Part shown: piece after piece, positions 1 to 64,000 of the stretch
Layout: the number at the start of each line of letters is the position of its first letter
How positions within the stretch are numbered: position 1 is the stretch's first letter
NCBI GenBank assembly: GCA_963592135.1
Contig: CAVAVP010000031.1
Location: 5,398-69,397, forward strand
Direction: 5' to 3'
From: a bacterium
GTDB taxonomy: Bacteria > Bacillota > Clostridia > Christensenellales > UBA3700
DNA: 64,000 nt
The notes under the pieces: model-generated
Database searches by the model: none
What the model saw: only the letters and a program-made list of their open reading frames with translations
What the model was told of the DNA's origin: nothing
Position numbers and translations under genes: made by a program

Positions 1-222
1 AGATTAGGCGAAAAAACTGCTGCTATTATAGAAGTAAAGGAAGGAATGACTTGTACTAAAGAAGAAATAGAAGAGTTTTGTTTAGCACTTCCTAGATATA
101 AAAGGCCAAAGGAAATTATCTTTGAAGAAATTCCAAGAAATGCAACAGGCAAAATAGAAAAACCGAAACTTAGAAAACAATTTGGTGCAGATAAACTTGT
201 TGCACAAGAAAATGAGATATAA
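1..222 (+). CDS. 3' end of an AMP-dependent acyl-CoA synthetase/ligase (5' part lies outside the window)
   Basis: Frame 1 is open from base 1 to TAA at 220-222. The translation ...EIPRNATGKIEKPKLRKQF... matches the C-terminal A10 motif (P-x-x-x-x-G-K-I-x-K/R) of adenylate-forming enzymes. Confidence 0.6.
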   Translation, partial: RLGEKTAAIIEVKEGMTCTKEEIEEFCLALPRYKRPKEIIFEEIPRNATGKIEKPKLRKQFGADKLVAQENEI

Positions 223-230
223 CCCAAAAA

Positions 231-256
231 GACAGTTTTCATAACTGTCTTTTTTA
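231..256. terminator. Bidirectional intrinsic terminator between convergent genes
   Basis: GACAGTT-ttcat-AACTGTC hairpin flanked by an A-run upstream and a T-run downstream. Confidence 0.6.
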
Positions 257-1072
257 TAACTCCAATAATTTTTCAGCATTTTTATAAAATATTTGATTAA
301 GTTCTTTTTCGTTAAACCCGAGACTTTTTATTAAGTCTATAGATTGTTTTTGGCTTGACCAAGGAGAGTCTGTCCCGAATAAAACTTTATTAAATCCTAC
401 GTTTTTAATTAAAGAAATAAATTGGTCTTTTGTTAAACTATCATATTCTAGACAAGTAAATGCAGTATCGAAAAAAACATCTTCGCTAGTAAGATAACTC
501 AAAACATCTTCCCAATTATTCCAGCCTCCCATGTGAGCCAATATAAATTTTTTTGGATGAATTAAATTAATAACGTTTTTAATTTGCCTAGGAGAAGCAA
601 AATCCTCGCCAGGAAAACTTATATCTTCGCCTGCATGTGTTGTTATTATAAGTCCTAAAGAAGAAGCCTCTTCAATTATTCTTAAAAATCTTATGTCATT
701 TATTTTAACTTGTTGGTAAACGGGATGAATTTTTATTCCTTTAATGCCACTTTGAGCAAGATTTTTTAGTATTTCTTTATAGTTTTCACAGTCCGGATGT
801 ATAGCCCCGAATGAAAGCAAATGGGTTTCGTTTGAGTGTTTGTTTATTTCAATAACTGAATTGTTTATAGACTCAACTTGTTTTGTAGAAGTTGCAACTG
901 GCATAACAATAGAAAGGGAAATATTGTTTTCTATTGTTGATTTAGATAAATCGCTTGCCGTTCCATTTAAAGCCGGTTTTATTCCAGAAGAGGCTGATAA
1001 TTTTGCAATTGCCTTTTCTACAATTTTTTCAGGAAATGTGTGTGTATGAAAATCTATAATTCTATCTATCAT
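254..1072 (-). CDS. Amidohydrolase-family metal-dependent hydrolase (TIM barrel)
   Basis: 272-aa ORF. N-terminal IIDFHTHTFP (HxH metal motif), later HAGE and AHMGG motifs typical of the amidohydrolase-2 type. Confidence 0.55.
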   Translation of the reverse strand: MIDRIIDFHTHTFPEKIVEKAIAKLSASSGIKPALNGTASDLSKSTIENNISLSIVMPVATSTKQVESINNSVIEINKHSNETHLLSFGAIHPDCENYKEILKNLAQSGIKGIKIHPVYQQVKINDIRFLRIIEEASSLGLIITTHAGEDISFPGEDFASPRQIKNVINLIHPKKFILAHMGGWNNWEDVLSYLTSEDVFFDTAFTCLEYDSLTKDQFISLIKNVGFNKVLFGTDSPWSSQKQSIDLIKSLGFNEKELNQIFYKNAEKLLEL

Positions 1073-1152
1073 TTTCTTTTGCTCTAAGTAGGAGTATATA
1101 ACATAAAAAATCTTTTTTCAATTAACTTTTGACAATTACGTCGTCAAGTTTG

Positions 1153-1181
1153 TTGCATTACGCGCAAATAGTATATAAAAT
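1153..1181 (+). promoter_or_regulatory. Candidate sigma-A promoter of the symporter-ior operon
   Basis: TTGCAT, 17 nt spacer, TAAAAT, about 30 nt upstream of the ATG at 1213. Confidence 0.4.
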
Positions 1182-1212
1182 AATTAGGTATTAACTTTTT
1201 TGGAGAAACGCC

Positions 1213-2862
1213 ATGGCTTTGTTTATAAAAATTGCATTTATCGTTCTTTTTTTCGCAGCAACAATTTACATAGGGTTTTATTGTAGGAAAAAGAGTGTTA
1301 CTTCTAATGATTTTGTTTTAGGTGGAAGAACAGTTGGTCCTTGGTTATCAGCCTTTGCGTATGGAACGAGTTATTTTTCAGCGGTCGTTTTTATAGGATA
1401 TGCAGGTTCATTTGGTTGGTCTTTCGGCGTAGCATCTTTATGGATAGGAATTGGAAACGCCGTAATAGGTTCTGCTGCAGCATGGGGAATATTAGGTAGA
1501 AAAACTAGAATCATGACTCAAGCTTTAGATTCTTCAACAATGCCAGATTTCTTTGAAAAAAGATTTAATTCTCCAGCATTAAAAATTGCAGCATCAATAA
1601 TTATATTTATATTTTTGATACCTTACACGGCAGCTTTATATAATGGGTTATCGTATTTGTTTGGGGTTGCTTTCTCAGCAAAGGTTCCATTTTGGGCTTG
1701 GATTTTAATTATTTCAGTAGCAACCGGAATTTATGTAATTGCAGGTGGCTTAATGTCTACAGCTGTTAATTCATTTGTACAAGGAATAATAATGCTAGTT
1801 GGCATAGTACTTGTTGTAGTATTTGCATTAAATCTAAATGGAGGTTTAATGAAATCCCTTGAACTTTTAGCAACTAGAGTTTCGGATAGTGGAGAAAAAA
1901 TTGGTGGATGGGAATATGTATCAATTTTTGGTTCTGATCCTGTACATTTATTTAATGTTGTAATTTTAACATCTTTAGGTTGCTGGGGGCTTCCTCAGAT
2001 GATAGGAAAGTTTTATTCAATAACTAATGAAAATCAAATTAGAAAAGGTTCGGTAATATCTACCGTATTTGCATTGATTGTGGCAGGTGGTTGTTATTTC
2101 TTAGGTGGTTTTGGAAGAATTTTTTCAGATGAAAAATCTGCCACAATAATTCCTGAAATGGTTGCTAAATTACCGGTGGTGGTTGTTGCTGTTGTTTTGG
2201 TTTTAGTTCTTGCCGCTTCAATGTCTACGCTTGCTGGTCTTGTTCATACATCTGCGGCAACTGTTACTTTTGATTTAATTGATAGAAAGAAAAATGTTCC
2301 AGAAAAAAAGAAAATGTTGTATTTAAAAATTTTCGTTGTTGTGTTTATTGTTGTTTCAGCATTACTTGCAACTATTCAAACATTAGATTCGGTACCTAAA
2401 AACTTTAAAAATGATATAGCTTCATTAATGGGAATTTCATGGGGAGCAATATCTGGTGCATTCATAGGTCCATTTTTCTATGGTCTATATTGGAAAAGAA
2501 CAACAAAGTCTTCTGTATGGGTGTCCTTTATTTTAGGAGTCGTTTTAGCAGTATTAAGTTTAGTTTTAAACATAGCAGGTATTTCTGTTCAATTAAGAAG
2601 TGAACATTGCCTATGGTTTGATATGTCAGATTCTATATATATGGGAGTTTTGGCAATGGTATTAAGTTTTGTTATTGTACCTATAGTGTCTTTATTAACA
2701 AAAGATGTACCAAGTGATGTAGACGAAAAGTTTAAATGCTTTGATAAAAAAGTAATAGTTCCAGAATCGGTAGCATTATCTGGAAATGTTGTAGAAGACA
2801 ATAAAGAAGAAAATAACGTAGTGGAAGGAGAAAAAAATGAAACAACTAATGTTAGGAAATAA
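1213..2862 (+). CDS. Sodium:solute symporter family (SSF) transporter
   Basis: 549-aa polytopic membrane protein with about 13 hydrophobic segments and an SSF-like N-terminus (GGRTVGPWLSAFAYGTSYFSA). Its 3' end overlaps the iorA start by 26 nt. Confidence 0.75.
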   Translation: MALFIKIAFIVLFFAATIYIGFYCRKKSVTSNDFVLGGRTVGPWLSAFAYGTSYFSAVVFIGYAGSFGWSFGVASLWIGIGNAVIGSAAAWGILGRKTRIMTQALDSSTMPDFFEKRFNSPALKIAASIIIFIFLIPYTAALYNGLSYLFGVAFSAKVPFWAWILIISVATGIYVIAGGLMSTAVNSFVQGIIMLVGIVLVVVFALNLNGGLMKSLELLATRVSDSGEKIGGWEYVSIFGSDPVHLFNVVILTSLGCWGLPQMIGKFYSITNENQIRKGSVISTVFALIVAGGCYFLGGFGRIFSDEKSATIIPEMVAKLPVVVVAVVLVLVLAASMSTLAGLVHTSAATVTFDLIDRKKNVPEKKKMLYLKIFVVVFIVVSALLATIQTLDSVPKNFKNDIASLMGISWGAISGAFIGPFFYGLYWKRTTKSSVWVSFILGVVLAVLSLVLNIAGISVQLRSEHCLWFDMSDSIYMGVLAMVLSFVIVPIVSLLTKDVPSDVDEKFKCFDKKVIVPESVALSGNVVEDNKEENNVVEGEKNETTNVRK

Positions 2863-4573
2863 GGCCCTTGCGCGTGGTCTTTATGAAGCTGGTTGTGCAG
2901 TGGCTTCAAGTTATCCAGGTACTCCAAGTACAGAAATAACAGAAGAAATTGCAAAGTTTAACGAAGTTTATGCAGAATGGGCTCCAAATGAAAAGGTAGC
3001 AATGGAAGTCGCATTTGGTGCATCTTTAGCTGGTAAGAGAAGTTTCTGTGGAATGAAACATGTAGGGTTAAATGTTGCTGCAGATCCTTTGTTTACTAGT
3101 TCTTATACTGGAGTTAATGCAGGATTAGTCGTTGTTGTTGCAGATGATGCAGGAATGCATTCTTCACAAAATGAACAAGATTCTCGTCATTATGCAATTG
3201 CTGCAAAACTACCAATGTTAGAACCTTCAGATTCTAATGAAGCTTACTTGTTTGCGAAAAAGGCTTATGAAATTTCAGAAAAATACGATACGCCAGTAAT
3301 AATTAAAATGTGTACAAGAGTAGCTCATTCTCAAAGTGTAGTAGAGGTAGGCGAAAGAGAAGAAAGACCAGTAATTAAATATGAAAAAAATATTGCAAAG
3401 TATGTAATGATGCCAGGAAATGCTATTCGTCGTCATCCAGTTGTTGAAGAAAGAACAAAGAAACTTATAGAACTTGCTGAAAATTGCGAGTTTAATAGAG
3501 TTGAAATGGGTGGAACAGAAATAGGAATTATTACCTCATCTACATCTTATCAATATGCAAAGGAAGTATTTGGGGAAAAAGCTAGTATTTTAAAATTAGG
3601 TTTAGTAAATCCACTACCTACAAAATTAATAAAAGATTTTGCTTCTAAAGTTAAGAAACTATATGTTATTGAAGAATTAGATCCAATTATTGAAAATCAT
3701 TGTAAGACATTAGGTTTAGTTGTTGTTGGTAAAGATGTTTTACCTATTTTAGGTGAGTTTTCACAAAATTTAATTGCCAGTAAATTAGGTCTAGATGTAC
3801 CAAAGACAACTAAACTTGATGAAACACTTCCAGGAAGACCGCCAGTTATGTGTGCTGGTTGTCCTCACCGTGGTTTGTTCTATACATTGTCTAAAAACAA
3901 AGTAAATGTTATTGGAGATATAGGTTGTTATACATTAGGTGCTGTGGCTCCATTATCTGCTGTGGATATGGTTTTATGCATGGGTGCTTCAATAAGCAGT
4001 GCTCATGGATTTAATAAAGTGGGAGGAGATGAGTCCGAAGCTAAGACTGTTTCAGTTATTGGTGATTCAACATTTATGCATTCTGGTATGACAGGACTTG
4101 CGAATATTGCTTACAATCAATCTAATTCAACAGTAATTATTTTGGATAATTCAATAACAGGTATGACAGGTCATCAACAAAATCCAACGACAGGATATAA
4201 CATAAAAGGCGATCCTGCTGGAAAAATTGACTTAGAATCTTTATGTAGAGCAATGGGAATTAATAGAGTGCAAGTTGTAGATCCTTATGATTTAGCAGCT
4301 TGTGACAAAGTTTTGAAAGAAGAGTTAGCAGCAAAAGAACCTTCAGTTATTATTTCTCGTCGTCCTTGTGCTTTATTAAAGTATGTTAAACATAAAAAAC
4401 CATTAATTGCAGACAAAGATAAATGTGTAGGTTGTAGAAACTGTATGAAATTAGGCTGCCCAGCATTAAGTATTAATGATAAGAAGATTTCAGTAGACGC
4501 TACATTATGTGTAGGTTGTGGAATTTGTCAACAAATGTGTCACTTTGATGCATTAAAAGATGGGGAGGTATAA
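2837..4573 (+). CDS. iorA: Indolepyruvate:ferredoxin oxidoreductase alpha subunit
   Basis: 578 aa. N-terminal MLGNKALARGLYEAG..SYPGTPSTEI, a TPP-binding region (GDSTFMHSG) and a C-terminal 2x[4Fe-4S] motif (CVGCRNC...CVGCGIC). AGGAG lies 6 nt before the ATG. Confidence 0.85.
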   Translation: MKQLMLGNKALARGLYEAGCAVASSYPGTPSTEITEEIAKFNEVYAEWAPNEKVAMEVAFGASLAGKRSFCGMKHVGLNVAADPLFTSSYTGVNAGLVVVVADDAGMHSSQNEQDSRHYAIAAKLPMLEPSDSNEAYLFAKKAYEISEKYDTPVIIKMCTRVAHSQSVVEVGEREERPVIKYEKNIAKYVMMPGNAIRRHPVVEERTKKLIELAENCEFNRVEMGGTEIGIITSSTSYQYAKEVFGEKASILKLGLVNPLPTKLIKDFASKVKKLYVIEELDPIIENHCKTLGLVVVGKDVLPILGEFSQNLIASKLGLDVPKTTKLDETLPGRPPVMCAGCPHRGLFYTLSKNKVNVIGDIGCYTLGAVAPLSAVDMVLCMGASISSAHGFNKVGGDESEAKTVSVIGDSTFMHSGMTGLANIAYNQSNSTVIILDNSITGMTGHQQNPTTGYNIKGDPAGKIDLESLCRAMGINRVQVVDPYDLAACDKVLKEELAAKEPSVIISRRPCALLKYVKHKKPLIADKDKCVGCRNCMKLGCPALSINDKKISVDATLCVGCGICQQMCHFDALKDGEV

Positions 4574-4574
4574 T

Positions 4575-5144
4575 ATGACAAAAAATGTTATGATAGTAGG
4601 CGTTGGTGGACAAGGTTCATTGCTTGCAAGTAAACTCTTAGGTTATTTACTTTTAAATAAAGGTTACGATGTAAAGGTATCTGAAGTTCATGGAATGAGC
4701 CAAAGAGGTGGTTCTGTTGTAACCTATGTTAGATTTGGTGAAAAAGTTTATTCTCCAATTATAGATAAAGGCGAGGCTGATTTTATTGTAAGTTTCGAAT
4801 TACTAGAAGCAGCTCGTTATGTAGAATATTTAAAGGAAAATGGAAGAATTGTTGTTAACACTCAACAAATTGATCCAATGCCAGTAATAACGGGTGCTGC
4901 AAAGTATCCAGTAAATTTAGTAGAAAAAATGGAAGAAAAAGGAATAACAATAGATGCGATGGACTGTTTAACATTAGCTGAAAAAGCAGGTTCTTCAAAA
5001 GCTGTAAACATTGTTTTAATGGGAAGATTATCTCGCTATTTTAGTGAGATTTCTGAAAAAGAATGGATGGATGCAATAGAGAAGTGTGTTCCCGCAAAAT
5101 TCTTAGAATTAAATAAAAAAGCGTTTGCTTTAGGTAGAGAATAA
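4575..5144 (+). CDS. iorB: Indolepyruvate:ferredoxin oxidoreductase beta subunit
   Basis: MTKNVMIVGVGGQGSLLASK..., the gamma-type domain of 2-oxoacid:ferredoxin oxidoreductases. I prefer the ATG at 4575 (GGGGAGG 7 nt upstream) over the ORF-track start at 4560. Confidence 0.8.
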   Translation: MTKNVMIVGVGGQGSLLASKLLGYLLLNKGYDVKVSEVHGMSQRGGSVVTYVRFGEKVYSPIIDKGEADFIVSFELLEAARYVEYLKENGRIVVNTQQIDPMPVITGAAKYPVNLVEKMEEKGITIDAMDCLTLAEKAGSSKAVNIVLMGRLSRYFSEISEKEWMDAIEKCVPAKFLELNKKAFALGRE

Positions 5145-5158
5145 TTATAGAGGTTAAT

Positions 5159-6469
5159 ATGACAAGATATTTTCAAAAAGAAATAGAAACAATGCCAAGA
5201 AGTGAAATTGAAAAACTTCAAAGTGAAAGATTAATTAAGCAAGTAAAGCATGTATATAACAATGTAAAATATTATGCTAAAAAGATGGATGATGCTGGAG
5301 TAAAACCAGAAGATATTAAAAGTATAAAGGATTTACATAAACTTCCATTTATTGAAAAAGATGAACTTAGAGATCAATATCCTTATGGTTTTTTAGGAAC
5401 ACCACTTTCAGATGTTGTTCGTATACAATCAACATCAGGTACTACAGGAAGAAGAGTAGTAGCATTTTATACACCTGAAGACATTGATGTATGGGATACA
5501 TGCTGTGCTAGAGCTATTGTAGCCGCTGGTGGTACAAAAGATGATGTGGTTCATGTTGCGTATGGATATGGCTTATTTACTGGCGGTCCTGGTTTAAATG
5601 GTGGCTCTCATAAGTTGGGCTCAATGACACTGCCTATGTCATCAGGAAATACAGAAAGACAAATTCAATTTATGCAAGACTTGGGATCAACAATCCTTTG
5701 TTGTACTCCATCATATGCTGCAAATATTGGCGAAGTTGTAAAGAAAATGAATGTTAAGGATTCTCTAAAATTAAAAGCTGGTATTTTTGGTGCTGAACCT
5801 TGGACTGAGGAAATGAGACAAGATATTGAAAAAACTCTTGGAATTAAAGCATATGATATATATGGTTTAACAGAGATTTCTGGACCAGGAGTTTCTTTTG
5901 AATGTGAAGAACAAGAGGGTATGCATATTCAAGAAGACTTCTTTGCTGCCGAAATAATTAATCCAAAAACTGGTGAAGTATTACCATATGGCGAAGTTGG
6001 AGAATTAGTATTTACATGTTTAACAAAAAAAGCGTTTCCTCTTCTTAGATATAGAACAAGAGATTTATGTAAATTAACAATTGAGCCTTGTAAGTGTGGA
6101 AGAACTCATGTAAGAATGTCAAAGATTATGGGTAGATCTGATGATATGATGGTTGTAAAAGGTGTTAATGTATGGCCATCTCAAATAGAACAAGTAATAT
6201 TCAAACAAGGATATCAAGCCAACTATTTAATTGTTGTAGATAGAGAAAATAATAAAGATAGCATTGAGTTAAAATTGGAAAAAACTCCAGAAATGGCAGA
6301 AGATCTTAATTTTAATATTGAAAAAGCAACAATGAATGTTGTTAATGGACTAAAATCAATGCTTGGAATTAAAGTAGAGGTATCTCTTGTAGAACCAGGT
6401 GCAATTGTAAGAAGCGAAGGAAAAGCAAAGAGAGTTATAGATAAGAGAAATCTATATACTATGATGTAA
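5159..6469 (+). CDS. paaK: Phenylacetate-CoA ligase family enzyme (PaaK-like)
   Basis: 436 aa with SSGTTG (STSGTTGRR) and YGLTE adenylation motifs. Size and architecture match PaaK. It directly follows iorAB. Confidence 0.8.
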   Translation: MTRYFQKEIETMPRSEIEKLQSERLIKQVKHVYNNVKYYAKKMDDAGVKPEDIKSIKDLHKLPFIEKDELRDQYPYGFLGTPLSDVVRIQSTSGTTGRRVVAFYTPEDIDVWDTCCARAIVAAGGTKDDVVHVAYGYGLFTGGPGLNGGSHKLGSMTLPMSSGNTERQIQFMQDLGSTILCCTPSYAANIGEVVKKMNVKDSLKLKAGIFGAEPWTEEMRQDIEKTLGIKAYDIYGLTEISGPGVSFECEEQEGMHIQEDFFAAEIINPKTGEVLPYGEVGELVFTCLTKKAFPLLRYRTRDLCKLTIEPCKCGRTHVRMSKIMGRSDDMMVVKGVNVWPSQIEQVIFKQGYQANYLIVVDRENNKDSIELKLEKTPEMAEDLNFNIEKATMNVVNGLKSMLGIKVEVSLVEPGAIVRSEGKAKRVIDKRNLYTMM

Positions 6470-6472
6470 TAT

Positions 6473-7192
6473 ATGAATTCAATAGATTTTTCCACTTACC
6501 TAAGAGAAACAAATATTTTAGATTATTCAAATAAGAATATACAATCTTTAATTGTTTCACATGGGTGGAAAAATCTAGAAGAGTTGGATAAAGTTAAATC
6601 TATTTATAATTTTGTTCGTGATGAAATCTTATTTGGTTATAATGTCGATGATAATATAAAGGCCTCTAAAGTTTTAAAAGATGGTTATGGCCAGTGTAAT
6701 ACAAAAGGTATTTTATTTATGGCATTATTAAGAGCCTGTGACGTACCTTGTAGAATTCATGGTTTTACTATTGATAAGTTGCTGCAAAAAGGCGCGATGA
6801 CCGGCTTGGTTTACAAATTAGCGCCTAAAGAAATATTTCATAGTTTTGTTGAAGCATATGTTTGTGGCGAGTGGTTTGAACTTGAAGGTTTTATTTTAGA
6901 CGATAAATATCTTGTTAGTTTACAAAGAAAGTTTAAGCCAAATCCAGATAATTCATTTTGTGGGTATGGAGTTGCTATAAATGACTTTTATAATCCACCT
7001 ATCAATTTTGAATGTTGCAATACATATATACAAAAAGAAGGAATAGTTAAAGATTTTGGAGTTTATGAAAGTCCAGATGTTTTGCTTGAAGAGCATGGAC
7101 AAGAAATGTGTGGTTTAAAAAAAATGTCTTATAAGTATATTGGCAGAAAAATAATGAATAGGAATGTTAAAATAATAAGAAATTATAACTAA
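6473..7192 (+). CDS. Transglutaminase-like cysteine protease-fold protein
   Basis: GYGQCNTKGILFMALLRACDVPCRIHGF matches the transglutaminase-core Cys motif context (G-x-C-x-x-F). Confidence 0.55.
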   Translation: MNSIDFSTYLRETNILDYSNKNIQSLIVSHGWKNLEELDKVKSIYNFVRDEILFGYNVDDNIKASKVLKDGYGQCNTKGILFMALLRACDVPCRIHGFTIDKLLQKGAMTGLVYKLAPKEIFHSFVEAYVCGEWFELEGFILDDKYLVSLQRKFKPNPDNSFCGYGVAINDFYNPPINFECCNTYIQKEGIVKDFGVYESPDVLLEEHGQEMCGLKKMSYKYIGRKIMNRNVKIIRNYN

Positions 7193-7201
7193 GAGGTTTA
7201 T

Positions 7202-7561
7202 ATGATAGTACATGAATCTCAAGAAATGTATTTAGAGACAATACTTAAATTAAAAAAATCACAAGAAGTTGTAAGAGCAATAGATGTTGTAAAAAAATTA
7301 GGATATAGTAAACCTAGTGTATCAAGAGCTATGAAACTATTGGTCAATGAAAAACTTATTACAATTCAAAGAGGAAAAATAGAATTCACGCAAGAAGGCA
7401 GTGAAAAAGCTAAGGCTGTTTTAGAAAGACATAATGCATTGACTAAGGCTTTGGTTAAAATTGGACTTTCTAAAAGTGAGGCTGAAGATAATGCATGTAG
7501 GATAGAACATGTATTAACTCAAGAAGCTTTTAATAAAATAAAAGATTATTTTAATATATAA
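7202..7561 (+). CDS. DtxR/MntR-family metal-dependent transcriptional regulator (short form)
   Basis: 119 aa. ESQEMYLETILKL plus a wHTH (SKPSVSRAMKLL) and RHNAL...RIEHVL align with the MntR N-terminal and dimerisation helices. Confidence 0.6.
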   Translation: MIVHESQEMYLETILKLKKSQEVVRAIDVVKKLGYSKPSVSRAMKLLVNEKLITIQRGKIEFTQEGSEKAKAVLERHNALTKALVKIGLSKSEAEDNACRIEHVLTQEAFNKIKDYFNI

Positions 7562-7643
7562 TTTTTGAGAGAATTGGTATTTATATAAAACATTGAGTGT
7601 GGTATATTATTAAGCGAATATAATAAAAATAAGGAAATAAAAT

Positions 7644-8903
7644 ATGGAAAAGAAACCTTTTGTAACAAAAGAACAAATTGAAGAAATTGTAAAAACTTAT
7701 CCTACACCTTTTCATATTTATGATGAAAAAGGAATTAGGGAAAATGCAAGAAGATTAAAGAAAGCTTTTTCTTGGAATAAGGGATACAAGGAATATTTTG
7801 CTGTTAAAGCAACTCCTAATCCTTTTTTAATGCAAATTTTAAGAGAAGAAGGTTGTGGAGTGGATTGCTCATCATTAACAGAACTTATGCTTTCGGATAC
7901 GGTTGGCTTTGAAGGAAAAGAAATAATGTTTTCATCAAATGTTACTCCAGAAGCTGACTTTAAATTAGCAAGAAAATTAAATGCAATTATAAATTTTGAT
8001 GATTTAACTCATGTAGATTATTTTGCAAAAATAGCACCTTTTGCGGAAACTATGTGTTGTAGATATAACCCAGGTGGAGATTTTACATTAAACAATGAGA
8101 TCATGGATACCCCTAAGGATGCTAAATATGGTATGACAAGAGAGCAAATGAAAGAAGCTTTTACTAAAATGAAGGCTTATGGAGTTAAAAATTTTGGTAT
8201 ACATGCATTCCTAGCATCAAATACGACAGAAAATGGATACTATCCTAAACTTGCGAGAATCCTATTTACACTTGCAAGAGATTTAGCACAAGAAGTAGGT
8301 GTACATATTGCATTTGTAAACTTATCTGGAGGTGTAGGTATTGCTTATAGACCTGATCAAAAGGAAAACAATATTGAAGTTATTGGAGAAGGCGTAAGAG
8401 AAGCCTATGAAGAAATATTAGTTCCAGCAGGAATGGGAGATGTTGCAATTTTTACAGAACTTGGAAGATTTATGCTTGCTCCATATGGACATCTTGTAGC
8501 TAAAGTTTTACATGAAAAGCATATTTGGAAAGAATATATTGGATTAGATGCATGTGCAGCTAATTTAATGAGACCAGCAATGTATAGGGCATATCATCAC
8601 ATAACAGTTTTAGGAAAAGAAAACGCACCATGTGATCATGTTTATGATGTTACAGGTGGTCTATGTGAAAATAATGATAAATTTGCAATAGATAGAAAAT
8701 TGCCAAAGATCGATATAGGAGATTATGTTGTAATTCATGATGCAGGAGCACATGGATTCTCTATGGGTTATAACTATAATGGTAAATTAAGGTCTGCTGA
8801 ACTTTTATTAAAGGAAGACGGAACAGTTAAATTAATAAGAAGAGCAGAAACGCCAGCTGACTATTTTGCAACATTAGATTTAGATGCTTTTAAAAGAAAG
8901 TAA
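7644..8903 (+). CDS. lysA: PLP-dependent group IV decarboxylase, most likely diaminopimelate decarboxylase
   Basis: 419 aa. FHIYDE...YFAVKATPNP (PLP-Lys context), GGVGI and a C-terminal CENNDKF motif typical of the Orn/DAP/Arg decarboxylase family 2. Confidence 0.65.
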   Translation: MEKKPFVTKEQIEEIVKTYPTPFHIYDEKGIRENARRLKKAFSWNKGYKEYFAVKATPNPFLMQILREEGCGVDCSSLTELMLSDTVGFEGKEIMFSSNVTPEADFKLARKLNAIINFDDLTHVDYFAKIAPFAETMCCRYNPGGDFTLNNEIMDTPKDAKYGMTREQMKEAFTKMKAYGVKNFGIHAFLASNTTENGYYPKLARILFTLARDLAQEVGVHIAFVNLSGGVGIAYRPDQKENNIEVIGEGVREAYEEILVPAGMGDVAIFTELGRFMLAPYGHLVAKVLHEKHIWKEYIGLDACAANLMRPAMYRAYHHITVLGKENAPCDHVYDVTGGLCENNDKFAIDRKLPKIDIGDYVVIHDAGAHGFSMGYNYNGKLRSAELLLKEDGTVKLIRRAETPADYFATLDLDAFKRK

Positions 8904-8914
8904 AAAATAAGAAA

Positions 8915-8951
8915 AAACACAAAGTGAGCATTTTTGTTCATTTTGTGTTTT
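8915..8951 (+). terminator. Intrinsic terminator after lysA
   Basis: 12-bp stem AAACACAAAGTG / CATTTTGTGTTT (one G-U pair) running into a T-run. Confidence 0.55.
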
Positions 8952-8984
8952 ACATATATGATATAATTAAAACATTAAAAATGC

Positions 8985-9140
8985 CGATAGATATTTGCAG
9001 GAGAAGACTTTTAGTCATCGAAGGAGTAACACTCTCAGAAGCTTATGCGTAGGACTGTAAATGGACGGCACTCCGGAGAAGCCTAAGGAAAAGGTACCGA
9101 AGTGGCAAGCGAAAGCTAATCTCTCAGGTAAAAGGACGGG
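8985..9140 (+). promoter_or_regulatory. Tandem glycine riboswitch (two aptamers)
   Basis: Aptamer 1 is GGAGAAG...CATCGAAGGAGTAA...CTCTCAG...GGACTG. Aptamer 2 is CTCCGGAGAAG...TACCGAAGTGGCAA...CTCTCAGGTAAAAGGAC. Both match the conserved GGAGA / CCGAAGGrGCAA / CUCUCAGGyAAAAGGAC cores. It sits upstream of an AGCS transporter, a classic context. Confidence 0.8.
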
Positions 9141-9167
9141 GAAAACATAAAAGAGTTTTTCGTTGTT

Positions 9168-9200
9168 ATTCCTTTATTTTGAAGGGGAATGATTTTTTTT
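9168..9200 (+). terminator. Expression-platform terminator of the glycine riboswitch
   Basis: ATTCCTTT...AAGGGGAAT hairpin followed by GATTTTTTTT, 17 nt before the ATG. Confidence 0.55.
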
Positions 9201-9216
9201 ATTTATTGGAGTTAGT

Positions 9217-10779
9217 ATGGATAAAATTGTAAATGTATTAACTATCGCAAATAATTGGTTAAACAATATCGTGTGGGGGTGGCCTGCAATTATTGCTATT
9301 TTGTTTACGGGAATATTACTAACCATAAGAACAAAGTTTTTACAAATTAGAAAATTTGATGAATCTTTAAAATCAACAATAGGTGTTACATTTAAAGAAA
9401 TGAAAGACGGAAAAAATAAAAAAAAGAAGGGTGTATCGTCTTTTGAGGCTTTTTCAACAGCAATTTCAGGAACAGTAGGGACGGGTAATATTATAGGAGT
9501 AGCTTCTGCCATATTAACTGGAGGCCCCGGGGCTGTTTTGTGGATGTGGATATCTGCTTTTTTTGGAATGGTAACTAATTATTCCGAAAATGCTCTAGGT
9601 TTATACTATAGAAAGAAAGATGGGAAAGGTGATTTTAAAGGCGGAGCTTTTTATTATATAGCATATGGTGTTAAGTGGAAATGGCTTGGATATATTGCTG
9701 CAGTATTTACAGTTATAGCAGCTATTGGTATGAGTGGTGTTCAAACAAATAAGATCTCTGTTACTTTGGCCGAAGCCTTTTCTCAGGCTGATTCACTTGT
9801 CTTTAAACTAGTTGTTGGAATAATTGTTGCAGTGCTTGTAGGAGTTATAATTATTGGTGGTATAAAAAGAATTTCAAAGGTTGCGTCTCTTCTAGTTCCA
9901 TTTATGTCGCTTATATTTATGGTATTAGCTTTAATCGGTATTTTTATGCATGTAACATCTATTCCTCGTGCGTTTAAACTTATATTTACAAATGCCTTTA
10001 CTTATAAATCAGCAGCGGGCGGTATTATGGGTTACGGACTTATGTCTGTAATTAGAAAAGGAATGGCGAGAGGCATATTTTCAAATGAGGCAGGATTGGG
10101 CTCATCAGTAATAGCTCATTGTTCTACTGAAAATAAGGAGCCCGTAAAACAAGGCTTATGGGGAATATTTGAAGTATTTTTTGATACTTTTATAGTTTGT
10201 ACATTAACAGCGCTATTGATTTTAACTACCTTTGATTTAGATACATTAAATACAATCACTTCAGATTCTGGTTTGTCAATAAGTGCATTCTCTACAAATT
10301 TTGGTAAATTTGGAATAATTGCTTTTGCGATTATTCTTCCATTGTTTGCTTTTACTACAATAATGGCATGGTCATATTATGGAGAAAAGGCGATAGAATT
10401 TGCTTTTGACTGGGCTAAACCAAAAGTTCAAAAAGGAATGGTTCTTGCATTTAAAATTTTATATGTGTTATTGATAGTTTTCTCCGCCGTTATAGAAAGT
10501 GATTTGGTTTGGGGAATATCAGATACGGCAAATGGGTTAATGGCTATACCTAACTTAATAGCATTAATTATCCTAAGTGGTCAGGTAGTAAAAATTACTA
10601 AGAATTACTATGATAGAAAAAAAGGAATTTTAGTTGAGCCTATGCTCTCTGCTTATCCAGAGCAAAATAAAGAATTTATAGAATATGAAAAACAAAATTC
10701 TATAAATGAAAATTCAGTTGAAGAAGAGTTAAATGCATATGAAGAATCTCATAATGCAATAGATGAAGAAAATAAGTGA
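9217..10779 (+). CDS. Alanine/glycine:cation symporter (AGCS family)
   Basis: 520 aa. FEAFSTAISGTVGTGNIIGVA and FSNEAGLGS are AGCS signature stretches. GGAG lies 6 nt before the ATG. Confidence 0.85.
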   Translation: MDKIVNVLTIANNWLNNIVWGWPAIIAILFTGILLTIRTKFLQIRKFDESLKSTIGVTFKEMKDGKNKKKKGVSSFEAFSTAISGTVGTGNIIGVASAILTGGPGAVLWMWISAFFGMVTNYSENALGLYYRKKDGKGDFKGGAFYYIAYGVKWKWLGYIAAVFTVIAAIGMSGVQTNKISVTLAEAFSQADSLVFKLVVGIIVAVLVGVIIIGGIKRISKVASLLVPFMSLIFMVLALIGIFMHVTSIPRAFKLIFTNAFTYKSAAGGIMGYGLMSVIRKGMARGIFSNEAGLGSSVIAHCSTENKEPVKQGLWGIFEVFFDTFIVCTLTALLILTTFDLDTLNTITSDSGLSISAFSTNFGKFGIIAFAIILPLFAFTTIMAWSYYGEKAIEFAFDWAKPKVQKGMVLAFKILYVLLIVFSAVIESDLVWGISDTANGLMAIPNLIALIILSGQVVKITKNYYDRKKGILVEPMLSAYPEQNKEFIEYEKQNSINENSVEEELNAYEESHNAIDEENK

Positions 10780-11068
10780 TTAATTGATATAGTAAATTCG
10801 AAAAGATTTCTTTATGCGGAAAACGTAGATGAAATAAGTTGTAGTATGTGTTGCTATTTGCATAGAGATGTATCATTCGTTAGATGATTTAATAGTTAAA
10901 AGAATATGCGAAGCAGAAGGTGTCAATTTGAATTTAAACAATATGGGGATTTATAAAAATCTGCAAATTAATTTTTTTGTTCTGAAATTAATGATAGTTT
11001 TAGTGATTTAATTGACTAAATATTTATATTTATGTTTTAATACCATAAAAAGGAAAGGAGATTATCTT

Positions 11069-12577
11069 ATGGCAGAATTTATTAATGAGCCTTCTCATAC
11101 TTTTGATGAGTATCTTTTAATTCCAGGTTATTCTTCAAGTGAATGTATTCCGACAAATGTTTCACTAAAAACTCCACTAGTAAAATTTAGAAAAGGACAA
11201 GAAGAGCCTGCAATTTCACTAAACATCCCAATGGCTTCTGCAATCATGCAATCCGTATCTGGAGAAAAATTGGCAATAGCTTTAGCGGCCGAAGGTGGTT
11301 GCTCATTTATCTATGGAGCTCAAACAATTGAAAGTGAAGCTGCAATGGTAAAAAGAGTTAAAAGTTATAAAGCCGGATTTGTAAAATGTGAATCAAATAT
11401 TAAACAAGATCAAACTCTTCAAGATATATTAGATTTAAAAGAAAAAACAGGACATACAACAATAGCAGTTACTGAAGATGGAACTTCTAATGGAAAATTA
11501 TTAGGAATAGTAACAGATAGAGATTATAGAGTTTCAAGAATGTCTTTAGATACTAAAGTTTCTACTTTTATGACTCCATTTGACAAATTAGTATACGCTT
11601 ATGAAGGTGTAACACTAAAAGAAGCAAATGATATTATTTGGGAACATAAGTTAAATGTACTTCCGGTTATTTCTAAAGAAGGAAATCTTTTATATATGGT
11701 ATTTAGAAAAGATTACGATAACCATAAAAATAATCCAAATGAATTACTTGATTCTTCAAAAAGATATGTAGTCGGTGCTGGTATTAATACAAGAGATTAC
11801 GCAGAGCGTGTTCCAGCTCTTGTTGATGCGGGTGTAGATATCGTTTGTATAGATTCGTCAGAAGGATTTTCTGAATGGCAAAAAATTACTATCGATTGGA
11901 TTAGAAAGACTTATGGAGATAAAGTAAAAGTTGGAGCCGGTAATGTAGTTGATGCTAAGGGATTTAGATTCTTAGCAGAATGTGGTGCTGACTTTGTAAA
12001 AGTAGGTATAGGGGGCGGTTCTATTTGTATTACTCGTGAGACAAAGGGTATAGGAAGAGGACAAGCTACAGCATTAATTGATGTATGTAAGGCAAGAGAT
12101 GAATACTTTAAAGAAACAGGCATTTATGTTCCCGTATGTTCTGATGGTGGTATTGTTCATGATCACCACATTACTCTTGCATTAGCAATAGGCGCGGACT
12201 TTATTATGCTTGGCAGATATTTTGCTAGATTTGACGAGTCTCCAACGGAAAAAATTAACATCGCTGGAAACTACTATAAAGAATATTGGGGCGAGGGTTC
12301 AAATAGAGCAAGAAACTGGCAAAGATACGATTTAGGAGGAGCAAAGAAACTTTCATTTGAAGAAGGTGTTGATTCTTATGTTCCTTATGCAGGTTCTTTA
12401 AAAGATAATGTTAGTATGACGCTATCTAAGGTAAAATCAACAATGTGTAATTGCGGAGCATTAACAATTCCAGAATTACAAGAAAAAGCTGTATTAACAT
12501 TAGTTTCAGCTACATCTATATTAGAAGGTGGAGCTCATGATGTTATTCAAAAAAATAAGAGTGGTACTATTAAATAG
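11069..12577 (+). CDS. guaB: IMP dehydrogenase
   Basis: Catalytic loop [16 protein letters not shown]-pair insert, C-terminal EGG.HD. Start set at ATG 11069 (AAAGGAAAGGAG upstream) instead of the TTG at 11012 in the ORF track. Confidence 0.85.
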
Positions 12578-12589
12578 TTAAAAAATCTT

Positions 12590-12617
12590 TTGAGAGCTTG
12601 CTTCAATATGATATAAT
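12590..12617 (+). promoter_or_regulatory. Promoter of the pur operon (extended -10)
   Basis: TTGAGA, 16 nt spacer, TGaTATAAT. Confidence 0.5.
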
Positions 12618-12632
12618 CATATTACAATAAGA

Positions 12633-12722
12633 TTTCTGTTACTGACGGATTAGTGGAGTACCACATGGGAGCAGAAAAATATAATTAGAAAGAGAAACTT
12701 TCAGCCGACCGTCTGGGCGCAC
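12633..12722 (+). promoter_or_regulatory. ZTP (pfl motif) riboswitch
   Basis: The 5' subdomain TTCTGttaCTGACGGATTAGTGGagtaCCACATGGGAGCAGAA and the 3' pseudoknot strand CCGACCGTCTGGGCG match the ZTP consensus (GACUGrCGG...GUGG..CCAC..GGGAG // CCGnCCGyCUGGGC). It lies upstream of purine biosynthesis genes. Confidence 0.8.
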
Positions 12723-12753
12723 ATATCTATAAGAAGATAGGTGCGCCCTTTTT
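12715..12753 (+). terminator. ZTP riboswitch expression-platform terminator
   Basis: GGGCGCACATATCT / AGATAGGTGCGCCC stem plus TTTTT. The 5' arm reuses the GGGCGC of the aptamer pseudoknot strand, which is ON-switch logic. Confidence 0.7.
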
Positions 12754-12773
12754 GATTTTTAAGGAGGATAAAA

Positions 12774-13268
12774 ATGAAAAAAGTTGGAATTATTATGGGT
12801 AGTGATAGTGATCTTCCTATAGTTAAAAAAGCTATAGATCAATTAAAAGCATTAGAAATTCCTTTTGAAGTACATGTATATTCAGCTCATAGAACACCTG
12901 AAGAGGCAAGGGATTTTGCAATTAATGCTAGAAAGAATAACTTTGCCGTAATTATAGCAGCTGCTGGCATGGCAGCTCACTTAGCAGGAGTTATTGCTGC
13001 AAATACAACACTTCCCGTTATAGGAATTCCTTGTAAGAGCACTAATTTAGATGGATTAGACGCACTTTTAGCTACAGTCCAAATGCCAAGTGGTATACCA
13101 GTTGCTACAGTAGCTATAGATGGTGCTAAAAATGCGGCACTTTTAGCTGCACAAATAATGGCGGTTGAAGATGCATTGTTAGCTAATAAATTAGATGAAT
13201 TAAGACAAGAAGGGTTAGAAACAATATTAAAAAAGAATTTAATGGTAGAAAAAGAGTTTAACAAATAA
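12774..13268 (+). CDS. purE: PurE (AIR carboxylase / N5-CAIR mutase)
   Basis: 164 aa. [18 protein letters not shown] and AGMAAHLAG motifs. Confidence 0.9.
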
Positions 13269-13301
13269 CATATCTCAATAAAACTTATAGGAGAGTTTTG
13301 T

Positions 13302-14732
13302 ATGTCAAATATTCATGAAGAATGTGGTGTTTTTGGAATATATTCGCCAGTAGTAAAAAATGTGTCATTACTTACCTATTATGGTCTTTTTGCTTTGCAA
13401 CATAGGGGTCAAGAAGCTGCAGGAATTGTTGTTAATGATGATGGCATTTTTAGAACACATAAAGATGTAGGATTAGTTTCAGATATTTTTAAAAAGGATG
13501 TTTTGGAGCAATTAGGACAAGGCAGTATCGCTATAGGTCATTGCAGATATGCCACAACGGGCGCTGGAAAGAGAGAGAATGCTCAGCCAATGGTCGTAAA
13601 CCATTTAAAAGGAAATGTTGCTATTGCTCATAATGGCAATTTAGTTAATTCTTATGAACTTAGAAAAGCTCTTGAAGAGGAAGGAAGTATATTTCATACA
13701 ACTTCAGATACAGAGGTTATTTCATATTATTTAATAAAATCTAGAGTTCATACACATACAATTGAAGAAGCTGTTTTGGAGATGATGGAAAAAATAGAAG
13801 GGGCATACTCATTGGTTATAATGTCACCAACAAAACTAGTTGCCGCTAGAGATAAACATGGGTTTAGACCTTTATGTTATGGAGTAACTCAGGATGGTTC
13901 ATATGTTGTTGCTTCTGAAAGTTGTGCATTGGATACGGTTGGAGCAACCAAAGTAAGAGAAATAAATCCAGGAGAAGTTGTTGTATTTTCAAAAGATGGT
14001 GTTAAAAGTTTTTATGCAAAAACAAAAGCACCTAAGACTTTCTGTATATTTGAATATCTATATTTTGCAAGACCAGATTCAGAGATAGATGGTTGTTGTG
14101 TTCATAATGCAAGACAAAAAGCAGGAGAGTTCTTAGCTGATATGTATCCGATTAAGGCAGATATAGTTATAGGGGTTCCAGACTCTGGACTTGATGCTGC
14201 ATTAGGTTATTCTAAAAAATCTGGAATACCTTATGAAATTGGTTTTATAAAAAATAAATATATAGGAAGAACATTTATAGCACCAGCTCAAAGTCTAAGA
14301 GAAGAGGGCGTAAAGATAAAACTAAATGTTATTAAATCAGTAATTAAGGGTAAGAGAGTTATCTTAGTTGATGACTCAATAGTTAGAGGAACGACATCTG
14401 CAAAGATAGTTAAATCTTTAAGAGATGCTGGTGCGAAAGAAGTTCATTTATTATCTTCAGCACCTATGTTTTTAAATCCTTGTTACTATGGAACAGATAT
14501 AGATTCAAGGGAAAATTTAATAGCTTGCAATAATACACTAGATGAAATGACAAAAATGATAGGTGTGGACTCTCTTGGGTTTTTAAGTGTAGAGAAGGCA
14601 GTTCAAATTTCAGGAACTGATGGAAAGGAAATGTGTTCAGCTTGTTTTGATGGCAAGTATCCAACATATGAACCTGTTGTTGCTGAACATAATAAACTAG
14701 AAACTAAATTAAGTGAAATAAATAAAAAATAA
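13302..14732 (+). CDS. purF: Amidophosphoribosyltransferase
   Basis: Ntn Cys after a short propeptide ([13 protein letters not shown]). PRTase motif [14 protein letters not shown]-terminal Fe-S cysteines. Confidence 0.9.
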
Positions 14733-14742
14733 AGGAGCATTT

Positions 14743-15786
14743 ATGGTAGAAAAAAGTTTTTCAGAAAGCTATAAACAAGCAGGAGTAGATATTACAGCAG
14801 GATATAAGGCTGTAGAATTAATGAAGAAGCATATTGCTAAGACTATGGTTGATGCATCAAGTGCAGACATTGGTGGTTTTGGTGGATTATTTGCTTTAGA
14901 TTTAAAAGGTTATGAAAACCCAATTTTAGTTTCAGGAACCGATGGAGTTGGAACTAAATTAAAGATGGCATTTTTAATGGATAAGCACGATACTGTTGGA
15001 ATAGATTGTGTAGCGATGTGTGTTAATGATGTTATTTGTGTTGGTGCTAAACCTTTATTTTTCTTAGACTACATTGCATGTGGTAAAAATGTTCCTGAAA
15101 AAATCGAAAGTATAGTTAAAGGTATTTGTGATGGCTGTGTACAAGCTGGTAGTGCTCTTGTTGGAGGAGAGACAGCAGAGATGCCAGGTTTTTATCCAAT
15201 AGACGAATACGATTTAGCGGGATTTTCAGTAGGTATTGTAGATAAAAAAGATGTAATAGATAAAACAAAAATGAAGGAAGGAGATGTTATGATCGCACTT
15301 CCATCCTCAGGCGTTCACTCAAATGGTTTTTCTTTAGTTAGAAAAGTATTTAATGTAGAATCTAATGATATTAAAACTCCACTTGAAGAATTGGGTGGAA
15401 AATCATTAGGTGAAACATTGCTTACTCCAACAAAAATATATGTAAAACCAATGCTTGAATTATTTAAAGAAATAAAAGTAAAAGGTGTTTCGCATATAAC
15501 AGGCGGAGGTTTTTATGAAAATATGCCAAGATCTATACCAAAAGGGTTAGGCGTAAAAATTAAGAAAGAAGATGTTAAGATTCTGCCAATCTTTAAACTA
15601 ATTCAAAAGGTTGGAAATATAAATGACCATGATATGTTCAATACATTTAATATGGGAGTAGGAATGAGTGTTGTTGTGGATAAAAATGATGCAAATAAGG
15701 CTTTAGAAATCTTACATAAAAATGGGGAAGACGCATATATAATAGGTGAAATTGTAAAATCTGATGATGGAGTAATTCTATGCTAA
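14743..15786 (+). CDS. purM: AIR synthetase
   Basis: YKQAGVDI...GTDGVGTKL...GGETAEMPG motifs. Confidence 0.9.
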
Positions 15787-16403
15787 ATAAAAAGATTAGA
15801 ATAGCAGTATTTGTGTCTGGTGGTGGAACTAATTTGCAAGCATTAATTGATGCCCAAAAATCTGAGATAATTAAAAGCGGAGAAATTGTACTTGTTATAT
15901 CTAATAAAGAAAATGCTTTTGCGCTTAAAAGAGCAGAATTAAATAATATAAAAGCAGTAACTATTGTAAAAGATAGAGAGGAAACTGTAGACTCATTTGA
16001 AAACAAAATTCTAAAGTGCTTAGAGGAAAATAATATAGAGTTTATAGTATTTGCAGGTTTTTTGGCTATATTAACTGAAAGAATAACAAGAAAATATTCA
16101 AATAGAATCATTAATATTCATCCATCATTAATTCCATCGTTTTGTGGTAAAGGATACTATGGCCTTAAAGTTCATGAATCAGCTTTAAATTACGGAGTTA
16201 AAGTAACTGGTGCAACTGTACATTTTGTAAATGAAGTTGCCGATGGCGGAAAAATTATTGCTCAAAAAGCTGTTTATATAAAAGAAGGTGATACTCCTGA
16301 AATTCTTCAAAAAAGAGTAATGGAAGAGGCTGAATGGGTATTACTTCCAAAAGCAACAGAAGATATTTGTAAAAAATTATTGGAGGAAAAAAATGAAGGT
16401 TAA
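15780..16403 (+). CDS. purN: GAR transformylase
   Basis: [17 protein letters not shown] and NIHPSLIP motifs. Overlaps the purM stop by 7 nt. Confidence 0.85.
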
Positions 16404-17121
16404 AAATATATACAAAATTAATACTTTTAAAAAATTAGTAAAAGGAAACTCTTATGTTGGGAGAGGAATAATCTCTGGATTATCTAAAGATGGTAAAAAT
16501 GCTGTGGCTGCTTATTTTATTATGGGTAGATCTGCAAACTCTAGAAATAGAATATTTGTTGAGGAAAATAATGTTGTATATACAAAACCTTTTGATGAAT
16601 CTAAAGTTGAAGATCCAAGTTTGATTATTTATGCAGCTGTTAGAGAATATAAAAAAAACTTAATCTTTACAAATGGGGATCAAACAGACACAATTGTCCA
16701 AGGGCTAAAAGAAGGTAAATCTTTTTTAGATGCTCTAAAGAGTAGAAAATTTGAACCAGATTTTCCAAATTTAACTCCAAGAATCTCAGCTATTCAAAAT
16801 TTAGATAAAGATTTTTCATATAGTTTAAGTATCTTGAAAAGTGCAGATAATGAGGGAAGTGCTTGTAATAGATATTTATTTGACTTTGAGCCAATAAAAG
16901 GTGTTGGTCATTTTATACATACATATGTGTGTGATGGTAACCCTATACCAACATTTCAAGGAGAACCTGAAAGGGTTTTAATACCTAACAATATTGACTC
17001 TTTCACAAACGATATTTGGAATTCATTAGACGAAAACAATAAAATTTCTCTATATGTTAGATATACAAATCTAAAGACAGGTAGAAAAAAAGAAAGATTA
17101 ATTAATAAAAATACTAAATAG
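16393..17121 (+). CDS. IMP cyclohydrolase, PurO-like (stand-alone, not the PurH MGS-like domain)
   Basis: 242 aa with no similarity to the PurH N-terminal domain. YVGRGIISG...YFIMGRSANSRNR resembles the archaeal PurO-type family. It sits immediately before an AICARFT-only gene. Confidence 0.6.
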   Translation: MKVKNIYKINTFKKLVKGNSYVGRGIISGLSKDGKNAVAAYFIMGRSANSRNRIFVEENNVVYTKPFDESKVEDPSLIIYAAVREYKKNLIFTNGDQTDTIVQGLKEGKSFLDALKSRKFEPDFPNLTPRISAIQNLDKDFSYSLSILKSADNEGSACNRYLFDFEPIKGVGHFIHTYVCDGNPIPTFQGEPERVLIPNNIDSFTNDIWNSLDENNKISLYVRYTNLKTGRKKERLINKNTK

Positions 17122-17129
17122 GAGTATAT

Positions 17130-18317
17130 ATGAACGAATTAGAATTAAAGTATGGTTGTAACCCTAATCAGAAGCCAGCAAGAATATATATGGCAAATGG
17201 TAATGATTTACCAATTGAAGTGCTAAATGGTAAGCCTGGTTATATTAATTTTTTAGATGCATTTAATTCATGGCAGTTAGTAAAAGAATTAAAACAAGCA
17301 ACAGGCATGTGTGCTGCTACATCGTTTAAGCATGTATCTCCAACATCTGCTGCGGTAGGTAAGATATTGCCTGAAAAATTAAAAAAAGCATGTTTTGTTG
17401 ATGATATTGAAAAACTAGATAACTCACCTCTTGCTTGTGCTTACGCAAGAGCAAGAGGAACAGATAGAATGTCTTCTTTTGGTGATTGGATTGCACTATC
17501 TGATGTTTGTGATTTAACAACTGCTCAAATTATAACAAGAGAAGTATCTGATGGAATAATTGCTCCTGGATATGATGATGATGCATTAGAACTTTTAAAA
17601 ACAAAAAGAAAAGGTACTTATAATATAGTTAAGGTTGATCCTAATTATGTTCCAGAAGAAAAAGAGACTAAGCAAGTTTTTGGAATAACATTTGAACAAG
17701 GTAGAAATAACTTTAAAATAGATAAATCCTTACTTGCAAATATTGTAACAAAAAATAAAGATTTGCCAGAAGATAAAGCAATAGATATGATTATTGCTTT
17801 AATAACATTAAAATATACTCAATCAAATTCTGTATGTTTTACAGAAGATGGTCAAGCAATTGGCGTAGGTGCAGGTCAACAATCAAGAATTCACTGTACA
17901 AGATTAGCTGCTTCAAAAGCCGATTTATGGCATTTAAGACAATCAGATAAAGTTTTATCTTTACAATTTGCTGATGGCGTAGGAAGGCCTGATATGAATA
18001 ATATTATAGATTTGTATTTATCTGATGTTGATTCTCAAGATGTTTTAACTGAAGGTGAATGGCAAAAGTATTTTAAGGTAAAACCAGAACCTTTCACAAG
18101 AGAGGAAAAAGATGAATATCTAAGTAAAATAACTGGTGTTACAATAGGTTCAGATGCATTTTTCCCATTTAGTGATAATATTGAAAAGGCTGCTAAAAGT
18201 GGCGTTAAATATGTAGTAGAGCCGGGTGGTTCTATTAGAGATTGTTTGGTAATTGAAGCTGCAGATAAACATGATATGGTTATGGCTTTTACTGGAATGA
18301 GACTATTCCATCATTGA
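17130..18317 (+). CDS. purH: AICAR transformylase (PurH C-terminal domain only)
   Basis: 395 aa starting LKYGCNPNQ, ending GSDAFFPF...GGSIRD...MRLFHH. It lacks the IMP cyclohydrolase domain. Confidence 0.85.
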   Translation: MNELELKYGCNPNQKPARIYMANGNDLPIEVLNGKPGYINFLDAFNSWQLVKELKQATGMCAATSFKHVSPTSAAVGKILPEKLKKACFVDDIEKLDNSPLACAYARARGTDRMSSFGDWIALSDVCDLTTAQIITREVSDGIIAPGYDDDALELLKTKRKGTYNIVKVDPNYVPEEKETKQVFGITFEQGRNNFKIDKSLLANIVTKNKDLPEDKAIDMIIALITLKYTQSNSVCFTEDGQAIGVGAGQQSRIHCTRLAASKADLWHLRQSDKVLSLQFADGVGRPDMNNIIDLYLSDVDSQDVLTEGEWQKYFKVKPEPFTREEKDEYLSKITGVTIGSDAFFPFSDNIEKAAKSGVKYVVEPGGSIRDCLVIEAADKHDMVMAFTGMRLFHH

Positions 18318-18330
18318 TATAGAGGTTTAT

Positions 18331-19602
18331 ATGAATATATTAGTTGTAGGCGGCGGTGGAAGAGAACACGCCATTATAAAGGCAATAAAAAAGAATGACA
18401 AAGTAGAAAAAATTTTTGCACTTCCTGGAAATGGGGGTATTGCTCATGATGCAATTTGCGTAGATATTGGAGCAAAAGAATTAGATAAAATAGTAAAATT
18501 TGCGGTTAGTAATAAAATTGATTATGCTATTGTTGCTCCAGATGATCCACTTGCTCTTGGGCTAGTAGATATGTTAAATGAAAATAATATTCCTTGCTTT
18601 GGGCCAAGAAAAAATGCAGCAATTATTGAAGCATCAAAAGCATTTTCTAAAGATTTAATGAAAAAATATAATATACCAACTGCTAAATATGAAACATTTA
18701 CAAATAAAGATGAAGCTTTGAAATATTTAGAATCACAAGAGATGCCAATAGTTATTAAAGCAGATGGCTTAGCTTTAGGTAAAGGAGTAATTATAGCCGA
18801 AAATTTAAAAGAAGCAAAAGATGCTGTAATTTCTATGATGGAAGATAAAGTTTTTGGAAATAGTGGCGATAGAATTGTTATAGAGGAATTTTTAACGGGC
18901 CCTGAGGTGTCTGTACTTTCTTTTACTGACGGAAAAGTTGTAAAACCTATGGTATCTTCTATGGATCATAAAAGAGCATTGGATTTTGATAAAGGGTTAA
19001 ATACAGGAGGTATGGGAACAATAGCTCCAAACCCTTATTACACTAAAGATATAGAAAAAGAATGTATGGAAAAAATATTTATTCCTACAATGAATGCTAT
19101 GAATAGTGAAGAAAGAACATTTAAAGGATGTCTATATTTTGGTTTAATGTTAACTAAAAATGGTCCAAAAGTTATTGAATATAATTGTAGATTTGGAGAT
19201 CCTGAAACTCAAGTAGTGTTGCCTCTTTTGGAAAGTGATTTATTAACTATAATGATGGCCACGACAAACGGAACATTACAAGAGGTTGATGTAAAGTTTA
19301 AAAAAGGCTGTGCATGCTGTGTTGTAATGGCATCTAGTGGATATCCTCAAAAATATGAAAAGGGATTTAAACTATCTATTTCTGACGAAGTAATAGACTC
19401 AGTTTACGTAGCCGGAGCGAAATTTAATGATAAAAATGAATTGGTTACAAATGGTGGTAGAGTTTTAGGAGCAACAGCTGTGGCAAAAGATTTAAATAGC
19501 GCAATTGTTGACGCATATAAATTAGTAGAAAAGATTCATTTTGATAATGCATATTATCGCCATGATATAGGACAAAAGGCACTTAAAGCGGAGGTAGAAT
19601 AA
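18331..19602 (+). CDS. purD: GAR synthetase
   Basis: MNILVVGGGGREHA, ATP-grasp core, C-terminal GGRVLG. Confidence 0.9.
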   Translation: MNILVVGGGGREHAIIKAIKKNDKVEKIFALPGNGGIAHDAICVDIGAKELDKIVKFAVSNKIDYAIVAPDDPLALGLVDMLNENNIPCFGPRKNAAIIEASKAFSKDLMKKYNIPTAKYETFTNKDEALKYLESQEMPIVIKADGLALGKGVIIAENLKEAKDAVISMMEDKVFGNSGDRIVIEEFLTGPEVSVLSFTDGKVVKPMVSSMDHKRALDFDKGLNTGGMGTIAPNPYYTKDIEKECMEKIFIPTMNAMNSEERTFKGCLYFGLMLTKNGPKVIEYNCRFGDPETQVVLPLLESDLLTIMMATTNGTLQEVDVKFKKGCACCVVMASSGYPQKYEKGFKLSISDEVIDSVYVAGAKFNDKNELVTNGGRVLGATAVAKDLNSAIVDAYKLVEKIHFDNAYYRHDIGQKALKAEVE

Positions 19603-22600
19603 TGGTATATCGTGTGTATGTAGAAAAGAAAGAAGAACTAGCAAATGAAGCAAAAGCTCTTTTTGTAGAACTTACAAATATTTTAGGGATTAATGGTATT
19701 AGAAATGTAAGAATATTAAATCGTTACGATATAGAAAATGTTTCTAATGAATTATTTAAAGTAGCTGTAAAGAGTGTTTTTTCAGAACCACAATTAGATA
19801 TAGTAACTTATGATTTGCCAAAAGGTGACAATGTTTTTGCAACAGAGTTTTTGCCAGGGCAGTTTGATCAAAGAGCAGATTCTGCTGCACAATGTATACA
19901 GTTTATATCATGTGGAGAAAGACCACTAATTAGATCTGCCAAAGTATATGTTATTGATGGTAATGTGCAAGACGATAATATAAATAAAATTAAAAAATTT
20001 GTTATAAATCCAGTAGAGGCAAGGGAGGCTGCTTTAGATGTGCCAAAAACTCTTGTTATGAAATATAACATTCCAACACATGTTAAGGTTCTAGAAGGAT
20101 TTATAGACTATAAAGATAATGAGTTAAATGATTTTATTAACAGTAATGGTTTGGCTATGGACTTAGATGATATAAGATTCTGTAGAGATTATTTTAAATC
20201 AGAAAAAAGAAATCCAACAATTACTGAAATAAAGATGATAGATACATATTGGTCAGACCATTGTAGACATACAACGTTCTTAACAACAATAGATAGTGTT
20301 AAATTTGAAGATGAAATTTTGCAAAAAGCTTATGATGATTATATTGCAACAAGAAAAGAATTAAACAGAACAAAACCTATTAATTTAATGGATATAGGAA
20401 TATTGGCTGCAAAGTATTTAAAGAAAACTGGTCAATTAACAAAATTGGATGAGTCTGATGAAATTAACGCTTGTACGGTTAAAATTGAAATAGAAGTAGA
20501 TGGTAAAAAGGAACCTTGGCTTTTATTATTTAAAAATGAAACTCATAATCATCCAACTGAGATAGAACCTTTTGGTGGTGCGGCAACATGTATTGGGGGT
20601 GCTATAAGAGATCCTTTATCTGGAAGGTCTTATGTGTATGCTGCTATGCGTGTTACTGGAGCGGCGGATCCTACAGTTTCTATTCAAGACACAATAAAAG
20701 GTAAATTACCTCAAAGAAAAATAGTACAAACAGCAGCCGCAGGATACTCTTCTTATGGCAATCAAATTGGGCTAGCTACCGGTATGGTTGATGAGATTTA
20801 TCATCCTGGCTATGCAGCAAAGCGTATGGAAATTGGTGCAGTTATTGCAGCTACTCCTCAAGAGAATGTAAGAAGAGAATGTCCACAAGACGGTGATATA
20901 GTAATCTTGCTTGGTGGAAGGACAGGACGTGATGGAATAGGTGGAGCTACGGGATCATCTAAAGCACATAATGCAAAGTCTGTGGAAAATTGTGGTGCTG
21001 AAGTTCAAAAGGGTAATGCGCCAGAAGAAAGAAAGTTGCAAAGATTATTTAGAAATGAAAAAGCATGTAAAATGATTAAACGTTGTAACGACTTTGGAGC
21101 AGGTGGTGTATCGGTTGCAGTAGGAGAACTTGCAGATGGTTTAGATATTAATTTAGATGCGGTTCCTAAAAAATATGAGGGATTAGATGGAACAGAACTT
21201 GCTATTTCTGAATCGCAAGAAAGAATGGCAGTTGTAATTGAACCAAAGGATGTAAAAGAATTTATAAAAATTGCAACATCAGAAAATCTTGAAGCAAGTA
21301 TCGTTGCTAAAGTTACAAAAGAGCCTAGACTTAGAATGCATTGGAATGGAAATACTATAGTAGATATATCTAGAGAGTTTTTAAATTCTAATGGTGCAGA
21401 AAAACATATAGATATTAAGGCTAGTGCAAATAAAGAAATAAATAAAAAGATTGAAGGAGATTTTAAAACTAATTATGAAAAATTGCTAGGAGATCTTAAT
21501 ATTTGTTCAAAAAGAGGTTTATCTGAAAGATTTGACTCAACAATTGGCGCAGGAACAGTATTAATGCCTTTTGGCGGAAAGTATCAACTAACACCAATTC
21601 AAGCAATGGTACATAAAATATCTGTAGAAAAGAAGCATACAAATGATGTTTCCTTTATGTCTTGGGGATATAATCCTTATATAAGTTCAATATCCCCTTA
21701 TCATGGAGCATATTTGGCGGTTGTAGAGTCACTTGCAAAATTAATAGCAACGGGCGCAAAGTTTGAGGATGTTTATCTAACATTCCAAGAATATTTTGAA
21801 AAGCCTGGAAAAGATTCAGCAAGATGGGGTAAACCTCTTGCAGCTCTTTTAGGTGCTTTTGAGGCACAAAAGGATTTTGGAGTTGGTGCAATTGGTGGCA
21901 AGGATAGTATGAGTGGTAGCTTTGAAAAATTAGATGTTCCACCAACACTTGTTTCATTTGCAGTGACGACTGGTAAAGTAGATGAAGTAGTTACCAATGA
22001 ATTTAAAAAGAGTGGACATAAAGTAGTTCTAGTAAAGCCTGCTTATACAGATGAAAACTTACCAGATACAAATGATACAATTAAGAAGTTTGAATATGTT
22101 AATAGACTATGTAAGGAAGGTAAGGTATTTGCCGCCTACACATTAGGTATGGGAGGCATAGCAGAAGCCATTGCTAAAATGTGTATGGGTAATGGGTTTG
22201 GCTTTAAGTATTCTGATAAATTATCTATAGACGATATATTTAACTATGCATATGGTGCCTTTGTTTTAGAGGTTGAAGATGTGTCTTTAGGGGAATATAT
22301 AGGCGAAATTCAAGATGTTAAAAATATAGAATATAAAGATACTTCTCTAAGTTTTTCGTCTTTAAGTAAGATTTATGAATCAAAGCTTGAAGAAGTATTC
22401 CCAACTTTAGAAAAAGATTTAAATAAAAAGTATGAAGCATTCTCTTATGGCGAAGTTAAGTATGAAGCACCGAAAATTAAAAATGTTAAACCTAGAGTTT
22501 TAATTCCTGTATTCCCAGGAACTAACTGTGAATTAGACGCAGCAAAAGTTATGTTGGATGCAGGTGCTGAGACTGAGATTTTTGTTATTAATAACTTAAC

Positions 22601-23288
22601 AAAAGATGGGTTGTCTAGAAGTTTGGATAATTTTGAAAATTCAATAAAGAATTCTCAAATGATATTTATTCCAGGCGGTTTTAGTGGTGGTGATGAACCT
22701 GATGGATCAGCAAAGTTTATTATGGCATTCTTTAAAAATGAAGCTGTTAAAAATGCTGTTCATGATTTGTTAAATAACAGAGATGGGCTTATGTGTGGAA
22801 TTTGTAACGGATTCCAAGCTCTAATAAAATTAGGTTTAGTTCCTTATGGTAAAATAATAGACACTGATGAAAACTGCCCAACATTAACATTTAATACAAT
22901 TTCAAGACACCAATCTAAACTTGTTAGAACTCGAATAGCATCTAACAAATCTCCATGGTTGAGACAAACAAATGTAGGGGATATATATACAGTTGCAATT
23001 TCGCATGGTGAGGGAAGATTTATAGCGAGCGATGAACTTGTTAAAAAACTCGTTCAAAATGGCCAGGTAGCAACTCAATATGTTGATTTAGATGGTAATC
23101 CTACTGATGATATTAGATTTAATCCTAATAATTCTATGTACGCAATTGAAGGTATAACATCTCCTGATGGTAGAGTATTTGGAAAAATGGGACATAGTGA
23201 GAGAATAGGTAGTGGTTTATATAAGAATGTTGAAGGAATTTATGACATGAAGATGTTTGAATCTGCTGTAAAATATTTCAAAGAATAA
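19602..23288 (+). CDS. purL: FGAM synthase, large single-chain form (synthetase plus glutaminase domains)
   Basis: 1228 aa. ETHNHPTEIEPFGGAATC..., and a C-terminal triad glutaminase (GICNGFQ, HGEGR). TAATG overlap with purD. Confidence 0.9.
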   Translation: MVYRVYVEKKEELANEAKALFVELTNILGINGIRNVRILNRYDIENVSNELFKVAVKSVFSEPQLDIVTYDLPKGDNVFATEFLPGQFDQRADSAAQCIQFISCGERPLIRSAKVYVIDGNVQDDNINKIKKFVINPVEAREAALDVPKTLVMKYNIPTHVKVLEGFIDYKDNELNDFINSNGLAMDLDDIRFCRDYFKSEKRNPTITEIKMIDTYWSDHCRHTTFLTTIDSVKFEDEILQKAYDDYIATRKELNRTKPINLMDIGILAAKYLKKTGQLTKLDESDEINACTVKIEIEVDGKKEPWLLLFKNETHNHPTEIEPFGGAATCIGGAIRDPLSGRSYVYAAMRVTGAADPTVSIQDTIKGKLPQRKIVQTAAAGYSSYGNQIGLATGMVDEIYHPGYAAKRMEIGAVIAATPQENVRRECPQDGDIVILLGGRTGRDGIGGATGSSKAHNAKSVENCGAEVQKGNAPEERKLQRLFRNEKACKMIKRCNDFGAGGVSVAVGELADGLDINLDAVPKKYEGLDGTELAISESQERMAVVIEPKDVKEFIKIATSENLEASIVAKVTKEPRLRMHWNGNTIVDISREFLNSNGAEKHIDIKASANKEINKKIEGDFKTNYEKLLGDLNICSKRGLSERFDSTIGAGTVLMPFGGKYQLTPIQAMVHKISVEKKHTNDVSFMSWGYNPYISSISPYHGAYLAVVESLAKLIATGAKFEDVYLTFQEYFEKPGKDSARWGKPLAALLGAFEAQKDFGVGAIGGKDSMSGSFEKLDVPPTLVSFAVTTGKVDEVVTNEFKKSGHKVVLVKPAYTDENLPDTNDTIKKFEYVNRLCKEGKVFAAYTLGMGGIAEAIAKMCMGNGFGFKYSDKLSIDDIFNYAYGAFVLEVEDVSLGEYIGEIQDVKNIEYKDTSLSFSSLSKIYESKLEEVFPTLEKDLNKKYEAFSYGEVKYEAPKIKNVKPRVLIPVFPGTNCELDAAKVMLDAGAETEIFVINNLTKDGLSRSLDNFENSIKNSQMIFIPGGFSGGDEPDGSAKFIMAFFKNEAVKNAVHDLLNNRDGLMCGICNGFQALIKLGLVPYGKIIDTDENCPTLTFNTISRHQSKLVRTRIASNKSPWLRQTNVGDIYTVAISHGEGRFIASDELVKKLVQNGQVATQYVDLDGNPTDDIRFNPNNSMYAIEGITSPDGRVFGKMGHSERIGSGLYKNVEGIYDMKMFESAVKYFKE

Positions 23289-23314
23289 AATAAAAAATAA
23301 AATGCAAATATATA

Positions 23315-23342
23315 TTGACAATATACCCCACCGGGGTATATT
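23315..23342 (+). promoter_or_regulatory. cop promoter with embedded CsoR operator
   Basis: TTGACA (23315-20), 16 nt spacer, TATATT (23337-42). The spacer is the perfect inverted repeat ATATACCCC-acc-GGGGTATAT (23321-41), a CsoR-type GC-tract operator. Confidence 0.7.
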
Positions 23343-23362
23343 TTTTTATATGAGGTAATAAC

Positions 23363-23656
23363 ATGGCTTGTGATAAATGTAATAAAAAAACAAAGATAAG
23401 AAGCGAAGAAGAAAAAAAACTATTAAAAAACAGAATAAGTAGAATTTCTGGGCAAGTTAATGGTATTTCTAAAATGATTGATGAGGATAGATATTGTGAT
23501 GATATTTTAATTCAATTAGCATCTTTAGAAAAAACGATAAAGTCTCTAGCGTCCGTTGTTCTCGAGAACCATATGAAGTCTTGTATGGTTGAGGATATTA
23601 AAGAGGGAAAACTAGATGTTGTGGATGAGATAGTAGATCTTTTCAAGAGGTTTTAG
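23363..23656 (+). CDS. csoR: CsoR-family copper-sensing repressor
   Basis: 97 aa. RISGQVNGI..M, with the C...H...C ligand pattern (RYCDDIL...ENHMKSC). Confidence 0.85.
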   Translation: MACDKCNKKTKIRSEEEKKLLKNRISRISGQVNGISKMIDEDRYCDDILIQLASLEKTIKSLASVVLENHMKSCMVEDIKEGKLDVVDEIVDLFKRF

Positions 23657-26116
23657 ATGAAAAAAAGATTTGACATAAAAGGAATGAGTTGTGCAGCATG
23701 TCAAGCTCATGTACAAAAAGCAGTTTCTAAGTTGGAAGGAATAAATAATTGTAATGTAAATTTGCTTCAGAATACTATGGATGTAGATTTTAATGAGTCT
23801 ACATGCTCAATAGAAATAATTGAAAAAGCAGTAAAAGAGGCAGGATATTTAGCACAACTTCCTAAGAAAGAAAAATTAACACAAAAAAAAGACTATGAGT
23901 TAATAAAATTATTATCTTGCGTTAGTCTTTTACTTGTAATGATGTATTTTTCTATGGGGAATATGATGTGGGGGTGGCCTGCGCCCAATTTTTTTGATCA
24001 TCAAAAAAGTCCTATAGGCTTTACTTTAATTCAACTTGTTTTGGTAGTTCCAATTATTGTTATATATAGAAAATACTATATATCTGGATATAAAAAATTA
24101 TTTAAAGGTGCACCAAACATGGACACATTAATAGCAGTAGGTTCAACTGCTGCGATATTCTATGGTATATATGCTTTTATAATGATATGTTTAGGACATA
24201 CAGAGTATCATGACCAGTTATATATAGAATCTGCAGGTATGATTTTAACGCTTGTAAGTGTAGGAAAATATTTAGAGGGATTGTCTAAAAAGAAAACAAC
24301 TAAAGCAATAACTAAATTAATGGATTTAAGACCTAAAAAAGCTGTAGTTTTATTTAATGGAAAGGAAACAGATGTCTTGATTGAAGATGTTAAAATAGAT
24401 GATATTGTTGTTGTAAAGAAAGGTGAGTCTGTTCCTGTTGATGGAGTTATAGTTGAAGGAAGTGCATCATTTGATCAATCAAATATAACAGGAGAATCAA
24501 TTCCTGTATATAAAAAAATAGACGATGAAGTTTTTTCTTCGACAATTATAACTTCGGGTTATGTAAAAATTAAAGCCACTAAAGTTGGAGATGATACATC
24601 AATTTCTACAATAATAAAATTGGTAGAAGAAGCGTCAAATTCTAAAGCTCCAATATCTAAACTTGCAGATAAAATATCTGGGGTATTCGTTCCAGTTATT
24701 TTTGGAATTTCTATTTTTTCTTTAATAATTAACTTGCTTTTAAAAACCCCATTTGAAAATGCATTAAATTGGGCAATTACGGTTGTAGTTATAGCTTGTC
24801 CCTGTGCGCTTGGCTTAGCTACTCCTGTTGCTGTAATGGTTGGAACAGGAAAAGGGGCTGAAAATGGACTTTTAATAAAGAATGCTGAAATTTTAGAGAA
24901 TGCACACCTTATTAAAACCGTTGTTTTAGATAAGACGGGAACAATAACGGAAGGAAAACCAAAGGTTGTAGATTATGTAAAAGTAAATGAAGATAAACAT
25001 GTTATTGACTACATTTATTCATTAGAAAACAAATCTGAGCATCCACTTGCTTTGGCGCTAATAGAATACGCTAAAGAAAATAATGCTAAAGAGATAGGTG
25101 TTATGAATTTTAATTCGATTGAGGGCGAGGGTATTCAAGGCATTATAAATGACCATAAAATTTGTATAGGTAATTCAAAATTGATAAAAGTAAATGAAAA
25201 TATAAATGAAAAAATTAAAGAGTTATCTCTTGAGGGAAAAACACCACTTTTAATATCCAAAGATGACATTGTTTTAGGAATAATGGCTATAAAAGATAAT
25301 GTTAAAGAGAACTCAAAAGAGGCTATTAAACTATTAATGGATAGGGGAATTAATGTTGTAATGTTAACTGGAGATAATGAAAATACTGCATTAAAAATTG
25401 CAAGTGAGGTAGGAATTAAAGATGTTATCTCTAATGTATACCCACAAGATAAACAAAAGGTAATTAATTCTTTAAAGAAAGATAGTAAGCATTTAGTTGC
25501 AATGGTAGGCGATGGAGTTAATGATGCTTTAGCATTAACAAGTGCTGATATAGGAATTGCAATAGGAGGAGGTTCAGATATAGCATTGGAATCTTCAGAT
25601 ATAGTACTTTTGAGAAATGATCTAATGGATGTATTAAATGTTATAAGTTTAAGTAAAAGAACATTAAATACAATAAAGGGTGGATTGTTCTGGGCATTTT
25701 TCTATAATACAGTGTGTGTGTTATTTGCAACAGGATTTTTCTCATATATAAATCCAAATTTGGTAATAAACCCAATGATAGGATCCATAGCCATGAGTAT
25801 ATCTAGCGTATCAGTTGTATTAAACGCATTAACAATTAATCTATTTAATGTTAAGAAAACTAATGTAAATCAAAATATTGAAATAACTAATAGTAAGAAG
25901 GAGGAGTGTAAAATGAAAGAATTTACAATAAATATAGAAGGTATGATGTGTAAACATTGTGTTGCACACGTTGAGGAGGCTTGTAAATCTATAGAGAATG
26001 TTATGGATGCTAAAGCTTCGCTTGAGAATAAAAATGTAGTTGTATATTATGAGACATCTGTTGATGAAACAATCGTTAAAAAAGCAATAGAAAAAGCAGG
26101 ATACGAGGTAAAATAA
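23657..26116 (+). CDS. copA: Cu(I)-translocating P1B-type ATPase with N-terminal and C-terminal HMA domains
   Basis: GMSCAACQAHV (N-terminal HMA), TGES, CPCALGLATP, DKTGT, GDGVNDA, and a second HMA at the C-terminus (GMMCKHCVAHV). Confidence 0.9.
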   Translation: MKKRFDIKGMSCAACQAHVQKAVSKLEGINNCNVNLLQNTMDVDFNESTCSIEIIEKAVKEAGYLAQLPKKEKLTQKKDYELIKLLSCVSLLLVMMYFSMGNMMWGWPAPNFFDHQKSPIGFTLIQLVLVVPIIVIYRKYYISGYKKLFKGAPNMDTLIAVGSTAAIFYGIYAFIMICLGHTEYHDQLYIESAGMILTLVSVGKYLEGLSKKKTTKAITKLMDLRPKKAVVLFNGKETDVLIEDVKIDDIVVVKKGESVPVDGVIVEGSASFDQSNITGESIPVYKKIDDEVFSSTIITSGYVKIKATKVGDDTSISTIIKLVEEASNSKAPISKLADKISGVFVPVIFGISIFSLIINLLLKTPFENALNWAITVVVIACPCALGLATPVAVMVGTGKGAENGLLIKNAEILENAHLIKTVVLDKTGTITEGKPKVVDYVKVNEDKHVIDYIYSLENKSEHPLALALIEYAKENNAKEIGVMNFNSIEGEGIQGIINDHKICIGNSKLIKVNENINEKIKELSLEGKTPLLISKDDIVLGIMAIKDNVKENSKEAIKLLMDRGINVVMLTGDNENTALKIASEVGIKDVISNVYPQDKQKVINSLKKDSKHLVAMVGDGVNDALALTSADIGIAIGGGSDIALESSDIVLLRNDLMDVLNVISLSKRTLNTIKGGLFWAFFYNTVCVLFATGFFSYINPNLVINPMIGSIAMSISSVSVVLNALTINLFNVKKTNVNQNIEITNSKKEECKMKEFTINIEGMMCKHCVAHVEEACKSIENVMDAKASLENKNVVVYYETSVDETIVKKAIEKAGYEVK

Positions 26117-26117
26117 T

Positions 26118-26378
26118 ATGTTAAAAGTTACTTTAAAAATAGATGGTATGATGTGTGGAATGTGCGAGGCACATGTAAACGATGTTGTAAGAAAAATAGT
26201 TAATCCAAAATCTGTAAAATCTTCAGCAGCAAAAAATGAAACGGTTATAATTTGTGAAAACAAAATTGATGAAGAAGCATTAAAGAAGGGAATCAAAGAA
26301 ACAGGGTATAAGGTTTTATCTATAAGCACTGAAGAGTATATAAAAGAGAATTTTTTCAAGAGAATATTTAAAAAGTAA
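26118..26378 (+). CDS. copZ: Copper chaperone-like HMA domain protein
   Basis: 86 aa with GMMCGMCEAHV. The start is 1 nt after the copA stop. Confidence 0.75.
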   Translation: MLKVTLKIDGMMCGMCEAHVNDVVRKIVNPKSVKSSAAKNETVIICENKIDEEALKKGIKETGYKVLSISTEEYIKENFFKRIFKK

Positions 26379-26386
26379 AAAACATC

Positions 26387-26410
26387 GGGGTGATTATCAC
26401 CCCCGTTTTA
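26387..26410. terminator. Bidirectional terminator between the convergent cop and cad operons
   Basis: GGGGTGAT-t-ATCACCCC hairpin, with an A-run before and GTTTT after. Confidence 0.65.
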
Positions 26411-26412
26411 AG

Positions 26413-28338
26413 TTATTTTATATATTTTGAGTTTGCTCGCATTGCGTTTAATATACAAAGTATAGCAACGCCAACATCTCCAAAAACAGAGATATACATC
26501 ATATATGGAATTGTAAAGATGGCTGCAATTAGCATGATTGCTATTTTTACACCTATTGCAAAAGCAATATTTTCAAAAACTAGTCGCATAGTTTTCTTAG
26601 CAATCTTTTTAGAAAGAGGAATGCCTTTTAAATCATCATGCATTAAAACAATATCTGATGCTTCAATTGCTGCATCTGAGCCAACGCCTCCCATAGCTAT
26701 ACCAATATCAGAACGCATTAATACTGGTGCATCGTTAATTCCATCTCCGACAAAACACAATACATCATTCTTGTTTTTGTTGTTTAAAAGATTTTCTACT
26801 TCTTCAACCTTGTTTTGTGGAAGAAGTGAAGCTTTATAAGATGTAAGTCCTAATTGTTTAGCTACATGAGAAGCTATTTTTTCATTGTCGCCTGTTAACA
26901 TAATAGTTTTACATCCCATAGAATTAAGTGCCGTAATCATCTCTCTAGATTCTTGTTTAATTTCATCAGAAATAAGAATAGAACCTATAAACTCTCCGTT
27001 GTGTGCGACATAAATTATTGTTCCAATATCTTCTTCGTTTGTGTATTTTATATTGTTATCTTCCATTAATTTATTATTACCACAAAGAATTATATCGTCA
27101 TTAAATACTGCTTTAATTCCTGAACCAGCAATGTTAGTAAGTGTATATTTATTATCTTCATTTTTTCCGTATGCTTGAATTATGGATTTAGCAATAGGGT
27201 GAGAGGAATCTTTTTCTGCAATTGCAGCAAGTTTTAATATTTCTTCCTTTTTGTTTTCAGGTAAAATCTTTGTTACTGCAAAATTTCCTTTAGTTAATGT
27301 TCCAGTTTTATCAAAAACGAATATATTAGCATTATTTAAATTTTCAAGATAAGAAGAACCCTTTACTAAAATTCCATATTTCGAAGCAGCTCCTATTCCC
27401 GCAAAGAATGATAGAGGAATTGATATAACTAATGCACAAGGACAAGACACAACAAGGAAGTTTAATGCTTTGTAAATCCAAGTTGCTGGATCTTTTGTTA
27501 TAATGCTAGGAATTATTGCAAGAAGTGCAGCTGCACCTACAACGCTTGGAGTGTAATATCTTGAGAATTTTGTTATAAAGTTTTCCGCTTTAGATTTTTG
27601 CTCTGATGCGTTTTCTACAAGGTTTAAAATTTTAGAGACAGTAGAGTCATAAAAGGCTTTATTTGTTTTAACTTTTATTGTAGATGTGATATTTACACAA
27701 CCACTTATAACTTCCATGCCGCAAACGATGTCTCTTGGAAGTGATTCTCCTGTTAAAGCTCTTGTATCTAGTGTTGTAACTCCTTCGACAACAACGCCAT
27801 CAAGAGGTATTTTTTCACCTGGTTTTACTACAATAATATCTCCTACATTTACTTCTTCTGGATCAACTTCTTCAATTTCTCCATTTTCTTTAAGGATATT
27901 TGCTACATCAGGTCTAATGTCCATTAAAGAAGAAATAGATTGTCTAGATTTTCCAACTGCATATCCTTGGAACCATTCGCCTACTTGATAGAATATTAAA
28001 ACAGCACACGCTTCATCAAAGCCTTCAATTTCTTCCCCTTTAATTGCAGTTATAATTCCCAAAGCAAAAGCGCCGATTGTTGATATACACATCAAGAAGT
28101 TTTCATCTAATAATTGTCCATGAATAATATTTAAAAAGGCTTTTCTTAAAACGTCATATCCAATATAGATGTAGACTGCAAGGAATAATGCAAAAGGAAT
28201 TAGCCAACACCAATTAGTATTGAATAGAGAATTAAAAGTACTTGCAAGGTCTATAGTTTTATCTACGATTAATAAAACAAGATAACAAACAAGTGCTATA
28301 CAAATTCTAATGAGTTGTTTCTTTTGTTTTTTCGTCAT
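26413..28338 (-). CDS. cadA: Cd/Zn/Pb-type P1B ATPase core (no fused metal-binding domain)
   Basis: 641 aa. TGES, SCPCALVISIP, FDKTGTLT, GDGINDAP. It is co-operonic with an ArsR/CadC-like repressor. Confidence 0.8.
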   Translation of the reverse strand: MTKKQKKQLIRICIALVCYLVLLIVDKTIDLASTFNSLFNTNWCWLIPFALFLAVYIYIGYDVLRKAFLNIIHGQLLDENFLMCISTIGAFALGIITAIKGEEIEGFDEACAVLIFYQVGEWFQGYAVGKSRQSISSLMDIRPDVANILKENGEIEEVDPEEVNVGDIIVVKPGEKIPLDGVVVEGVTTLDTRALTGESLPRDIVCGMEVISGCVNITSTIKVKTNKAFYDSTVSKILNLVENASEQKSKAENFITKFSRYYTPSVVGAAALLAIIPSIITKDPATWIYKALNFLVVSCPCALVISIPLSFFAGIGAASKYGILVKGSSYLENLNNANIFVFDKTGTLTKGNFAVTKILPENKKEEILKLAAIAEKDSSHPIAKSIIQAYGKNEDNKYTLTNIAGSGIKAVFNDDIILCGNNKLMEDNNIKYTNEEDIGTIIYVAHNGEFIGSILISDEIKQESREMITALNSMGCKTIMLTGDNEKIASHVAKQLGLTSYKASLLPQNKVEEVENLLNNKNKNDVLCFVGDGINDAPVLMRSDIGIAMGGVGSDAAIEASDIVLMHDDLKGIPLSKKIAKKTMRLVFENIAFAIGVKIAIMLIAAIFTIPYMMYISVFGDVGVAILCILNAMRANSKYIK

Positions 28339-28340
28339 AA

Positions 28341-28559
28341 TTAACCTTCAATTTCAAAATCTGGTTCCACTTTTCTCGCTACTTTTAAAACATCAGGTAA
28401 GATTTTGTTAACATCTATAGAGTCTTCTACTTCAAGTTTCATTGTTTGATTAATGAAGTTTACTTTGGCATCTTTAATAACATCCATTTTCTTAACAGCA
28501 TCTTCTACTTTTTGTGCACATACAGCACAATCTACTTCAATTTTAAATTTTTTTATCAT
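28341..28559 (-). CDS. Stand-alone HMA metal-binding domain protein (split-off CadA N-terminal domain)
   Basis: 72 aa with CAVCAQKVE (CxxC) and its own AAGGAG RBS. The stop lies 2 nt before the cadA ATG, in a different frame. Confidence 0.75.
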   Translation of the reverse strand: MIKKFKIEVDCAVCAQKVEDAVKKMDVIKDAKVNFINQTMKLEVEDSIDVNKILPDVLKVARKVEPDFEIEG

Positions 28560-28585
28560 AATAAAATCTCCTTTATATTAAATAT

Positions 28586-28945
28586 TTATTTTTCATTAAT
28601 GTGTTCAAGTCCACTTTCAAATATCTTTGAAACATGGTCATCATCTAGAGAATAAAAAACTTCTTTCCCAGATTTTCTAGATTTAACAAGTTTTGTTTGT
28701 CTTAAAATTCTTAATTGGTGCGAAACCGCTGATTTTGTCATATTTAAGCATTTTGCAATATCACATACGCAAAGCTCACTAATTTCAAGACAACTTAAAA
28801 TTTTAGTTCTTGTGGAGTCACCAAAAACTTTAAATAATTCTGCTAGATCGTAAATAGTATCATCATCAGGCAATTTCGCCATAACCTGATTTACTAAATT
28901 TTCATGTACGCATTCATCTGCACATTCAAATTCTTTGTCTTCCAT
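28586..28945 (-). CDS. cadC: ArsR/SmtB-family metalloregulator, CadC-like
   Basis: ELCVCDIAKCLNMTKSAVSHQLRIL (alpha3 CVC plus HTH) and N-terminal CADEC cysteines. Start moved to the ATG at 28945 (AAAGGAG 6 nt upstream) from the track start at 28984. Confidence 0.75.
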   Translation of the reverse strand: MEDKEFECADECVHENLVNQVMAKLPDDDTIYDLAELFKVFGDSTRTKILSCLEISELCVCDIAKCLNMTKSAVSHQLRILRQTKLVKSRKSGKEVFYSLDDDHVSKIFESGLEHINEK

Positions 28946-28968
28946 TTGTATCTCCTTTGATTGAATAG

Positions 28969-28984
28969 TTGAATAATTGTTCAA
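28969..28984 (-). promoter_or_regulatory. ArsR/SmtB-type operator
   Basis: The minus strand reads TTGAACAATTATTCAA, matching the TGAACA-N-TATTCA core of SmtB/CzrA/CadC 12-2-12 operators. It lies between the -10 and the RBS of cadC. Confidence 0.6.
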
Positions 28985-28995
28985 CTAATGATTTA

Positions 28996-29023
28996 ATTAT
29001 AACTCTTTATTTACCAATGTCAA
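28996..29023 (-). promoter_or_regulatory. cad operon promoter (consensus)
   Basis: Minus strand: TTGACA, 16 nt spacer, TATAAT. Confidence 0.65.
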
Positions 29024-29039
29024 TAAAAAATGATATAAT
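29011..29039 (+). promoter_or_regulatory. Divergent promoter for the PHP-domain gene (extended -10)
   Basis: TTACCA, 17 nt spacer, TGaTATAAT. It overlaps the cad promoter back to back. Confidence 0.45.
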
Positions 29040-29056
29040 TTTTTAAGGAAATAAAT

Positions 29057-29749
29057 ATGACAGCAAAAATAGAAATGCATTTGCATGTAAAGGGAACTTC
29101 AAGTTGTGCGCATGTTGGTGTAAAAGGGATTATAAAGGAATATAAAGATAAAGGCTATAGCGGTATAGTTTGTACCAATCATTTTAATGAGACATCCTAT
29201 AAATATTTATGGGGTATAACAAATAATAGAAAAATAAAAACTTTTATTAAGGCTTTCGAGTCTCTTAAAGAGGAAGGATTAAAAAATAATATAAAAGTAT
29301 ATTTTGGTATGGAACTTGCACTTAAAGGTGAGGATTATAGTTTAATAAATAAAGAGTGTACAGAAGTTCTTGTTTATGGAATTACTAAAGAGGAATTTTT
29401 AGAATTACAAAAATCTATCGTTTATCTTTCTCATGAAGAATTAATGAGTATGGCTAACAAAAAAGGGTGGGTGCTTGTGCAATCACATCCATTTAGGCCT
29501 AGAACAAGAAGAGAAAAGTTTGTTCACGGAGCTGAGGTTATAAATACTCACACAAAACATGATAATAAAAATGATTTAGCAAAAGAATATGCTAAAGAAA
29601 ATAATTTTATTGAAACTTGCGGTAGTGACTATCACGATAAAGGAATGGCAAAAGGCTTTTTAGAGTTTGAAAGTGCTCCTTTTGATGAAAAGGAATTAGC
29701 AAAACTTTTAAGAGAAAGAAAATATAATATTCCAAATATTAATTGTTAA
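29057..29749 (+). CDS. PHP-domain metal-dependent phosphoesterase
   Basis: 230 aa. N-terminal EMHLHVKGTS (HxH), then ...NHFN..., SHPFR, GSDYHD, a PHP-like His/Asp pattern. Confidence 0.5.
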   Translation: MTAKIEMHLHVKGTSSCAHVGVKGIIKEYKDKGYSGIVCTNHFNETSYKYLWGITNNRKIKTFIKAFESLKEEGLKNNIKVYFGMELALKGEDYSLINKECTEVLVYGITKEEFLELQKSIVYLSHEELMSMANKKGWVLVQSHPFRPRTRREKFVHGAEVINTHTKHDNKNDLAKEYAKENNFIETCGSDYHDKGMAKGFLEFESAPFDEKELAKLLRERKYNIPNINC

Positions 29750-29759
29750 ATAAAATGTG

Positions 29760-29832
29760 CTTTAATGTAAGAAATTATATATGAGTTTTTAACCATAAAA
29801 ATTCTTAATAAGAAGTATTTTCTTACACTAAA
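29760..29832. terminator. Long-armed hairpin between convergent genes (probable bidirectional terminator)
   Basis: 15-nt arms CTTTAATGTAAGAAA / TTTCTTACACTAAAG (1 mismatch) around a 43-nt partly self-pairing loop. A T-run follows on the plus strand. Confidence 0.4.
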
Positions 29833-29843
29833 GACAATTTTTA

Positions 29844-31448
29844 TCAGCTCTTTATTTGATGTTTGCAAGCTGCAAGTACAAATTCTCTAAATAAAGGATG
29901 AGGGTGATTTGGACGAGATTTAAATTCTGGGTGATATTGTACACCTACAAAGAAATCCTCGTTTTCAATTTCAACTGTTTCAACTAAATGTCCATCTGGT
30001 GAAGTGCCAGTTACTTTTAGCCCACCTTTTATAAGTTCATCTCTATATTCGTTATTATATTCGTAACGATGTCTATGTCTTTCACTTATTTCAAGTTTTC
30101 CATAAGCCTTTTTCATTATAGAATTAGAAACTATTTTACAAGGATAAGCTCCAAGTCTCATAGTGCCGCCCTTTATTAAACCTTTTTGATCAGGCATTAA
30201 ATCTATAACTAAATGTTTGCTGTTTTCATCAAACTCTCTTGAATTAGCATCCAAATAACCAAGAACATGTCTTGCAAACTCGATAACAGTTATTTGCATA
30301 CCTAAACAAATTCCAAAATAAGGAACATGATTTTCTCTTGCATATTTGCATGCAGATATCATACCTTCAATTCCGCGATTGCCAAATCCTCCTGGCACAA
30401 TAATACCTCCACAATCTTTAAAAATTTCTGGAGCTGACTCTTTGGTTACATCATCGCTATTCACCCATTTTATAGTTAAGTTTCTTCCGGCAATATAACT
30501 TGCATGACTTAAGGCTTCAACAACGGATAAATAAGCATCGTGAAGTTTAACATATTTTCCAACAAGAGCAATTTTCACTTCACCTTCTCTTGCATGAATA
30601 GTATTAACCATATTCTCCCATGGCTTTATATTAATAGGCCTTTCTTCAAGTCCGAGTTCTCTTAATGCAACAACATCAAGTCCGTTTTTGTGCAACATTA
30701 AAGGTGCTTCATAAAGACAAGGCAGTGTAGTGTTTGAAATAACACAATCGACAGGGACATTACAAAATAGCGAAATTTTCTTTTTTATTCCTTCATCTAT
30801 TTCGCTATCTGTTCTTGTAACAATAATATCCGGTGAAATACCAAGAGACTGCATTTCTTTTACAGAATGTTGTGTAGGTTTTGTTTTAAACTCATCAGAT
30901 CCTGAAATGTATGGAACTAAACATACATGAATAAATAAGCAATTTCTTCTGCCTACCTCTAAGGATAGTTGGCGAATAGCCTCTAAAAATGGTTGAGATT
31001 CTATATCTCCTACTGTGCCTCCAATTTCAGTAATCATAATATCTGCTTTTGTGGTCTCGGCATTTTTCTTTATAAAAGCCTTAATTTCGTTTGTAACGTG
31101 AGGAATAATTTGTACCGTTTCGCCTAAGTATTCACCACGTCTTTCTTTATTTAAAACGTTCCAGTAAACTTTGCCTGAGGTTAGGTTAGAATATTTTGTT
31201 AAGTTTTCATCAATAAATCTTTCATAGTGTCCTAAGTCTAGGTCGGTTTCAGCACCATCTTCTGTTACATAAACCTCTCCATGTTGAAACGGAGACATAG
31301 TCCCTGGATCAACATTCATATATGGGTCTAATTTTTGAGAAGCAATTTTGTAGCCCCTTAATTTTAAAAGTCTACCTAAAGAGGCCGCAGTAATGCCTTT
31401 GCCTAATCCTGAAACAACACCACCAGTTACAAAAATAAATTTAGTCAT
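29844..31448 (-). CDS. pyrG: CTP synthase
   Basis: 534 aa. [31 protein letters not shown]. Confidence 0.9.
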
Positions 31449-31470
31449 ATCATACTCTCCTTTATTGCTT

Positions 31471-32193
31471 TTAATTTGCTGTATATAATCTTTTATATGG
31501 GTTTGCAGAGTTTGGTTTTAACACAAAAAAATGCTCTTTCATTATTGAATTCGCGTTTAGATTAAAGTCACTTGCAAATTCTTCAATATATGTTTTTATT
31601 TCATTTAATTCATCAATGCCTGCATCTTCACAGTTTACTTGTGGAGGAAGTGGAGAAGTAATAGTTGTTCCTCTTAAAAATATTTTGCCACCATGCATGC
31701 CAACTCCTGTGAAATTTCCTACAATATCTTTATCTTGTTCAAGATTAAGAACAATTATTCTACCCCCGGCCATATACTCGCCTAAAAAAGAACCAACTTT
31801 TCCGCCAATTATAATTAAAGGAAATTTCTCCTTATATGCTTTCATATGTATGCCAGTTCTATATCCTGCATTGTTTCTTATAAATATTTTTCCGCCACGC
31901 ATGGCGTATCCAGTAGCATCACCAGCACATCCATGAACTATGATTTTTCCATCATTCATCGTATCTCCAACTGCATCTTGAACAGAACTATTAACAATTA
32001 TGTTGCATCCATCCATATATGAGGCTAGAGCATTACCAGGTACGCCATTTATAGTAATATTTTTACCATTAACTCCAGATGCTATATACCTTTGTCCTAC
32101 TATGTTATTTAAAACTATATCGCAATCATCGCTATGTCGAACGTATTCACATATTTCTTTGAAACCTAAATCTTTACAATCAATAATTTGCAT
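31471..32193 (-). CDS. Glutamate synthase GXGXG-domain subunit (GltB C-terminal domain as a separate protein)
   Basis: 240 aa of repeated G-x-G beta-helix motifs ([45 protein letters not shown]). Confidence 0.75.
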
Positions 32194-32202
32194 AAAATTC
32201 TC

Positions 32203-33708
32203 CTATTCGCCAGCGTGCATTATGCCTAGTATTTCTAATTCTTTTTCTGTCAAACCAATGCCGCGTAACATTAATCTATTGCCACGAAGAGCCTCTATAG
32301 AGTTTATCCCCATTCCGCCCATAATCTCTTTAATTTCATTAGTCCAAGCATTTATAAGATTTGTAAGTCTTACAACGCCTTCTTCAGGATTTAATCTCTT
32401 TGTCAATTCAGGTATTTGTGTTGCTATACCCCAGTTACATCTGCCTAGGTGACATGATCTACATAAATGACATCCAAGTGCCATAAGGGCAGCTGTTGCA
32501 ATATAACAAGCATCTGCACCAAGAGCTATTGCTTTAACAACATCAGAAGATGACCTTATAGAACCTCCAACAATTAAAGATACTTTATCTCTTATTCCTT
32601 CATCTCTAAGTCTTTTATCAACAGCAGCAAGTGCGAGTTCAATTGGAATTCCTACATTATCTCTAATTCTAGTAGGAGCAGCACCCGTTCCGCCTCTAAA
32701 TCCATCTATGGCAATAATATCAGCACCTGATCTTGCAACACCGGATGCTATTACTGCCACATTATGTACAGCTGCTATTTTTACAATAACGGGTTTTTTG
32801 TATTCGGAAGCTTCCTTTAGAGAGTAAACTAATTGTCTTAAATCTTCGATTGAATATATATCATGATGTGGAGCAGGAGATATTGCGTCACTGCCATGAG
32901 GAATCATTCTTGTTCTTGAAACATCTTCGCTTACTTTAGAGCCAGGTAAATGTCCACCAATTCCTGGTTTAGCGCCTTGTCCCATTTTTATTTCAATTGC
33001 AGCTCCTGCATTTAAAAAGTCTTTATTTACTCCAAAACGACCTGATGCAACTTGAACTATTGTGTTAGGACCATATTTATAAAAATCCTCATGAAGACCG
33101 CCTTCACCAGTATTATATAAAATGCCTAATTCTTCAGCAGCCTTTGCAAGGGAAGCATGCGCGTTATAACTTATAGAACCATAACTCATGGCAGAAAACA
33201 TTATAGGCGTGGATAATTCTATTTTTGGTGGTAAGTTATTTATAATTTTTCCATTTTTGTCTCTTAAAATTTCAGAAGGTTTTGCGCCTAAAAAGGTTTT
33301 AGTTTCCATTGGCTCACGAAGCGGGTCAATTGGTGGATTTGTAACTTGAGAAGCATTGATTAATATTTTATCCCAATATACCGGATAATTTTCAGGATTT
33401 CCCATTGATGACAGCAAAACACCGCCTGTTGTTGCTTGTCTATAAATTGAATTGATATTTGCGCTAGACCAGTTTGAATCCTCTCTAAATACATTGTTGG
33501 ATTTAACTATTTTAAGAGCATGTGTAGGACATAACGCAACACATCTATGACAATTTACACATTTTGTTTCATCTGCAAGCATTATATTATGTTCACTGTC
33601 AAAGGTGTGAACTTCATTTGAGCATTGAGATTCACAAAGTCTACATTTTGTACATCTATTGTCATTTCTTTCTATTTCATATTGAGGTTCAATAAGATGA
33701 ATTGCCAT
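32203..33708 (-). CDS. Glutamate synthase FMN/Fe-S domain subunit with an N-terminal 2x[4Fe-4S] ferredoxin domain
   Basis: CTKCRLCESQC and CVNCHRCVALCP, then GltB domain-2 motifs (ISPAPHHDIYSIEDL, GGTGAAP, CHLCRSCHLGRC). Confidence 0.8.
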   Translation of the reverse strand: MAIHLIEPQYEIERNDNRCTKCRLCESQCSNEVHTFDSEHNIMLADETKCVNCHRCVALCPTHALKIVKSNNVFREDSNWSSANINSIYRQATTGGVLLSSMGNPENYPVYWDKILINASQVTNPPIDPLREPMETKTFLGAKPSEILRDKNGKIINNLPPKIELSTPIMFSAMSYGSISYNAHASLAKAAEELGILYNTGEGGLHEDFYKYGPNTIVQVASGRFGVNKDFLNAGAAIEIKMGQGAKPGIGGHLPGSKVSEDVSRTRMIPHGSDAISPAPHHDIYSIEDLRQLVYSLKEASEYKKPVIVKIAAVHNVAVIASGVARSGADIIAIDGFRGGTGAAPTRIRDNVGIPIELALAAVDKRLRDEGIRDKVSLIVGGSIRSSSDVVKAIALGADACYIATAALMALGCHLCRSCHLGRCNWGIATQIPELTKRLNPEEGVVRLTNLINAWTNEIKEIMGGMGINSIEALRGNRLMLRGIGLTEKELEILGIMHAGE

Positions 33709-33709
33709 A

Positions 33710-34798
33710 TTATTTTACCTCCTTATTAACTTTAATAATTATCGCTTCTCCACCTTTAGGGTAGTATGTATTATAAGCATCAGGACATATTTGTCTAATA
33801 GCACTTTCTTCGCTAGATATATATTTCATATCGTTTTTTTCTGCTATTACCATTGAACGTAGCTTAAGTCTATCATTAAGAGCCATAAGTCCCCCAGTAA
33901 AGCCTACAATAATAGAAAAAGGTCCAGTAATTAACTGTGAAGAGAATACATTTCTTAAAAATTTTTCTTTTTCTTGTTCTTCTTTTGGCATTTTTTCAAT
34001 TGTGTCCCAAAATGGTGCGGCTATTACACCGGCTGTTTCTTTTAGTGTAAGACCCTTTTTCCTTGTTAGGTAATCAATTATGTAAGTTATAACTTCAGTG
34101 TCTGTTTGAAGTGTGCATTTATAGCCATACATTTCCATGGCTCGTTTATTTGCATCATATGAGGATATCTCGCCGTTATGGACTACAGATAAATCTAAAA
34201 GCGAAAATGGATGAGCGCCACCCCACCACCCAGGAGTATTTGTTGGGTATCTGCCATGAGCAGTAAAGGAATAACCTTCATATGAATCTAACATATAAAA
34301 TCTTCCAACATCTTCTGGAAATCCTACTGCTTTAAAAATGCCCATATTTTTCCCTGACGAAAAAATATAAGCACCATTTATTTCAGTATTAATTTTAAAA
34401 ACTGATCTAAAAACATAATCATCTTCTTTTAGTTGAGCAGCATCTAATTTTGTTTTTAGGGGAGTAACAAAGTATCTCCAAATCAGTGGTGCATCTGTAA
34501 TTTCTCTTATTTGTTTTGTAGGAATTTTAGAAAGATTTACAATATCATAGTATTCTTCTATATATTCCTCGCATTGTTTTTTTGAAAGAGAGTCTGAATA
34601 AAAAATATGAAAAGCGTAATAATCTTTATACTCTGGATATATTCCATAGGCGGCAAAACCGCCTCCAAGACCATTTGACCTATCGTGCATAACAGCTATT
34701 GATTTAATAATATCTTCGCCAGAAAATTTTCTTCCACTAGTTGAAATCATGGCAGCAACAGCACAACCGGATGGATTACGAAATTGACCCTCTAACAT
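33710..34798 (-). CDS. Glutamate synthase class II (Ntn) glutamine amidotransferase subunit
   Basis: 362 aa with an Ntn Cys after an 11-residue propeptide (..NPSG-CAV), then HGRYPTNT and HNGEI motifs. Confidence 0.75.
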   Translation of the reverse strand: MLEGQFRNPSGCAVAAMISTSGRKFSGEDIIKSIAVMHDRSNGLGGGFAAYGIYPEYKDYYAFHIFYSDSLSKKQCEEYIEEYYDIVNLSKIPTKQIREITDAPLIWRYFVTPLKTKLDAAQLKEDDYVFRSVFKINTEINGAYIFSSGKNMGIFKAVGFPEDVGRFYMLDSYEGYSFTAHGRYPTNTPGWWGGAHPFSLLDLSVVHNGEISSYDANKRAMEMYGYKCTLQTDTEVITYIIDYLTRKKGLTLKETAGVIAAPFWDTIEKMPKEEQEKEKFLRNVFSSQLITGPFSIIVGFTGGLMALNDRLKLRSMVIAEKNDMKYISSEESAIRQICPDAYNTYYPKGGEAIIIKVNKEVK

Positions 34799-34834
34799 AT
34801 ATCTCTCCTTATTTTTTTAAGCCTTATATCTTAC

Positions 34835-34878
34835 AAAAAAAAATAGGCGTCAATCTTCCATATGGTTGATTGAACGCC
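34835..34878 (-). terminator. Intrinsic terminator inside the 5' leader of the split-GOGAT operon (attenuator)
   Basis: Minus strand: GGCGT(T)CAATC...GATTGACGCC followed by TATTTTTTTTT. It lies between the promoter and the RBS. Confidence 0.7.
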
Positions 34879-34910
34879 ATTGTTCGTTGTTTGATAAAAA
34901 ATATATTTTG

Positions 34911-34939
34911 ATTTTATGATTTTCAAAAACACTTGTCAA
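34911..34939 (-). promoter_or_regulatory. Promoter of the split-GOGAT/pyrG operon
   Basis: Minus strand: TTGACA, 17 nt spacer, TAAAAT. Confidence 0.6.
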
Positions 34940-35060
34940 TTACAAATAGCATTTTTTTAGATAGATTTTTCCTTGATATATTGCCAATATTTATATAAAA
35001 TATTGATGGAGAGAACAGCGATATTTTTGTTGTATTTTACAAAAAAAAAAGAAAAAATTG

Positions 35061-35089
35061 TTGACACAAAAAATAAGTCTTGGTATATT
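35061..35089 (+). promoter_or_regulatory. Promoter of the type III glutamine synthetase gene
   Basis: TTGACA, 17 nt spacer, TATATT. Confidence 0.6.
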
Positions 35090-35113
35090 ATAGCCATATA
35101 AATAAGTCAGCAA

Positions 35114-35150
35114 GGCGCTGTGGATTAATGTATCCATAGTGCCCTTTTTT
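35114..35150 (+). terminator. Intrinsic terminator inside the 5' leader of the type III GS gene (attenuator)
   Basis: 12-bp stem GGCGCTGTGGAT / ATCCATAGTGCC (two G-U pairs), loop TAATGT, then CTTTTTT, about 45 nt before the ATG. Confidence 0.7.
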
Positions 35151-35195
35151 ATTTATGAAAACAACAAAGATTAACTTTTAAGGAGAAATATAAAT

Positions 35196-37283
35196 ATGAC
35201 AAACATTCCAGAATTATTTGGCTCAATGGTATTCAATGATTCGGTAATGAAAGAAAGATTACCTCATGAAACTTACAAAGCAATGCATAAGACCATTCAA
35301 GAAGGTCAATCATTGGATATAACAGTTGCAAATGTAGTTGCTAATGCTATGAAGGATTGGGCAATTGAAAAGGGTGCAACTCATTACACTCACTGGTTCC
35401 AACCTATGACTGGTGTTACCGCAGAAAAGCATGATAGTTTTATTTCACCAACAAAAGAGGGAAATATAATAATGGAGTTTTCTGGAAAAGAATTGATTAA
35501 AGGAGAACCAGATGCTTCATCATTCCCATCAGGAGGTTTAAGAGCAACCGCAGAAGCTCGTGGGTATACAGCCTGGGATCCAACATCTTATGCTTTTATT
35601 AAAGATAAATGTTTATGTATTCCAACAGCCTTTTGTTCATATACAGGGGAAGCCTTAGATAAAAAGACTCCACTTTTACGTTCTATGGCTGCAATTAATA
35701 AGCAAGCTTTAAGAATTTTAAAATTATTTGGAGACCCCGCAACTAAAGTTTCTACAACAGTAGGACCTGAACAAGAATATTTCTTAATTGATGAAGACAT
35801 ATACGAAAAAAGAAAAGATTTAATTTATACAGGTCGTACATTATTTGGTGCTCCAGCTCCAAAGGGGCAAGAAATGGAAGATCACTACTTTGGTGTTATT
35901 AAGCCTAGAGTTCAAGCTTTTATGGACGATTTAAATGTGGAGTGTTGGAAACTTGGTATTTTAGCAAAAACAGAGCACAACGAAGTTGCACCTGCTCAAC
36001 ATGAATTGGCTCCAATTTTCTCAACAACAAATATTGCAACAGACCATAACCAAATCTTAATGGAGTTATTACAAAAAGTTGCAAAGAAACATCACATGGT
36101 ATGTTTGCTTCATGAAAAGCCATTTGATGGAGTAAACGGTTCAGGCAAACATAATAACTGGTCTATAGGAACAGATAAAGCAAACTTATTAGAGCCAGGT
36201 GAAACACCAGCAGAAAATGCAAAATTCTTGGTATTTTTAGCTGCTGTAATTAAGGCTGTTGACGAGTATCAAGATTTACTTAGAATCTCTGTTGCATCTG
36301 CAGGAAATGACCATAGATTGGGCGCTAATGAAGCACCTCCAGCTATTGTTTCAATGTTTGTTGGTGATGAACTTCAAGCAGTACTTGATTCAATCGAAAG
36401 CGGTATTAAATATGAGGGCAAAAAGAGAGTTCAAATGAAAATTGGTGTAGATGTTTTGCCAAAGTTCCCTAAGGATACTACAGATAGAAACAGAACCTCG
36501 CCATTTGCATTTACTGGAAACAAATTTGAGTTCCGTATGGTAGGATCTGCAGATTCAATTGCTTGTGCAAATATTATGATTAATACAGCAGTGGCTGAAG
36601 AATTAAGACAATTTGCAGACGAACTTGAAAAGGCAACAGATTTCCAAACAGCGTTAAATTCATTGGTTAAAAAGACTATTAAAGAACATAAGAGAATTAT
36701 CTTTAACGGAAATGGCTATGACGATGCATGGATAAAAGAAGCAGAAAAGAGAGGACTTTTAAACTTAAAGACAACTCCTGAAGCTTTGGTTAGATATACT
36801 GATAAGAAAAATCTTGAATTATTTAAAATTCATGAAGTATATACTGAAACTGAAGTTAAGGCAAGACAAGAAATCTTATTTGAAAACTATGCAAAATTAA
36901 TCAATATTGAAGCATTAACAATGATTCAAATGGTTAAAAAGTCTATTTTGCCTGCCATATCTTCTTACTCAAAAGAAATCGCTGATACAATTTTAAAGAA
37001 GAAGGAAGCAATTAAGGATATAGATTGTTCATATGAGGAATTACAATTAAAGAAAATGTCAAAATATAGTGCAAAGATGCTTGAAGATGTTCAATCACTA
37101 GAGGCTGCTGAAAAGAAAGCATTTAGGATTGAAGAAGCACAAGATAGAGCAATGAGCTTTATGCAAGAAGTTTTACCTTTAATGTCAGCAGTTAGAGCAA
37201 GTTCAGATGCACTAGAAACTACTGTTTCTAAGAAGTGTTGGCCTTTCCCGACATACGGAGACATCTTATTCTCAGTAAAATAA
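35196..37283 (+). CDS. glnN: Glutamine synthetase type III
   Basis: 695 aa, N-terminal [32 protein letters not shown] and [16 protein letters not shown] motifs characteristic of GSIII. Confidence 0.9.
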
Positions 37284-37320
37284 AAAGAGAATAAAACTAT
37301 AATATAAAAACGCAATGGTT

Positions 37321-37356
37321 GCGAGATTTAGTTTAGGCTAAATCTCGCATTTTTTT
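37321..37356 (+). terminator. Intrinsic terminator between glnN and asnB (terminator/attenuator)
   Basis: GCGAGATTTAG / CTAAATCTCGC stem, loop TTTAGG, then ATTTTTTT. Only 33 nt remain before the asnB ATG, with no promoter in between. Confidence 0.7.
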
Positions 37357-37389
37357 AAGAGAGAAATAAATATTAGGAGAGAAGTAGAT

Positions 37390-38973
37390 ATGTGTTCAAT
37401 TATGGGAATCGAAGGGTATGAAATACCACTAGAGGAATTTAAAAAGAGTTTTGATAAAACTATATCAAGAGGACCAGATATGTCAAAGGTTATTGACATA
37501 GGTTTAGGATATTTAGGTTTTCATAGATTAGCAATTATGGGTCTAACAAAAGAAGGTATGCAACCAATGTCTTTAAATGATGAATATGTTGTATGCAATG
37601 GTGAAATTTATGGTTTTAGAAAAATAAAGGAAGTATTAGAAATAGAAGGATATAAATTTAAAAGCGATTCAGACTGCGAGATATTATTACCACTTTATGA
37701 AAAATATGGTGTAGAGATGTTTAAAAAATTAGATGCAGAGTTTGCTTGCATAATTTTTGATTCGAAAACAAAAGAGTTTATAGCAGCAAGAGATCCGATT
37801 GGCATAAGACCACTTTTTTATGGGTATACAAAGGGTGGAAAAATAATGTTTGCAAGTGAAGCTAAAAACTTAATGGGACTTACGGATAAAATAATGCCAT
37901 TTCCACCAGGTCATTATTATAAAAATGGAAAATTTATTTGTTATAGAGATGTAACAAAAGTGGATAAATACAACTATGATGGTTTAGAAAGTATTTGTAA
38001 GAACATTAAAGAAAAACTAATTACAGGCATCGAAAAAAGACTAGATGCTGATGCACCACTTGGGTTTTTGTTATCTGGCGGATTAGATAGTTCTCTTGTT
38101 TGCGCAGTGTCAGCAAAAATACTTGGAAAGAAAATTAAAACATACGCAATAGGTATGAGTGAAGATGCTATAGATTTAAAGTATGCAAAACAAGTTGCTG
38201 AGTATATAGGCTCTGATCATCATGAGATTATAATCACAAAAGAAGATGTTTTATCCTCACTAGAGAAAGTAGTAGAAATTCTAGGTACTTTTGATATAAC
38301 AACAATACGTGCTTCTATGGGAATGTATTTAATTTGTAAAGCAATTCATGAACAAACTGATATAAGAGTTTTGTTAACAGGTGAGATATCCGATGAATTG
38401 TTTGGATATAAATATACAGATTTTGCGCCAAATGCTGAAGAATTCCAAAAAGAATCGGTAAAAAGAGTTAAGGAATTATATATGTATGACGTGCTTCGCG
38501 CAGATAGGTGTATAAGTGTAAATTCGCTTGAAGCAAGGGTTCCTTTTGGAGATTTAGATTTTGTTGAGTATGTTATGAGTATAGATCCTGATAAAAAAAT
38601 GAATAAATATAATATGGGTAAATATTTATTAAGACATGCATTCGAAGATACGCACTGCTTGCCGGATGCTATATTGTTTAGGGATAAAGCTGCATTTTCG
38701 GATGCAGTAGGGCATTCTCTTGTAAATTATCTAAAGGCATATGCTGAAATTGTCTATACAGATGAGGAATATGAAAAATTAAGAAAGAAATATACACATG
38801 CTACACCATTTACAAAGGAATCTTTGCTTTATAGAGAAATCTTTGAGAAATACTATAAAGATCAAGGTGAAATGGTAGTAGATTTTTGGATGCCAAATAA
38901 ATCTTGGGAAGGGTGTAATGTAAACGACCCATCAGCAAGAGTACTTTCTAACTATGGCAACAGCGGAAAATAA
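37390..38973 (+). CDS. asnB: Asparagine synthase (glutamine-hydrolysing)
   Basis: MC-SIMG Ntn Cys2 and the PP-loop FLLSGGLDSS. Confidence 0.85.
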   Translation: MCSIMGIEGYEIPLEEFKKSFDKTISRGPDMSKVIDIGLGYLGFHRLAIMGLTKEGMQPMSLNDEYVVCNGEIYGFRKIKEVLEIEGYKFKSDSDCEILLPLYEKYGVEMFKKLDAEFACIIFDSKTKEFIAARDPIGIRPLFYGYTKGGKIMFASEAKNLMGLTDKIMPFPPGHYYKNGKFICYRDVTKVDKYNYDGLESICKNIKEKLITGIEKRLDADAPLGFLLSGGLDSSLVCAVSAKILGKKIKTYAIGMSEDAIDLKYAKQVAEYIGSDHHEIIITKEDVLSSLEKVVEILGTFDITTIRASMGMYLICKAIHEQTDIRVLLTGEISDELFGYKYTDFAPNAEEFQKESVKRVKELYMYDVLRADRCISVNSLEARVPFGDLDFVEYVMSIDPDKKMNKYNMGKYLLRHAFEDTHCLPDAILFRDKAAFSDAVGHSLVNYLKAYAEIVYTDEEYEKLRKKYTHATPFTKESLLYREIFEKYYKDQGEMVVDFWMPNKSWEGCNVNDPSARVLSNYGNSGK

Positions 38974-38996
38974 TTGTTTCAAATTATTTCTCTCTA

Positions 38997-39040
38997 TACC
39001 GACGCTCAGTTCTCTCCCATGATGAGCGCCGGTACTTTTA
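38997..39040 (+). terminator. Terminator after asnB
   Basis: TACCGACGCTCA / TGAGCGCCGGTA stem (1 mismatch) plus CTTTT. Confidence 0.55.
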
Positions 39041-39065
39041 TGAAAGTAGAATAAATTGTAATTTG

Positions 39066-39094
39066 TTGAATAGTGAATTGCTTTTTATTATAAT
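39066..39094 (+). promoter_or_regulatory. Promoter of the GS-like / ANTAR operon
   Basis: TTGAAT, 17 nt spacer, TATAAT, 28 nt before the ATG at 39123. There is no leader terminator here. Confidence 0.6.
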
Positions 39095-39122
39095 AATTAA
39101 AAATAAAAACACGAGGTGTGTT

Positions 39123-40403
39123 ATGAATCGTTCGGAAAGAGATGTATTAGATTTTATACAAGATAATGATGTTAAGTTTGTAAAACTAGCTTTTTGCGAT
39201 GCACTTGGAAACTTAAAAAACGTATCAATTTACGCAGATGAATTAGAAAATATTTTTGAAAAAGGTATAGCAATAGAAGAGGAAGCTTTTGATGGGATAG
39301 CTTCATATGAAAATGGAGATATTAGATTATTTCCAGACCCATCAACATTACACCTTCTTCCATGGAGACCACAACAAGGTGCAGTTGTTAGAATGTATTG
39401 TACACTAAAGCATCCGGATGGAACTATAGCGGAATGTGATGGTAGAGCTTTACTTAAAGCTGCTCAAGAAAAGTTGGCATCACTTGGATATACTTGCGCA
39501 ATAGGTTCAGATTGTGATTTTTACTTGTTTGAACTTGATGAAAAAGGAAAACCTACATCTATTCCTTATGATAATGCAGGTTATTTAGATTCAGCCCCAC
39601 TTGATAAAGGCGAAAATGTAAGAAGAGAAATATGCTTTACACTAGAAACTTTTGGGATTAGACCATCTTCTTCTCATCATGAAAAAGGACCAGGACAAAA
39701 TGAAATCTTATTTAACTATAATGATGCTCTTTTAGCTGCGGATGATTTGATTTCGTTTAAATCGACAGTAAAGTCAGTGGCAGAAAAGAATGGATTATAT
39801 GCATCATTTCTCCCAAAGCCTTTAAACAATGAAGAGGGTAGTGCTCTTCGTGTTAAGTTTAGGTTGAAAAAAGATGGAGTAAATTTCCCAACAGATTCTA
39901 AAGAAGTAAAAAGTTTTTTAGCTGGCATTTTGAATAAAATATCTGAAATAACACTATTTTTAAATCCTACACCAAACTCTTATGATAGATTTAAATTTGA
40001 TAAATCACCTAAATATATAGGTTGGGCAGAACAAAAATACAACCAAGTAATAAGAGTAAGTGGACACAGGGTTGCAGTTTATTCGGCAGACCCATCTTGT
40101 AATCCATATGTTGCTTATGCGCTTTTATTGTATGCTGGTGCAGAAGGACTCGAGAAAAATATGGAACTCCCATTGCCTATAGGAGAATCTATACAAGAAG
40201 TTAATAAAAATTTATATAAATCTTTGCCACTAAGTTTAGAGCAAGCAATAAAGGAGGCTAAAGAAAGTAATTTCCTTAAAGAATATATTCCATTAAAGCA
40301 TTTAGAACAATTTATAGCCTATAAAGAAAACGAACTAGAAGACTATAACATGGCTTCAAATAAAGAGAAATTTTTAAATGATAAATATTTTGGAAAGATA
40401 TAG
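39123..40403 (+). CDS. Glutamine synthetase type I-like protein with degenerate catalytic residues (probable pseudoenzyme/sensor)
   Basis: It aligns along its whole length with GlnA (FDG, HHEKGPGQNEI, NSYDRF, DPSCNPY). The catalytic motifs are altered: GSDCDFYLF, EGSALRV, YNQVIRVS, RVAVYSAD. Start set at ATG 39123 (ACGAGGTG RBS), not the TTG at 39063. Confidence 0.7.
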   Translation: MNRSERDVLDFIQDNDVKFVKLAFCDALGNLKNVSIYADELENIFEKGIAIEEEAFDGIASYENGDIRLFPDPSTLHLLPWRPQQGAVVRMYCTLKHPDGTIAECDGRALLKAAQEKLASLGYTCAIGSDCDFYLFELDEKGKPTSIPYDNAGYLDSAPLDKGENVRREICFTLETFGIRPSSSHHEKGPGQNEILFNYNDALLAADDLISFKSTVKSVAEKNGLYASFLPKPLNNEEGSALRVKFRLKKDGVNFPTDSKEVKSFLAGILNKISEITLFLNPTPNSYDRFKFDKSPKYIGWAEQKYNQVIRVSGHRVAVYSADPSCNPYVAYALLLYAGAEGLEKNMELPLPIGESIQEVNKNLYKSLPLSLEQAIKEAKESNFLKEYIPLKHLEQFIAYKENELEDYNMASNKEKFLNDKYFGKI

Positions 40404-40413
40404 GGAAAATTAA

Positions 40414-40977
40414 ATGGCAGATCTTCTATATGTATCAGTATCTCCAATACCTACAGAGTTGGCACAGCTTTTAAAAAGAGCTGGGTATCATTCATACGAT
40501 TTAGCAAAATCTGCAGGGGAGGCTAGAAGATTAATAAATTTGCGTCAATATGACGAAATAATTATTGCATCGCCACTTCCTGATGAGCTTGGAGATAAAC
40601 TTGCTCTAGATATAGCATTAGATACATCATCAAATATAATTTTTATAGCAAAACCTGAGGTTGTTAGCTTAATTGAGTTTAAGATGGAAAGCAATGGAAT
40701 TGTAGTATTTGCAAAGCCAGTGTCAGGAAGTTTGCTTTATAAGGTTTTAACCATTTTTAAAGCGGTAGATAGGAGAATGAGTGTTGTCTTAGAAAAGAAT
40801 AAAAAGCTTGAAGATAGGATTGAGGAAATTAAACTTGTATCACGTGCAAAAATGATATTAATGTCAAAAATGGGAATAAGTGAAGAAGAGGCACATAAAC
40901 ATTTAGATAAAACAGCAAAAGATCAAAGAAAAACAAAAAGGGAAATTGCACTTGCAATTATTCAAATGTATGAATAG
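40414..40977 (+). CDS. ANTAR-domain RNA-binding antiterminator with a pseudo-receiver domain (NitR-like)
   Basis: C-terminal ANTAR (LVSRAKMILMSKMGISEEEAHKHLDKTAKDQRKTKREIALAII). The N-terminal receiver fold lacks the DD pocket and the phospho-Asp (VSVSPIP, IIIASPLPD). Confidence 0.8.
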   Translation: MADLLYVSVSPIPTELAQLLKRAGYHSYDLAKSAGEARRLINLRQYDEIIIASPLPDELGDKLALDIALDTSSNIIFIAKPEVVSLIEFKMESNGIVVFAKPVSGSLLYKVLTIFKAVDRRMSVVLEKNKKLEDRIEEIKLVSRAKMILMSKMGISEEEAHKHLDKTAKDQRKTKREIALAIIQMYE

Positions 40978-41791
40978 AGAAAATATTTCAATAAAAGTTA
41001 ATGCTAAAGTGAATTTAAGACTAGATATAAATGGGGTATTTGATGATGGATATCATGATTTAGATATGCTAATGAGTTCTATATCTTTATGTGACGAGTT
41101 GTATGTAGAAAAATCTCAAAATACAGAGGTTTTTATGGACAATGTTGTGCAAGACGAGAAAAACACAGCATATAGAGCAGCTAAACTCCTTGAGGATACT
41201 TTTGGATATAAGGTGAAAGTGTGTATAAAAAAGCACATTCCTCTAAAGGCAGGACTTGGAGGCTCTTCTGCTGATGCTGCAGGTGTATTTTTTGCCTATG
41301 GGCAACTTTACGGAATAGAAATCGACGACATGAAAAAACTTGCTCTATCCGTTGGTAGCGATGTTGTGTATATGCTAAAAGGTGGACCTTCATTTGTAAG
41401 ATGTAGAGGTGAAATCGTTTCTAAAGCAAAGTATGTTCCACTTATTTTTGTTATTGCTCAAAAAGAGTATGGTGCTGACACTAAAGACGTTTACAAAGAA
41501 TATGATAAGCAAGAAAAAAATAAAGATAATTCAATACAAATAGACAAAATTGGTAGAATTTATAACGTTTTGCAGGCTCCTGCTATAAGGTTATGTCCAA
41601 GTATAAACGAAACAATAAATCATATGAAAATGTTTACAAAAAATGTTGTAATGACTGGAAGTGGCAGTGCTGTTATTGGAATATTTGAGCATGAAAATGA
41701 AGCAGTTGGGGCGTGTGTATGTCTTGGAAATAAATATAATTTTAAGAAGGTTGTAAAAACGATTCCAAGCGGCATTGAAATAGTAATGTAA
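40970..41791 (+). CDS. ispE: 4-diphosphocytidyl-2-C-methyl-D-erythritol kinase
   Basis: NAKVNLRLDI..DGYHDL and the GHMP motif PLKAGLGGSSADAA. The start at ATG 40970 overlaps the ANTAR stop; the ATG at 40946 is possible but less likely. Confidence 0.8.
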   Translation: MNRENISIKVNAKVNLRLDINGVFDDGYHDLDMLMSSISLCDELYVEKSQNTEVFMDNVVQDEKNTAYRAAKLLEDTFGYKVKVCIKKHIPLKAGLGGSSADAAGVFFAYGQLYGIEIDDMKKLALSVGSDVVYMLKGGPSFVRCRGEIVSKAKYVPLIFVIAQKEYGADTKDVYKEYDKQEKNKDNSIQIDKIGRIYNVLQAPAIRLCPSINETINHMKMFTKNVVMTGSGSAVIGIFEHENEAVGACVCLGNKYNFKKVVKTIPSGIEIVM

Positions 41792-42004
41792 AATATTAAC
41801 ATTATTTTTATAATTTTATTTGAATATATAAAATATTAGTGCTAAAATAAATCCATAAATTGAGATAATTATATCGAGAGGAATTAATGGATTTACCCGC
41901 GACACATTCAATAGATTTATCAATAAGAAAAGAAAGAGGAAATCTTTCTAGTCTTTTTAGTTTTCAGAAAAATAATTTTTTTCATATAAATTTTGGAGGA
42001 TAAG

Positions 42005-43198
42005 ATGAAGCCATATTATGAGTCAATTTTTAAAGTAAAGGACGATATGTCAGATTTAGCAGTAATTGCTATGGAAGGTGCTAAAGAGTTAGGAGATAAA
42101 GTAAATTATTACTTAACAACTTGGTACAACGAAGAGGCAAAAAAGAGAGGATTAAAAACCAAAGATACATTTTTAGTAAAAAACTCTTGTCCTAGATTTA
42201 CAACCGGTGATGGTAAAGGTTTAATTGATGATTCTGTAAGAGGTAAAGATTTATATATCATTTGCGATGTTGGCAACTATTCTATAACATACAATATGTT
42301 TGGAACGCCAAATAGAATGTCTCCAGATGATCACTATCAAGACTTAAAGAGAATTATTGGTGCTATTGCAGGAAAGGCTAAGAAAATTACAGTAGTTATG
42401 CCAATCCTTTATGGCGGAAGACAACATAGACGTACAACAAGAGAATCTCTTGACTGTTCGCAAATGTTACATGAATTAGTAGAAATAGGTGTTAACGATG
42501 TAATTACATTTGATGCACATGACCCTCGCGTTCAAAACGCAGAACCATTTATGGGATTTGATAATTTCTTCCCAACATATCAAATTTTAAAGGCATTACT
42601 TAGAAGGTATCCAGAATTAGATTTAAGTAAAGATCATTTTATGGTAGTATCTCCTGATGAGGGTGCAATGGGTAGAAATATATTCTATGCATCAGTACTT
42701 CAAGTAGATTTAGGTATGTTCTACAAAAGAAGAGATTACGCTCATGTAGTAAATGGTAGAAATCCTATTTTGGCTCATGAATATTTAGGTAATGATGTTA
42801 AAGATAAAACAATTTTTGTTGCAGATGATATTTTAGCAACAGGAGATAGTTTATTGAAATTGTGTCGTGAATTAAAGGCAAAAGATTGTGGTAAGATTTT
42901 CTTATGTGCAACTTATGCATTATTTACAGAAGGATTAGAGAAATTCCAAAAGGCATATGATGAAGGCTTATTTACAGCCGTATTAAGTACTAACTTAACA
43001 TATTCATATAAAGAGATGTTAGAAAAGCCTTGGTTTATTCAAGCTGATATGTCTAAGTTTATGGCATATATTATTTCTGCTTGTGATCAAAATTTATCAT
43101 TATCTCCACTTCTTGATCCTCACGATAAGATTCAAGAATTAATAGAAAAACACAATGAGGGTAGACCTCAACAATTAAGTTTTAAAACAGAGGAGTAA
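42005..43198 (+). CDS. prs: Ribose-phosphate pyrophosphokinase (long clostridial-type form)
   Basis: PILYGGRQHRR, FDAHDP and VADDILATGDS (PRPP-binding loop). ATG 42005 with GGAGG upstream is preferred to the TTG at 41993. Confidence 0.75.
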   Translation: MKPYYESIFKVKDDMSDLAVIAMEGAKELGDKVNYYLTTWYNEEAKKRGLKTKDTFLVKNSCPRFTTGDGKGLIDDSVRGKDLYIICDVGNYSITYNMFGTPNRMSPDDHYQDLKRIIGAIAGKAKKITVVMPILYGGRQHRRTTRESLDCSQMLHELVEIGVNDVITFDAHDPRVQNAEPFMGFDNFFPTYQILKALLRRYPELDLSKDHFMVVSPDEGAMGRNIFYASVLQVDLGMFYKRRDYAHVVNGRNPILAHEYLGNDVKDKTIFVADDILATGDSLLKLCRELKAKDCGKIFLCATYALFTEGLEKFQKAYDEGLFTAVLSTNLTYSYKEMLEKPWFIQADMSKFMAYIISACDQNLSLSPLLDPHDKIQELIEKHNEGRPQQLSFKTEE

Positions 43199-43200
43199 TT

Positions 43201-43854
43201 ATGAAAATTCAATGGCTAGGACATTCATGTTTTAAATTAACTGAATCAACTGGTACAACGATAGTAACTGACCCGTATAATGAGTACGTTGGTTTTAAAA
43301 TGGAGTCAGTGGAGGCAAATGTTGTTACTATTTCTCATAAACACAAGGACCATTGTGCCGTAGAAAATGTTTTAGGTAATCCTACAATTATTGATTCAGT
43401 AGGCCAATGGGAGATAGGTGGAGTAACAATAACTACTTTACTTTCAAGTCATGGCGAAAATTCTTCAGATGGCGTTAAACAAAATAATATTTATACCTAT
43501 AGAATGGATGGTATAGATATATGTCATATGGGGGATATAGGAGAGGAATTAGATATCCAATTAGGAGAATCAATTGGTTCTGTTAATATACTAATGATTC
43601 CTGTTGGTGGTAAATACACTATTAACGCTGAACAAGCAAAAGAGTATGTAGATTTCTTAATGCCGGATGTTGTAATCCCAATGCATTTTAAATCAGATAA
43701 TTGTGAGTTTGATTTAGATTCAGTAGATAATTTTATAGATTTATTTGACGAAGAGCAAATTGTTTATGTAGATGGCGATACAGCAGAATTTGATAGAGAA
43801 ATGTGCGATGGTGAATCCACAAAAGTTTACATATTTAAAAACGATAAATTTTAA
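43201..43854 (+). CDS. Metallo-beta-lactamase-fold hydrolase (UPF0173-like)
   Basis: MKIQWLGHSCFKL...ISHKHKDH (HxHxDH variant). Confidence 0.6.
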   Translation: MKIQWLGHSCFKLTESTGTTIVTDPYNEYVGFKMESVEANVVTISHKHKDHCAVENVLGNPTIIDSVGQWEIGGVTITTLLSSHGENSSDGVKQNNIYTYRMDGIDICHMGDIGEELDIQLGESIGSVNILMIPVGGKYTINAEQAKEYVDFLMPDVVIPMHFKSDNCEFDLDSVDNFIDLFDEEQIVYVDGDTAEFDREMCDGESTKVYIFKNDKF

Positions 43855-43938
43855 AAATTAATTTTTCATGAGGGTGCGCATTTAGCGCCCTCAAAAATAA
43901 TAATAATATAAAAATTCCAATATAAGAAGGTATTAATT

Positions 43939-45582
43939 TTGTTTACAAGAAAAGAACTTGAAGCAATGTCTTTATTTAAATTAAGAGCCGTTGCAAGGAA
44001 AATGAATATTAGTGAAGTAAGTTCATTAAGCCAAGAACAAATAATGAATTTAATTGAAGAAAAAGAAAATAAAACCCAAGAGGTAAAAACAATGTTTAGT
44101 AGAGAACAATTAGAAACTTTAACTTATGCGCAATTATCTGTAATTGCTCAAGCTGATGGAATCAATGCAACAACTAAAGATGAAATCATTGAGGCGTTAC
44201 TTGCACTGGAGCAAAGCAAACAAGAAAATGAAAAAGTTGAAGAAAACAAAGAAGTGGAAATTAAAGAAGAAAAGGCTGAAAAAAAGACAAGAGGAAGGAA
44301 AAAAGTTATCAAAAAAGAAGTAGAACCTCAAGAATCTAGTATTGAGACTGAATGTGAAAAAATGGAGGATTCTTCTTTAAATAACAAGATAGAGGAAAAG
44401 CCTGTAGATGCCCCTGTTATAGAAAATGAAACAAGATGTGGTGTTTTAGATATTCATACTGAAGGATATGGATTTATAAGAGCTGAAAATTGTGAATATG
44501 GTAATAAAGATGCATATGTATCGGCTAAATTAATAAAAGGAATAGGCTTAAGACCAGGTGATTACATTAGCGCAACCGTTAAAAAGAGTAATGATAACAA
44601 GCAAGCTGCCGTAATAAGTATTGAAACTGTAAATGGTAAAAATACTTCTGCTGCAAAACAAAGACCTTATTTTGATTCACTAGTTCCAATATTCCCTAAT
44701 GAGAGATTTGTCCTAGAGGATAAGGACAATCCCGATAATGCACTTCGTTGTATTGATTTAATTGCTCCTATTGGAAAAGGTCAAAGAGCAATGATTGTAT
44801 CGCCTCCAAAGGCTGGCAAAACAACACTGCTTAAAAAGATTGCTAATGCTATCTCTAAAAACTATCCTGATGTTGAGTTGTATGTGCTTTTAATTGATGA
44901 AAGACCAGAGGAAGTAACAGATATGCAAAGAAGTATTAAAGGTGAGGTTATATATTCAACTTTTGATGAAACGCCTGAGCACCATTGTAAAGCAGCAGAA
45001 CTTTTAAATGAAAGAGCAAAAAGAAGTGTAGAACTTGGAAGGGATGTAGTAATAATTATGGATTCTTTAACAAGACTTGCAAGAGCTTACAACTTAACGG
45101 TTCCGCCTACTGGAAGAACTTTATCTGGTGGTATGGATCCAGGAGCATTACATCCACCTAAAAAATTCTTTGGCAGTGCTAGAAATATTGAAAATGGTGG
45201 TAGTTTAACAATTATTGCAACAGCTCTTGTAGATACAGGTTCTAGAATGGATGATGTTATTTACGAAGAGTTTAAAGGTACAGGAAATATGGAAATTCAC
45301 CTAGATAGAAAACTAAGTGAAAAGAGAATATTCCCAGCCATAGATTTAAACAGATCATCAACAAGAAGAGAAGATTTACTATTAACTCAAAAAGAACTAG
45401 TTGGAGCCAATAATATGAGAAGACTTCTATCTGCGGGCGATTCAAATGAAGCCATTGAGCAATTATTAAATTGGTTATATAATACAAAAACAAATAATGA
45501 CTTTATAGATGTTCTTCAAAGAAGGGTAGATGCGTTTGAAAAGAATGGATATAACTTTAGAAATCCAACAAATATAAATTAA
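43939..45582 (+). CDS. rho: Transcription termination factor Rho with a duplicated N-terminal Rho_N module and a charged insertion
   Basis: Core motifs [57 protein letters not shown]. The TTG start at 43939 has an AGAAGG RBS. An alternative in-frame ATG at 44092 has a GAGGT RBS. Confidence 0.85.
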
Positions 45583-45588
45583 AAATAT

Positions 45589-45616
45589 GGCCAAGTTTAA
45601 AACTTGGCCTTTTTTT
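45589..45616. terminator. Bidirectional terminator (rho / alpha-galactosidase-like gene)
   Basis: GGCCAAGTT-taa-AACTTGGCC plus TTTTTTT, with an A-run upstream. Confidence 0.75.
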
Positions 45617-45631
45617 ATATAAACAATATAT

Positions 45632-47275
45632 TTATTCTTTAATTATTTTTCCATTTTGAATATCAAAAGAGAAAGACTGAGCAATGCCATTAATTGTGTA
45701 TTCAATAGAAATAACAGTAGGTGTAATGTATTCGGCATCTAGAACTTCTATATCATCTCTTTGGAAAGAAGTTTTTAAATGATTTAATTGTGTTTCGTTG
45801 TATGTTCCGATATTGTCTGAAACAAATAATACACCACCGAAAATTTTATTTACATCGGCTATGATTTCTTTTTGTTCGTCATTTAATTTAATATTATAAT
45901 CTCTAATAAAGAATACATCAGGATCATTTACGAAGGCTCTTCCATTTAGATGTCTTCTAAAAATTGTACAGTTTATTGTGTTTATAGTAGATACTTTTTC
46001 TCTATGTAAAAGTTTGTCCAAGAAAGATTCTTGCCATTGAAGATTTACATCTGCTCCAATTCTACAGAAATCAACTTTGCCAAAACAAGCCCCAAGAGGA
46101 ACACCGCATCCTAAAATAAGTTTATTTCCAACGCAAGCTCTAATAAAATCCATAGCCTCACACATTATTTGACCACGAGATTTATTTTGTCTTGGAATCA
46201 TACATGTAGCATATAGGAAATCTAGTTTAACTAAATCGAAATTCCACTTATTTAATATTGTATCAAAAACTTCTTTTAGATATTCTTGAACTTCTTTATT
46301 TAAAAAGTCTAGTGCATAAAAGCCAAGTGGATTCCAGTTTAAACCTGCATGAATAGGGGATCCATCTTTGTTTCTTAAAATCCAATTAGGATGCTCTTTA
46401 TATAAATTGGAAGATTTTATTACTCCAAAAGGAGCAAGCCATAATCCCGCTTTTATGCCTTGAGCGTGAATCCTATCCGTAAGTTCTCTCATGTCTCCAA
46501 ATTGAGGCTTAACTGAAAGCCAATCGCCAACGGCTTGTTGGTATCCATCATCTATTTGGAAAAAGTCTGGGGTAATATTTGCATTTTTAAAACTATCTAA
46601 GTCTTGTTCTATATTTTCTCTTGTAACTTTAGTGTAATAGTTATACCAAGAGGTGTATCCTGTAGCATTTTTCATTCTAAGAGCCGGAAGATTTTGCAAT
46701 GAGAAATATCTATCAAAAACTTCGTCATATTCGCCAATGAAATATCCTAAATTTAAGATTTCATATGGAGTACTGATTTTAACACCTTCTAACTCTTTTG
46801 TTATACTAATTGAATTTTTCTTACTATTTATAGAGATTATCGTAAAGCCATACTTTTCAGTCATTGAACCATAAAGGTATACTTTGTTTAAATCTCTAAT
46901 ATATGCATAAGTAAATCCATGAAAACAACCTTTCTCTTTTGGATATTTTATAAAATTTTCATCGCCATAAGCTTTTATATAAGGGCAAATTTTACTAAGA
47001 AATGAAGATTTTGGTAATTTTTCATTAATTGAAAACTCTTTAGAATCTGTCCATGATTGATATCCGTTCACAAAAATCTTAGTTTGTGGTGTAAATAAAT
47101 GAGTAGCCTCAAAATAAACATGTAAATTTGAAATTTCAGTTTTTGGATAAATCACAGCCTTAAAAATTTCTTCTTTGACAGATGTAACTATATCAAAGTG
47201 TTCATTAGATAATGAGTCTGTTTCATGCTTAATTCCGTTTGCAGTGTAGATGATTCTATACTTAAAAGTTTTCAT
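45632..47275 (-). CDS. Clan GH-D alpha-galactosidase-like glycoside hydrolase (GH36/GH27-like)
   Basis: FFQIDDGYQQAVGDWL, GIKAGLWLAPF and LVKLDFLY resemble the melibiase-family catalytic barrel motifs. Confidence 0.55.
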   Translation of the reverse strand: MKTFKYRIIYTANGIKHETDSLSNEHFDIVTSVKEEIFKAVIYPKTEISNLHVYFEATHLFTPQTKIFVNGYQSWTDSKEFSINEKLPKSSFLSKICPYIKAYGDENFIKYPKEKGCFHGFTYAYIRDLNKVYLYGSMTEKYGFTIISINSKKNSISITKELEGVKISTPYEILNLGYFIGEYDEVFDRYFSLQNLPALRMKNATGYTSWYNYYTKVTRENIEQDLDSFKNANITPDFFQIDDGYQQAVGDWLSVKPQFGDMRELTDRIHAQGIKAGLWLAPFGVIKSSNLYKEHPNWILRNKDGSPIHAGLNWNPLGFYALDFLNKEVQEYLKEVFDTILNKWNFDLVKLDFLYATCMIPRQNKSRGQIMCEAMDFIRACVGNKLILGCGVPLGACFGKVDFCRIGADVNLQWQESFLDKLLHREKVSTINTINCTIFRRHLNGRAFVNDPDVFFIRDYNIKLNDEQKEIIADVNKIFGGVLFVSDNIGTYNETQLNHLKTSFQRDDIEVLDAEYITPTVISIEYTINGIAQSFSFDIQNGKIIKE

Positions 47276-47412
47276 TGTATTTCCCCTTATAACAAAGGAT
47301 TTGCCTTTGTGTCTATTATTACAATAGCACGAAATCTTTTTAAAAAAAAATATTTAATTTTGTAAAATTAAAAAAAAATTTGAAAAATTATTTTAAAAAA
47401 TTTAAATTATTC

Positions 47413-47441
47413 TTGACAATATCGATATTACCTAATATATT
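47413..47441 (+). promoter_or_regulatory. Promoter of the Fur-family/rubrerythrin operon, with a palindrome in the spacer
   Basis: TTGACA, 17 nt spacer, TATATT, with the ATG only 6 nt after the -10. The spacer contains the perfect palindrome AATATCGATATT (47418-47429). Confidence 0.55.
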
Positions 47442-47447
47442 ATAAGT

Positions 47448-47873
47448 ATGAGATATTCAGTTAAGCGAAATACAATACTAGAAAATTTACAAAACTTGAA
47501 AACGCATCCGACTGCAGAGGATATTGAGCAAATTTGTAAAGATATACATGTTTCGACTCCAACTGTCTATAGAAATATGAGCCAACTTGAAGAAGAGGGA
47601 GTTGTGCAAAGAATATGCACCCCTTTTGGAAAAGAAAGATATGATGGCGATGTCTCATGGCATAATCATGTAATATGTCCGGTGTGTGGAAAAATAACAG
47701 ATGTGCCAATTTCTAAAGAAGTGAAGGAGCTTTTAGAGAAGGAAAATCTAGATAATGGATATAGTAAAGCAAATGTTGTTTTCTATAAAAATTGTGATGG
47801 TTGTGATTCTTTAAAAACTAAATATAATTTAAACAAAAAAAATAAAAAAACGGAGGATTTTAAAAATGGCTAA
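47448..47873 (+). CDS. Fur-family transcriptional regulator (PerR-like by context)
   Basis: 141 aa. KRNTILENL...[18 protein letters not shown]...CDGC (structural Zn CxxC pairs). Directly upstream of a rubrerythrin gene and overlapping it. Confidence 0.7.
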
Positions 47874-48417
47874 GTATGTTTGCCCTGTATGTGGTTACAC
47901 ACATGAAGGTGATTCTGCTCCTGAAAAATGCCCATTGTGTGGAGCTTCTGGTGCAAAATTCACAAAAGTAGATGATTCTGGAAAATTAGATCTTGCTGAC
48001 GAACATAAAGTAGGTTCAGCTAAAGATTTAGATCCAAGAGTTGTAGAAGATTTAAGAAGCAATTTTCAAGGAGAATGTTCTGAGGTAGGAATGTATCTTG
48101 CTATGTCTAGACAAGCAGATAGAGAGGGTTATCCTGAAATTGCGGAGGCTTTTAAAAGATATGCGTTAGAGGAAGCTGAGCATGCAGCAAAGTTTGCTGA
48201 ACTTTTAGGTGAGGTTGTTACGGATTCTACAGAGAAAAATCTTAAGATGAGAATAGATGCAGAAGTTGGAGCCTGTGCTGGAAAGAAAGCATTAGCAAAA
48301 CTTGCAAAAGAGTTAAATTATGATGCAGTTCATGACACAGTACATGAAATGGCTAAAGATGAAGCAAGGCATGGCTGTGGCTTTAATGGACTATATAATA
48401 GATACTTCAGAAAATAA
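47866..48417 (+). CDS. rbr: Reverse rubrerythrin (N-terminal rubredoxin-like domain, C-terminal diiron four-helix bundle)
   Basis: CPVCGY...CPLCG at the N-terminus, then ferritin-like E..EAEH and E..H motifs. Confidence 0.8.
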
Positions 48418-48442
48418 TAAAATAACAACTTAAAATTAACTG

Positions 48443-48469
48443 GCCTATCTTAAAAAAGATAGGCTTTTT
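48443..48469 (+). terminator. Terminator after rbr
   Basis: GCCTATCTT-aaaa-AAGATAGGC plus TTTTT. Confidence 0.7.
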
Positions 48470-48553
48470 CTTTATTAAAAATATTGAAAAAGCATTGCTA
48501 TTTTGATATAGTTAAATAGTTATTTTTTATATTGATTAATTAAAGGAGCACGT

Positions 48554-50029
48554 ATGTATAAAATTGGTTTTGATAGTGACAAATATCTAAAGATGCAATC
48601 GGAAAAAATTCAAGAAAGAATTAATAAGTTTGGTGGAAAACTATACATAGAGTTTGGTGGTAAATTATTTGATGATTTTCACGCCTCGCGAGTGCTACCT
48701 GGGTTTGCTCCAGATAACAAAATAAAAATGTTGTCTAAATTAAAAGAAGATGCTGAAATAGTTATTGCAGTTAGTGCTATTGATATAGCTAAAAATAAGA
48801 TTAGAGCCGACTATGGTATAACATATGAAGAAGATGTTATAAGACTTGCTAAAATATTTAAGTCGTACGGCTTATATGTGGGTTCAATTGTAATTACAAA
48901 ATTCACAGAAGATAACGAACAAGCAAAGACATATCAAACAAAATTAGAAAAATTAGGTTTTAAAGTATATAGACATTATCCAATAAAAGGATATCCAACA
49001 AATACCTCATTTATTGTATCTGATGAAGGTTATGGCAAGAATGATTATATTGAAACTACAAGAAAACTTGTAATAGTTACAGCGCCAGGTCCTGGTTCTG
49101 GTAAAATGGCTACTTGCCTATCTCAGCTTTATCATGAAAATAAGAGAGGTAATAAAGTTGGTTATGCAAAATATGAAACATTCCCAATTTGGAATTTACC
49201 ATTAAATCATGAAGTAAATATCGCTTATGAGGCAGCGACAGCAGATTTGAATGATGTTAACATGATAGATCCATGGCATTTAGCGGCATATGGTGAAACA
49301 ACAGTTAACTATAATAGAGATGTTGAAATATTCCCGGTGCTTAATGCTATGTTTGAAAAGATACTGGGCGAATCTCCATATAAGTCACCAACAGATATGG
49401 GTGTAAATATGGCAGGTTTTGGAATTTGTGATGATGCAGTATGCAGGGAAGCTTCAGCTCAGGAAGTTGTAAGAAGATACTATAAGGCTTTAGAGAATGA
49501 AAGAAGAAATAATTTAGAGCCAAATGAATCTGAAAAAATTTTATTAATAATGAATAAAGCTGGAATATCTCCAGAAATTAGAAAAACAATAAAGATTGCA
49601 AATGATTATTCAAGCGAATTAAACTGCCCATGTGCTGCACTTGAACTTCCTGACGGAACTATAATAAAAGGCAAGACCTCGGATGTTTTTGGGTGCTCAG
49701 CTGGTTTAGTTTTAAATGCTTTAAAACATTTAGCAGGAATTGATCAAGAAATAGATGTTTTATCTAGAAGAAGTTTAACTCCAATTCAATCATTAAAAAA
49801 GAACTATTTAGGAAGCAAAAATCCAAGACTTCATATAGATGAGATGTTAATTGCTTTATCTACATCTGCTTCAACAAACGAAAAAGCAGCAAAAGTTTTG
49901 GAACAAATTCCTAATTTAAAAAACAGCGAAGTTCACACATCAGTTTTGCTTGCTAGAAATGATGAAAAAGTATTTAGAAAATTAGGCATCAATTTAACCA
50001 GTGAACCTGTTTTTGAAAATAAAATATAA
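48554..50029 (+). CDS. DUF1846 / UPF0371 family protein (function unknown)
   Basis: 491 aa. N-terminal GFDSDKYLKMQSEKI..R....GGKLYIEFGGKLFDD.HASRVLPGF is as I recall for UPF0371. Confidence 0.6.
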   Translation: MYKIGFDSDKYLKMQSEKIQERINKFGGKLYIEFGGKLFDDFHASRVLPGFAPDNKIKMLSKLKEDAEIVIAVSAIDIAKNKIRADYGITYEEDVIRLAKIFKSYGLYVGSIVITKFTEDNEQAKTYQTKLEKLGFKVYRHYPIKGYPTNTSFIVSDEGYGKNDYIETTRKLVIVTAPGPGSGKMATCLSQLYHENKRGNKVGYAKYETFPIWNLPLNHEVNIAYEAATADLNDVNMIDPWHLAAYGETTVNYNRDVEIFPVLNAMFEKILGESPYKSPTDMGVNMAGFGICDDAVCREASAQEVVRRYYKALENERRNNLEPNESEKILLIMNKAGISPEIRKTIKIANDYSSELNCPCAALELPDGTIIKGKTSDVFGCSAGLVLNALKHLAGIDQEIDVLSRRSLTPIQSLKKNYLGSKNPRLHIDEMLIALSTSASTNEKAAKVLEQIPNLKNSEVHTSVLLARNDEKVFRKLGINLTSEPVFENKI

Positions 50030-50053
50030 ACATATAAATTGTTAAGTAAATTA

Positions 50054-50088
50054 GGGCTATTTCGTTTAAGGAATAGCCTATTTATTTT
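50054..50088 (+). terminator. Terminator after the DUF1846 gene
   Basis: GGGCTATT / AATAGCCT hairpin plus a T-rich tail. Confidence 0.5.
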
Positions 50089-50154
50089 CTTTTAATATTT
50101 TTAATATTATGGTATAATCAACAATAATATAAATAAACAAAAAAGGGATTAATT

Positions 50155-51693
50155 ATGAGTGATGGATTAAAACTAAATTACAAAAGAACTTTAAAAGTTG
50201 GTTTTGCATTTATGGGCATAATGCTGTTTTGGGAAGTATATGACTATATAATGCCACTTATTTTAGCAAATTATTTTGGATTATCTGCTGCCGAATATGG
50301 AATTATTATGGGACTAGATAATCTTTTAGCAATATTTTTATTACCATTCTTTGGTTCATTAAGTGACAAAGCAGTTAAGGCTAAAATGGGTAGACGAACA
50401 CATTTTATTTTTTGGGGTTCAATAGCAGCAGCCGTGTCAGTTGTGTTTTTGATGATATCAGAATTTTTGCAATATGAAAAAATTATGGGTACAGCAGTTG
50501 CAAGTTTACAAGATTTAGATGCAAAAGCTAATGCACTTGAAATTCAAGATATTGTAAATAATTTAATATCAAATGGCTATGTAAATAGTAGTTGGGCAAC
50601 AACTTGGATGGTAGGAGATGTAACTTCTAATATAACAACTATTCAAACCGAGGCGGCTCGTTCTGTTATGGCAGCAAATCCTATATATCTAGTTTTATTT
50701 ATAATTGCTCTTTTATGCGTGTTGGTTTCTATGGCATCATATAGATCTCCAGCTATTGCTTTAATGCCAGATGTAACGCCAAAACCATTAAGATCGCAAG
50801 CGAATGCTTTGATTACCTTAATGGGTGGTGTAGGTGGAGCGTTATCTATTTTGGTTTATATGATATTTGGTTCTAAAAAATATGAAACACACTTTGCTTT
50901 ATGGGGAGTAACTGCAGGATTATTGCTAGTTGTACTTGTCTTATATATGTTCCTTGTCAAGGAAAAGCAATTTGTTCAAGATAGATTAGATGAAGAAGAA
51001 AAGTATGGTGTAGTAGATGAGGAAGAGGAAGAGTCAAAACATGGACAAACAAAACTTCCAAAAGAAAAATTTGTTTCTTTAATCCTTATAATGGCAACAG
51101 TATTTTTATGGTTTATGGGATATAACTGTGTAAGATCTCATATGTCAGTGTATTGTACAAATTACTTACAAATACCACAAAAGGTTGTAACAATTGTTAA
51201 TTTAGCAAATGGTATTGGTGGTGCTGTAGCATTAATTCCGTGTGCATTTTTGGCTGGCAAGATTGGAAGAAGAAAAACAATATTTTTGGGATTGATACTC
51301 GCATCGTTAACTTATATTCCATGTTTCTTTATGACAGCTGCAACTCCAGGTGTTAGTATAATTTTCCCAATATGTTTTATTCTATCTGGATTTGGCATGG
51401 TATTTGTAAACGTAAATACACTTCCAATGGTTACAGAGTTATCAAAGGGAAGTAATGTTGGAAAATATACAGGATATTATTATGTTGCAACAATGACAGC
51501 TCAAGCTATAACTCCATTCGTAGCAGGGCTAATTATGGAAATTGATGGTTACAATACATATAAATATTTATTTGTGTACGCAATAAGTTTTGTTATATTG
51601 GCTATGATTACAGCAAGTCAAATCAAGTATGGTGATTCGAAAGCCGGAAAGATGAGCGCAGTTGAAATTATTAATCAAGCAGGGGAAGACTAA
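50155..51693 (+). CDS. MFS transporter (GPH/SLC45-like)
   Basis: 512 aa with about 12 TM segments, a large central hydrophilic loop with an acidic stretch, and G..SD+..+.GRR after TM2. Confidence 0.65.
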   Translation: MSDGLKLNYKRTLKVGFAFMGIMLFWEVYDYIMPLILANYFGLSAAEYGIIMGLDNLLAIFLLPFFGSLSDKAVKAKMGRRTHFIFWGSIAAAVSVVFLMISEFLQYEKIMGTAVASLQDLDAKANALEIQDIVNNLISNGYVNSSWATTWMVGDVTSNITTIQTEAARSVMAANPIYLVLFIIALLCVLVSMASYRSPAIALMPDVTPKPLRSQANALITLMGGVGGALSILVYMIFGSKKYETHFALWGVTAGLLLVVLVLYMFLVKEKQFVQDRLDEEEKYGVVDEEEEESKHGQTKLPKEKFVSLILIMATVFLWFMGYNCVRSHMSVYCTNYLQIPQKVVTIVNLANGIGGAVALIPCAFLAGKIGRRKTIFLGLILASLTYIPCFFMTAATPGVSIIFPICFILSGFGMVFVNVNTLPMVTELSKGSNVGKYTGYYYVATMTAQAITPFVAGLIMEIDGYNTYKYLFVYAISFVILAMITASQIKYGDSKAGKMSAVEIINQAGED

Positions 51694-51694
51694 G

Positions 51695-53164
51695 ATGGCA
51701 AATTCTAAAAAGAAAAAGAGTGAAAAAAATATAGAAGACAAAGTTCAAGATTCTATAAAGAAAAACGTAAAAAAAAGTGCTAAAAAAACAGTAAAAAAAG
51801 CAGCTAAAGGTAATAAACAAGCAATAGTTGCTATAGTTGCTGTAGTAATTGTTATAGTTGTTGCAGCCGTTGCTTTATATTTTATTAATCCAGATATTTA
51901 TAAAGAAATATTCTCTTTAATGGCTGGAAGTGGTGAAATAGAACAAGATACAACAATTACAACAAATGATGGTACATCGATTAAGCCAAGTGAACCAAAA
52001 AGCGATGGAACAAGAACTGCAAATGCTGGAATTACAACATACACAGTAAACTCAGGCGATCTTGCTATGTATATGTTAGATGTAGGCCAGGGAGATTGTA
52101 TATATATTGAATTCCCAGATGGTAAAGATATGATTATAGATTCGGGTAATGCAGGGGGTAAGAATTTTTCATCTTATAATGGTGGAGAAGCATATGCTAA
52201 TTTAGAAACGCTGGTTTCTGATGATACAATAGATTATCTAATGGTAACTCATACCGATCAAGACCATATTTCGTTTATGGATGACGTTATTAACAATTAC
52301 CAAATTAATCATATTTATATGCCAAATGTATTATCTGAACATAAAAATACAACTGCAGCAAGTTTAGATGTGAGTAAACTTTCGTTATTTACAGACGAGG
52401 ACACAATTACGACTGAAGTTTATTCTGCATTTTTTATTGCTGCTTTAACTGAGCCAAGTTGTGATATTAAATTAAATATAGGCAACTTCACAATATCCGG
52501 AAGCGGTTGGAGTATAGATTTCTTCTGTTTTACCTCTGAAGAATGGACCGAAAATACATTAAAAGATGCTCATGAAAAGAATGCAGTTTCTCCAGTTGGA
52601 ATACTTTCTTGTAATGGAAGAAAAATAGTTTTAACAGGGGATTCAAATGAAGAAAACGAACCAGGTGCATTAAAGAAGATTAAAGCTTTTTATGGGGTAG
52701 ACAAACTAGATTGTGATGTGTTAAAGGTAGGACATCATGGATCAGAGACATCCTCAATGACAGAATTTTTGGATTTCTTTAGTTGTGAGTATGCTATGAT
52801 TGGTTGTAATGCTGATGGAAACACTTTTGAACATCCAAGATATAACACGCTTGTTAGACTTGCTAGAAGAAATATGAATCTTTATAGAACAGATTTAAAT
52901 GGATGTATGTTACTAATTATAAGCAGCGATGGTGCTATTTCGTTTAAGACAGAATATAGTGTAGACAATGAAACGTTATGGAGTGGACTTTGTCAAAAAA
53001 TTAATGAAACCGGCACTAAACAAGAAACGGATGATTACATTATCTATAATGGTGAATATGCAAAAGATGAAGAAAATAAAACTATTTATATAAAATTAGT
53101 TGCTACAGCAACAAGTAAGGAAATTTATTTAGATAAATTATCTTATAGTAAAGATTTTTCATAA
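51695..53164 (+). CDS. Membrane-anchored ComEC/Rec2-type metallo-beta-lactamase domain protein
   Basis: Lys-rich N-terminus plus one TM, then MLDVGQGDCIYIEFPDG..IIDSG, THTDQDH and VGHHGS motifs of the ComEC C-terminal MBL domain. Start at ATG 51695, 1 nt after the MFS stop. Confidence 0.65.
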   Translation: MANSKKKKSEKNIEDKVQDSIKKNVKKSAKKTVKKAAKGNKQAIVAIVAVVIVIVVAAVALYFINPDIYKEIFSLMAGSGEIEQDTTITTNDGTSIKPSEPKSDGTRTANAGITTYTVNSGDLAMYMLDVGQGDCIYIEFPDGKDMIIDSGNAGGKNFSSYNGGEAYANLETLVSDDTIDYLMVTHTDQDHISFMDDVINNYQINHIYMPNVLSEHKNTTAASLDVSKLSLFTDEDTITTEVYSAFFIAALTEPSCDIKLNIGNFTISGSGWSIDFFCFTSEEWTENTLKDAHEKNAVSPVGILSCNGRKIVLTGDSNEENEPGALKKIKAFYGVDKLDCDVLKVGHHGSETSSMTEFLDFFSCEYAMIGCNADGNTFEHPRYNTLVRLARRNMNLYRTDLNGCMLLIISSDGAISFKTEYSVDNETLWSGLCQKINETGTKQETDDYIIYNGEYAKDEENKTIYIKLVATATSKEIYLDKLSYSKDFS

Positions 53165-53172
53165 GGAGTATT

Positions 53173-54000
53173 ATGACGAGTTTTGATATAGAATTAGTAG
53201 GTAAAATAGGGTCTATGGCTCTTATAGATAAGAAAAATGGGCAAATGGACTATAACACCATTGCTAGAATTTCTAGAGAGTTAAAACCTGGCTATGTATG
53301 GGTTACATCTGGAGCTACCGAAATAGGAAGATTGGATTATATAAAAAGAAATGGATGTGAACTTACTGGAGATAGTCAAGCATGTAAAACAGATTATTCC
53401 GCTCAAGGTCAAACGATTTTAATGGACACATATAGACAATTTATAGATGCTAGATATTCTGTAAGACAAATACTAGTTGAAAATCAACATTTTAACGATA
53501 ACGAAAAGAAGGAATATTTAAAATCTCTTTTACTTAGATGCCCAAAACAAAATGCAATACCAATTATTAACTATAACGATCCCTTGTCTCCCGAGGAAAT
53601 TGTAAAGGTTGAGATAGAGGCCTTATTAAAGAAAGGACAAAAAGCAGTACATTTAGCAGATAATGATGAAACTGCAGCACAAGTGGCTCAACTTTTAAAA
53701 TGTAAAAACTTACTTATATATACTTCCACAATTGGAATATATTCAAATCCAAAGGATGAAAGTTCATTGATAAAGGAAATTGTTGGGAAAGATTCATATG
53801 AGCTTTTAGAGGCTATTACAGAAGCTCAAAAAGCATGTAACGGAACTTCAAGAACAGGTTCTAATGGAGCGGGAGCAAAATTAGAATATATTAAAGGCCC
53901 TGCAGTAAATGGTACTAAAGTGTATATTGCAAGTCCTAAATATACAATAAAAGAAATTTTATCCGGTGATGCTCCTTGTACTAGAATACATATAAAATAA
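53173..54000 (+). CDS. Amino-acid-kinase family protein (glutamate-5-kinase-like, no PUA domain)
   Basis: VGKIGSMALID...VWVTSGATEIG resembles the ProB N-terminal motifs. There is no proA nearby. Confidence 0.45.
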   Translation: MTSFDIELVGKIGSMALIDKKNGQMDYNTIARISRELKPGYVWVTSGATEIGRLDYIKRNGCELTGDSQACKTDYSAQGQTILMDTYRQFIDARYSVRQILVENQHFNDNEKKEYLKSLLLRCPKQNAIPIINYNDPLSPEEIVKVEIEALLKKGQKAVHLADNDETAAQVAQLLKCKNLLIYTSTIGIYSNPKDESSLIKEIVGKDSYELLEAITEAQKACNGTSRTGSNGAGAKLEYIKGPAVNGTKVYIASPKYTIKEILSGDAPCTRIHIK

Positions 54001-54020
54001 AAAATTTGTATTATAAAAAT

Positions 54021-54056
54021 GAGGTAGTTTTAAATAAAACCACCTCAATTTTTTTA
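54021..54056. terminator. Bidirectional terminator
   Basis: GAGGTAGTTTT / AAAACCACCTC hairpin (1 mismatch) plus AATTTTTTT. Confidence 0.6.
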
Positions 54057-54069
54057 GAAAGAAATTTTA

Positions 54070-54537
54070 TTATTCGCTAATTTCCACTTTGTTTCCATTC
54101 CAAGAATAAGAAATTGTAGACACATTATATGAAGCAATATTTGTTCTATCAAATTCGCTTGAATGAATTACTATATATACTTCATTTTTGTTTGCATTAA
54201 ACATTTTTTCTAAATCTAAAGTGATTTCAAATGAATAATTAGAATTAACTTGTAATTCTTCTTTTGTAACTTTTAATAATGTGTTTTCGGTATATGAATT
54301 ACTTGTATATGGATAATCATAAGTGTATGTAATTATGTAATAATCTTTTAGACTTGAAGTATCATTATAAGTAATAGTGCCTTTTAATGTGTCATTGCTA
54401 GATAAAGTGCTATTTCTAGTGTATTTTACAGTAACTGTATCGACATAAGATGTAATTTCAACTTTTGAACTACAGGAAACTAAAAATAAAGATAATAGAA
54501 GGACTAGTAGTAGCGGCAATAATTTAAATTTTTTCAT
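54070..54537 (-). CDS. Small lipoprotein of unknown function
   Basis: Signal peptide MKKFKLLPLLLVLLLSLFLVS-C (lipobox LVSC). The mature part is Ser/Thr/Tyr-rich and beta-rich. Confidence 0.6.
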   Translation of the reverse strand: MKKFKLLPLLLVLLLSLFLVSCSSKVEITSYVDTVTVKYTRNSTLSSNDTLKGTITYNDTSSLKDYYIITYTYDYPYTSNSYTENTLLKVTKEELQVNSNYSFEITLDLEKMFNANKNEVYIVIHSSEFDRTNIASYNVSTISYSWNGNKVEISE

Positions 54538-54630
54538 TGGTTTTTCTCCTTTTTTTATGTTTTAACTATATCATTTAATAAATAAAATTAAAAGAACATA
54601 ATAAAAAATTAGCAGAGAATATTTGTTCTA

Positions 54631-54668
54631 ACATAAAAAGTGGAACTTATAAGTTATATAAGTTCCAC
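54631..54668 (-). terminator. Terminator after the PFOR gene
   Basis: GTGGAACTTATA-agtta-TATAAGTTCCAC, followed on the minus strand by TTTTTAT. Confidence 0.7.
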
Positions 54669-54691
54669 TTTGATTTGTGTTTTAATAAGGA

Positions 54692-57600
54692 TTATTGTTT
54701 GTTAGATTCTTCTTGTAAAACTTTATATCCTTCTCTTCTTGCTTTAGCTTGAGATTCGTTTAGTTCAAATAGTTTTGCAGCAACTTCTGGTTTTTCTTTA
54801 GCAAGTCTTGCATATCTATTTTCGCCCATTAGGAATTCTTTATATTCAATTGTAGGATCTTTAGAATCTAGAGTAAACTTTCCATCAACTGGGTTGTATC
54901 TATAAAGTTGCCAATAACCTGTATCAACAGCTTTCTTTTCTTCTAGTTGCGAAGCACCCATATCTTTTAGGCCATGGTTGATACATGGAGCATAAGCAAT
55001 AATTAATGATGGACCATCATAAGCTTCAGCTTCCTTAATCGCTTTTAAGAATTGAGCAGGAGATGAACCCATAGAAACTTGAGCTACATATACGTATCCG
55101 TAAGACATAGCAATCTTTCCTAAGTCTTTTTTCTTTGTTAACTTACCGCCAGCAGCAAATTTTGCGATAGCACCTGTTGGGGAGGATTTAGAAGCTTGAC
55201 CACCTGTATTAGAGTAAACTTCGGTATCAAGAACAAGAACGTTTACATTCTTATTCATAGCAAGAACGTGATCAAGACCACCAAAGCCAATATCATAAGC
55301 CCAGCCGTCACCACCGAATATCCACATAGACTTTTTAGCTAAACAATCTGTGTTTTTATTGATTCTCTCTAGTGATTCTTTATTAGCAGCACTTGCGTTC
55401 TTTACAGCATCAGCAATAATTGCCTTTACAGCATCAGAAACTTCAACTGTCTTATTAGAATCGTCTTTATTTGCAATCCAGTTTTCAAATGCGGCCTTTG
55501 TATTGTCATCAATACCATTTTTAATTGCTGCTTCCATGTCTTCTTCTAGTTTTGCTCTACGTTGTTCAACCGCAACAGCCATACCATAACCAAACTCTGC
55601 ATTATCTTCAAATAGAGAGTTAGCCCAAGCTGGACCTTGTCCTTTTTCGTTTGTTGTATATGGACAAGTTGGAGCTGAACCACCATAAATTGATGAACAA
55701 CCTGTTGCGTTAGCAATTATCATTCTATCACCAAACATTTGTGTAACAACTTTAACGTATGGAGTTTCGCCACAACCTGCACAAGCACCCGAGAACTCAA
55801 ATAATGGTTGACGGAATTGTGAACCCTTTACATCATCTTTTGAGATAGGAGCATCTGTTTCTGGAAGTTCAATTGCGTAATCCCAGTTTTCTACTTCGCC
55901 ATTCTCAATAGCCTTAGATAAAGGAATCATCTTTAATGCGTAGTTAACTGCAGGTATTTCTTGACCAGCAGCTTTTGCAGCAGCAACTTTCTTGTCAGCA
56001 GCTTGATTTACTGGACAAACTTTTGCACAAGAACCGCAACCTAAACAATCTAGTGCTGAAACTTGCATTCTGTATTTATAACCCTTAGCTGCGCCAACTT
56101 TTACATCTGCTGTAGCAAATGTGTTTGGAGCATCGTCAAATTCTTTTTGCATAAAAGGTCTGATCGTTGCATGAGGACATACAAATGCACAAGTATTACA
56201 TTGGATACAAGCATCTGGATTCCATGTTGGAACTTTTTCTGAAACACCACGTTTTTCAAATTTTGTTGTTCCTGTAGGTACAGTACCATCGGGGTTTGCA
56301 ATAAATGCAGAAACTGGAAGTTTGTCACCTTCTTGAGCAAGCATTGGAGCAATGACATCAGTGAAGTATTTATCATTACTTACAGGTTTTACAACTGCGC
56401 CGTCTGTTGTTGTAGCCCAGGATTCTGGATACTTAATTTCAGTTAGATTAGCTATAGCATTATCAATAGCAGCATTATTCATATCTACAACTGCTTGGCC
56501 TTTTTTCGCGAAAGATTTAACAACGAAATCTTTCATATGATGATCAGCTTCTTCATATGGCATGATATTTGCAAGTTTAAAGAAACATGCTTGCATTGTT
56601 GTAGAAATACGACCCTTAAGACCAATTGCATCAACAACTTTGAAAGCATCAATGTTATAGAACTTAGCTTTCTTTTGAGCAATGATATTTTTCATCTTTG
56701 CAGGAAGTTGTTTTTCCATTTCTTCTAATGTCCAAGAAGAGTTTAGAAGGAAAGTAGCTCCTGGCTTTAATGCAGAAACCATATCATATTTCAATACATA
56801 TGCTGGATTATGACAAGCAATGAAATCAGCTTGGTCAATTAAGTATGAAGACTTAATTGGGTTATCACCAAATCTTAAGTGGGAAATAGTAATACCACCT
56901 GACTTCTTTGAATCATATGCGAAATAAGCTTGCGCATATTTATTTGTGTAGTTACCAATAATCTTAATAGAGTTCTTGTTTGAACCTACTGTACCATCAG
57001 ATCCTAAACCATAGAAAATGCATGAGATGGATCCCTTTGGAGCAGCATCGATTTTTTCAGATAAATCTAATGAGTTTCCTGTAACATCATCAACAATGCC
57101 TACAGCAAAGTGATTCTTTGGTTGAGATGCATCCATATTCTTGTAAACAGCGTTTACACATGTAGGATTAAATTCTTTAGAACCTAAACCATATCTACCA
57201 CCAAGAACTTTAATATCTGTTCTTCCGTTTTCAACTAAAGATGTAACAACATCAAGATATAAAGGTTCACCAATTGAACCACATTCCTTAATTCTATCAA
57301 GTACAGTGATTTTCTTAACGGATGTTGGAATAGCAGCAGCTAATTTTTCACCAACAAATGGTCTAAATAATCTAACTTTTACTAAACCTAATTTTTGTCC
57401 TTTTGCGTTTAGATAATCAATAGTTTCTTCGATAGCTTCAGAACCTGAACCCATGATAACAATAACTTTGTCAGCATCTGGGGCACCATAGTATTGATAT
57501 AACTTATAATCTCTACCTGTAATTACCTTAACATCTTCCATGGCTTCTTCAACGGCAGCAGGAACAGACTTATAAATTACATTACAAGCTTCTCTTTGTG

Positions 57601-58285
57601 TGAAGTAAACATCAGGGTTTTGAGCAGTACCTTTTTGAACTGGGTGTTCTGGATTTAGAGCACGCTTTTTAAATTCATCTACATACTTTGAGTACTTAGT
57701 ATCAAAAATTGGTTGAATTTCAGAATATTCAATACCATCAATTTTTGAAACTTCATGAGAAGTTCTAAATCCATCAAAGAAGTGTAGGAATGGTACAGAA
57801 GACTTTAATGTTGCAAAGTGCGCAACTAAAGCTAAGTCCATTGCCTCTTGTACAGAGTTAGAGCAAAGCATAGCAAATCCTGTTTGACGACATGCCATAA
57901 CATCTGAATGATCACCAAAAATGTTTAATGCATGATATGCAAGTGCACGAGCACTTACATGGAAAACTGTTGGCAATAATTCGCCGGCAATTTTGTACAT
58001 GTTAGGAATCATAAGAAGTAAGCCTTGGCTTGCTGTAAATGTTGTTGTTAAAGCACCAGCTTGCAAAGATCCGTGGACAGCACCAGCTGCGCCACCTTCA
58101 GATTCCATTTCTGCAATTTTTAGGACTTGTCCAAATAAGTTTTTTCTTCCAGCAGTAGCCCATTCATCGCAATTTTCGGCCATTGGAGAGGAAGGAGTGA
58201 TTGGGTAAATACAAGCAACTTCATTAAATGCATAAGCAATATGAGAAGCGGCAGTATTACCATCGATTGTCATTTTGACGCTCAT
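54692..58285 (-). CDS. nifJ: Pyruvate:ferredoxin (flavodoxin) oxidoreductase, single-chain
   Basis: 1197 aa. MTIDGNTAASHIAYA, 2x[4Fe-4S] CIQCNTCAFVCPH / CLGCGSCAKVCP, and the TPP motif GGDGWAYDIG. Confidence 0.9.
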   Translation of the reverse strand: MSVKMTIDGNTAASHIAYAFNEVACIYPITPSSPMAENCDEWATAGRKNLFGQVLKIAEMESEGGAAGAVHGSLQAGALTTTFTASQGLLLMIPNMYKIAGELLPTVFHVSARALAYHALNIFGDHSDVMACRQTGFAMLCSNSVQEAMDLALVAHFATLKSSVPFLHFFDGFRTSHEVSKIDGIEYSEIQPIFDTKYSKYVDEFKKRALNPEHPVQKGTAQNPDVYFTQREACNVIYKSVPAAVEEAMEDVKVITGRDYKLYQYYGAPDADKVIVIMGSGSEAIEETIDYLNAKGQKLGLVKVRLFRPFVGEKLAAAIPTSVKKITVLDRIKECGSIGEPLYLDVVTSLVENGRTDIKVLGGRYGLGSKEFNPTCVNAVYKNMDASQPKNHFAVGIVDDVTGNSLDLSEKIDAAPKGSISCIFYGLGSDGTVGSNKNSIKIIGNYTNKYAQAYFAYDSKKSGGITISHLRFGDNPIKSSYLIDQADFIACHNPAYVLKYDMVSALKPGATFLLNSSWTLEEMEKQLPAKMKNIIAQKKAKFYNIDAFKVVDAIGLKGRISTTMQACFFKLANIMPYEEADHHMKDFVVKSFAKKGQAVVDMNNAAIDNAIANLTEIKYPESWATTTDGAVVKPVSNDKYFTDVIAPMLAQEGDKLPVSAFIANPDGTVPTGTTKFEKRGVSEKVPTWNPDACIQCNTCAFVCPHATIRPFMQKEFDDAPNTFATADVKVGAAKGYKYRMQVSALDCLGCGSCAKVCPVNQAADKKVAAAKAAGQEIPAVNYALKMIPLSKAIENGEVENWDYAIELPETDAPISKDDVKGSQFRQPLFEFSGACAGCGETPYVKVVTQMFGDRMIIANATGCSSIYGGSAPTCPYTTNEKGQGPAWANSLFEDNAEFGYGMAVAVEQRRAKLEEDMEAAIKNGIDDNTKAAFENWIANKDDSNKTVEVSDAVKAIIADAVKNASAANKESLERINKNTDCLAKKSMWIFGGDGWAYDIGFGGLDHVLAMNKNVNVLVLDTEVYSNTGGQASKSSPTGAIAKFAAGGKLTKKKDLGKIAMSYGYVYVAQVSMGSSPAQFLKAIKEAEAYDGPSLIIAYAPCINHGLKDMGASQLEEKKAVDTGYWQLYRYNPVDGKFTLDSKDPTIEYKEFLMGENRYARLAKEKPEVAAKLFELNESQAKARREGYKVLQEESNKQ

Positions 58286-58439
58286 TTAATTACCTCCATA
58301 ATGATATAATTTAATTTTTTCACCTTTATAATTATATTAAATTATAAGAATACAAGTCAATGTTTAATTTTTTTGTCAATTCTTTTTTCTTTATTAAATA
58401 AAGAATGTATGGTATAATTTCCTTGTTTTTGAGGTGTAA

Positions 58440-59273
58440 GTGAACGCAATAGAATTAAAAAATGTTCAATTTTCATATGTGTTAAGTGAAAATGAGATAG
58501 TAAGAGCAGTAAGAAATGTTTCTCTTGATATAGAGGAGGGCTCATTTGTTGCTATTGTTGGGCATAACGGTTCTGGTAAATCTACGCTTGCAAAACTTTT
58601 AAATGGTTTACTAATTCCAGATAAAGGAACAGTTTCAGTTTTTGGTATAGATACCTCAAATAAGAAAACAATATATGATGTTAGAAAGTCTGTTGGAATG
58701 GTGTTTCAAAATCCTGATAACCAAATGGTAGCATCAATTATAGAAGATGATATTGCTTTTGGTCCTGAAAATTTAGGAGTTCCTAGAGAAGAAATTGTTG
58801 AAAGAGTTGACTGGGCTTTAGATAAAGTAGGAATGAGCGAGCATAAAAAAGGAACTCCATTTAAATTATCTGGTGGTCAAAAACAAAGGATAGCAATTGC
58901 TGGAATTATAGCAATGAAACCAAAAGTTATAGTTTTTGATGAATCAACAGCAATGCTCGACCCTCAAGGCAGAGCAGAAATTATGAAAGTGGCTCATGAA
59001 CTAAATAAAGATGGGATGACTGTTGTATGTATTACACATTATATGGAAGAAGCGCTTGAGGCAGATAGAGTAATTGTTATGAATGATGGTAAAGTAGTCC
59101 TTGATGACACACCAAAAAATGTATTTTCTCAGTATAAAGAACTTGAAAGTTATAAGTTAACCGTTCCTATTTCTACAAAGATAGCAATTGAGCTTGATGA
59201 ATTGGGAATAAATGTAGGAAAAGATGTTATGAACAAAGAGGAGCTTGTAGATAGATTATGTCAATTGTTATAA
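58440..59273 (+). CDS. ecfA1: ECF transporter ATPase component 1
   Basis: GHNGSGKST, LSGGQKQR, VFDEST. GTG start with a GAGGTG RBS. Conserved ecfA-ecfA'-ecfT-truA-rplM context. Confidence 0.85.
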   Translation: MNAIELKNVQFSYVLSENEIVRAVRNVSLDIEEGSFVAIVGHNGSGKSTLAKLLNGLLIPDKGTVSVFGIDTSNKKTIYDVRKSVGMVFQNPDNQMVASIIEDDIAFGPENLGVPREEIVERVDWALDKVGMSEHKKGTPFKLSGGQKQRIAIAGIIAMKPKVIVFDESTAMLDPQGRAEIMKVAHELNKDGMTVVCITHYMEEALEADRVIVMNDGKVVLDDTPKNVFSQYKELESYKLTVPISTKIAIELDELGINVGKDVMNKEELVDRLCQLL

Positions 59274-60205
59274 AAAATCTTCAATTCACCTATAGTGCAA
59301 AGTCTCCTTACGAAACTAAGGCGTTAGATAATATAAACCTTGAGATAAACGAAGGTGAGTTTTTAGGTATTGTTGGCCATACAGGATCTGGAAAATCTAC
59401 TTTTATACAGCACCTAAATGGCTTAATAAAGGTTCAAGATGGAAGTATTGATGTGTTTGATATAAAACTAACAAATGCGAAAAAGCCAAAGCCTGATTTA
59501 AGAAAATTAAGATCATATGTTGGAATGGTATTTCAATATCCGGAGTATCAACTTTTCGAAGATACAGTATATAAAGATGTAGCTTTTGGCCCTAAGAATT
59601 TAGGCCTTGATGAAAAAGAAATTGAACAAAGGGTTAAAGAGGCAATATCGCTTGTTGGACTTGATTATGAAAAAATTAAAAATAGAGCACCATTTGAATT
59701 ATCTGGTGGACAAAAAAGAAGAGTAGCAATTGCTGGAATTATAGCAATGAGACCTAAAGTTTTAATTTTAGATGAGCCAACTGCAGGACTTGATCCTTTT
59801 GGAAAAGAACAAATTTTATCACTTATAACAAAACTAAAAGAGAATTGCTCTCCAACTATAATTGTTATTTCGCACGACATGGATGAAATAACAAGATTTG
59901 CAAATAGATTAGTAGTTTTTAATGATGGTAAAATTGCCTTCGATATTCCTATGAAGGAGCTTTTTAAACATAGTGAAGAATTAGTTAAAATTGGGTTAGA
60001 TATTCCAACGCCAGTTAAGATAGCAAATACATTAAAATCAAAGGGAATAGAAGTTAATGACGATATAATAACCACGCAGGATTTAATATCTAATATTATT
60101 GATCTTTACAATAAAAAACATAGTACATATATAGATAAAAACTCAATACAAAATAAAAATTTTGATTTTTCAGTAGATGAAAAGGGGGATGTATTTAATG
60201 AATAG
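59258..60205 (+). CDS. ecfA2: ECF transporter ATPase component 2
   Basis: GHTGSGKST, LSGGQKRR, ILDEPT. Confidence 0.85.
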   Translation: MSIVIKNLQFTYSAKSPYETKALDNINLEINEGEFLGIVGHTGSGKSTFIQHLNGLIKVQDGSIDVFDIKLTNAKKPKPDLRKLRSYVGMVFQYPEYQLFEDTVYKDVAFGPKNLGLDEKEIEQRVKEAISLVGLDYEKIKNRAPFELSGGQKRRVAIAGIIAMRPKVLILDEPTAGLDPFGKEQILSLITKLKENCSPTIIVISHDMDEITRFANRLVVFNDGKIAFDIPMKELFKHSEELVKIGLDIPTPVKIANTLKSKGIEVNDDIITTQDLISNIIDLYNKKHSTYIDKNSIQNKNFDFSVDEKGDVFNE

Positions 60206-61043
60206 TTTTTCATTTGGACAATACTATCCTGGAAATTCTATTATTCATAGGTTAGATCCTAGAACTAAACTTTTATTTACACTTGTTTATATGGTAACCA
60301 TTTTTTTAGTTAAATCATATATAGGGTACTTAATTACTGCCATATTATTTACTACAATAGTTTTTGTATCGACAGTTCCTTGGAAGGTTGTTTTTAAATC
60401 AATAAGAGCAGTTTTATTTCTTCTGATTTTTACTTTACTTATAAATTTGCTTTTCTATAAGGAAGGAACAGAGTTATTCGCTTGGAAATTTATTCATATA
60501 ACGGTGGGAGGAATAGATTATTCAATAAAAATGCTTTTAAGACTATCTCTTCTAGTAATGGGAGCTTCAATACTAACATTTACAACAACATCAACTGAAC
60601 TTACTGATGCTTTAGAGTATTTACTAAAACCATTAAAATATCTTCATATTCCAGTTCATGACTTAGCAATAATTATGAGCATTGCGTTAAGATTTATTCC
60701 TACATTAATCGAGGAAACTCAAAAAATAATGAATGCACAAAAAGCAAGAGGTGCAAATTTGGATACGGGTAACTTTTTTCAAAGAGTGAAAGCAATGCTT
60801 CCTATTTTGATTCCACTATTTGTCTCTGCTTTTAGAAGAGCAGATGAGCTTGCCGATGCACTTGATGCAAGGTGTTATAATGCAACTGATAAGAGAACAA
60901 AAATGAAAGTACTAAAGTTTGGTTTTGCAGATTTATTTGTCTTAGTAATTGCAATAATTTTTGTAACACTAATATGTCTAGATTCGTATATGCTAGGGGG
61001 CGCATATTTAGATAGATTAATTTATGCGGCTGTGGTGGGGTAA
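60198..61043 (+). CDS. ecfT: ECF transporter transmembrane (T) component
   Basis: IHRLDPRTKL and the ARG..L / RRADELADAL coupling helices. ATG 60198 is preferred to the track start at 60177. Confidence 0.8.
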   Translation: MNSFSFGQYYPGNSIIHRLDPRTKLLFTLVYMVTIFLVKSYIGYLITAILFTTIVFVSTVPWKVVFKSIRAVLFLLIFTLLINLLFYKEGTELFAWKFIHITVGGIDYSIKMLLRLSLLVMGASILTFTTTSTELTDALEYLLKPLKYLHIPVHDLAIIMSIALRFIPTLIEETQKIMNAQKARGANLDTGNFFQRVKAMLPILIPLFVSAFRRADELADALDARCYNATDKRTKMKVLKFGFADLFVLVIAIIFVTLICLDSYMLGGAYLDRLIYAAVVG

Positions 61044-61044
61044 T

Positions 61045-61785
61045 ATGAGATATAAGTTAACAATAGCTTACGATGGGACAAATTATTACGGATTTCAAAG
61101 ACAATCCTCGCTTCCTACTATTCAAGAAGAAATAGAAAAAGTATTAAAAAAAATCTTGCAAGAAAATATAACTATTACAGCCTCAGGCAGAACTGATGCT
61201 GGAGTGCATGCTTTAGGACAAGTTGCACATTTTGATACAACTAAGGAGATAACAAATTTAAAGAAGTTTATCTATGGAATGAACTCTCTTTTGCCAAAGA
61301 GTATTGATATATTAAATTGTGAAAAAGTTGATGATAATTTTCACGCAAGATATTCATCAAAATTAAAAACTTATGTGTATAAGATTTATCTTTCAAAAGG
61401 GAATGAACCATTAAAGAGGAATTACTATCATATATGCGGATATGACTTAGATTTTGAGAAAATGCAACAGGCTTGCAACAAGTTTATTGGGGAACACGAT
61501 TTTAAAGCGTTTTCTGTTGAAAATCCAAAGCTTAAATCAACAACAAGAATTGTTAGTGACTGCCACGTAGAAAAGAGCGGAAGTGAGATAGACTTACTAA
61601 TTACTGGTAATGGATTTTTGCACAATATGGTAAGGTCAATTGCAGGAACAATTATTGATGTTGCTCGTGATAGATTTGATGTAGAGTATATTGATAAAAT
61701 ATTTGAATCAAAAGATCACACAAAGGCAGGTAAAACATTAGAAGGCTGCGGATTGTATCTAAAAAGTGTTGAATATATAGGATAG
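61045..61785 (+). CDS. truA: tRNA pseudouridine(38-40) synthase
   Basis: MRYKLTIAYDGTNYYGFQRQ and GRTDAGVHA (catalytic Asp). ATG 61045 is preferred to the track start at 61024. Confidence 0.85.
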   Translation: MRYKLTIAYDGTNYYGFQRQSSLPTIQEEIEKVLKKILQENITITASGRTDAGVHALGQVAHFDTTKEITNLKKFIYGMNSLLPKSIDILNCEKVDDNFHARYSSKLKTYVYKIYLSKGNEPLKRNYYHICGYDLDFEKMQQACNKFIGEHDFKAFSVENPKLKSTTRIVSDCHVEKSGSEIDLLITGNGFLHNMVRSIAGTIIDVARDRFDVEYIDKIFESKDHTKAGKTLEGCGLYLKSVEYIG

Positions 61786-61812
61786 AGTTAGAAAAATTTT
61801 GATTAAAAGTGT

Positions 61813-61841
61813 TTGACACTTGTAGGTGCATTATATAAAAT
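61813..61841 (+). promoter_or_regulatory. rplM-rpsI promoter
   Basis: TTGACA, 17 nt spacer, TAAAAT, followed by a leader of about 95 nt. Confidence 0.6.
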
Positions 61842-61936
61842 AATAAGGCGATTAAATTAGCACAAAGTAAAACTTGCCCCTTGAAATGTGGTGATTAAAT
61901 TACAAAAAAATGAATAAATTTGGAGGGTTTAAAACC

Positions 61937-62365
61937 ATGAAAACATATATGGCAAAGCCTGAGGACATTGAAAAGAAATGGTACATTGTTGATGCAACAG
62001 ATTTAGTACTTGGTAGATTAGCATCAAATGTGGCTAGTGTTCTTAGAGGAAAGAATAAGCCAACATATACACCAAATGTTGATACTGGTGATTATGTTAT
62101 TGTTATCAACTGCGATAAAGTAGTTTTAACAGGAAACAAGTTAGAGGATAAATACCACACACATTACACAGGTTATGTTGGTGGTTTAAAGAAGGTTCAA
62201 TACAAGACATTAATGGCAACAAAGCCAGAATATGCTGTAGAATTAGCAGTTAAGGGAATGCTTCCTAAAAATTCTTTAGGTAGAGCTCAACTTAAGAAAT
62301 TACGTTGCTACGCAGGTGCTGAGCACGGACATGAAGCTCAAAAGCCAATCGAGCTTAAGTTCTAA
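61937..62365 (+). CDS. rplM: 50S ribosomal protein L13
   Basis: [20 protein letters not shown]... The start at 61937 has GGAGGG upstream; the track start at 61910 adds 9 non-conserved residues. Confidence 0.9.
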
Positions 62366-62381
62366 TAAGGAGTAAACAATT

Positions 62382-62795
62382 ATGGTAGCTAAGAAGAAAA
62401 CAAGTAAGAAAATTGAATTCCTAGGAACAGGTAGAAGAAAGAAGGCTGTTGCTAGAGTTAGATTAGCAGATGGTACAGGTGTTATTACAATCAATAAAAA
62501 ATCTTTAGATGAATATTTTGGTTTAGATACATTAAAGTATATCGTTAATCAACCATTAGTGTTAACAGGCAATACATCAAATTATGATGTTATTGTAAAT
62601 GTTAAAGGTGGCGGTTTTACAGGACAAGCTGGTGCTATTAGACATGGTATCTCAAGGGCTTTAGTAAAAGCTGATGAAAATACAAAAGCTGAATTAAAGA
62701 AGGCTGGATTCTTAACAAGAGATCCAAGAGAAAAGGAAAGAAAGAAATACGGCTTAAAGAAAGCAAGACGTGCTCCTCAATTCTCAAAGAGATAA
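62382..62795 (+). CDS. rpsI: 30S ribosomal protein S9
   Basis: [12 protein letters not shown]...[19 protein letters not shown]...[12 protein letters not shown]. Confidence 0.9.
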
Positions 62796-62821
62796 TCGGT
62801 CGAACAAAAAACTCAAACAAG

Positions 62822-62850
62822 AAATCTCGGAATTTTCCGAGATTTTTTTT
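62822..62850 (+). terminator. Terminator after rpsI
   Basis: AAATCTCGG-aatttt-CCGAGATTT plus TTTTT. Confidence 0.75.
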
Positions 62851-62919
62851 GTTTTTTTTAAGATTTAATAGGTTTTATATAAAAAGAGTTTGTGTATTTT
62901 CTATAAAATTATATTTATT

Positions 62920-62936
62920 TGTAATTAGTTTGTAAT
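62920..62936 (+). promoter_or_regulatory. WalR/OmpR-type direct-repeat box upstream of secreted paralog 1
   Basis: TGTAAT-tagtt-TGTAAT fits TGTWAH-N5-TGTWAH exactly. It ends 11 nt before a TATAAC -10 candidate (62948-53). Confidence 0.5.
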
Positions 62937-62985
62937 TTATTTGGGGGTATAACTAAATGCAGTTAAATAAAAGGAGTTCTTTTAG

Positions 62986-63468
62986 ATGATAGTAAGAAAA
63001 AGTTTAATTGCTATATCATTGGTTAGCTTTATTGTTATTATGACGATATGCTTAACTCCTTTTGTATTTGCCTTTGAAAATCAAAGTGCTGGATTTGGTA
63101 TGAATATTAAATATGGAAACGTAATCTTTACTTCAGCAACTGCAAGTGATTCAACAGCAACAGTAACTACAGAAGATAAGACTTTAACAATAAATGTTAG
63201 TGGTTTAATATCTTTTCTTTACCAAAAAAGTTCTGTAACAGTAACTTGTAAAGTGAAGAATATCTATAATGAAAAAATAACTTATAATGGATATTCGGAA
63301 GATAACAATCTTTCTAAAGCTACATACACCGTAAGTGGTTTAACTAAAGGAACAACAATAAACCCAAATGAGGAAGTAACTTTTACTATTAAAATTACTT
63401 CGGATTCAGGTTTTTGGGTTACGTCCTCAGGTACCCTTGTTTTAAAATTTGACTATTTAAAAAGTTAA
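62986..63468 (+). CDS. Small secreted protein, paralog 1 (unknown function)
   Basis: 160 aa. Signal peptide MIVRKSLIAISLVSFIVIMTICLTPFVFA-FE. The mature part is Thr/Ser-rich and beta-rich. AAAGGAG RBS. Confidence 0.65.
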   Translation: MIVRKSLIAISLVSFIVIMTICLTPFVFAFENQSAGFGMNIKYGNVIFTSATASDSTATVTTEDKTLTINVSGLISFLYQKSSVTVTCKVKNIYNEKITYNGYSEDNNLSKATYTVSGLTKGTTINPNEEVTFTIKITSDSGFWVTSSGTLVLKFDYLKS

Positions 63469-63517
63469 GCAATTTTAACTAATTATTTTCTATAATTTTT
63501 TTTAAATAAATAGTTTT

Positions 63518-63534
63518 TGTAATTATTTTGTAAT
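63518..63534 (+). promoter_or_regulatory. WalR/OmpR-type direct-repeat box upstream of secreted paralog 2
   Basis: TGTAAT-tattt-TGTAAT, with the same geometry relative to the TA-rich -10 region as in front of paralog 1. Confidence 0.5.
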
Positions 63535-63580
63535 CTTATATATATTATATTATACACGAAAAATAAAAAGGAGAGCATGT

Positions 63581-64000
63581 ATGAAAGTAAGAAGAAATTT
63601 GCTATTTATATCACTTGTGTGTTTTGCGATAATATTAGCGGTATGTGCTTCCTCTTTTGTTTTTGCGTTTGAAATACAAACAACTGATTTTGGCGCAAAT
63701 ATTTCTTATTTTTACAAGGAAGTTTATTTTACTTCTGCAACCTCCTCGAATTCTTCAAAAGTTTCAGCAACTTACAATGTTAGAACTTTAACTATAACAG
63801 TTAATAATTTGGGTAGTAGCAGAGGCGGGTCTTCGTCTTCATCTTCTGCAACATTAACTTGTAAAATTCACAATTCCTTTGATTATGTAGCTTATTATAA
63901 TGGTTTTACAGAACAGAGTAATTCGAATTCTAAAATTTCATATACAATAAGCGGATTAACAGATGGATTCTCTCTAAGTCCTAATGAAGATTTAACTGTA
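63581..64000 (+). CDS. Small secreted protein, paralog 2 (3' end outside the window)
   Basis: My own translation from ATG 63581 (AAAGGAGAG RBS) is open to the window end: MKVRRNLLFISLVCFAILAVCASSFVFA-FEIQTTDFGANISY...TLTCKIHN...YTISGLTDG. It is colinear with paralog 1. It is absent from the ORF track because it is truncated. Confidence 0.65.
   Translation, partial: MKVRRNLLFISLVCFAIILAVCASSFVFAFEIQTTDFGANISYFYKEVYFTSATSSNSSKVSATYNVRTLTITVNNLGSSRGGSSSSSSATLTCKIHNSFDYVAYYNGFTEQSNSNSKISYTISGLTDGFSLSPNEDLTV

Follow-up and report, generated by a model that had tools for sequence, protein, structure and literature searches.

A conserved single-hexaloop hairpin overlapping the leader terminator of a split glutamate synthase operon: a candidate NitR/ANTAR-type attenuator

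In a Christensenella-like bacterium, the split glutamate synthase (GOGAT) operon is preceded by a promoter-like sequence and, ahead of the ribosome-binding site (RBS), by an apparently complete intrinsic terminator, which raises the question of how RNA polymerase would reach the genes that follow. The initial annotation of the stretch of DNA analysed here (64,000 nucleotides, hereafter the window) read this leader as an attenuator in which a small hairpin, with a loop of the type bound by ANTAR proteins, competes with the terminator and makes expression dependent on an ANTAR gene. ANTAR regulators are widespread, and RNA targets have been defined for few of them. We have thus asked whether this leader is a plausible target of such a protein, which protein could act on it and how far the arrangement extends to related genomes.

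The split glutamate synthase operon (31471-34798, minus strand), recognized by its Pfam domains and by a gene order that is the same in related loci, encodes the GATase_2 (33710-34798), FMN/Fe-S (32203-33708) and GXGXG (31471-32193) subunits, and pyrG (29844-31448, minus strand) follows it after 22 nt. In the opposite direction are found glnN (glutamine synthetase (GS) type III), asnB, glnA (GS type I; 39123-40403, plus strand) and, directly downstream of the latter, the gene of a 187-aa NitR-like protein with a pseudo-receiver and an ANTAR domain (40414-40977, plus strand). The glnA gene has a promoter-like site of its own (TTGAAT-17-TATAAT, about 39067-39095) and no attenuator was found before it.

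Regarding the leader of the GOGAT operon, which is read on the minus strand, both the sequence and a promoter scan place the -35 box TTGACA at 34934-34939 and, across a 17-nt spacer, the -10 box TAAAAT at 34911-34916; the promoter that had been annotated is therefore present (34939-34911, scan score 11/12), and transcription is predicted to start near 34904. The -10 box is followed by 25 AU-rich bases devoid of G (34910-34886) and by the hairpin GAAC-AAUGGC-GUUC, located at 34872-34885 as initially described, which has 4 bp, a closing C-G pair and a hexaloop with A1 and G4 (GAAC, 34885-34882; AAUGGC, 34881-34876; GUUC, 34875-34872). We propose this putative antiterminator hairpin as the ANTAR binding site. 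The strong intrinsic terminator reported before the RBS is likewise there (34835-34878) and consists of GGCGUUCAAUC...GAUUGACGCC followed by UA and, directly after it, by a U9 tract (34843-34835). Its 5' arm GGCGUUCAAUC (34878-34868) and 3' arm GAUUGACGCC (34855-34846) form a stem of 10 pairs with one bulged U, capped by a 12-nt loop in which two inner pairs are possible. A simple terminator scan missed this structure, for the sole reason that its loop exceeds 8 nt. Downstream are the RBS AAGGAGAG (34810-34803) and the ATG of the first GOGAT gene (34798-34796). The overlap between hairpin and terminator amounts to seven bases (34878-34872), since loop G4-C6 and the 3' arm of the hairpin are also the start of the terminator.

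The whole leader folds at -26.2 kcal/mol, with a z-score of -5.3 relative to shuffled sequences. Folded in isolation, the terminator reaches -15.5 kcal/mol and the small hairpin -1.6 kcal/mol; when the small hairpin is forced, the structure of the leader drops to -5.7 kcal/mol and the pairs beside the U-tract are lost. The folding of the leader that the initial annotation had called for describes two competing structures, as it had supposed (-15.5 kcal/mol for the terminator versus -5.7 kcal/mol with the hairpin forced).

Related loci were collected with the 362-aa GATase subunit as query against a single genome of each species, which returned 80 loci. The closest relative by this subunit is an uncultured Christensenella (96% identity), and the others include Clostridia, several Spirochaetes, a Flexilinea and further lineages. 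In most of their leaders, a nearly invariant (U)GAAC-AAAGGC-GUUC is present, and the GGC of its loop opens the 5' arm of a following hairpin; from Clostridia to Spirochaetes and the Flexilinea genome, the exact hairpin, its loop sequence and its register with the terminator persist while the flanks diverge. A motif search across all loci with NNNC-AA[N]GG[C/U]-GNNN (the family form being NNNC-AA[A/U]GG[C/U]-GNNN) found fully paired hairpins for 136 of 539 core 10-mers (25%), compared to 3.5% in a reversed-core control, i.e., a 7-fold enrichment. For 105 of these 136 paired hairpins, a complement to the segment running from loop G4 through the 3' arm is present downstream together with a U-rich tail, by a crude, permissive terminator test (positive for 38% of permuted arms too); we have hence relied instead on the covariation of the 11 basal terminator pairs described below. 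At least one such hairpin-plus-terminator unit is present in 65 of the 81 sources, with a maximum of three per locus. The genes behind the units are those of the GOGAT GATase subunit (52), glnN (16) and asnA (16), with fewer units before asnB (4), amtB or an amtB-PII fusion (3) and the GOGAT FMN subunit gene (1). The stem varies with the target, GAAC/GUUC being found before GOGAT genes and CAGC/GCUG before glnN and asnA, and AGAC/GUCU, ACAC/GUGU, GCAC/GUGC and UGAC/GUCA are seen as well; altogether the family comprises 21 stem types, with a G.U pair in 14 instances. On average, the hairpin has a free energy of -2.3 kcal/mol and the terminator of -26 kcal/mol, and the inner length of the terminator ranges from 8 to 147 nt (median 32).

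Covariation was analyzed on an ungapped alignment of 85 units from which the variable terminator apex had been removed. Pairing is complete in the small hairpin (100%) and nearly so in the 11 basal pairs of the terminator (98%). Double-change cells number 74 in the hairpin, where shuffles give 21, and 237 at the base of the terminator, where shuffles give 64 (0/500 in both cases); these counts refer to cells and overstate the number of independent events, because the units are related in sequence and had been selected for their pairing. Three of the four hairpin pairs covary, the closing C-G pair being invariant, and so are loop columns A11, A12, G14 and G15 in the 85 sequences. Both covariation signals collapse when the partner columns are slid as a control. 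In a search of the window with a covariance model built from this alignment, the best-scoring site is the GOGAT leader, itself a seed sequence (29.4 bits, E 0.002), and the next is the glnN leader, which the seed does not include (22.9 bits, E 0.035). Moreover, the 64 kb window contains a single copy of the 10-mer ACAAWGGCGT, where 0.08 copies are expected. The GOGAT-leader element is not a chance match, and its original reading as a leader attenuator is supported by the presence, before orthologous GOGAT operons, of a conserved hairpin-plus-terminator unit in which both helices covary.

The family also bears on the promoter. Promoter-like sites are not enriched in the AT-rich spacer (5 found vs 5.6 expected), and our promoter call relies not on the scan score but on conservation, the -35/-10 layout being kept in the two closest relatives (L001 and L002), in which TTGACA is invariant, and the same promoter-hairpin layout being found in 73 of the 105 family members. 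In 63 of these 73 units, all of which have a recognisable promoter, 6-13 nt separate the end of the -10 box from the hairpin, which would thus begin only a few bases from the predicted 5' end of the transcript (1-6 nt from it in most relatives). The window, together with L001, is an outlier in this respect, with 25 nt between -10 box and hairpin versus a family median of 10 nt, and the extra bases contain no G.

Two further elements can be discerned in the window. The glnN-leader element (35061-35153, plus strand), divergent from the GOGAT operon, combines a promoter with a strong extended -10 (TTGACA, 35061-35066; TGgTATATT, 35081-35089), the pentaloop hairpin CAGC-AAGGC-GCUG (35108-35120) and a terminator which starts at G35114 and extends to 35143, with a U-run to 35153; the terminator folds at -20.3 kcal/mol and the hairpin at -3.4 kcal/mol. 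This element is conserved in L001 and L002, its orthologs in 16 loci read CAGC-AAAGGY-GCUG, and the L002 site has a true hexaloop, AACGGC. The glnN-asnB spacer probably carries a third element (37311-37356, plus strand), with the hairpin CGC-AAUGGU(U)-GCG (37311-37323) and the terminator GCGAGAUUUAGU...GCUAAAUCUCGC (37321-37348, -17.8 kcal/mol), followed by A and U7 to 37356. It is kept in L001, and L002 has CGC-AAAGAC(U)-GCG at the same place; it is the weakest of the three, since the family covariance model does not detect it at E <= 10. The loops of both sibling elements depart from the hexaloop length, AAGGC having 5 nt (glnN) and AAUGGUU 7 nt (glnN-asnB).

The candidate trans-acting antiterminator that we propose for these elements is the 187-aa protein encoded in the window. 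Its ANTAR domain is recognized by Pfam (PF03861, E 7.8e-15) and, among PDB sequences, it matches Rv1626 (7.6e-13), AmiR (2.3e-9), EutV (5.8e-7) and NasR (1.2e-4). Its receiver-like domain lacks the phospho-acceptor Asp, with S or A at the site equivalent to CheY D57. Among 37 family members, 32 have S where CheY has D12, 30 have N at D57 and 24 have V at T87, while K109 is kept and the acidic pocket is missing. Judged by these residues, the N-terminal domain is a pseudo-receiver, like that of AmiR. With about 190 aa, receiver-like and ANTAR domains and a gene located beside glnA and clustered with GOGAT, the protein resembles the NitR type, an assignment made by size, domains and gene context. 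At the level of sequence comparison, two of the four residues by which EutV contacts G4 are kept (K146 and E157), the stacking Tyr164 of EutV corresponds to His161, as in AmiR, and Arg142 is not kept.

The protein had seemed isolated in a word-indexed search, which returned only 5 matches; an iterated HMM over the loci recovered 39 homologs. ANTAR homologs are thus found in 39 of the 81 sources, usually at the end of the GOGAT cluster, and glnA lies directly upstream of the NitR-like gene in 34 of the 39 cases. The occurrence of a NitR-like ANTAR gene in the window and in 38 of the 80 related loci lends support, by gene context, to the annotated dependence on an ANTAR gene. Among the 46 loci with enough flank, 30 have both motif and ANTAR gene; in seven the motif is present but no ANTAR gene lies within 10 kb, and in five the gene is present but the GOGAT leader lacks the motif. 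The ANTAR genes missing from the seven motif loci may sit elsewhere in those genomes.

The resemblance of the hairpin to established ANTAR targets extends to single nucleotides. The seed of Ramesh et al. (2012; PMC3369931) includes eutG P1 (GUGUAC-AAUGGC-GUAUAC), eutP P1 (AAACAC-AAUGGC-GUGUUU), eutA P2 (UUAAGC-AAAGGC-GCUUAA) and nasF P2 (GGAU-AAAGGC-GUCC). The AC-AAUGGC-GU of the window reproduces the loop and closing pairs of eutG and eutP P1; in the family, GC-AAAGGC-GC is that of eutA P2 and the loop AAAGGC that of nasF P2. AAUGGC thus fits the A1/G4 signature with which it had been credited, and loop and closing pairs are identical to those of published ANTAR hairpins. Of the features used in that study, the leader has the A1/G4 hexaloop, a structural stem of at least 3 bp with conserved closing pairs, the overlap with the terminator 5' arm and an ANTAR protein encoded nearby. 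The classical ANTAR substrate is, however, made of two hexaloop hairpins, P1 and P2, with a linker of 5-12 nt in eut leaders, and deletion of P1 or changes in linker length abolish induction in EutV/eutP (PMC3369931). No A1/G4 hairpin of even 2 bp is present in the 60 nt upstream of the three hairpins of the window. Similarly, upstream P1-like hairpins occur at chance level in the family (14/105 vs 10.8 +/- 2.8 in shuffles), as do second A1/G4 hairpins inside the terminators (13 vs 9.5 +/- 2.8), a second site being found only in L063, as a tandem copy, and in L039, within the terminator apex. The identification as an ANTAR target consequently stands for hexaloop, stem, overlap and nearby ANTAR gene but not for the tandem P1/P2 architecture.

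In the crystal structure of EutV with RNA, the ANTAR dimer contacts one hexaloop, which led Walshe et al. (2022; PMC8934654) to redefine the minimal ANTAR motif as a single hexaloop and to urge a search for such sites. The hairpin of the GOGAT leader, with one hexaloop and a G4 that could stack on an aromatic residue of the ANTAR domain, would correspond to this minimal motif, and our family looks like a set of such sites put to use in antitermination. The same authors expected single hexaloops where no transcribing polymerase sets a time limit, the dual motif being kept for antitermination (PMC8934654); in contrast, the single hexaloops of the family sit in terminator-overlapping attenuators. 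That NitR-type ANTAR antitermination operates through one 5'-end hexaloop, without P1, in a large family preceding GOGAT, glnN, asnA, asnB and amtB genes in Clostridia, Spirochaetes and other gut anaerobes is a proposition on which we find the balance even. More speculatively, the long and variable apex, which separates the hairpin from the 3' arm of the terminator, may give the protein time to bind, a role that P1 has in eut leaders. The absence of P1, the two further elements of the window and the membership in a large conserved family had all been overlooked in the initial annotation.

Taken together, we consider with a probability of roughly 0.78 that the GOGAT-leader element is a protein-dependent NitR/ANTAR-type attenuator working through a single hexaloop hairpin, a reading drawn from sequence and comparative analysis. 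Transcription would start at the sigma-70-type promoter and, to judge from its anatomy, the leader would by default fold into the terminator, polymerase stopping at U9 before the RBS. The 4-bp GAAC-AAUGGC-GUUC hairpin would be transcribed first and would, on its own, be far too weak to compete. An active dimer of the NitR-like ANTAR protein (40414-40977) would bind the hexaloop, with contacts expected as in EutV (A1, flipped-out G4 and closing C-G pair), and would sequester GGCGUUC, the seven basal bases of the terminator 5' arm. As the U-tract-proximal pairs would then be lost, we propose that the remaining upper stem could not terminate and that polymerase would continue through the split GOGAT operon and, probably, pyrG. 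Copies of this device in the leader of glnN and, probably, between glnN and asnB would bring ammonium assimilation under joint control. Nitrogen status is the presumed signal, and the direction of regulation is presumed likewise. Since the phospho-acceptor Asp is lacking, a partner protein or ligand that reports nitrogen status probably controls ANTAR activity; GS or PII can be put forward, speculatively, as inputs given that glnA and nitR are almost always adjacent.

Other explanations of this leader deserve consideration. The 14-bp inverted repeat GAAC-N6-GTTC could be a DNA operator for a dimeric repressor acting near the start, with a terminator either unrelated or constitutive. It is true that the distance from the -10 box to the repeat downstream is 6-13 bp in most relatives, a classic position for a repressor, and that in many loci it is a perfect palindrome. 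Nevertheless, its arms covary through 21 stem types with no fixed half-site, its invariant part is the asymmetric 'spacer' AAAGGC, and intergenic copies occur far from promoters (glnN-amtB and glnN-asnB). Furthermore, its 3' half is in every case paired to a segment further down, which precedes a U-run and covaries with it, the fully paired motif is enriched 7-fold over the reversed control, and the 14 instances of G.U pairs make sense only in RNA; we regard an operator as extremely unlikely. It is very unlikely too that the hairpin is incidental and that the leader terminator, unregulated and partially leaky, only dampens expression, or else ends a transcript that comes from upstream or from the antisense strand: hairpin, loop and terminator register are kept while the flanks diverge, and the 10-mer is found once in the window against 0.08 expected. 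In favour of this reading, the hairpin is very weak (-1.6 kcal/mol), and chance often yields 4-bp stems with an A..G.. loop.

The alternative closest to the ANTAR attenuator retains the antiterminator hairpin and has it stabilised by another factor, be it a different RNA-binding protein, a small RNA or a metabolite (riboswitch). The seven motif loci without an ANTAR gene within 10 kb would be explained in this way, and no Rfam family covers the element: a gathering scan of the whole window returned nothing relevant, a search of 34700-37450 at E <= 10 gave no match except one chance ToxI, and gathering scans of three relatives (L016, L019 and L047) gave no matches. Against such a factor, proven ANTAR sites have the same loop and closing pairs, and ANTAR genes are present in about half of the 20-kb loci. 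A ligand pocket would have to be built from a 14-nt hairpin, the only conserved part below a variable apex, which is too small and too plain, and we have set aside a riboswitch as unlikely on these grounds. Overall, a non-ANTAR factor appears unlikely. In an informal look for other regulators, the consensus sequences of CsrA, PyrR, TRAP and RAT-type sites (GGA loops, GAG/UAG repeats, RAT sequence) were absent. No paper containing the motif strings emerged from a text search of the literature, Stutz et al. (2007) being outside its reach.

If the ANTAR attenuator proposed here is correct, the dual motif would be no general requirement for co-transcriptional ANTAR antitermination. To our knowledge, textbook ANTAR targets are all dual hairpins and genome searches rely on dual-hairpin models, which a single-hexaloop family absent from Rfam would escape. 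In the family, single hexaloops appear wired to terminators before core ammonium-assimilation genes in many gut and termite-gut anaerobes. As the EutV-RNA structure of 2022 left open the natural role of single-hexaloop sites, the approximately 100 family units offer a natural test set. Moreover, the family could seed a covariance model for the annotation of nitrogen regulons in uncultured Clostridia, and it points to a pseudo-receiver ANTAR protein as a candidate regulator.

Finally, the control of GS-GOGAT genes by ANTAR/NitR is an already known kind of system. ANTAR dual-hairpin matches before GS, GATase and GOGAT genes are listed for Desulforudis, Carboxydothermus and Desulfitobacterium (Table S2 of PMC3369931). 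NitR of Clostridium saccharobutylicum is, according to PMC6316151, which cites Stutz et al. (2007), an ANTAR antiterminator of GS/GOGAT genes, and in this system, composed of glnA-nitR and gltAB, antitermination is reported to occur on nitrogen limitation. In Clostridium thermocellum, the ANTAR regulator Clo1313_2030 is encoded within the GS-GOGAT cluster (PMC4676874). Like these two systems, the window has a split GOGAT, GS and an ANTAR gene in one cluster, with the ANTAR gene beside glnA; it differs in its Christensenella-like host and in its putative targets, i.e., split GOGAT, type III GS and asnB. AmiR-AmiC and NasT-NasS are ANTAR proteins controlled by a partner protein, and the receiver-like N-terminal domain without phospho-acceptor Asp likens the protein of the window to them; unlike in these pairs, no amiC- or nasS-like partner gene is evident and the constant neighbour is glnA. 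Regarding the RNA, the family departs from the dual-hexaloop targets of EutV by its one hairpin near the predicted 5' end, without P1. With EutV/eutP-G-S-A of Enterococcus faecalis, NasR/nasF of Klebsiella oxytoca and AmiR/amiE of Pseudomonas aeruginosa, it nonetheless shares the A1/G4 hexaloop stem, a hairpin whose 3' half is the 5' base of the terminator, nitrogen-related targets and a putative ANTAR effector.

An attenuator of the same type as the one preceding the GOGAT operon is found in the leader of the divergent gene glnN (35061-35153, plus strand), which encodes a type III glutamine synthetase. Its promoter is strong, with an extended -10, its terminator spans 12 bp, and its hairpin, CAGC-AAGGC-GCUG, carries a pentaloop corresponding to the AAAGGY loop of the family minus one A. 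Regarding the spacer between glnN and asnB, it contains a further hairpin, CGC-AAUGGU(U)-GCG, overlapping a terminator of 12 bp followed by U7 (37311-37356, plus strand). This spacer element has no match to the family covariance model; at the equivalent position in L002, one of the two closest relatives, CGC-AAAGAC(U)-GCG stands upstream of amtB.

The gene for the NitR-like ANTAR protein (40414-40977, plus strand) has 38 homologs among the 80 related loci (L001-L080), and glnA is its upstream neighbour in 34 of 39 cases. These proteins possess a pseudo-receiver domain in which the acidic pair is replaced by Ser/Ser and the phospho-acceptor Asp by Asn in 30 of 37 members, the window protein having Ser or Ala at the latter position. 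Upstream, a hairpin located 3' of asnB (CCGaCGCUCA...UGAGCGcCGG, 38990-39040, plus strand) has a weak U-tail and is not accompanied by an ANTAR-type hairpin, while glnA-nitR has its own promoter-like site (TTGAAT-17-TATAAT, about 39067-39095, plus strand). Expression of the ANTAR regulator thus seems to be independent of the attenuators in the window organism. In most relatives, its gene is found downstream of the GOGAT operon that carries the attenuator.

Some orthologous GOGAT operons (L003, L013, L022, L024, L052 and L054) lack both the hairpin motif and an ANTAR gene within the locus, so the attenuator is not a universal feature of this operon. Such loci include two archaeal MAGs as well as L003, the third-closest relative. 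In another relative, L029, the gene behind a motif copy encodes an ammonium transporter with a C-terminal P-II fusion (5604-7376, minus strand; Pfam Ammonium_transp and P-II). Elsewhere in the window, a ZMP/ZTP riboswitch precedes purE/purF-like genes (12628-12725, plus strand; 54.6 bits) and a glycine riboswitch aptamer precedes a sodium:alanine symporter gene (9063-9149, plus strand; 46.7 bits).

When the full GOGAT leader (34796-34910, minus strand) is folded to minimum free energy, the AU-rich 5' end is paired with the region of the RBS (AAGGAGAGAUAUA); this pairing is not kept in L002 and may be a composition artefact. GOGAT leaders of the long-terminator class (L016, L019, L031, L038, L047, L053 and some 20 more) share a near-invariant stem segment, CAUCA-G-AU... 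/ ...AU-G-UGAUG, in which a G.G mismatch, itself conserved, sits five pairs up from the shared base. This degree of conservation exceeds what a terminator stem should need. Finally, cases with two hexaloop hairpins are rare in the family: L063 has tandem CAGC-AAAGGU-GCUG hairpins separated by a 15-nt linker (1723 and 1694, minus strand), L039 a second hairpin, AGGC-AAUGGU-GUCU, within the terminator apex (1649 and 1678, plus strand), and L023 two complete attenuators in series (9685 and 9828, plus strand).

Follow-up and report, generated by a model that had tools for sequence, protein, structure and literature searches.

The canonical RNA target of ANTAR proteins comprises 2 tandem stem-loops, P1 and P2, with hexanucleotide loops carrying A at position 1 and G at position 4 (A1/G4), and P2 overlaps a terminator (Ramesh 2012, PMC3369931). 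EutV has been reported to require both hairpins; the EutV dimer contacts a single hexaloop, the minimal ANTAR site has been redefined with G4 included, and a search for single-hexaloop targets has been urged (Walshe 2022, PMC8934654). In clostridia, NitR-type ANTAR control of glutamine synthetase (GS) and GOGAT has been proposed (PMC6316151, PMC4676874). In Clostridium saccharobutylicum, GS and GOGAT genes are reported to be induced by the NitR antiterminator (PMC6316151, citing Stutz 2007). C. thermocellum co-regulates the same gene cluster (PMC4676874), and for both species it has been proposed that antitermination controls GS and GOGAT when nitrogen is limiting (PMC6316151, PMC4676874, PMC9888227). 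The clostridial glnA system also involves antisense RNA. Dual-hairpin ANTAR matches upstream of GS/ANTAR gene pairs are listed in Table S2 of Ramesh et al. (PMC3369931). No hairpin motif is described in PMC6316151, PMC4676874 or PMC9888227; Stutz 2007 or Rydzak 2017 may describe an RNA element.

The gene glnN of the 64,000-nucleotide stretch of DNA analysed here (the window) encodes a type III GS with the Pfam domains GSIII_N, Gln-synt_C and Gln-synt_C-ter (35180-37283, + strand; RBS AAGGAG at 35180-35185, coding sequence at 35196-37283). It is followed on the same strand by asnB, a GS-I-like gene and the gene of a 187-aa ANTAR protein, and the divergent genes on the - strand encode a split GOGAT (GATase_2, Glu_synthase and GXGXG) and PyrG. 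This arrangement resembles that of NitR with glnA-nitR and gltAB in C. saccharobutylicum, where, as described in PMC6316151, a GS-I gene adjoins a small ANTAR gene and is clustered with GOGAT, and that of Clo1313_2030-2038 in C. thermocellum, where the cluster also includes a type III GS (PMC4676874, PMC9888227).

The glnN promoter (35061-35089, + strand) consists of the -35 box TTGACA (35061-35066), a 17-nt spacer and the extended -10 element TGgTATATT, with the hexamer TATATT at 35084-35089; a consensus scan scored it at 11 of 12 positions, with TG upstream of the -10 box. We infer that transcription starts near 35096, approximately 11 nt ahead of a mini-hairpin at 35108-35120 (+ strand), the putative ANTAR binding site, in which CAGC (35108-35111) and GCTG (35117-35120) form a 4-bp stem around the pentaloop AAGGC (35112-35116), the first and fourth nucleotides of which are A and G, respectively. 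The mini-hairpin runs into an intrinsic terminator (35114-35150, + strand), the arms of which, GGCGCTGTGGAT (5', 35114-35125) and ATCCATAGTGCC (3', 35132-35143), enclose the loop TAATGT (UAAUGU in the transcript) and form a 12-bp stem with 6 G-C and 2 G·U pairs, followed by C and T6 at 35144-35150. The T-tract stops 45 nt 5' of the glnN ATG (35196). The 7 nucleotides at 35114-35120, that is, the GGC of the loop and the 3' strand of the mini-hairpin, are common to the mini-hairpin and the 5' arm of the terminator. The original prediction had described a promoter, a mini-hairpin and an overlapping terminator in this leader, with a loop opening with A and carrying G at position 4, and sequence inspection and the consensus scan located every one of these elements where it had placed them. 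As in the eut leaders of Enterococcus faecalis, a small A1/G4 stem-loop thus contributes its 3' half to the 5' arm of a terminator (PMC3369931, PMC8934654).

The terminator is a GC-rich stem-loop adjoining a U-tract, with a predicted energy of -20.5 kcal/mol (z = -7.0), whereas the mini-hairpin reaches only -4.1 kcal/mol, an ordinary folding energy (z = -0.46), and hence should be unable to compete with the terminator without a protein. When the 30 nt ahead of the unaltered terminator were shuffled, 6% of the shuffles for the glnN leader and 1% for the GOGAT leader gave a hairpin with 4 or more bp, an A1/G4 loop and overlap with the 5' arm. Within the single sequence, the glnN hairpin is therefore only mildly unlikely by chance, and its significance comes only via conservation.

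The window contains 2 sister units. The GOGAT operon is preceded by a promoter on the - strand (34911-34939; TTGACA, 17-nt spacer, TAAAAT; 11 of 12 consensus matches) and by a leader unit (34835-34885, - strand) in which the hairpin GAAC-AAUGGC-GUUC (34885-34872), with the hexaloop AAUGGC, overlaps a terminator with its 5' arm at 34878-34868 and its 3' arm at 34855-34846, followed by UA and U9 to 34835; the mini-hairpin and the terminator have energies of -3.1 and -15.9 kcal/mol, respectively. The third unit (37311-37356, + strand) lies between glnN and asnB, where a hairpin at 37311-37323 (-4.0 kcal/mol), either CGC-AAUGGUU-GCG with a 7-nt loop or, alternatively, CGCA-AUGGU-UGCG with a 5-nt loop, overlaps a 13-bp terminator at 37320-37349 (-18.5 kcal/mol) followed by U7. 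A1 and G4 are present in all 3 loops of the window, AAGGC, AAUGGC and AAUGGUU. In a scan of the window with covariance model R1, the best match was the GOGAT unit, and only the glnN and GOGAT leaders, both of which belong to the training set, scored well; the asnB unit was missed owing to its 7-nt loop. The next R1 match (9985-10008, - strand) lies within an open reading frame and has no terminator, and was discarded as a false positive.

We compared the window with 80 glnN loci of other genomes (among the matches listed), mostly metagenome-assembled genomes of Clostridia, the GlnN proteins of which are 63-72% identical to that of the window; the listed loci do not include the species of the window itself, and close relatives were gathered by a separate contig search. 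A terminator search blind to the hairpin revealed, in many leaders, a box of the form ...CAGCAAAGGCGCTG... running into the terminator. The hairpin with an overlapping terminator occurs 84 times in the 1.36 Mb of listed glnN loci, compared with 6 times in shuffled sequence, and in these 84 instances, as in the window, the 3' half of the hairpin overlaps the 5' arm of the terminator. With a relaxed scan, the unit was found at most 300 nt upstream of glnN in about 45 of 79 leaders (among the matches listed) and in 1 of 80 control segments taken from within the open reading frame. Similarly, 44% of the AANGG[CT] occurrences in leaders have 4 or more complementary flanking pairs, versus 2.3% of those elsewhere.

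The stems covary. In an alignment of 64 hairpins, the closing C-G pair is invariant, and stem pairs 2, 3 and 4 are paired in 100%, 100% and 97% of the sequences, using 3 to 6 pair types each; pairs 1 to 3 were demanded by the scan, pairs 4 and 5 were not, and loop identity was imposed by the search pattern. The fourth pair is A-U in 20 hairpins, C-G in 19, G-C in 17 and U-A in 3, and the second pair includes 18 G·U. The covariation score is 0.623, versus 0.244 for shuffled alignments, none of 500 of which reached 0.623, and 0.10-0.18 with the pairing partners slid. To avoid the imposed loop identity, we repeated the search without any constraint on the loop sequence. Of the 41 strong leader terminators in this search, 35 are preceded by a competitor of 4 bp or more. 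The commonest loop is 6 nt long, and each of the 23 hexaloops has the sequence A-A-N-G-G-C, and hence A1 and G4. The comparison of orthologous leaders for covariation of the mini-hairpin and conservation of a CAA(T)GG loop, which had been proposed along with the prediction, thus came out clearly in its favour. However, conservation of the loop is not in itself proof of recognition by a protein, because the GGC of the loop also serves as the stem base of the terminator, and pairing of the A-run with the U-tract is possible.

The consensus loop of the family is the hexaloop AAAGGC, 1 nt longer than the AAGGC loop of glnN in the window. The stems are specific to the downstream gene, CAGC/GCUG or AAGGC/GUCUU before glnN, (AU)GAAC/GUUC(AU) before GOGAT and ACAC/GUGU before amt-PII, with GOGAT leaders elsewhere reading (AU)GAAC-AAAGGC-GUUC(AU). 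Loop length varies from 5 to 7 nt among the units. Genes found downstream of the motif in other genomes encode Amt-PII fusions, AsnA, glutamate dehydrogenase (gdh), bona fide GS-I (glnA), large GltB, split GOGAT and GlnN. The motif-bearing genes (glnN, split or large GOGAT, amt-PII, asnA, asnB, gdh and glnA) are thus predicted to constitute a coherent ammonium-assimilation regulon. The proposal that the divergent glnN and GOGAT units share one attenuator design holds well beyond the window, as many genomes have it in their glnN and GOGAT leaders and the window itself has a third copy before asnB. The motif is also present in the cultured hosts Claveliimonas monacensis DSM 108991 and Herbinix hemicellulosilytica T3/55T. 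Some copies are intercistronic and have no promoter, for example 20-35 nt past the glnN stop codon, before amt-PII. Judging from the comparative sequence evidence, the hairpin-plus-terminator unit is a real switch, conserved before nitrogen-assimilation genes in many gut Clostridia.

The close relatives provide a view of the recent history of the glnN loop. In the 98% relative, the glnN leader has the same pentaloop as the window, whereas the 84% relative has CAGC-AACGGC-GCTG before glnN, so that the pentaloop AAGGC of the window is the product of a recent 1-nt deletion from a hexaloop. The latter relative also carries GAAC-AAAGGC-GTTC before GOGAT and, as the counterpart of the asnB unit of the window, CGC-AAAGACU-GCG before amt-PII. 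In the 76% relatives (L083 and L084), the GOGAT hairpin is kept, with a 7-nt loop, and the glnN leader has the AAAAGGC box and the terminator, with the flanking complementarity lost. The -35 and -10 boxes are conserved among the relatives of the window; TTGACA of the glnN promoter is invariant in the 98%, 84% and 76% relatives, and the GOGAT promoter is likewise invariant in the relatives.

Compared with the canonical ANTAR target, the glnN element has the A1/G4 loop and the overlap between the 3' part of the hairpin and the 5' arm of the terminator. By contrast, neither the glnN element nor its family has the P1-P2 pair: unlike the eut leaders, with their 2 tandem hexaloop hairpins, these leaders contain only the equivalent of P2, located at the 5' end of the mRNA. 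A hexaloop is found in the GOGAT leader of the window and in the family consensus, and the glnN loop of the window has 5 nt. The family, with its G4-bearing hexaloop, fits the minimal single-hexaloop definition (PMC8934654), and the glnN copy of the window is 1 nt short of it. In nearly all instances, only 5-18 nt separate the hairpin from the end of a promoter that matches 10 to 12 of the 12 positions of the consensus; the hairpin is thus the first structure in the transcript, with no room left for P1. Consistently, a second A..G.. hexaloop hairpin within 50 nt upstream was found in 9 of 75 cases, no excess over the 9.1 expected from shuffles. Seven leaders, such as L001 and L004, contain 2 complete hairpin-terminator units approximately 65 nt apart; these are tandem attenuators rather than P1-P2 pairs. 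Searches against Rfam, including the glutamine riboswitch, returned no relevant family at or near either leader, at the gathering threshold or at E <= 10, and no match at the same thresholds in loci with canonical hexaloops. The most likely reader of the glnN element is an ANTAR RNA-binding protein, acting via 1 small hairpin and not 2.

The candidate reader is the ANTAR protein encoded 5.2 kb downstream of the glnN leader (40414-40977, + strand; 187 aa; Pfam ANTAR, PF03861, 54.8 bits), which we propose to be a trans-acting antiterminator. It consists of a receiver-like N-terminal domain without the phospho-acceptor Asp, a coiled coil and the ANTAR domain; in eut, too, the gene for an ANTAR protein that combines a receiver-type N-terminal domain with a coiled coil lies nearby. 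Residues 12-184 align to Rv1626 and EutV, and shorter stretches align to AmiR and NasR, in the latter case only the ANTAR domain. In the family alignment, the position of the phospho-acceptor Asp is occupied by Ala in the window and mostly by Asn in 22 homologues. With an ANTAR domain and a receiver fold devoid of the Asp, the protein belongs to the AmiR-like pseudo-receiver subclass. Thus, whereas EutV is phosphorylated by EutW, the replacement of the Asp suggests that a partner protein, and not phosphorylation, controls the protein of the window, as is the case in AmiC-AmiR of Pseudomonas aeruginosa and NasS-NasT of Paracoccus, which likewise combine a non-phosphorylatable receiver-like ANTAR protein with an adjacent sensor gene (PMC3369936, PMC3795266). 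The position corresponding to Tyr164 of EutV, which stacks on G4, is His in this ANTAR family, as it is in AmiR, so that AmiR and the protein of the window share His at the RNA-stacking position.

The adjacent gene encodes a GS-I-like protein (39123-40403, + strand; 426 aa from the ATG), our proposed sensor of nitrogen status, which was characterized with Pfam, alignment to solved GS structures and inspection of motif columns. Its sequence departs from that of a catalytic type I GS at the metal- and substrate-binding residues (E-x-E, the GSGMH histidine, N-R and R-x-E-x-R): ExE is replaced by DxD (DCD), GSGMH by GSALR, NR by KY and RxELR by RVAVY. The same degenerate residues are present in the 96% and 77% relatives, in which the reading frames are intact. 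In most other loci, the GS-I-like partners keep the catalytic residues. The retention of a non-catalytic GS paralogue beside a regulator argues that its conserved role is regulatory. The ANTAR protein is probably controlled by binding of the adjacent GS-I-like protein, and we infer that the latter is the ANTAR partner that senses glutamine status. Such a pairing would differ from AmiC and NasS, sensors with a periplasmic-binding-protein fold that bind amide or nitrate, in that the candidate sensor is a GS paralogue, and from the NitR systems in that the GS-I partner of the window is catalytically degenerate. It would resemble the chaperoning of GlnR/TnrA by feedback-inhibited GS in Bacillus, as described in PMC9249791, insofar as GS-I would signal glutamine status by direct binding; however, the Bacillus regulator is a DNA-binding repressor, whereas the regulator proposed here would act as an antiterminator by binding RNA, and its GS partner can lack catalytic activity.

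Gene linkage connects the motif to this pair. Among the matches listed, tblastn located a GS-I-like/ANTAR gene pair at most 10 kb from glnN in 28 of the 80 loci, usually at the end of the GOGAT operon and divergent from glnN, a layout also present at Clo1313_2030-2038 of C. thermocellum (PMC4676874, PMC9888227). The motif is present in all 28 pair-bearing loci, 19 of which were recovered by the strict scan and the other 9 by inspection. The original prediction had singled out the ANTAR protein as the candidate factor, a choice with which the A1/G4 loop, the P2-like overlap with the terminator, the motif in 28/28 linked loci and the literature all agree.

We therefore consider it probable that the glnN leader is a single-hairpin, NitR-type ANTAR antiterminator that would control a nitrogen-assimilation regulon. 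Under this mechanism, transcription would start approximately 11 nt upstream of the 4-bp hairpin and, by default, the far more stable terminator (35114-35143 plus the U-tract) would form, halting transcription before glnN. Upon nitrogen limitation, free NitR-type ANTAR protein (40414-40977) would bind the loop of the nascent mini-hairpin, and the bound hairpin would sequester GGC-GCUG, that is, 7 of the 12 nt of the 5' arm of the terminator. The 5-bp remnant of the terminator would end 8 nt (35137-35144) short of the U-tract, allowing RNA polymerase to read through to glnN. The same ANTAR protein would act on the GOGAT and asnB hairpins, uniting the genes in one regulon, and at high glutamine, the GS-like protein would sequester it. 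No P1 recruitment hairpin would be needed, as 1 hairpin at the 5' end of the mRNA would suffice. Weighing against this reading are the missing P1, the 5-nt loop of the window, the second cause of loop conservation noted above, the lost complementarity in the glnN leader of the 76% relatives and 21 loci that carry the motif with no ANTAR gene in the flanks examined.

The alternative that survives best, although we consider it unlikely, is that the hairpin is a real antiterminator but is read by a factor other than the ANTAR protein, either another protein or the GS-like protein itself. It would account for the presence of 1 hairpin instead of the canonical 2, and 21 motif-bearing loci (among the matches listed) have no ANTAR gene in the flanks examined. 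Single-hairpin antiterminators are typical of LicT/SacY and similar protein families. LicT, SacY and BglG have a CAT/PRD protein domain, and their RAT is approximately 29 nt long with internal loops. The present leaders share with RAT the principle of 1 protein-stabilized hairpin overlapping the 5' arm of a terminator (compared in PMC3369936), but the protein domain and the RNA are unrelated and do not belong to that class. A scan of 10 genes surrounding the leaders found neither a CAT/PRD-type antiterminator nor any other RNA-binding regulator; it is the ANTAR gene that recurs beside these operons, each of the 28 linked loci carries the motif, and the A1/G4 hexaloop is a specific ANTAR signature (PMC3369931, PMC8934654).

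Considerably less probable is that the leader is a factor-independent attenuator or that the hairpin stabilizes the 5' end of the mRNA, with nitrogen control exerted at initiation, for example via the palindrome at 34985-35005. 5'-terminal stem-loops stabilize Gram-positive mRNAs, the hairpin lies at the extreme 5' end of the mRNA, and the palindrome between the divergent promoters is conserved. However, a stability hairpin requires neither a conserved loop, nor a fixed loop size of 6 nt, nor a strand shared with a terminator; unaided, a hairpin of -3 to -4 kcal/mol could not affect termination by stems of -16 to -20 kcal/mol, and the intercistronic copies are away from any 5' end. It is even harder to believe that the element is an operator in the DNA, lying just past the transcription start and bound by a repressor or activator, its hairpin potential being incidental. 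The element does lie at about +12 to +25 relative to strong promoters and is an inverted repeat in DNA, but its centre, AAAGGC, is conserved and its arms are variable, the opposite of a palindromic operator; the G·U pairs in 18 of 64 stems would be mismatches in DNA, the orientation is fixed with the 3' half always inside the terminator, and copies exist between cistrons without a promoter. Finally, that the complementarity beside an ordinary leader terminator is fortuitous, as the single-sequence probability of about 6% and the usual hairpin energy (z = -0.46) might suggest, is refuted by the conservation and covariation across loci with GlnN only 63-72% identical to that of the window, leaving this possibility negligible. 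The DNA operator, the stability hairpin and chance were thus rejected on the pattern of centre and arms, the use of G·U, the energy gap and the comparative data, and we retain ANTAR-mediated antitermination through a single hairpin as the preferred reading.

That ANTAR (NitR) control of clostridial GS and GOGAT has been proposed and that dual-hairpin matches lie near GS/ANTAR pairs is already known. Our literature search for single-hairpin ANTAR targets or for ANTAR in association with glnN retrieved nothing beyond Walshe 2022. What appears to be new is the single-hairpin, 5'-terminal architecture, its breadth over loci and genes, the loops of 5-7 nt and the connection with an ANTAR protein of the pseudo-receiver type and a GS paralogue that is sometimes dead, although an earlier description in Stutz 2007 or Rydzak 2017 is possible. 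Searches for ANTAR targets based on dual hairpins miss such elements, and Rfam has no family for them. Walshe 2022 posed the question of whether there are single-hexaloop targets and what these control; the leaders described here look like a large natural set of them, offering natural variation in the form of 5-, 6- and 7-nt loops, gene-specific stems and tandem copies, and would provide a concrete candidate RNA target for the long-hypothesized NitR regulator.

More tentatively, and with rather less confidence than for the glnN leader itself, we suggest that, across many Clostridia, a whole nitrogen-assimilation regulon, comprising glnN, GOGAT, amt-PII, asnA, asnB, gdh and glnA, may be switched by a 5'-terminal single-hexaloop target without P1, read by a pseudo-receiver ANTAR protein that is restrained by a glutamine sensor derived from a GS paralogue, catalytically dead in some lineages, including that of the window. 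If true, the system would be both the first class of single-hexaloop ANTAR antiterminators found in nature and an AmiC-AmiR counterpart built from GS. In abundant Clostridia of the gut and rumen, the leaders would control the central genes of ammonium assimilation, and this arrangement suggests why a type I GS gene, sometimes dead, stays beside the regulator.

The same design, in which the 3' half of a mini-hairpin with an A1/G4 loop overlaps the 5' arm of an intrinsic terminator, recurs in a third attenuator between glnN and asnB (window 37311-37356, plus strand). Its hairpin, CGC-AAUGGUU-GCG or alternatively CGCA-AUGGU-UGCG, overlaps a 13-bp terminator followed by U7, and escaped the covariance model because the loop is 7 nt long (5 nt in the alternative fold). 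Given a weak TATAAT (37298-37303) 7 nt upstream, the unit may control either transcription that reads through from glnN or a transcript of its own.

Among the glnN leaders of other loci, seven, including L001 (9830-9990), L004, L006, L031, L032 and L042, carry two complete tandem hairpin-plus-terminator units spaced by approximately 65 nt. These are double attenuators rather than the P1-P2 pair of hexaloop hairpins of the canonical ANTAR target. The antiterminator seems, from sequence, to have been lost from the glnN leaders of the 76% relatives L083 (6880-6935) and L084, because no upstream strand able to pair with the box region was found there; the terminator and the AAAAGGC box are still present. 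The GOGAT leader of both carries GAAC-AACGGUG-GUUC, with a 7-nt loop, and no GS-like/ANTAR pair was found within the 16 kb examined.

In the window, the GS-I-like gene (39123-40403) and the neighboring ANTAR gene (40414-40977) are both on the plus strand. The region 3' of asnB contains a hairpin with a weak U-tract (ACCGACGCTCA / TGAGCGCCGGT, 38998-39041, plus strand) and, downstream, a TATAAT-type promoter (39060-39122, plus strand). The GS-like/ANTAR operon lacks its own attenuator here. Many other loci have the pair inside a GOGAT operon that is itself attenuated, an arrangement that would permit autoregulation. Key catalytic residues are missing from the GS-I-like protein (GSALR for GSGMH, RVAVY for RxELR, KY for NR, and DxD for ExE), and the 96% and 77% relatives carry the same substitutions; most ANTAR-linked GS-I genes of other genomes retain the catalytic residues. 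The window protein has the appearance of a pseudoenzyme that has been maintained, and a role as a dedicated sensor is plausible. In the ANTAR protein, the receiver-like domain has no phospho-acceptor Asp; the residue is Ala in the window and mostly Asn in 22 homologues. At the position equivalent to EutV Tyr164, the protein shares a His with AmiR. Members of its cluster are named 'PdtaR' by JGI.

Midway between the divergent glnN and GOGAT promoters lies a perfect palindrome, CAATATTT-ATATA-AAATATTG (34985-35005), which occurs once in the window and is conserved in the relatives at 98% and 84%. A DNA-binding regulator that controls both promoters may use it as an operator. Elsewhere in the window, Rfam matches above the gathering threshold, both on the plus strand, correspond to a glycine riboswitch (9063-9149, 46.7 bits), just upstream of an ORF (9217-10779), and a ZMP/ZTP riboswitch (12628-12725, 54.6 bits).

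Loci with glnN and the motif also occur in metagenome-assembled genomes labeled as non-Firmicutes (L046, L079 [Alistipes] and L006 [Spirochaetaceae]); either mis-binning or horizontal transfer of the cluster could explain this. Hairpins of the same type were located upstream of other genes at eight sites (L011 12122, L024 12503, L080 12109, L033 12154, L048 3021, L029 8882 and, on the minus strand, L075 16500 and L046 6064). The genes concerned are those for Amt-PII fusions, preceded by an ACAC/GUGU stem, as well as gdh, asnA, the gene for a catalytically intact GS-I, and the large gltB. Because the same hairpin precedes all of these genes, it appears to define a wider ammonium-assimilation regulon.

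Follow-up and report, generated by a model that had tools for sequence, protein, structure and literature searches.

The window, i.e., the whole 64,000-nucleotide stretch of DNA that was analysed, contains on its forward strand a gene for a type I glutamine synthetase (GS)-like protein (426 aa, 39123..40403, with start ATG and stop at 40401-40403; homologues begin MNRSE..) and, after a gap of 10 nt, a gene for a NitR-type ANTAR antiterminator (187 aa, 40414..40977, with the ATG at 40414). A preliminary description of this DNA had reported both reading frames, and both are present at these positions. The unit, which may extend to ispE, has a sigma-70-like promoter (TTGAAT-17-TATAAT, 39066..39094, forward strand), and no attenuator hairpin was found between this promoter and the ATG of the GS-like gene. 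Since the unit has a promoter of its own and no attenuator, the GS-like gene would be the partner of the regulator and not its target. A terminator-like hairpin without the AAxGGC hairpin described below lies after the preceding asnB gene (38997..39034, forward strand).

Two genes upstream of the GS-like gene there is a type III GS (GSIII, glnN; 35196..37283, forward strand), which is colinear with the GSIII of B. fragilis (E 5.6e-202) and has all of its catalytic motifs intact, as the earlier claim of a complete enzyme implied; it is probably both the working GS of the locus and a regulated target. Its leader is composed of a promoter (TTGACA-17-TATATT, 35061..35089), a candidate ANTAR-binding hairpin with a pentaloop (CAGC-AAGGC-GCTG, 35108..35120) and an intrinsic terminator whose 5' arm begins within that hairpin (35114..35150, z -5.97), all on the forward strand. 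The next gene, asparagine synthase B (glutamine-hydrolysing; asnB, 37390..38973, forward strand), is a further proposed target, with a heptaloop variant of the hairpin in its leader (CGC-AATGGTT-GCG, 37311..37323, forward strand) and an intrinsic terminator overlapping the 3' arm (37320..37356, forward strand, z -4.46); this terminator shows compensatory changes in the L002 orthologue. The third proposed target lies on the reverse strand and comprises archaeal-type glutamate synthase (glt) genes (GATase_2, GltB-like and GXGXG; 31471..34798), preceded on the same strand by a promoter (TTGACA-17-TAAAAT, 34911..34939), a hairpin with a hexaloop containing A1 and G4 (GAAC-AATGGC-GTTC, 34872..34885) and an intrinsic terminator (GGCGTTCAATC...GATTGACGCC and a T9 run; 34836..34878, z -4.37). 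The three leader terminators mentioned in the preliminary description were thus found, with z-scores of -4.4 to -6.0.

The GS-like protein has the full GS fold. Pfam detects both the beta-grasp domain (Gln-synt_N, E 2.4e-15) and the catalytic domain (Gln-synt_C, E 5.6e-72), GS structures in the PDB match it at E 1e-87, and its AlphaFold model (pLDDT 91.7) reaches a TM of 0.92 to the GS of M. mazei and superposes on the GS-TnrA and GS-GlnR-peptide structures (TM ~0.9). With the NCBIfam equivalog for GlnA (TIGR00653) it scores 279 bits, which is below the cut-off of 429.15. For residue mapping the protein was aligned to the M. mazei GS, an active enzyme of solved structure, and to 120 homologues, and positions are given here in what we take to be the E. 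coli GS numbering. The replacements are E129D, E131D, H269R, E327K, R339Y, E357A and R359Y, and E212, E220, R321, R344 and D50' are unchanged. The n2 metal ligands (E129, H269 and E357) are therefore replaced by D, R and A, and these positions are variable across the clade; the phosphate/transition-state arginines R339 and R359 and the flap Glu327 are replaced by Y, Y and K; at the n1 site E131 is replaced by Asp, and E212 and E220 are retained. All motif strings quoted earlier (GSDCDFYLF, EGSALR, KYNQVIRVS, RVAVYSADPSCNPY, SSHHEKGPGQNEI and NSYDRF) occur in the protein. The preliminary description had stated that the residues binding metals, ATP and phosphate are replaced; mapped by alignment, the degeneracy stands for the n2 ligands, R339, R359 and E327, the n1 site is largely kept, and the changes at E129 and E131 are conservative, from Glu to Asp, so that carboxylates are retained at both positions. 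The alignment confirms a degenerate catalytic site in which the n2 metal site and the phosphate-binding arginines are lost and from which the phosphoryl-transfer machinery is predicted to be gone.

A protein with such a site may still carry out other chemistry, and it can be argued that it is an ATP-dependent ligase (a gamma-glutamyl ligase or the like) that relies on Asp129/Asp131 and on Arg/Lys at position 269. In favour of this, the protein retains its fold, most of the n1 site and both R321 and R344, the clade has 32 conserved residues of its own, 11 falling in the 51-68 loop, and other families of GS-like enzymes exist, among them GGputSyn, whose NCBIfam model also matches the protein with a score far under the cut-off. 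We consider this improbable, because none of H269, E357, R339, R359 and E327 remains and the substitutes differ even among close relatives within the clade (R, M or K for H269; A, T or H for E357; Y or N for R359), which suggests relaxed constraint and not new chemistry; a newly fixed set of catalytic residues would not be expected to vary in this way. Known GS-like ligases, to our knowledge, retain both metal sites.

Selection on the gene is strong. In comparison with a 96% relative (L001) the dN/dS is 0.041 at a dS of 0.57, and values for the gene range over 0.04-0.1. Fifteen cluster representatives (57-96% identity) carry a complete, uninterrupted reading frame, and the protein keeps 105 of the 151 residues that the intact clade conserves. 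As far as these sequences can tell, it is a dead GS copy that is held under strong purifying selection and is not decaying. The loss of the catalytic residues next to a working GSIII could point to a functionless, decaying remnant, but we rejected the pseudogene reading on dN/dS, and the intact frame and the high-confidence predicted structure also make it very hard to believe.

The second protein of the pair carries an ANTAR domain (PF03861, E 7.8e-15, positions 2-54 of 54, Pfam). In its model (pLDDT 94) a (beta-alpha)5 receiver with five strands is joined to the ANTAR domain by a long helix (105-153), the order of a REC-coiled-coil-ANTAR protein, and the top structural matches are EutV (the best, RNA-bound, TM 0.73), Rv1626 and AmiR. 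When aligned to Rv1626, the phospho-acceptor Asp corresponds to Ala52 and the acidic EDE to SVS, and the beta5 Lys-Pro is retained, just as the preliminary description had proposed; the beta4 Thr corresponds to Ala. By these residues the protein is a pseudo-receiver without a phospho-acceptor, and is predicted not to be phosphorylatable. No histidine kinase was found in 11 Pfam-annotated neighbourhoods. The phospho-acceptor position is not Asp in about 90% of the ANTAR partners of the GS-I clade, including those beside an intact GS, and Asn occupies it in at least 90% of the NitR-type family.

The candidate RNA site of this protein is a conserved hairpin close to the promoter. It has a stem of 4 bp and a hexaloop of the ANTAR type (consensus AAAGGC), and it overlaps an intrinsic terminator. 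In the window the hairpin and terminator precede the glt operon, GSIII and asnB, and at many loci elsewhere they stand ahead of glt, GSIII, asnB, asnA, carB, purA or GS-I. Among 70 motif-plus-terminator sites, picked without any pairing requirement, all four flank pairs (4/4) form in 16, against 3.7% expected, and eight different stems are used. The glt leader (AAUGGC) fits the criterion of Ramesh et al. 2012, i.e., a short stem that overlaps the terminator and bears a hexaloop with A1 and G4, and the other two loops of the window deviate from 6 nt in length (AAGGC with 5 nt in GSIII, AAUGGUU with 7 nt in asnB). The hairpin always lies 8-20 nt after the -10 box, a spacing that in ~35 leaders leaves no room for a second (P1) hairpin upstream, and none was found. 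A conserved terminator loop was not found either, the loop being different even in L001. With one hairpin instead of two, the leaders suggest a variant form of the ANTAR RNA site.

Rfam at gathering thresholds gave no match in the leaders, and its matches elsewhere in the window were ZTP and glycine riboswitches only. The short motifs CAAWGGYK and GCAAGGCGC by themselves were not enriched in the window, so structure and position are needed, and a relaxed scan for 3-bp hairpins was discarded, as its hits were mostly noise and no commoner than in shuffled sequences.

Most likely, the non-phosphorylatable ANTAR protein would bind the 4-bp hairpin, with its loop AA(A/U)GGC, while the leaders of glt, GSIII and asnB are being transcribed. 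Since the intrinsic terminator starts with the GGC of the loop and the hairpin's 3' arm, such binding would block termination. The GS-like protein keeps the GS fold, probably as an oligomer, together with the n1 metal and the amino-acid side of the pocket, and its Asp50' loop is remodelled yet conserved. It would no longer make glutamine and may still read the nitrogen status through glutamine, glutamate or a related ligand. The feedback arginine for glutamine in B. subtilis GS, which we take to be R62, has no equivalent in the alignment of the whole clade. In a nitrogen-replete cell the GS-like protein would hold the ANTAR protein via the pseudo-receiver, and under nitrogen limitation the ANTAR protein would be released, with consequent transcription of GSIII, glutamate synthase and AsnB. 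What we infer here is that the two proteins touch, which ligand is sensed and in which direction the regulation works. To hypothesize, the pair is a derived clostridial GlnA-NitR module whose GS-like member is the nitrogen sensor that gates the antiterminator; we give this about the same chance of being right as of being wrong, and the idea has strong comparative support in two-way synteny, purifying selection and the leader hairpin.

Regarding the synteny, the preliminary description had called for a survey of co-occurrence, and the pair proved to be conserved: the ANTAR gene is directly downstream of GS-I in 67 of those 68 non-redundant loci of the clostridial GS-I clade whose sequence extends far enough downstream, while all other neighbours change, and a reverse look-up from ANTAR genes in distant taxa found GS-I immediately upstream in 3/3. 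Scanning genome contigs with a single GS-like protein had given 3 loci only, and a single-sequence search with the ANTAR protein 5 matches; the wider family needed a profile search. In this family, which numbers at least 1,450 protein clusters, both the pseudo-receiver and the pairing of GS with ANTAR are the normal state. Neither of the two features is peculiar to the pseudoenzyme, since partners of intact GS share both; they are family-wide (NitR type), this pairing is already known, and what is special here is the dead enzyme alone. The clade of the window is the end of a graded series of loss, and further degenerate GS lineages exist. A search for GS-ANTAR fusions returned a single 301-aa ORF on one short Logan contig, which we do not rely on.

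The same synteny can be read in another way, with the ANTAR protein regulating the three leaders under some other sensor (PII, a directly bound small molecule or an unlinked partner) and the GS-like protein having an unrelated, non-catalytic role, e.g., as a modulator of GSIII or some other enzyme or as an amino-acid buffer, so that the adjacency is simply inherited from glnA-nitR. The synteny is older than the loss of catalysis, the contact of the two proteins is a proposed one, and the GS-I/ANTAR operon of some lineages with an intact GS has an attenuator of its own, which fits a plain regulator-target relation; where the GS is intact, adjacency could mean only a regulator beside its target. 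However, the pair stays together while every other neighbour changes, and it persists after the GS has ceased to be an enzyme and, in the window, a target. In the annotated neighbourhoods no gene for another sensor turns up repeatedly, and no PII gene was found within the 64-kb window, although another sensor such as PII could lie outside the 64 kb examined. We regard this explanation as possible, albeit rather unlikely.

A broader proposal extends the sensor role of the GS-like protein to a large group of Clostridia and some other anaerobes, in which type I GS would primarily be the nitrogen-sensing subunit of a GS-NitR switch acting on a single promoter-proximal hairpin, and in which its enzymatic activity would have been lost more than once because GSIII supplies catalysis. 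We hold this tentatively, at a little short of an even chance; if true, a trigger enzyme has been caught at several stages on its way to a pure pseudoenzyme sensor. The literature searched did not identify the signal to which clostridial NitR-type antiterminators respond, and a dead GS that stays with its antiterminator under strong selection separates the regulatory from the enzymatic role of GS and names a likely sensor. As the family spans cellulolytic and human-gut Clostridia, this bears on nitrogen control in biofuel strains, and also on genome annotation, since many gut-metagenome genes labelled "glutamine synthetase" are probably not enzymes.

The closest known system is GlnA-NitR of Clostridium saccharobutylicum, together with the C. 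thermocellum pair Clo1313_2031/2030, where the gene after a type I GS gene likewise encodes a REC-ANTAR protein of ~190 aa (PMC6316151, PMC4676874). An Acetivibrio locus (L009/L010) falls into one clade with the pair of the window. A passage in PMC6316151, citing Stutz 2007, reports that NitR induces GS/GOGAT genes by antitermination under nitrogen limitation and calls the mechanism "not fully understood". There, as in the window, GS/GOGAT genes lie behind terminator-containing leaders. Unlike the GS of GlnA-NitR, which has all catalytic residues and is regarded as an enzyme, the GS-like protein lacks the phosphoryl-transfer residues, and its gene has no attenuator upstream. The literature searched contained no paper giving GlnA the sensor role. 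In B. subtilis, GS-I-alpha is a nitrogen sensor that controls TnrA and GlnR by direct contact, similar to the role suggested here, but its partners are DNA-binding MerR-type factors and it is catalytically active, whereas the window protein is degenerate and lacks the feedback arginine, presumably Arg62. Vertebrate lengsin is also a GS-fold pseudoenzyme, having a GS-I-like fold without GS activity; it is eukaryotic and structural and, unlike the window protein, has no link to an RNA-binding regulator. A bacterial GS pseudoenzyme was not found in the literature searched.

AmiC-AmiR of P. aeruginosa and NasS-NasT of Paracoccus denitrificans resemble the window pair in that an antiterminator with a non-phosphorylated receiver-like domain adjoins its (here candidate) partner. 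In both, pseudo-receiver ANTAR proteins are under partner-protein control (PMC3369931, PMC3795266), the adjacent ligand-binding partner sequestering the ANTAR protein (PMC3369931, PMC12591593, PMC3795266). AmiC and NasS have the periplasmic-binding-protein fold, whereas the candidate sensor of the window has the GS fold, probably as an oligomer, and its complex with the ANTAR protein is a putative one. On the RNA side, the hairpin is like the EutV/EutW site, with an A1/G4 hexaloop on a short stem overlapping the terminator (PMC3369931). However, EutV is activated by phosphorylation and canonical ANTAR RNA sites consist of two hairpins (PMC3369931), while in the window a protein without a phospho-acceptor would act on one hairpin only, located where the transcript begins at its 5' end.

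The 426-aa product of the GS-I-like gene (39123-40403, + strand) is hit by both GS Pfam domains, reaches 279 bits with the GlnA equivalog model, below its cut-off of 429 bits, and gives an AlphaFold model (pLDDT 91.7) with a TM of 0.92 on GS-I-alpha structures. The preliminary description had regarded this protein as a catalytically degenerate GS paralog; all the motif strings it quoted were found in the protein, and mapping of the metal ligands and arginines by alignment to 120 homologues and to M. mazei GS, an active enzyme of solved structure, bears the reading out, as the catalytic residues are replaced (H269R, E357A, R339Y, R359Y, together with E129D, E131D and E327K, in E. coli numbering). 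E212, E220, R321, R344 and D50' are retained, and this pattern indicates loss of the n2 metal site and of the phosphate-binding arginines, with the n1/amino-acid side largely kept. The protein very probably lacks GS activity. That it is instead a ligase of altered chemistry would also explain the changes, yet this is improbable, because the replacements at the lost positions are variable: close relatives have R, M or K at H269, A, T or H at E357, and Y or N at R359, which looks like relaxed constraint.

That the gene is a decaying remnant is hardly credible, being contradicted by its dN/dS of 0.041 (dS 0.57) against the 96% relative; the ANTAR gene has 0.078 against the same relative, and full length is maintained in 15 cluster representatives of the GS-like protein with 57-96% identity. 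By these measures the protein is functional and free of signs of decay. From 151 positions conserved at 95% or more in the catalytically intact sister clade, 105 are retained, and the 46 altered ones concentrate in the active-site funnel, on the strands of E129/E131 and ExR, in the GSGxH loop, the flap and the NRS...IRIP segment, and in the N-domain's Asp50' loop. The degenerate clade has also fixed 32 new positions; 11 fall within residues 51-68, a loop which seems to have been remodelled and then conserved, as would be expected of a new binding surface or pocket.

The nearest intact relatives are clostridial GS-I of 438-439 aa, e.g., from Acetivibrio. The window's clade nests as (L091/L061/L053)+(L011,(L007,(L004,(L002,(L001,window))))), the L numbers being homologous loci, in a distance tree that is neighbour-joining only. 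Catalysis would have been lost stepwise and perhaps more than once: on the outer branches only R339 and E357 are missing (plus R359 or E129), and the loss of H269 begins with L007 and holds for all branches nested within it. The changes E129S/E327L/R339Y/E357I mark a separate group found on human-gut contigs, and other groups carry E327L/R339N/E357Q/R359I or E129D/R339G/E357Q; since several such ANTAR-linked groups exist, many gut-Clostridia genes annotated as glutamine synthetase may be non-enzymes. These degenerate ANTAR-linked GS-I were seen at L054, L056, L058, L060, L077, L079 and L080 (with about 15 near-identical loci), at L053, L061 and L091, and at L011/L012, many of the lineages coming from human-gut metagenomes. 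The flap Glu327 is already missing in many "intact" members (proteins P0082 and P0120 and about 30 others, including Acetivibrio), where Ser, Lys or Arg stands instead, and this hints that catalysis was possibly compromised before the metal ligands were lost. GSIII genes are frequent in GS-I/ANTAR loci and would supply enzymatic redundancy.

The window DNA is clostridial, with a GC content of about 32%, and the protein 96% identical to the GS-like one comes from a MAG labelled "uncultured Christensenella sp.". An archaeal-type glutamate synthase (glt) cluster (31471-34798, - strand) is followed on the + strand by GSIII (35196-37283), asnB (37390-38973), the GS-I-like gene and the ANTAR gene (40414-40977). 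The GSIII is complete, as had been claimed, being colinear with B. fragilis GSIII with every motif present. The GS-like/ANTAR unit has a promoter-like site at 39066-39094, and its own upstream region holds no AAxGGC-type hairpin. Next comes ispE, an essential isoprenoid gene; its ATG at 40970 lies in an overlap with the end of the ANTAR gene (last codons and stop, 40966-40977), so that transcription together with the regulatory pair, and translational coupling to it, are probable. Elsewhere in the window, a ZMP/ZTP riboswitch (12628-12725, +, 54.6 bits) and a glycine riboswitch (9063-9149, +, 46.7 bits) score above the Rfam gathering score.

The 187-aa ANTAR protein contains a full ANTAR domain, and in its model (pLDDT 94) a receiver fold of five strands is joined by a long helix to the ANTAR bundle, with EutV, Rv1626 and AmiR as the closest structural matches. 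Its receiver is a pseudo-receiver, just as described earlier: the phospho-acceptor position is Ala52, the acidic pocket has become SVS, and the beta5 Lys-Pro is retained. Asn replaces the phospho-acceptor Asp in about 56 of 67 partners of GS-I and, in a family alignment of 66 sequences, occupies this position in 90% or more, the family hallmark being xINxPLxDExG; no histidine kinase gene was present in 11 Pfam-annotated neighbourhoods. We gathered 98 loci, and classification of the first 94 together with the window yielded 71 non-redundant GS-I genes. Of these loci, 68 have sufficient downstream sequence, and in 67 of them an ANTAR ORF (about 189 aa) lies directly 3' of the GS gene, the sole exception being L043 (5992-8415), where a GS-I with E129K and E212K precedes carA/carB. 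The remaining neighbours differ among loci (glt genes, pheA, dapF, carAB, asnB), ANTAR-anchored look-ups placed a GS-I immediately upstream in 3/3 (Desulfitobacterium, a Treponema-labelled MAG and Marasmitruncus), and by a profile search this ANTAR family comprises no fewer than 1,450 clusters. The synteny and the family-wide Asn argue that the pairing and the pseudo-receiver are whole-family traits, found also beside intact GS, so that the pair is conserved in relatives and neither trait is confined to the pseudoenzyme. Two loci deserve mention: the GS-I/ANTAR/asnB cluster of L097, whose ANTAR protein is labelled as from a Treponema MAG, suggests horizontal transfer or mis-binning, and a 301-aa ORF (P0241; L095:34-939), seen on one Logan contig of 1,986 bp, lacks the GS catalytic domain, the N-terminal beta-grasp domain of GS running in frame into an entire NitR-type ANTAR protein; it could be either a genuine deletion-fusion or an artefact of assembly.

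The three leader terminators spoken of earlier were recovered, ahead of glt, GSIII and asnB, as the default fold of the leaders and are of the intrinsic type (z-scores -4.4 to -6.0), and the 5' arm of each starts within a small hairpin: GAAC-AAUGGC-GUUC for glt (34872-34885, - strand), CAGC-AAGGC-GCUG for GSIII (35108-35120) and CGC-AAUGGUU-GCG for asnB (37311-37323). At dozens of other loci the same element recurs, its consensus being a 4-bp stem with the loop AAAGGC, always 8-20 nt 3' of a sigma-70-type -10 box and ahead of glt, GSIII, asnB, asnA, carB, purA or GS-I. All four flanking pairs form in 16 of 70 distinct motif-plus-terminator sites selected without a pairing requirement (eight different stems), against 3.7% for permuted arms; in 35 hexaloops selected on pairing at the inner three positions only, the outermost position also pairs, except in three TAAC/GTTC stems (as counted in the table of stems). 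The leader element agrees with the rule published for ANTAR recognition, in which a short stem carries a hexaloop with A1 and G4 and overlaps a terminator (PMC3369931); however, the published site is a dual hairpin and ours a single one, and in the window the loops of GSIII and asnB have 5 and 7 nt. The single hairpin, a putative ANTAR site, occurs at the extreme 5' transcript end in about 35 leaders (L007-L090) and the window, and would offer one hairpin to a dimeric ANTAR protein. The ANTAR protein probably controls the three leaders. Hairpin-terminators before carB, asnA and purA (L025:7981, L027:3136, L028:5822, L031:4549, L033:4523) point to a regulon wider than GS/GOGAT, which would include other ammonia- or glutamine-consuming steps.

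To hypothesize, the GS-like protein would most likely be the sensor subunit, binding the ANTAR pseudo-receiver when nitrogen is plentiful and releasing it when nitrogen is limiting, whereupon the freed antiterminator would bind the 5' leader hairpins. The best argument is evolutionary, as the role of enzyme and, in the window, that of attenuator target have ended, yet strong selection and fixed adjacency to the ANTAR gene persist. We consider the chances of this whole model, with its presumed contact, ligand and sign of regulation, about even; that another sensor governs the ANTAR protein, with the GS-like protein in a different non-catalytic role, is rather less likely. The interpretation in the preliminary description is thus partly supported, in a family context broader than was thought, with the pairing also beside intact GS. 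In C. saccharobutylicum the ANTAR protein NitR, encoded beside glnA, is reported to induce GS/GOGAT genes when nitrogen is limiting, acting through antitermination in a way that is "not fully understood" (PMC6316151), and the same gene pair was noted in C. thermocellum (PMC4676874), while in AmiC-AmiR and NasS-NasT, pseudo-receiver ANTAR proteins are held by ligand-binding partners (PMC3369931, PMC12591593, PMC3795266). The literature searched contained neither a proposal of GS as the NitR partner nor a description of a bacterial GS pseudoenzyme. GlnA-NitR and AmiC-AmiR are the known kinds of which the window system would be a variant.
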